In this document: positions 1 through 20,000 of the stretch, in pieces | How positions within the stretch are numbered: the stretch's first letter is position 1 | How the letters are laid out: every line of letters starts with the position of its first letter | Source of the DNA: Perkinsus olseni | Taxonomy: Eukaryota | Assembly: GCA_013115125.1 (NCBI GenBank) | Contig: JABANN010000089.1 | Coordinates: forward strand, 56,371-76,370 | DNA: 20,000 nucleotides | Direction: 5' to 3' | Translations under genes and position numbers: made by a program | Notes under the pieces: model-generated | What the model was told of the DNA's origin: nothing | The model's database searches: none | What the model saw: the letters and a program-made list of their open reading frames with translations, nothing else

Positions 1-98
1 CGAGCCTTGAGAAAGCAACCCGAAACCCGAACGAGCAGACTTTAGGCAATTGAGAGCTAGTGAAAGAAAGACTGTGTGTAGGATTTTGCCACTAACAG

Positions 99-183
99 TC
101 AGATTGGCTTGAGTGTACTATTATTATCATACACTTATAGATGCTTGCCTGTCTCGATGAGGGAGCGGGTTCATCATTACAGC
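99..183 (-). ncRNA. Candidate box C/D snoRNA (target not identified)
   Basis: C box AUGAUGA (177-171), possible C' AUGAUAA (130-124) and D box CUGA (102-99); the ~79-nt C-to-D span is typical. No matching terminal stem was found. Confidence 0.45.
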
Positions 184-191
184 TTTCGAAG

Positions 192-244
192 GGATGTTGC
201 CGGTATGGTTTGTCTCGCAGCTAATGGCCACATAGTAGCTACTG
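192..244 (-). ncRNA. Partial snR30/U17 copy C (3' end only: m2 + ACA), truncated by the assembly gap
   Basis: 171-244 is identical to 443-516 (74 bp) and abuts the N-run. It may be a real tandem copy or an assembly/haplotype duplicate. Confidence 0.5.
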
Positions 245-340
245 NNNNNNNNNNNNNNNNNNNNNNNNNNNNNNNNNNNNNNNNNNNNNNNNNNNNNNNN
301 NNNNNNNNNNNNNNNNNNNNNNNNNNNNNNNNNNNNNNNN
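245..340. other. Assembly gap (96 N)
   Basis: Run of n characters. Confidence 1.
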
Positions 341-353
341 TATCATCACTGCA
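341..353 (-). ncRNA. 5' end (C box) of a probable further C/D snoRNA running into the gap
   Basis: The minus strand reads UGCA-GUGAUGA-UA immediately before the N-run, 16 nt downstream of the U31-like snoRNA. Confidence 0.35.
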
Positions 354-369
354 ATAAAGAACAGTATTT

Positions 370-455
370 GCTGTATCAGAGAGAGGAACACTTGTTTCTG
401 CTTTTATCCCCACGGAGAATCGGACTGGGGCGGCAGATAGGATCATCATTACAGC
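370..455 (-). ncRNA. SNORD31/snR67: Box C/D snoRNA, U31 (SNORD31)/snR67-like, guide for the LSU rRNA P-loop Gm
   Basis: C box AUGAUGA (449-443), D box CUGA (379-376) and a perfect 6-bp terminal stem GCUGUA/UACAGC. The guide UGCCGCCCCAG (435-425) precedes a D'-like CCGA (423-420) and is complementary to the conserved LSU sequence CUGGGGCGGCA. The D+5 rule points to the second G (E. coli G2251/yeast Gm2619 equivalent). Confidence 0.85.
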
Positions 456-463
456 TTTCGAAG

Positions 464-674
464 GGATGTTGCCGGTATGGTTTGTCTCGCAGCTAATGGC
501 CACATAGTAGCTACTGCAAGTCTAGGAATATATCGGCACAGCATTAGGAGCGCAGAGGCACTCAACTAACGCATTTTGTCTCGGATGAAATCGTTGGCGA
601 CTATACACCACGTGAAGATGCTCGCATAGACGATTACACATGAGTAGTTAGAGGCTACTCATGTACTCATCCAA
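464..674 (-). ncRNA. snR30/U17: snR30/U17 box H/ACA snoRNA, copy B, downstream of RPLP0
   Basis: It has m1 AUAUUCCUA (531-523), m2 AAACCAU (483-477) and an ACA box (469-467) 3 nt from the predicted end. The H box is AGACAA (581-576) and the 5' hairpin is closed by UUGGAUGA/UCAUCCGA. Length is ~211 nt and it is colinear with copy A. Confidence 0.9.
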
Positions 675-943
675 GATACATTGCCATTTCGGTGCGTTAC
701 AATCACCGGTACCCCACAAGAAGAGGCACAAGCGCGAACACGCAACAGTAGCTGTTTGCACACGAACAGGTCGACAACACTATGGAAGAAGAGCAGTCGA
801 GGGAGAGTGTGCAGAGCCTAGCCCACTGGCAACGCAACAGCTATCGGATAACCCTTATCAAGGCGCAGAAAGCAACCCCTTGGCAACCACACGAAACCGA
901 TTCGGCAAGTGGGAGTTTCAACAGGTCATCCACAGAGTGCACC

Positions 944-2196
944 TTAATCGAAGAGATCGAAGTCCATCTCCTCCTCTTCCTCTTCCTCCTCCTCGGCGGG
1001 AGCGGCGGCAGCCTCAGCCTTGGCCTCACCAGCAGCAGCGCCGGCAGCGGGGGCAGCAGAGGCGAACTTGGAAGGATCCTTGAGGAATTCCTGAAAAGAA
1101 ATCAGTCACAGCGATTATACCAAGCGACAGTTTATCTCAATAAAAAATTATTGCCAATATGGTTTTTCTCTCAGCTAATGGCCACGTAGTAGCTACTGAA
1201 CGACTAGGAATATATCGGCACAGCATTAGGAGGGCCAAGGCACTCGACTAACGCATTTTGTGTCGGAGAGGACCGTTGGCGACTATACACCACTGGAAGG
1301 TGCTCGCATAGACAGTTACTGCGAGCATGGTTAGAGGCCACACCGCAATCCCTCCGATCGACGAATAAGCAAAAATCCACCCGTGTTACCTTAAGCTCCT
1401 CAACCTCAGGGAAGGTGAAGTCGATATCGGCGCACAAGGCAGCGATGTTCTTGAAGGCGTTGTTGATGGCATAGGGCAAGGTAGCCTCGTTGGGAATACC
1501 AGCCTCACGAGAGAAGGCAGCCAAGTAGGTGACACCGTGCATGAACTTAGCAACGAGATCATCATCACTGATATCCAAAGCAGCGGCGTCGTAGACCTCG
1601 CCGTTGTCATAGATAGCCTCAAGCTCAACACCGTACTCGAAGGGACGGATGTCCAACTTCATGAGAAGAGCCTGCTGAGAGGCAGTGACCTTCTCGCCCT
1701 TGGTGACAAGAGCGACATCGTTGGAGATTTCGATGGAACCCTTGACAATCTTGGTGGCGATGTTCAAGGCCTGGAAGAAGTTGGTCTGAGAGGGGTCCAA
1801 AGGAGTAGGACCAGCGGGGATGTTGACATCACACTGAGCGACCATACCGGCCTTGGCCATAGCGGGAACCTTATGCTCAGAGATGAGCTCACGGATCTCA
1901 TCAATAGGGGCCATGCAGAAGATGAATCCAATGTTACCCTTGACAACGCTCAAGAGACGGGAGAGATCGACGTCGAGCTCCTCCTCATACTGCCTGAGGG
2001 CGGTACGGAGCATGGTGTTCTTGCCCATAACGATGACGGCCTTGCCGCGGAGAGCAATACGGATCTGCTGCAACTGGTTGGATCCGACATGGTCGACGGA
2101 GGCGATGAGGATCTTCTCACAGTTGGCGACGAGGTCCTTGACCCTATCGAGGTAGGCGGTCTTCTTAGCAAGCTTCTGGGGATCGCGAGGTGCCAT
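944..2196 (-). CDS. RPLP0: 60S acidic ribosomal protein P0 (uL10); exons 2196-1390 and 1090-944
   Basis: The ORF has the P0 motifs VGSNQLQQIRIALRGKAVIVMGKNTMLR, KGNIGFIF and GPTPLDPSQTNFFQALNIATKIVKGSIEI. A GT donor at 1389 and a TTTTCAG acceptor at 1091 join in frame to EFLKDPSKFASAAPAAGAAAGEAKAEAAAAPAEEEEEEEEEMDFDLFD*, the canonical acidic P-protein C-terminus. Confidence 0.97.
1146..1357 (-). ncRNA. snR30/U17: snR30/U17 (SNORA73-like) box H/ACA snoRNA, copy A, inside the RPLP0 intron (1091-1389)
   Basis: The minus strand has the family-diagnostic m1 AUAUUCCUA (1213-1205) and m2 AAACCAU (1165-1159) on opposite sides of a 3' hairpin closed by GCCGAUAU/AUAUUGGC. An H box ACACAA (1263-1258) follows a 5' hairpin closed by UCGGAG/CUCCGA. 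The terminal box is AUA (1151-1149). Length is ~212 nt. Confidence 0.88.
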
Positions 2197-2427
2197 GATG
2201 TGTGGGGACTGCGAGCTAACGGCTCTACAATCAGTTTAACCACTGAGGGGGTGTGGTGAGTTGCCACAGGACCGCGCATGGAGGAAATCGATCACCTGAT
2301 CGATTATCGCACACAGCGAGGCTGAGCAGCAGCGCATCTTCTCCGCACCGTAGAGAGCCCCTGAGCAACGTGAAAGTCCGTGCTTTACTCAACGAAAGAA
2401 GTAAGCAGGTACTTTGTAAGTCTCATA
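2197..2427. promoter_or_regulatory. Short divergent intergenic region between RPLP0 (-) and the RSP2-like gene (+)
   Basis: The start codons at 2196 (-) and 2428 (+) are head-to-head, 231 bp apart. No specific motif was identified. Confidence 0.4.
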
Positions 2428-5400
2428 ATGAGTGAGTTTGAGGCATACGCTGCGGCAACAATCTCTCCAATGCTGAGCCGAGCGCTTGCCGATCTCTATC
2501 AGCAGCGCGGTGACTCGGTTGAGCCCGTGGAATATCGTACTGACTGGCTCAAACTCTGGGCAGCTGCACAGGGTAGTGTAGGGGGTGGTCATCGGGTGCA
2601 CCACCTTCGTGTTCAACCTTTGCGTGCCTTCAGTCGCCGAGCGTAGTCGAGGGGAGAAGGCTCGAAAGCAATCGGAATACACAGAGAAAGTTAAGGCCGA
2701 TGTAACGCCGCTTGGCTCTTTTGGAACAGTCACAGCTTCATTATGGTGAATCAGTTTCGTGAGAAACAAGCAAAACATGCGGAGGAGGAAGAAAGAGCCT
2801 CGAGGCCATTTAAGATGCTTAACGAAGTCGTACGAACAGTTGCCGAGGTCGACTATCCCAAAGGTGATGCGTCATGGTGTTCTTTTGTCGGGCATGACAG
2901 ACCTCTTTGCGCCACTGGTGGGTATTCGCATAGATGGTATCTAGGTTTCAGGCTAGCTGTTGAAACGCAGATGCATAATCGGTGGCGATTCTCGTCTTGC
3001 TGTAAAGATGTGAAGTGGTCGTAAACGACGCGTTATGCCGCTGGGCGGACATGAAACTACTGTTAAATGAGAATGACCTCACGCGCTCGGGACACGCCTT
3101 GTCATTTCCCGGAACATCTTGTAGACGTGGAACGTTTAAGTTGGCAGTCGGAAGCGAGCAATACTTGTTAGATTGTAAATACTGCCAGCGTTTCCCGAGC
3201 CCAGCCGTGTGGCAAGAGCTGACGGACACTGTACGAGGGGCCGTTGCAGGATGCAGCGGATGCTACGTTGGAGAGGTTGTCACCGATGGGGAAGGAAGCA
3301 AGCATTTACGGTAGGCCACCGCTCGATACTGCGATAGCCGTGCGAGTCCGGTGTCTGACTCACCCGGCTATAAGGTATATTGCAAATTCTGGCGTCGCCC
3401 CTGGGAAGGCTAGGTTGGAGGAAGGTGAAGGAGTCGTATGGAAAGAAGTAGGGTTATGGAACATCTCCTTGTAGAGTACGGTCATGTAGGTGTTCGAGCA
3501 ACAAGAGGAGGAAGAGGGGGAAGGGGAATCGTCTAAGTCGAGGCAACTGTGAGTTGTCCTATGCGTCCAGTGGTCACGTCTAGTCTTGCAAGCTGCAACC
3601 TCATTAGCCTACTAGAGTGCGGCTTGAATTTTCACGGGCCTTGCCCTCGATGCGGTCTCCCTAATGGTCCATCGCCACAGCGAGGATTCCGCTAGCTGGG
3701 TGTAGAGAGGCCTGCTCAGGTATCTTCCGAACGTCATGGACGTGGCTGAAGTGAAGTACTTTGACTACACCAAGCCCGGTTCCTTTCTAGCTATACCGAT
3801 ATGGTAGAGCAGCCCCGTGGCGAGAGCCCTCGGGCGAACGATGCCCTCGTTCTCATCAGCTACTCCAGCGTTCTGAACAAGGAAGGTCTGGAAGCTACCG
3901 TTGCGGACATGAAGGAACGCCAAGCACAGTTTGTGGAGGAGATGGCTGCGTGAGTGGCCGTGGATGAATGCTGGTGGGGGAGGCCTGCCTTAGGTATGGA
4001 GAGGCCAAGACTCAGTACGATCAGGCAGTGGCCGAGCTACAGGAGGGCGATGAGGTGACCTCCATTATACGGCATGCGTTCTTTACGAATATGCGTGGCT
4101 CGGTTCACTGAGGCATGTGAGATATGGCTCCTTCATAGGCCCCCGAAGAGCCGGTCGAGCCGGTAATTAGGGATCTTAACTCACTTGAAGGAGTAACTAG
4201 GCAGCTGGTTTTGTGCGTCGATACCCTTGGGGGAGAGGGTGGATTGTTAGAGATCTGCCAACAACACAGGGACAAGGTAATAGATGGCAGTGGCTGCGAA
4301 ATGGTCGTGGAGTCGATTGATGCAGTTGGATGAGCTCTGCCGTCACCTTGGGGAGGCCATGGCTGACACAGAACTACAAGCCGTCAGAGAACAGGCGGAG
4401 TATAGTGTAAGCGTGGCGTGTGCGAAGGGGATTGCAGATCGCCGTGTTAGACATCGGAAGCTGGTGAGGGCAATCGTACGGCCCTAATGGCTAAGTACAC
4501 GGAGGCCACTACCGGAGAGGCACTACAGAGGATGGAGAAGCAAGTAGCTGAGGATATCGAGGCACTCGGGGAAGGTTCGTGGTGATGCTTCCGCGATGGG
4601 AGTGGACATCATTGTCTTAGATGTGAGTGATGATAATAAGGAAGTCATCCGTCTAACACGTAAACTTAATACACTGCGGTAGCCTGCTGAGGGTCCACAA
4701 TTGAGCGGTAGTCAGGGTAGCTGGTGTAGGTCTGCGTTGGAGGGTTCTGTGAAGACGGAACTACTGGTTGATTTGAGCTCTCGAAAGTTGCCAGAGGAAG
4801 CGTTGGCGACACTCATGAAGGTTTCCCTTGCTGACATCACTCCTGTTTGGAGTAGCATCTCCTAGGTGGTGCTCCTCTTCCTTACTGAGCACGATCCGTC
4901 TTCCTTTGCTGAAGACACCCCGGTCCAGTGGTCTCAGCTGGTGACTGCCTTTCACTCTGAAGAGGTTTGGAATAAGGTAGGTAGGGTGCTTACGATTGCC
5001 TTCAGCGTGGTGGTGGGCAGATGATGGCTGCGGATTTGAGACGCCCCAGGCCGGGTGTCCCAGCTGGGCACACCTTAGCGATGGCGAAGGCTCTGATTGA
5101 GGAGGCAACTCAAACAGGAGGGTTGAAGGGCGAGGGTAGGCTGTTAATGGGAGGTGGTGACCGGACTGTGTATGGTCTCTTAGATGGTAGTGATGAGGAA
5201 GGGGTGGCTCAGGAGCATCCAGTGGATATCATCCTGCTGGGGTTATTGGAGGCAGCAGTGCAGCTAAGAGAGAAGGTGATGGCGATGCTACGGAGTGCTC
5301 CGGGAGGTTGCCACTCCTCCGCTCCGCCTACCTTGAGTAAATTCCTTCTCGTATGGTACTCATGCTGCTCTAGGATGTATATGTGCGGTGGATGGACTGT

Positions 5401-5764
5401 GACCTGCACAAGAGAGTATTCGAGCCGCCGCCGCCGCCGGGAGTAGCGCAGGAAGGTGAGGAGGGGGCAGAGGGGGGCGGAGAAGCAACAGGAGCTGCCG
5501 GAGATGATGATGACGAAGTGGAGGAGGAGGAAGAAGGTACCATCGACTGACCCTTGGTAGTTGGTCGAAGCCTCCTCTCCAGCTCAACCCGTAGAGGGCG
5601 AGAAGCCAGTGGAAGCCTCGGCTCTCATCGTGACTGTTGCACCTAGCGAGGCGGCTGCTATCGATGCTGACTTTGTGCCGCTACTGGAGCTTGACCTAGC
5701 AAAGGTAGCCGAGGAGAGAGAGGCAGCCGGGGCTGCTGCTGCTGTGACTGAGGAAGGGGCATGA
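2428..5764 (+). CDS. Multi-exon protein with an N-terminal Dpy-30-like motif, coiled coil, GAF-like region and acidic C-terminus; radial-spoke protein 2 (RSP2)-like, probably flagellar
   Basis: Spliced exons read ISPMLSRALADLYQQRGDSVEPVEYRTDWLKLW (Dpy-30/RIIa-type pattern) and FREKQAKHAEEEERA. GAF-like pieces are GCYVGEVV..HLR|YIANSG..LEEGEGV, YLPNVMDVAEVKYFDYTKPGSFLAIPI and LVLCVDTLG. An E/D-rich tail ends at TGA 5762-5764. Dpy-30 + GAF matches the domain architecture of Chlamydomonas RSP2. Internal exon boundaries are only partly resolved. Confidence 0.6.
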
Positions 5765-5964
5765 TAGACGTGGAACGAGCTAGATGTTGTGATAGTAGTG
5801 TTGTTGTGTTATTAGTCAAGGCGGCCAGGGATATCGATGTGGATCATCGCATGCGTGCTAAGAGTTGCTTACTGTTCTGTCTGCGGGGATCCTGGGGGCG
5901 CCTTCTAGCTCTCATGCGTAACTCTGGTTGGTAGTCCCTTCCATTGCTGTGCGTAAGCAGTCCT

Positions 5965-6847
5965 ATGGCCCGGAGAGTCCGTCGACCCCTCCTGGTGATG
6001 GCACTCGCAGTGATGGCTATGTGCTCCATTTGCAGCCTATTTCTCACGCCTCGGTCACCATCCACGGCCGGGGCAGTCCCGAGCTTGCGGGCTTCCAGGG
6101 CGATTTACGGCGACGAGAGCATAGGGTAGGGCGTGCGCGGTTCAGTGATGATGATTTCCATCTGCTGATGTTTAGTCCGCGGAAACCGGAAGGGCCATCA
6201 TTGGTGTCACGTATCATGCGTGGTGGAGCAGTAGCGTCGATGCTGGCTCTAGGCTCTGTTTTGGGATACACTCTACGGAGAACCCTCCCGGGGTTGCTCG
6301 AGAAGGCATCGCAGACAATTCGTGCATTGTCCCGAGGTAAACCAGGGATCCTCGCTTCCGCTGAGAACGAACCCACTTGGAATTGACATGCTTGGAACCT
6401 AGAGATAGTTTTCGAGTTAGGGGAGTCCTCGCTCATCGGAGAAAGGGACACTCGAACAGGCCCCTCGTGGGCCAGGGGCTCAACTGGGCTAGGGATTCCC
6501 ACTCTGCAATTTTCATCATCATGGCAGATACTCCAAGGGAGATGCCACCGGTAGTGGTGTACCCGCCCAACACTGTGTTCTGGTACAAGAGCCCTGATCT
6601 TAGCGCCAAACTCGACATACCGGCTACGATACCGCTTACTGACACCCTCACAGAGGCCGCCGTCCGGACAAGGCTCTGGAGACAGGTAATCAACACCCCA
6701 ATACTATAACATCTTTAGCCCTCCCTGCTCTCTCAGATATCAAACACGGAGTCGTGGAGGGATAGCCTTCCTTCGTTAGGAGCAGTGATGCAGCTTGGTT
6801 CAACTCTGTTGCCGCTGTGGTCGTCACGTAGCGGCTCCAACGGTTAA
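5965..6847 (+). CDS. Hypothetical protein with a signal peptide and a possible bipartite plastid-targeting leader; may be two small genes (5965-~6390 and 6521-6847)
   Basis: Exon 5965-6125 and a 50-nt GT-AG intron (6126-6175) join in frame to PRKPEGPSLVSRIMRGGAVASMLALGSVLGY. Further on, 6521-6685, intron 6686-6736 and 6737-6847 give MADTPREMPPVVVYPP...RLWRQ|ISNTESWRDSLPSLGAVMQLGSTLLPLWSSRSGSNG*. Confidence 0.5.
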
Positions 6848-6960
6848 CCTATTTTCTCTACTCGGAGCTTCACCATTGTGTTCAGTGTGAATTAATTCCA
6901 TCGTTTTGTCTGTATATCTCAGGATGCGCTACCGCGGTTTTCAGGCCTACGTCCATCTAA

Positions 6961-7687
6961 ATGTCGCGAGAGTCGCCTACAAGTGATCGTTCATCCTTTC
7001 TTTTGGATATACCGGACGTCGGTAACCCCTTCGACGATGACTTCTCTCCCCAGACAACAACCGAGGGGCTGTCCAGTCCTTCCGGCCCGGAAGTTCACGT
7101 CTTCGGCCTCGACGGTGATCTGCGGAACTCCTGCTGTCGATGCAGCAACTCTACGGGTGTTTCCGCCTTCCACTGCTGTCCCGTGTGTGAAGTGAGTATA
7201 TCCCCCGATTATCCGTAAACTTGATGATATGTTCGGCTCAGGCCTTGCTGTGTTCACGATGTTTGCTGGCGTTGCAGTCGCATAATGGGCCAGATGAGCT
7301 CTCCTGTCCCTTATGCGGCGACGCGACTGTTGCTAGAGTGTCTATGAACCGCCAGGCCGCTCTTCTCAAGGCAGCAGAAGAGGCCCAGGTCCCTCCTCTT
7401 CTCCGCCATTTGTTAGTGCGTGCCGTACCAGTAGCGCTCTGTCTTTTAGAAAGCCTGGTCACTAGTGTCGTCAGCTTCGAGGGGATTAGTCTCCGATGTG
7501 CGGACAGCTTGGTCAGGGCTGCTGGGGTTCCGCAGCGAGGCCTCAGAGACTGCAAATTCAACTGGTAGGTCTCGATAAGTGATCTCCTCCTTTTGGCCTC
7601 ATTTTTTCAGAGGACACCACAGACCCACCTCCCGTGCCCGACCGGTATCACGTGACGTACGAAGCTTCCGACATGACGCAACGTTGA
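6961..7687 (+). CDS. Cys-rich zinc-finger (RING-like, four CxxC) protein; exons 6961-7191, 7242-7388, 7450-7564, 7611-7687
   Basis: Three 46-61 nt GT-AG introns give one continuous frame with CCRC...CPVCEALLCSRC...CPLC, ending DMTQR*. Confidence 0.7.
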
Positions 7688-7749
7688 CTCTTTTCTCTCC
7701 ACTTCTATGCCATATCGTGTTCACTTACCGTGCGCGACTTACTAGTGCG

Positions 7750-8088
7750 ATGTCACTGGGAAGCTGGCCGTCTGCCATCGCGTATATACTCTTGGTGATT
7801 TCATTTGGATGTCTAATGGCTGAGGGAGATTATTCTCCAAAGACGCTTTCCATGAACTTGGATCCATTTTGATGTCTATCATGCGTTACGGTTGGGCTTG
7901 CTGAGTGAACTTGTAGCAACTCGGCTAGGGGTTACCAAAGAGTACTGGAGGGAGCATGTGACCCTGAGCTGACGACCCGCTGTCTCTTTAGGTTGTCGTC
8001 CTCCTCGGCGTTAGTTGAAGTCGGCCGTCCGCTAGCTGTTCACTCAGCCGGGAGTATCTTGAGCTCTTGCAGAGATCGGTGCGATAGC
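7750..8088 (+). CDS. Possible small secreted/membrane peptide gene (structure uncertain)
   Basis: Hydrophobic N-terminus MSLGSWPSAIAYILLVISFGCLMAE, with downstream exon-like pieces GYQRVLEGACDPELTTRCLF|SREYLELLQRSVR*. The first splice junction was not resolved. Confidence 0.25.
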
Positions 8089-8221
8089 GGATCCTTTGCG
8101 GTGCGAGTGCCGCGCGGGGCGTAAAGTGGGAAACCTTTGGATTCCCCTTGGGAAGAAACACTGGCTCGTTCTCTCTACGGCAGAATCACCAATCGTCACG
8201 CCTGAATTGTTCTCTGTCGCG

Positions 8222-11076
8222 ATGAGTGTCAATTCTCACACTACAGTTCGGCGTCCAAGAGCAGCTAAATACTTTGTCGATGCGGAAGCCGAGGAGGCTG
8301 GTAGGATTGAGTCACAAATCCAGCTGGTGTTCAGGTTCCGAGTTTCAGAATCGGGGGATGAGAACGCGACCGATGAGGACCTTCACCCGGAGGCTCCCAA
8401 TTCCGAAGGTGCCGTGGGCAAACTTATGGATTAGATCGATGGCACTGCTAAAGAGGTACACGTCCGTCGGTGACATCCTCTTTTGATGGCAGAGCAGCTC
8501 AATCACGACAGTACAATGTTTATCGTCACGATCCTTCTCTTGTCGTGACAAAGCAGCCAGCCTTCTGCCCCGGGGCCAATACACCCCAAGGAGTTCGAGC
8601 CATTGGTGGAGGCAGTGGCGATGGAATTATCAAGGTTTCAAGGGAGCAGGCGTTATCATTCCGCGCTGACTCCTCTAGCGAGCTACGTTCAAGGTTGGTC
8701 ATTTACAGATACTCCTTTGCTGGAATTCCTATGGTGTAGTGAAACGAGAAATACTCACCCCAACGGATATGCAGCTTCCCCCTAGCGAGGTGCGAGAGAG
8801 CGTCATTGAGGTAGGACCTTCGATAGCCCAAACACGTTAAGGTGTTGCCAGATTACCTACTCAACACCTGGGATAGAGATCGACTTCCTTCGTATCTTGG
8901 ACTCCGTTTATGGCTGGTCTTTGGCGAGTATCAGCGACAAGGGAGTCGTCCTAGGTAGTAACGTCGACCTGCATGTCAGACACTCGAAGTGTTCCGACGA
9001 CAGGTGCGCCATATTTGACGAGAGAGTCCGAAGAAGAGGATAGCTATGATGAGCTTGACTTCGTGACAGGCCAAACACAGCAGAGCGCGGACACGTCGAC
9101 TAGTGTCGCCAGGGTACTGCCCTACACTACTCCCAGTATACTCGATTGAAATGCTCCTATTTGATCCTATCTGACGCAGGTTCAGCCATTCCAGCCATTA
9201 TCAAGATCATCTTACCGACCGGGGATATCCGATTCAGTCCCGGGATTCAGATTGGACCGCAACTGTGCCTTCTGGACAACAGACACAGTTAGTGTCTGTT
9301 GCCATTGGTTGCCAAGACTTCGTAGCAGGGATGACTCACTGCGAGGCGTTTGGGCCACAAATACGGATATGGACGGAAGTGACTCTTGAAGGGCTTGTCT
9401 GAGGGCAGGGGCGGTGCGCCGTAGGTCTCTTAATGCCGGTCTCCCTACTAACGTCCTCCCCATTGGAGGTCCTTCTATTCGCCCTGTCAGCATGGTTGCA
9501 TCCGCTGCCACGAGCGGCCTTATCATGTGGGCCGTGGCTGACGGCGGTGATGCCACCAGAATCAGGTCACTAGGTGGCTCAGGGATATTATTCTCCATTC
9601 GAAGTTCCTGTTAGGTACTGTTTAGCTCACATCGCTGGTAGCGGTAGCCGTATTAGCACCCTGTCGGAGGGATGCCTACCGGTATCTGGTGGCCATCACA
9701 GTCCTTCTCAGGCCCCGACTCTCACCTGGATAGGGTAGGCACTGGTTGACAGGTAGCAGCAGTTGATATCATATTTCCTTCAGGATGACGATCGAGTCAC
9801 TACCGCTATCGATGGACTCAGTTGGTATGGTGCGGGCCCTGCTTCCGACGGGAGTGTCCTCATCATCGTGGCCGTCCACGGACCTTAGGTACTCCTCCAC
9901 GACGGCCCTCGCCCTGCTTGTGTATCTCGTTGCATTTTTGGATCGTCTTAGGTGGACACCGGTATATGATTGCGTTGCTGAGCTTCAACGCGAGAATGAA
10001 GGTTTCTGGGCCATAGGCGGCACGGGTAAGCGTCCACCAGCCACGCTCCGGGATGCAGTCATCCCGCCAGTGTGCAATGGTCAGGTCTCGATCTCCATAT
10101 TACCCGTACTCGCTACGAGGATGCCTATGAGCCCAGAGGACTGGCCCTGCCTATAGTGATCCCCCGGATCACCTGGAGGATCCGATTGAGCGCAACGAAG
10201 TGCTCAGATGTGAGAGTCTGGGTGCGGTTGCGCCTCTGACGATCGCATTGGCTGCGGTGCTTCAGAAGACCAGTCTCGGTTACCGACCAGAAAATGAACG
10301 CGCGTTTGCAGAGCGGGCCCTAGCCACCTGGATGCAGTACGTCTTGATACGCCTTGTAGCCTGGGTACTGATCCCTGTGTAGATTCTGTCATGATAGAGG
10401 CGTGAACTCGGAAGAAGATGCTATTGGAATTAAGAAAACCACGGTAGCCTTGTCGTCATCCTTGCCAATACTTGGTCATTGCGGCATATCTTTAGGTCGC
10501 TTTGGATAAGAAGTTAGCAAAAACATTCAGTGACCTTGTACAGTCGAAGCAGGTAGAGGCAGCTTATGATACCTCTACACTGGCCCTACACATACCAGCC
10601 ACTCCCGGGATCATGGCTAAGGTGGTCACCCGCTCAGTCTGCCAATAGGAGAACTTTTCCCGAGTCTCGCTCGCCCGTTCAGTGCGGAGTAGTCATTTTC
10701 TAGTTCTGTATAATGATACTCTCAAAGCTCTTACTGTAAGGGAGAACCCTCTCCTACCGTCTTATGACTCGTCGTTTCAGATAGCCTCGAAACTTGGACA
10801 ACCACTTTTGGCTGCTCGTATTGAGTTGGATATCGCTTCGGCGACCAGCATGCCTGCTGCCATGCGACAGGCTCAGGCTGCCACCGAAACGGTGGTGAGA
10901 GACGAGGAGTCGGAAACACAGAAGACTGCGCCTGTGAGGGTGAGCCCAGGATTGAGGTTGATGCAACAGCCACAGTAGCAGCTCCTCCCCAGGTCGCTGG
11001 CCGGAAGAGGCGCCAGATTGATGATATGGACGATTCAAGAGCGGCTAAAGTCCTCCGAGCCGATGGACTATTTTGA
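8222..11076 (+). CDS. WDHD1: Ctf4/Mcl1/AND-1 replisome hub protein (SepB/Mcl1_mid domain plus helical C-terminus), multi-exon
   Basis: SepB-domain motifs occur in the expected order across exons: QPAFCPGANTP..ILLCWNSYGVV, DSVYGWSLASISDKGVVL, GCLPVSG..PTLTWIG, PLSMDSVGMVRALL, RWTPVYD, EGFWAIG. Helical segments LDKKLAKTFSDLVQSKQVEAAYD and IASKLGQPLLAARIE follow. The final exon has an RKRR NLS and ends at TGA 11074-11076. Confidence 0.8.
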
Positions 11077-11840
11077 TGACGACTATCTATGTGTGTGTTA
11101 TTGACAAATGTTTCTCTCATTAAGACGTATCGAGTATCAGTCGCAGCTTCCTCTGCCAGATGCCACTGGCATCGGTGAGAAGGGAACCACAGCTGTTGCC
11201 TCTCTCATCATGCTAACTTCAACGTCCATCGGACTTCGGAGCTTACTAACCCCGAGAGTAAGAGCGAGTGGAGGGGGAGTCTGTGCAGACATCGTCTCTC
11301 TTCGCTAGACCCCCTCTCCTGTCTGCTGGGTGCTGTTCCCAGTGTGCATCAGCGTGGCCAGTTGGTGATGCTGTCTTTGTCGAGCTGCCCAGGCACATTG
11401 GCTCCGCTGAAAGACTCTGGTACGTGTAACGATACAGCTGATGCAGAAGAGGCAGAAGATGGTCGAGTTTCCGCTCCGCTGTTGTGCATGCCACGCTAGC
11501 TAATGCCGGTACCACTTGTTCCGAAGCGCTACCACCGACCATTCATTAACCGTCGAGGCCTGCCATCTGACATGCATAACGTGTGGTTGAGATTACGTTA
11601 CTAGGCCGTTTTGAGTTAGCTCCGAGTGAAGTACTTACTCATCACTGCCGAGTAGGTCTCAGGGGATAGTGTTGAGCCATCGAGCTTCAGTGAATAGTGC
11701 TAGCAGCGTAGGGAACTCTACCATACTATGATCGTGTAATACGGATGGGTCTTATGAGTAGCTGTTCTGGGGCTCCCGGGCTGCATCGCTCTCGTAGGGA
11801 ACTCCATACAGTAGCCAGATACCGAGTTTTGCTGCATAAT

Positions 11841-14299
11841 ATGAATGCCTTCAGCGCCGCACTATGTGGTCGGTGGAGTCGGATCGGACCTCGCGCATTG
11901 AGCCCCCTCCGGCGGACTCTGGTGACAACAGTCCAGCCAGCAACAACACCTGGAGTGCAGCAGCAGCATATTCGACGAAGTGGGAGTGCCGTCACCGGAC
12001 CCGAGGTCGCCTACCAGGATGCAGCACACTTCGCTGGATATCAGGTGGCCGCTCGGATTCACTCCTCTGTCCTCGTGCTCCACGTAGCTCTTCACGTTAT
12101 CGGGGGCTTTCAGTAGCCCATTGAACTGCTCCCTTACTCTTGATTACTCCCTGGGGTTGGTAGTACGTTAGAGCTCGGGATTGACGCAGATTTCATTTGA
12201 GGTCCTGCTAGTCATTAGGGCGATTGATGAGAGCATCAGACGTGGGCTCGTGAATTCTCATGCTTTCTGGTTGTTTCAACTCGTAGGCTCATTTAGGCTC
12301 GTGATAACTGTCCGTGGAAGTAGGAAGTCCTCTCAGCGTCTCCCATTCGTGGCTCGTCTCAGACATTCGAGCTCCCAGAGCCTCTACCATTGGATCACCA
12401 TCCTGGCAACCCGCTCAAAGGAGCGCGAGTGGCCTTCGAGACCTGGGGCCAGCTCAATGACCGTAGAGACAACGCTGTTCTCCTGCACACTGGGCTCAGT
12501 GCTAGCTCGCACGCTAAAAGTGACGAGCCCTCTCAATTCGTTGGGGTCTATGAATCTTTCCAGGCACTGCGGCAATCCCTGCGCCCGGTTGGTGGGAGAG
12601 TTTTATCGGGCCTGGTCACGCACTGGACACCGATAAGTTCTTCATCATATGCACCAATGTGATGCCTTTCTAGGGTTATGATGACGCTAGATGATTAGTT
12701 AGGTCCTCGGCAGCTGCTTCGGCTCTACTGGTCCCTCCTCTGTGAATCCCGATACCGGCCGTCCATATGGTGGAGACTTTCCTGTCATAACTATCTTCGA
12801 CATGGTACGGATGCAAGCGGAGCTCGTCCGTAGCCACTTCGGCATTGGTGAGCCGGTTCGGGGTGTGCTCGGTCAGTGATGGGGCCGCGGCTTCTCACGT
12901 TGAGACTAAGTATGCGTTATTTCGGACACTATACGTTTGTTGCCAACACGGCGGGTAGTCATCCTGCAGCTTTTGTTATATTGAGCGAGCGATTAACAGC
13001 AACTGGGGCTCGCTGTGGCACCTCTTGGATCGACGCCGATTCTTTTCAGACCAACTTCACTGCAGTGTTGGTAGCTCCATGGGTGGTATGCAGACTCTAG
13101 CGTTGTGTAGCCAGTACCCTGGGATAGCGAAGCGTGCTGTGGTAATAACGCCCCTCTTGCTCACCGCTCGGCGGAGTTGACCGCTTTTTTCCACAAGCTC
13201 GCCTCGTACGGGAGACCAATGTTGAGCTCAATAATAGACTGACCGTGGCCTTCTTGCATAGGTTATATCCAGCAGTGCGTACAGCAGCCCTCATTCGATC
13301 GCTCTCCGCCATGTACAACGCCAGGCTCTAGTTTCCGATCCCCACTGGCAAGGAGGACACTACTATGACACCCCTCACTTTCCCGAGAAAGGCCTGCGTT
13401 TGGCGAGGGAAATCGCCACGACCACGTAAGGAGGCAGCAAAGGTTACTCTTCGAGGTTCCCATATTCACGGCGGATTTCCTGGCGTGTGACTCCTACAAC
13501 CTTAGGTACCGCAGCGGTCCAGAATGGGACTCGCGTTTTGCAAGGCGACGGTCGTCCGTCTGCGCGGAGGCTGAGGGTCGCCGGCTCTCGCTGGACGATC
13601 CTGTTTTTGCCATCGAAGAATATATCCGCCATCAGGGCAAGAAGTGGGTCGGCACCTACGATCCCAACAGTCTGCTGTACTTGTCCAAGGTGAGGGCAGC
13701 TACCACATCTCTCCTGTTGTTGAATCTACCTCGCCCCTCGTTCAGGCTATGGATATGTTCACCGTAGCTCCCGACGGAGGGACCATTGCTGATGGCCTCA
13801 AGCCCATGCGTGGTGTGCCAACCATGGTCATCGGCGTCAAGAGCGACATTCTTTTTCCGGTAGGGTAGCGGGTCACCCTCATGATTGTGGATATTGTCGC
13901 CTCCGATACTAATGGGCTAAGAATTTATTCCCTGTATACAGCATGAACCACTTACCTTAACCACCGCAGCACTTACCTCACCCACGCGTATCTTTCAGAG
14001 TTGATGAACCTTGAGATGGCCCTACTTCTGTCAGGTACATCAGCAGCGAGAGCTAGCCGATGCCCTCCGTGAGGTTGGTAACAATGCTGTCGTCTACTAT
14101 GAGCTGAGTGCCATGTAAGACTCAGTTCAGTAGATAATACAGCACCAGACCGATGAGATACTCATCGACTGTGATTGCTACCAACTGTTGATCATAGCCG
14201 GACTATCATGCTGTCCTTCTCAGATTCGGCCACGACACGTTCCTCGTAGACACCACCAATGTGGTCCCTGCTGTGAAAGGCCACCTAGAATTCCACTAA
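11841..14299 (+). CDS. cys2: MetX-family alpha/beta-hydrolase acyltransferase, Cys2/CysA-type (serine O-succinyl/acetyltransferase), with a likely mitochondrial presequence
   Basis: Spliced motifs are [65 protein letters not shown], nucleophile [38 protein letters not shown], catalytic SDILFP and [17 protein letters not shown] and YRSGPEW match the fungal Cys2 subfamily. The N-terminus is Arg/Ser/Leu-rich and lacks acidic residues. Confidence 0.88.
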
Positions 14300-14430
14300 T
14301 TACTCTCCTCGCCTCGATGTTTCACTCAAGGATTTCAATATTCGTTCGATCGTTTTTTTCATTTATACCATTGTCTTGTTTGGTTCCCTCGGCTGCGGCT
14401 TGGATACCGAAGGCTAGCTTGGTTTCACCA

Positions 14431-15404
14431 ATGGATGTGGTAGCCACCCCAGAGAAGAACGGCTGTCTTGCTTTCCGAAAGTAGCCTCCCATTCGGGTGC
14501 TGCGCACTGACGGTGGGCGTGGACAGGTGCTTCGAAATGGGCACGTCCCCAGCTTTACTTGGCAAGCCTCCGGTACCATCCGAGCGTGACGACCAGCTGT
14601 CTTCCACTCGACCAAGTTCCATGAAAGATGTAGCTCTGAACTCGAGGGAGTCATTGTAATTGTGTCTGCTGCTTGATAACGCTTAGCTTGTACGCATTAC
14701 TCTCTCAGTTCCGGGTCAACCTATTCTACAACTACTCAGGACCAGTGCACTCCGCCATCTCTGTAGCGCATCTCTACATCGCGTCCCGCTTGATGGTGCT
14801 GTGGTATAACAGGGTTCGGAGGCATCGGTCTCGATCATCACACAATTTACTGTCCTTCACGCGAAAGCCCGCGGTTACAGCTGTGTCTGTGAGCCAAGGC
14901 AGCCCTCATGTAGGGTACTTCTTGAAGCATGAGCGAAACCAGGAAAAAAGGACGCAGGTCGGTCGCTCCGCCGTATGTGCGAGGCTGACTATTCTGATTC
15001 TTTTATTAGAGTCTCAAAGCTCAGCCCATGACGGTAGCACGTTTGCCTACTGTAGCAGTGGGAGTTGCTGAACGCTTCCTTAGTTGGATACGACTGGTGA
15101 GGGAGCTAGCAGTTCCGATGCGGAGGAGATCCCCTCAGGGCCCTTCCGGCTTGTCATATGCTGAGATGGCGAAGGTACACCAGAAAGTGCACAGTCGGAG
15201 ACAGCACGCATGTACAAGTGCTATGTAAGTGCACATCGGAGGCCGTTACCCCTCGCGTCGGATGCGGCTCTGTTTTGTATCAGATCGAGGAAGCGTAGCT
15301 CGTTAACGAGGCCGCGCAGGGTGAGCTACTCGTCTGAGACTCGAGAGATCTACGCTGTTGATTCTTATGCCAATGGGTAACAGCTCCAGCGGTCAGTTCC
15401 TTGA
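14431..15404 (+). CDS. Hypothetical multi-exon basic/low-complexity protein
   Basis: A chain of short open segments separated by GT..AG stretches (MDVVATPEK..; GKPPVPSERDDQ..; VRRHRSRSSH..; RFLSWIRLVRELAVP..; SRKRSSLTRPRR). No family recognised and boundaries are uncertain. Confidence 0.35.
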
Positions 15405-15678
15405 GCCATTCTGAATGACTCGACTCAGGCGGCTTCCACCGGACGCGGTGCCTGGGACAGTTTTCGGCGGTTTTCGTTTCCACCATATCTCTGGCTACTG
15501 ACGACAGCGCAGGCCTTGCACCTTAGGGCCCTCTCAGTTCTCTAATTACTCTCAACCTCAATATCTTCGCGCACAGCGAAGATTTCTGTTGTCACACTTG
15601 TGATTCTGGCTATTATAAGGGACACTTCTTTTTGAGAGTTGAGCAGTTGCGCTGAGTAAGTTGCATGGGCTCTCCATA

Positions 15679-16401
15679 ATGTGCAGTTTGGCTTGGCTGA
15701 TGGCTGGACGAAACTGCACTGATACGATAGACGCTTTGGGAATCATGATGCTCACCGAGTTGGGGAGACTTCACAGGAAACTCGATTCGGTGCTCAGCCG
15801 CGTAGATCAACTGCAACGGCGCTTCGAGAAAGAAGCAGCCCCGAGTCTGCGGTCAGAGTTTTCTAATCAAGACGTCATTATTGAGGCCTCTGTTGTTGAA
15901 GACGGCAGCTCGCGTGATGCCACACCTCAGAGGGGCGAGGGGGATCTCGATCTGCGAGGCTCGGCGGGAGCTGCTCCAGCGAAGAAGGGGTCGACTGTCG
16001 TTGAGGGAGGTTCTAACCATGGCGTAAAGAGCGAGGAAGGCGCCGATATAGACATGGCCGCGTGTGTCTCATCCATGGGACAGAGTGCTGCGGAAGAGAG
16101 TGCTCGGGAGCTGAAGGATGATCGCGGAAAGTCGACCATGACAAACGAGGGATCGCCTACAAAGCAAAAAGGCCGCAATCGCAGTAGGCAAGGGAGCTGG
16201 TTGAGCCGTCTACTATCGCGTTCACTCTTAGAGGCACCGACGAGTCGCAGTGTGATAGCCTCTACTCCCACAGTGGGGATGCACGCTGGGCCTTCAGCTA
16301 GCACAACCGGACGAAAGAGACGCCGGCAGTGTGAAGCCGTGAGGGTCGTCGATGCGGTATCATTACTTTCCGTAAGCGAAAGGCTAGTACTACTAGCCTA
16401 A
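15679..16401 (+). CDS. Hypothetical protein with an N-terminal coiled coil and a disordered basic region; its stop lies in the adjacent repeat element
   Basis: An uninterrupted ~240-codon ORF, unusual in this intron-rich window. It contains the heptad segment LTELGRLHRKLDSVLSRVDQLQRRFEKE and NLS-like GRKRRR. Confidence 0.45.
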   Translation: MCSLAWLMAGRNCTDTIDALGIMMLTELGRLHRKLDSVLSRVDQLQRRFEKEAAPSLRSEFSNQDVIIEASVVEDGSSRDATPQRGEGDLDLRGSAGAAPAKKGSTVVEGGSNHGVKSEEGADIDMAACVSSMGQSAAEESARELKDDRGKSTMTNEGSPTKQKGRNRSRQGSWLSRLLSRSLLEAPTSRSVIASTPTVGMHAGPSASTTGRKRRRQCEAVRVVDAVSLLSVSERLVLLA

Positions 16402-16665
16402 GGGCCTTAGGGCCGATTTCACACCTAGGCAAATTAGGTAACTGCCTAGGGGCCCCCGCAGGGGGCCTGCCGCGGGGGCCCCGCCACGTGGGCAGTTGAA
16501 AATTTCGCTCGCCCCATGCGGGGTATAGTTTGGGTATAGTCTGCACGAGAGTGCAGGACTCTTGCGTTGGAGGTTGTACATGGTTCTTTAGAGGGCCCCT
16601 AGTACGGTGTTAGCCTAGGGCCCGCGATCGCGAGAAAATCCTGAGCACGGCCCTTAGCCTAGTAG
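16390..16665. mobile_element. MITE-like / palindrome-rich non-coding element
   Basis: The ends CTACTAGCCTAAGGGCC (16390-16406) and GGCCCTTAGCCTAGTAG (16649-16665) are inverted repeats (16/17). A nested alternative is TTA-GGGCCG...CGGCCC-TTA. There are several internal GC-rich hairpins. Confidence 0.55.
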
Positions 16666-16698
16666 AGTCTATCTGTTTATTCGTTCATACAATTCTCG

Positions 16699-17196
16699 AT
16701 GTCCTCTGTGATGTATTGCACGATAGCCCGAGGAATGTGAAACGAATAGTAGGCGGGGTCCCATCAGGTGGACTACTTCGTCGATGTTGAGGTCAGAGTT
16801 CAGACTGAAGGGAAAGCCTTCAAAACACAGGTAGAGCAGCTACTTACCATCAGGAATCTGCATTCATGAATCATTGATCTCGACTGCGGGCGGAGGTGCC
16901 TACCAGTGCTGGAAGACTGAGCTAAATCGTGCTTTAATTGGACTCATGCTCAGGTGAATCTTTTCCCCAAGGGCCGCCTGCTTAACCAGATCAAAAAGTC
17001 TCTTGGAAAGGAGGCCCACTTCAAAGATGTCTTCTCTCGTGAACAGCCCTGGTTGGTTGTTGGTCACAGTGAGGGTATTGATGTGGATCTCGATCCAGCT
17101 GCACCGGCAGAGGTAGCGAGTGGCTACGAATACCTCTTGCTACGTTCAATGACCGAGGACAGTGAGCAGGCTACTTTCAACGATTCCGTCGCATGA
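16699..17196 (+). CDS. Small hypothetical protein (~104 aa), 3 exons
   Basis: MSS|VDYFVDVEVRVQTEGKAFKTQ|VNLFPKGRLLNQIKKSLGKEAHFKDVFSREQPWLVVGH...FNDSVA*, joined by phase-0 GT-AG introns of ~60 and ~122 nt. Confidence 0.55.
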
Positions 17197-17762
17197 TGCC
17201 GGTGGGAAGTGTAGAGAGCAGTGTACCATTGCATTCGTCTTCGGATATAATTCACCAGTTCAGCCATCAAGTTGTGTTCTGTGAGTCACAGATATTGATT
17301 AGTGGGACTAATAGACGATGATGATCGATGTGACGATCATAGCCACTCGTAGAAGACCAAAGAGTTGTCCCGCTCAGTTGCTTGGGGCGTGCTTCATCGT
17401 TCCTTCAGCTCCTGTGGGGCCGTCGGAAGTCACCGTGGAGAGCAATTAGTTACTGCTTCACGCATCTTCGCGTCGTCGATGGGTGTGTACGCCACTCATC
17501 GTTAATCCTAACAGCGTGTAGCTCGGCGTGCCCAAACACGAGTTGCAGGTTTGAATGGTATGGAGTTCTCAGCGTAGTAGAGCAGCCACTTGGGGCCATC
17601 CAGTCAATAGAGATCAGCGTGGGTGCACTTATTACGGGCCATTGCCCCCTCGGTACGATACTAAACGATGACTTCACGTTGTTATTGAGAATCTCGGAGG
17701 TCTATTTTACTCAACACCTCCATATCCACTAGAAGATAGGATAACGACAGTTGTCAAGCCAA

Positions 17763-18578
17763 TCATGTTTCCGGCATCCTCGCACGAGTTGTCGCCCGTA
17801 GGCTGTGAATCGGCTCGTCCTTCACGTAAGACAACCTGACGATAATCGGACTACTCTGTACAGCAAACGAGGCGCGCACATCTCACTAAACTGTTCATAG
17901 TCTAGACTTGTGTTTGTGTCGAGCGGGATGCCAGCTCCCTGCAGGAAGGTGTCCACGTCGGAATCCTGAGGCGAAGGGTACTGAGCTTGGCTTGCCCGAC
18001 ACGGTAAGCGTACAGATAGCTTCTCTCCTAGAGTAGTGACAACGTGCCGAATGTCCTTTATGGAGACCCTGCCTGTTCCCGTAGCATCAAGGACTCGGAA
18101 AGCCTGCACGATAATCTACGTAGCAGCTGTTACTATCAATAGACACGGTCGAGTATTCTGGCAGCAAAGCGTAGGTACCTCCTTTAGGCTTTCCTCGCTA
18201 CCCGGGCCGGTAGTGTCCTTCAACCTTTCATACAGCTCTGTGAACTCAGCCAGGTCCAGTTCTTTCTCCTCTCCGATGTTCGCCGTAAGATTGACCAGAG
18301 CCGCCTCGGAAACATATACTCCTGGTCAATTCGACACATGCAGCGTCATCCGTTTCTGTGTTACTCGCCACCTAGACTGCGAAGAGCTGGTCCGATGCTG
18401 TCTGCTGGTAGTCGAGATTTCGACGGGCCAGCAAAAATATGAAAGCACTCCTCGATCTCTGAGGGATGTACGTCAGCCATTTGCGGGGTCAACTGAGCTA
18501 GTGTGTTATCAAGTTCGGAGAGAGAGAGAAATAGCGGCGAAAGCTGACTTGGCAGGACATACGTTGAACTCGTGACAT
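17763..18578 (-). CDS. Calmodulin-like / myosin light chain-type EF-hand protein, 6 exons
   Basis: The spliced product is MSRVQPQLTPQMADVHPSEIEECFHIFAGPSKSRLPADSIGPALRSLG|VYVSEAALVNLTANIGEEKELDLAEFTELY..SEESLKE|AFRVLDATGTGRVSIKDIRHVVTTLGEKLS|DSDVDTFLQGAG..LDYEQFSEM|LSYV..PET*. This is a calmodulin-fold pattern with mostly degenerate Ca loops. An alternative start lies at 18480. Confidence 0.88.
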
Positions 18579-18584
18579 GCGCTG

Positions 18585-18623
18585 TTTGAGGCTCCCGGTT
18601 CGACCCCAGGCGGCGGTATTTTT
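18585..18623 (+). other. tRNA 3'-half-like fragment (T-arm/B-box followed by oligo-T)
   Basis: CCCGG-TTCGACC-CCAGG forms a T-arm with the GGTTCGANNCC B-box, followed by CGGCGGT-A and TTTTT. No 5' half or D-arm was found upstream. Confidence 0.35.
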
Positions 18624-18858
18624 CTGTCCGAAAAACTTGCTGGAAAGACGCCGCAGTGTCGACACGGCGCCCCTCTCTGTCGCGTGCCTAGCTCAACGAT
18701 AATCGCGTTGTTTCAAGGTCATCGGTGCTCTCAATCGCTCTGTGGGACAGATTGTCGTCCATGCTCAAGAGCCTGGCACTAAAAGTTTGGCTACTTTGGT
18801 TAACGACGCCCGATACAGAAGTTGATTTGTCAGATTTTGTTGAGATAGATACCATTAA

Positions 18859-19772
18859 ATGCTCGACATTCTAGGCAGCAGCAGAACGTCAGATAAGCGC
18901 ACCTTACGGCAAAAGGCTCAGGGATATGAAATGCGGATTCGGAAGATGATCACCAAGGCGGGCGCTGCTGGTGTCACCGTCTTCGACTGGGATGATACCC
19001 TCTTCCCGACGGTCGACATTTTTTCACGACAAGAATCAACGGAGGAGTGTTGGTAGTATCCCAAGGGATCGGCCAAAGTGATCGTTGATGTGTCAGTGAA
19101 CAGCTGCAAGAGCTTGCCATAGTTGTGGAGAAGCTGCTCAAGTGTTGCCTCCGTGTGGGGCCTGTTATCATCGTCACCAACTCTGAGAAGGGTTGGGTAG
19201 AGTATAGCGCGCAAACATACTTTCCCTCCCTGACTAAGGTATATACCACACCTCCAACTACTTCTAGGGACCTTCCTTCCGCAGGTGCTGCAGCATTGTC
19301 GCGTTATATCTGCGAGAACTGCTTATGAGGAACAATACCCCGAGGATCGTTATACAGACGCTTCGTCAATATGGAAGTTCCTTGCCTTTTCTCTTTTGTT
19401 GAGCGAGTTCAAGCCCTCTCAGGTAAGTATCGAGCATTGTTTCTGTTTATGTATTCAGCTGGGTTTCTTCAGTTAATCTCGATAGGAGATTCAGTAAAAG
19501 AACGGCAAGCGTGCTTAAAAGTGACCGCTGCCTCCACGTCTCGTTGCCTCCCCAAGAGCGTTAAATTGGTTAGCGCACCCACTAGTGGGACCCTCATTCG
19601 CGAGCTCACTTTGCTCAGGCGGTTGTTCGAAGTAAGGCAACTCTTCCACCTTGGTCTCTCTTCGAGTTTTCGCTCTGCTCAGGATCTATTCACCTTCAAT
19701 GGCCCGGTGGACATTTTATTCGATGGAGAGGACTTTCAGTTGCGGACCGGTCATAATAGTATCAGTCTGTAA
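18859..19772 (+). CDS. HAD-superfamily hydrolase-like protein (DWDDTL family), multi-exon
   Basis: Motif I VFDWDDTLFPT, motif II IIVTNSEKGWV, VISAR, motif III WK and motif IV ISIGDS..ER, then KSVKL..P, joined by ~45-60 nt GT-AG introns. Confidence 0.85.
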
Positions 19773-19928
19773 ATGGGATTACTCTCCCCAGGCGTCCACA
19801 GTAGTTGTTGCTGTCATCCGACTAGTTATCAGCAACAGCAACGACGTCAACAATAGTAGATATATTTCGTGTAGTTTTTCTAATATAAGAGACTCAACTT
19901 CTGATGTTCGGTAGATAATGATAAGTCT

Positions 19929-19999
<71 letters not shown>

Positions 20000-20000
20000 G
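19929..20000 (+). repeat. (TTG)n microsatellite, at least 24 copies, running off the window
   Basis: Perfect TTG repeats to the window end. Confidence 0.98.

Follow-up and report, generated by a model that had tools for sequence, protein, structure and literature searches.

Two probable U17/snR30 snoRNA genes at the RPLP0 locus of Perkinsus olseni: a minor intronic copy and an abundant downstream copy in a snoRNA cluster

Two similar elements lie on the minus strand of a Perkinsus olseni contig, one within the sole intron of RPLP0 and the other downstream of this gene, and the question they raise is whether both are genes for U17/snR30, a box H/ACA snoRNA without a pseudouridylation-guide role, and whether the ribosomal-protein gene is the source of their RNAs. 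A preceding sequence-only reading had proposed that both copies are functional paralogues under structural selection, and that the RPLP0 locus co-produces a large-subunit protein and a small-subunit processing RNA. Analysis of the window (the whole stretch of 20,000 nucleotides under study) makes it highly probable that the two elements, here termed copies A and B, are the U17/snR30 genes of P. olseni, with copy A as the main source of the RNA and the head of a snoRNA cluster, and copy B as an intronic copy that contributes little at best (Table 1).

Table 1. Features of the P. olseni RPLP0 locus (positions in the window) and word depths in run X1, word depth being a poor gauge of expression level.
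Feature	Position	Strand	Details
C/D-like unit after third U17	94..183	-	D box 99-102
Partial third U17, 3′ end	192..244	-	upper 3′ stem, m2, ACA; rest in gap
Assembly gap	245..340	.	96 N
Start of further C/D-like unit	341..352	-	C box UGAUGA 343-348; cut by assembly gap
Box C/D snoRNA, U31/SNORD31 type	370..455	-	C box 443-449; D box 376-379
Probable U17/snR30, copy A	464..674	-	211 nt; major expressed copy; predicted 3′ end 464
Copy A motifs			H box AGACAA 576-581; m1 523-531; m2 477-483; ACA 467-469
Copy A bins	472-669		X1 word depth 149,308 / 609,327 / 306,475
Copy A flanks			X1 word depth 818 and 1,218
RPLP0 3′ UTR	854..943	-	X14 contig end at 854; X1 loose end with adaptor at 854
RPLP0 exon 2 with stop codon	944..1090	-	48/48 residues match P. 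olseni P0
RPLP0 intron	1091..1389	-	299 nt, GT..AG; sole intron; copy B fills 212/299 nt
RPLP0 intron flank bin			X1 word depth 1,826
Probable U17/snR30, copy B, intronic	1146..1357	-	212 nt
Copy B motifs			H box ACACAA 1258-1263; m1 1205-1213; m2 1159-1165; AUA box 1149-1151
Copy B 3′ bin	1132-1197		X1 word depth 1,758
Copy B bin	1198-1263		X1 word depth 31,771; may include pieces fitting both copies
Copy B bin	1264-1329		X1 word depth 7,387
RPLP0 exon 1	1390..2196	-	269 codons; 264/268 residues match P. olseni P0
RPLP0 exon-1 bins	1396-2253		X1 word depth 8,213-28,434

Alignment confirmed that the two elements are colinear, as had been claimed. They are 80% identical, with 43 substitutions and one indel in 212 aligned columns, and the longest exact stretch common to both is 29 nt. 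Differing columns make up 27 of 95 in the 5′ domain, which is 72% identical, versus 17 of 117 from the H box to the 3′ end, and the likeness breaks off at both predicted ends, the flanks being unalignable. The motifs named in the sequence-only reading were all recovered: m1 (AUAUUCCUA) and m2 (AAACCAU) are exact in each copy, an H box of the form ANANNA lies in the hinge between the 5′ domain and the 3′ part, and a terminal box comes straight after the basal stem, the mature 3′ end being expected 3 nt further on. That copy A has ACA at this box and copy B has AUA had gone unmentioned. In both copies m1 and m2 are each positioned 2 nt from a 5-bp basal stem, and the distance from m2 to the terminal box is exactly 7 nt. 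Written as a pattern (m1, a gap of 30-50 nt, GAN, m2, 7 nt, AYA), this arrangement has exactly two matches in the 20-kb window, at 467-531 and 1149-1213, and none in any of 200 shuffles (mean 0.00).

These features correspond to those described for the family, in which m1 and m2 are near-invariant across eukaryotes and an internal hairpin is present, according to the review PMC7601244. The m1/m2 element is reported in PMC2664660 to lie invariantly 7 nt upstream of the ACA box, a spacing that is functionally important, and to pair with rm1/rm2 in expansion segment 6 (ES6) of 18S rRNA, where yeast rm1 has the core GGAAU, the distal 3′-hairpin element being essential; AUA is given as an accepted variant of the ACA box in PMC7991803 and PMC6984369. 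A default Rfam scan, run at the gathering threshold, returned no match for either copy. When an E-value threshold was applied, SNORA73 (RF00045) was the best Rfam match of both, end to end, with 53 bits for copy A (E 1.4e-11) and 35.9 bits for copy B (E 8e-07) as compared to a gathering score of 74 bits, so that the Rfam check proposed with the sequence-only reading gave a match for each copy and a score below the family cut-off for both. The motif, position and spacing features of the family are present in the two copies, the Rfam gathering score is reached by neither, and the proposed paralogue identity is supported by the motifs, the SNORA73 matches and a shared structure.

This shared structure was evident from folding each copy alone, the minimum free energy (MFE) folds having z-scores of -4.9 for copy A and -3.8 for copy B. 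In both folds an outer 5′ stem encloses two hairpins; beyond the hinge come the small internal hairpin and then the 3′ hairpin, which contains a large internal loop, and the molecule ends in a tail. The earlier statement that the stem differences preserve pairing was borne out by RNAalifold on the alignment of the two copies, which gave 61 pairs with seven double-compensatory changes, six one-sided changes and none broken; for example, the outer stem differs between the copies as UUGGAUGA/UCAUCCGA versus UCGGAGGG/CCUCUCCGA with its pairing kept, and in the upper 3′ stem a G-C pair in one copy is matched by U-A in the other. The consensus structure is 100% paired, as against 33-47% with 0-1 double changes when the partners are slid by 1-3 columns, and the observed values were reached in 4 of 500 shuffles. 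As this structure was picked using both sequences, the MFE structure of copy A was also projected onto copy B: 20 of 70 pairs are changed, 14 of which stay canonical (seven by double changes) and six of which break, the mean under random placement being 20.2 broken pairs, with 0 of 20,000 simulations giving as few as six. The reverse projection of the copy B structure onto copy A broke nine pairs versus 18.3 expected (P about 0.001). The inner 5′ stem of copy B is weaker, with three G-U among seven pairs, and its own MFE gives the 5′ domain a different fold. As a comparison of just two sequences, the divergence of the copies supports, short of proof, the view that selection has acted on structure.

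Relatives were sought in metagenome contigs, in which a Perkinsus-like, lineage-specific pattern had no match and the general motif pattern recovered at least 119 loci. A covariance model of the 117-nt 3′ part (R1), built from copies A and B, matched at E<=0.01 in just 21 of the 119 loci listed, and the remainder are therefore mostly chance matches or too diverged. In an alignment of 26 distinct sequences, which was fitted to the structure of the model and includes weak rows up to E 1, 88.5% of cells are paired as against 39-48% when slid, and 26 of 28 pairs have changes on both sides, a result reached in 0 of 500 shuffles. The two upper 3′ stems recur and covary across the 26 sequences (85.7% and 89.2% paired), and the distal 3′ hairpin, together with the internal one, is likewise common to the Perkinsus copies and the environmental U17s. 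Copy A and 11 environmental sequences (12 of 26 rows) carry UUGAG...CUCC in the internal hairpin, copy B having UCGAG in place of UUGAG. The terminal box is ACA in 20 rows and AUA in two (copy B and locus L067), the other four lacking it or not reaching it. An alignment of six sequences by MAFFT and RNAalifold (copies A and B with those of L034 and L063) misaligned the 5′ domains and is uninformative on them.

An Rfam scan of 18 of the 21 model-matched loci gave ten SNORA73 matches in eight loci, at 27-74.6 bits, indicating that the Perkinsus scores are typical of non-vertebrate U17s; as only one of these ten matches reaches 74 bits, the cut-off of RF00045 looks tuned to animals. Several environmental loci hold more than one U17: L034 and L063 have head-to-tail pairs, L052 has a Helicase_C exon with a U17 on either side, and in L076 two U17s precede a Ribosomal_S26e exon that lies on their strand. 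These protein assignments are from a Pfam scan of 93 of 176 ORFs from eight loci, mostly hand-chosen ORFs of about 56 aa or more, in which L076 gave S26e, L052 gave Helicase_C and MATH, L071 gave Syja_N, and L019 gave UCH and zinc fingers; nothing was matched in the chosen ORFs of L034, L063, L001 and L016. A tblastn search with the RPLP0 exons found no match in the 119 environmental loci listed, and the association with P0 has therefore so far been observed in this window alone.

The host gene was established to be RPLP0, in agreement with the model put forward earlier: exons 1 and 2, joined across the 1091-1389 intron, encode the L10, RL10P_insert and 60s domains (Pfam), and the best database match is P. 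olseni P0 (317 aa, 99% identity), followed by the P0 proteins of P. marinus (90%) and P. chesapeaki (89%). Copy B is located in the sense orientation, separated by 32 nt from the 5′ splice site and by 55 nt from the 3′ splice site. Copy A begins 270 nt beyond the RPLP0 stop codon and approximately 180 nt past the mRNA 3′ end near 854, and its place downstream of the poly(A) site means that it is not intron-encoded.

Expression was assessed by mapping four runs over 340-2300, of which the raw-read runs X21 and X23 contributed 0 reads and carry no weight either way. X1 consists of contigs, with an RNA label that is a guess and adaptor read-through that points to short inserts; X14, likewise contigs, is labelled as a metatranscriptome. 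The spliced joint that removes 1091-1389 is found in both (depth 5,022 in X1, and 158.8 in X14 on a 970-nt contig), as the sequence-only reading would have it. In X1, 29 of 30 bins are covered, the empty one being 2254-2300, upstream of RPLP0, and this zero depth together with the spliced junction indicates that X1 behaves as RNA. Copy A is a very abundant RNA in X1: by word depth, from contigs that carry no size, strand or end information, it is approximately 10-40 times deeper than the RPLP0 exons and 200-800 times deeper than the 670-801 linker. By the same measure copy B amounts to approximately 1-5% of copy A in depth and, in its 3′ part, does not rise above the intron flanks; a copy-B-specific X1 contig (1222-1349, 0 differences) has a depth of 7,387, approximately four times that of the flanks (about 1,800). 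Its AUA box and far lower accumulation make copy B at best a minor contributor. Both borders of copy A are crossed by X1 contigs, the 5′ border by 644-807 (depth 743) and the 3′ border by 387-499 (depth 294), which enters the next snoRNA and has mismatches to the window at 417, 457, 460 and 462, all but one of them within the 8-nt spacer. In X14 the spliced RPLP0 mRNA is present and nothing was found over copy A or copy B.

The next snoRNA, of the U31 type, starts 8 nt after the predicted end of copy A, in a tightly packed cluster, and has a 6-bp terminal stem (GCUGUA/UACAGC). Its Rfam matches, SNORD31 (E 0.15) and snoU31b (E 1), are both below gathering, and its C box and guide region closely resemble the snoU31b matches in environmental loci L028, L021 and L010. 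Further along, on the other side of the assembly gap, the 192-244 segment scores 38.1 bits with model R1 (E 3.1e-06), and 171-244 is 100% identical to 443-516, an identity that covers the last 53 nt of U17, the spacer, the GCUGUA strand and the C box. The C/D-like unit at 94-183 has the spacer and C box as in 443-463, followed by a different body, and gave no Rfam match. The sequence beyond the gap may be a third U17 unit or may instead reflect misassembly at this point. Neither the cluster around copy A nor the partial third U17 had figured in the sequence-only reading, nor had the precedent of the Xenopus S8 and Fugu S7 genes that is given in PMC7601244.

By analogy with known systems, the P. 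olseni U17 RNA would assemble with the H/ACA core proteins, and its m1 and m2 would pair with rm1 and rm2 of 18S ES6 to support early cleavages on the 18S pathway; pairing with the ES6 of this host is expected because the motifs are canonical and rm1/rm2 are reported to be conserved. Copy B would be freed from the spliced RPLP0 intron by exonucleolytic trimming, as in vertebrate U17, and copy A and its neighbours are probably cut and trimmed from a longer precursor, which may arise by read-through from RPLP0 or by separate transcription of the cluster.

A chance resemblance to U17, the elements being in truth ordinary pseudouridylation-guide H/ACA RNAs or repeats without function, is highly implausible; the scores below the Rfam gathering threshold would accord with this, but the exact 9-nt and 7-nt motifs occur twice, each in its proper loop position and with the invariant 7-nt spacing, and the SNORA73 E-values, the distal 3′ and internal hairpins as in environmental U17s, and the high abundance of copy A all argue against it. 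A different doubt concerns copy B, which could be a decaying, non-functional duplicate within the RPLP0 intron, the working U17 being supplied by copy A and perhaps the third copy. Its AUA box in place of ACA, the lower Rfam score (35.9 vs 53 bits), the G-U pairs of its inner 5′ stem with the differing 5′ domain MFE, and a depth of a few hundredths of that of copy A, with a 3′ bin no deeper than the intron flanks, would all be expected of such a relic. We nevertheless consider decay somewhat unlikely, as the motifs and spacings are all intact, AUA is an accepted variant that also occurs in the environmental U17 of L067, the copy-specific contig is deeper than the intron flanks, and none of the 13 changed pairs is broken, seven being double-compensatory, which is hard to obtain by neutral decay. 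The claim that both copies are functional is accordingly sustained by abundance for copy A, and is weakened for copy B by its terminal box, its weaker stem and its low depth.

On the preferred reading of copy A as main U17 gene and cluster head, the origin of its transcript has also to be weighed. A serious contender, which we place just short of probable, is that copy A and the clustered C/D RNAs form a transcription unit of their own under a separate promoter, for whose expression the adjacency to RPLP0 is irrelevant. A separate promoter, or else RNA stability, would explain the excess of copy A over exons and linker, and RPLP0 stands beside none of the 119 environmental loci listed; against this, X1 coverage runs unbroken from the poly(A) site to copy A (contig 644-807, 29 of 30 bins), the stretch upstream of RPLP0 is empty in X1, the cluster is on the RPLP0 strand only some 180 nt past the mRNA end, and stable snoRNPs are normally in large excess over their precursors, well above precursor levels. 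The low X1 coverage between the poly(A) site (about 854) and copy A is consistent with read-through and compatible as well with a separate promoter. Co-production by RPLP0, as put forward in the sequence-only reading, thus holds for the intronic copy B only, and for copy A is merely suggested by this low continuous coverage. A bolder proposal, which we regard as unlikely, is that the RPLP0 locus is a single composite ribosome-biogenesis transcription unit in which one promoter gives rise to the P0 mRNA, to a minor intronic U17 with the AUA box, and to the main U17 with its C/D guides, the latter from transcripts that run past the poly(A) site. If this were true, the balance of 3′-end cleavage and read-through would determine how much of a large-subunit protein is made relative to a small-subunit processing RNA, and the paralogues with ACA and AUA boxes could be forms under different regulation.

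The Perkinsus copies resemble vertebrate U17/E1 (SNORA73) in length (211-212 nt here vs 203-222 nt in Table 1 of PMC7601244), in the outer stem of the 5′ domain around two hairpins with a small internal hairpin, in identical m1 and m2 motifs with m2 located 7 nt before the box, and, for copy B, in being intron-encoded; they differ in that the 5′ domain sequence is unrelated, the host gene is a different one, and the internal hairpin carries UUGAG...CUCC (copy A). PMC7601244 places U17 in the six introns of the Xenopus S8 gene and in the Fugu S7 gene, where, as here, a single ribosomal-protein gene is accompanied by several diverged U17 copies that are released from its introns. In Perkinsus, however, the host encodes the large-subunit stalk protein P0, only one copy is intronic, and the abundant copy belongs to a cluster of both H/ACA and C/D RNAs past the poly(A) site. 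Yeast snR30 differs from the Perkinsus RNAs in its length of 606 nt, in a 5′ hairpin that is very long, and in its origin from an independent capped gene. U17 of Tetrahymena thermophila, a fellow alveolate and the only one in Table 1 of the 2020 review (PMC7601244), shares the invariant m2, whereas its m1 ends in G (AUAUUCCUG) and its length is about 240 nt; the Perkinsus m1 is canonical. Environmental clusters of snoU31b, U17 and SNOR75 (L010, L021 and L005; also L018 and L028) likewise have U17 near a U31-type RNA in a polycistronic-looking arrangement, with U31 about 370-390 nt upstream of U17 as compared to 8 nt downstream in Perkinsus.

Literature searches that covered snoRNAs of Perkinsus and snR30 of Plasmodium, judged on titles and abstracts, found no report of Perkinsus U17 or of an RPLP0-hosted U17. 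The presence of U17 copies on genes of the translation machinery is an established theme, which recurs in the environmental loci L076 and L052 and to which this locus adds a new example that alters no open question. It adds U17/snR30 for a myzozoan alveolate and allows at least five small-RNA genes to be annotated that a protein-centred annotation of the shellfish parasite P. olseni would miss. The UUGAG...CUCC internal hairpin and the shape of the distal 3′ hairpin, which are common in non-animal U17s, could in turn be used to improve the Rfam model of the family.

The minus strand of the window carries a U31/SNORD31-type box C/D snoRNA beside U17 copy A, the copy downstream of the ribosomal protein P0 gene RPLP0, and by sequence comparison its C box and guide are nearly identical to those of the snoU31b matches found in environmental metagenome loci that had been fetched by a U17 motif pattern. 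A contig of X1, a contigs-only run whose RNA label was guessed, spans 387-499 and differs from the window at four positions (417, 457, 460 and 462), three of which fall within the 8-nt spacer separating U17 from the C/D RNA, as expected if constraint acts on the RNA bodies alone. The RPLP0 3′ UTR at 868-933 had an X1 word depth of 111,792, approximately 4-13 fold that of the exon-1 bins (8,213-28,434), although word depth is a poor measure of level; the excess could come from a library biased towards 3′ ends or from a fragment that is stable, and no snoRNA boxes were seen by eye in this UTR segment.

Further C/D-like units are present on the same strand (see table). In addition, an exact 74-nt repeat, comprising the U17 3′ end, the spacer, a terminal-stem strand and a C box, occurs at 171-244 and 443-516, on opposite sides of a 96-N assembly gap (245-340), and the C/D bodies that follow the two repeat copies differ from each other. 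Judged from the sequence, the 171-244 copy has two readings: it belongs to a third U17 unit, or the assembly was joined wrongly across the gap.

C/D-like units of the window and paired U17 copies of environmental loci
Source	Feature	Position	Strand	Remark
Window	U31/SNORD31-type box C/D snoRNA	370-455	-	begins 8 nt past U17 copy A
Window	C/D-like unit, complete	94-183	-	without Rfam match
Window	C/D-like unit, C box alone visible before gap	341-352	-	
L076	U17 pair	2340-2580 and 3403-3642	-	upstream of Ribosomal_S26e exon 1339-1662 (-)
L052	U17 pair	724-951 and 1421-1681	+	on both sides of Helicase_C exon 972-1238 (+)
L034	one head-to-tail U17 pair			~205 nt apart
L063	one head-to-tail U17 pair			~205 nt apart

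Two U17 copies in one locus were common among the environmental matches listed. In the alignment of distinct U17-like 3′ parts, the internal hairpin contains UUGAG...CUCC in 12 of 26 rows, copy A included, the environmental rows again being among the matches listed; copy B, which lies in the RPLP0 intron, has UCGAG in place of UUGAG, and the motif was not found in the animal-like, high-scoring rows of that alignment, L076 and L052.

In six environmental loci the U17 3′ domain lies near other snoRNA matches, all just under the gathering score, these being SNOR75 (L010, L021, L005, L018 and L050), snoU31b (L010, L021 and L028) and Z103 (L010). The presence of snoU31b beside U17 in such clusters indicates that the U31-U17 neighbourhood occurs outside Perkinsus too, albeit in the opposite order.
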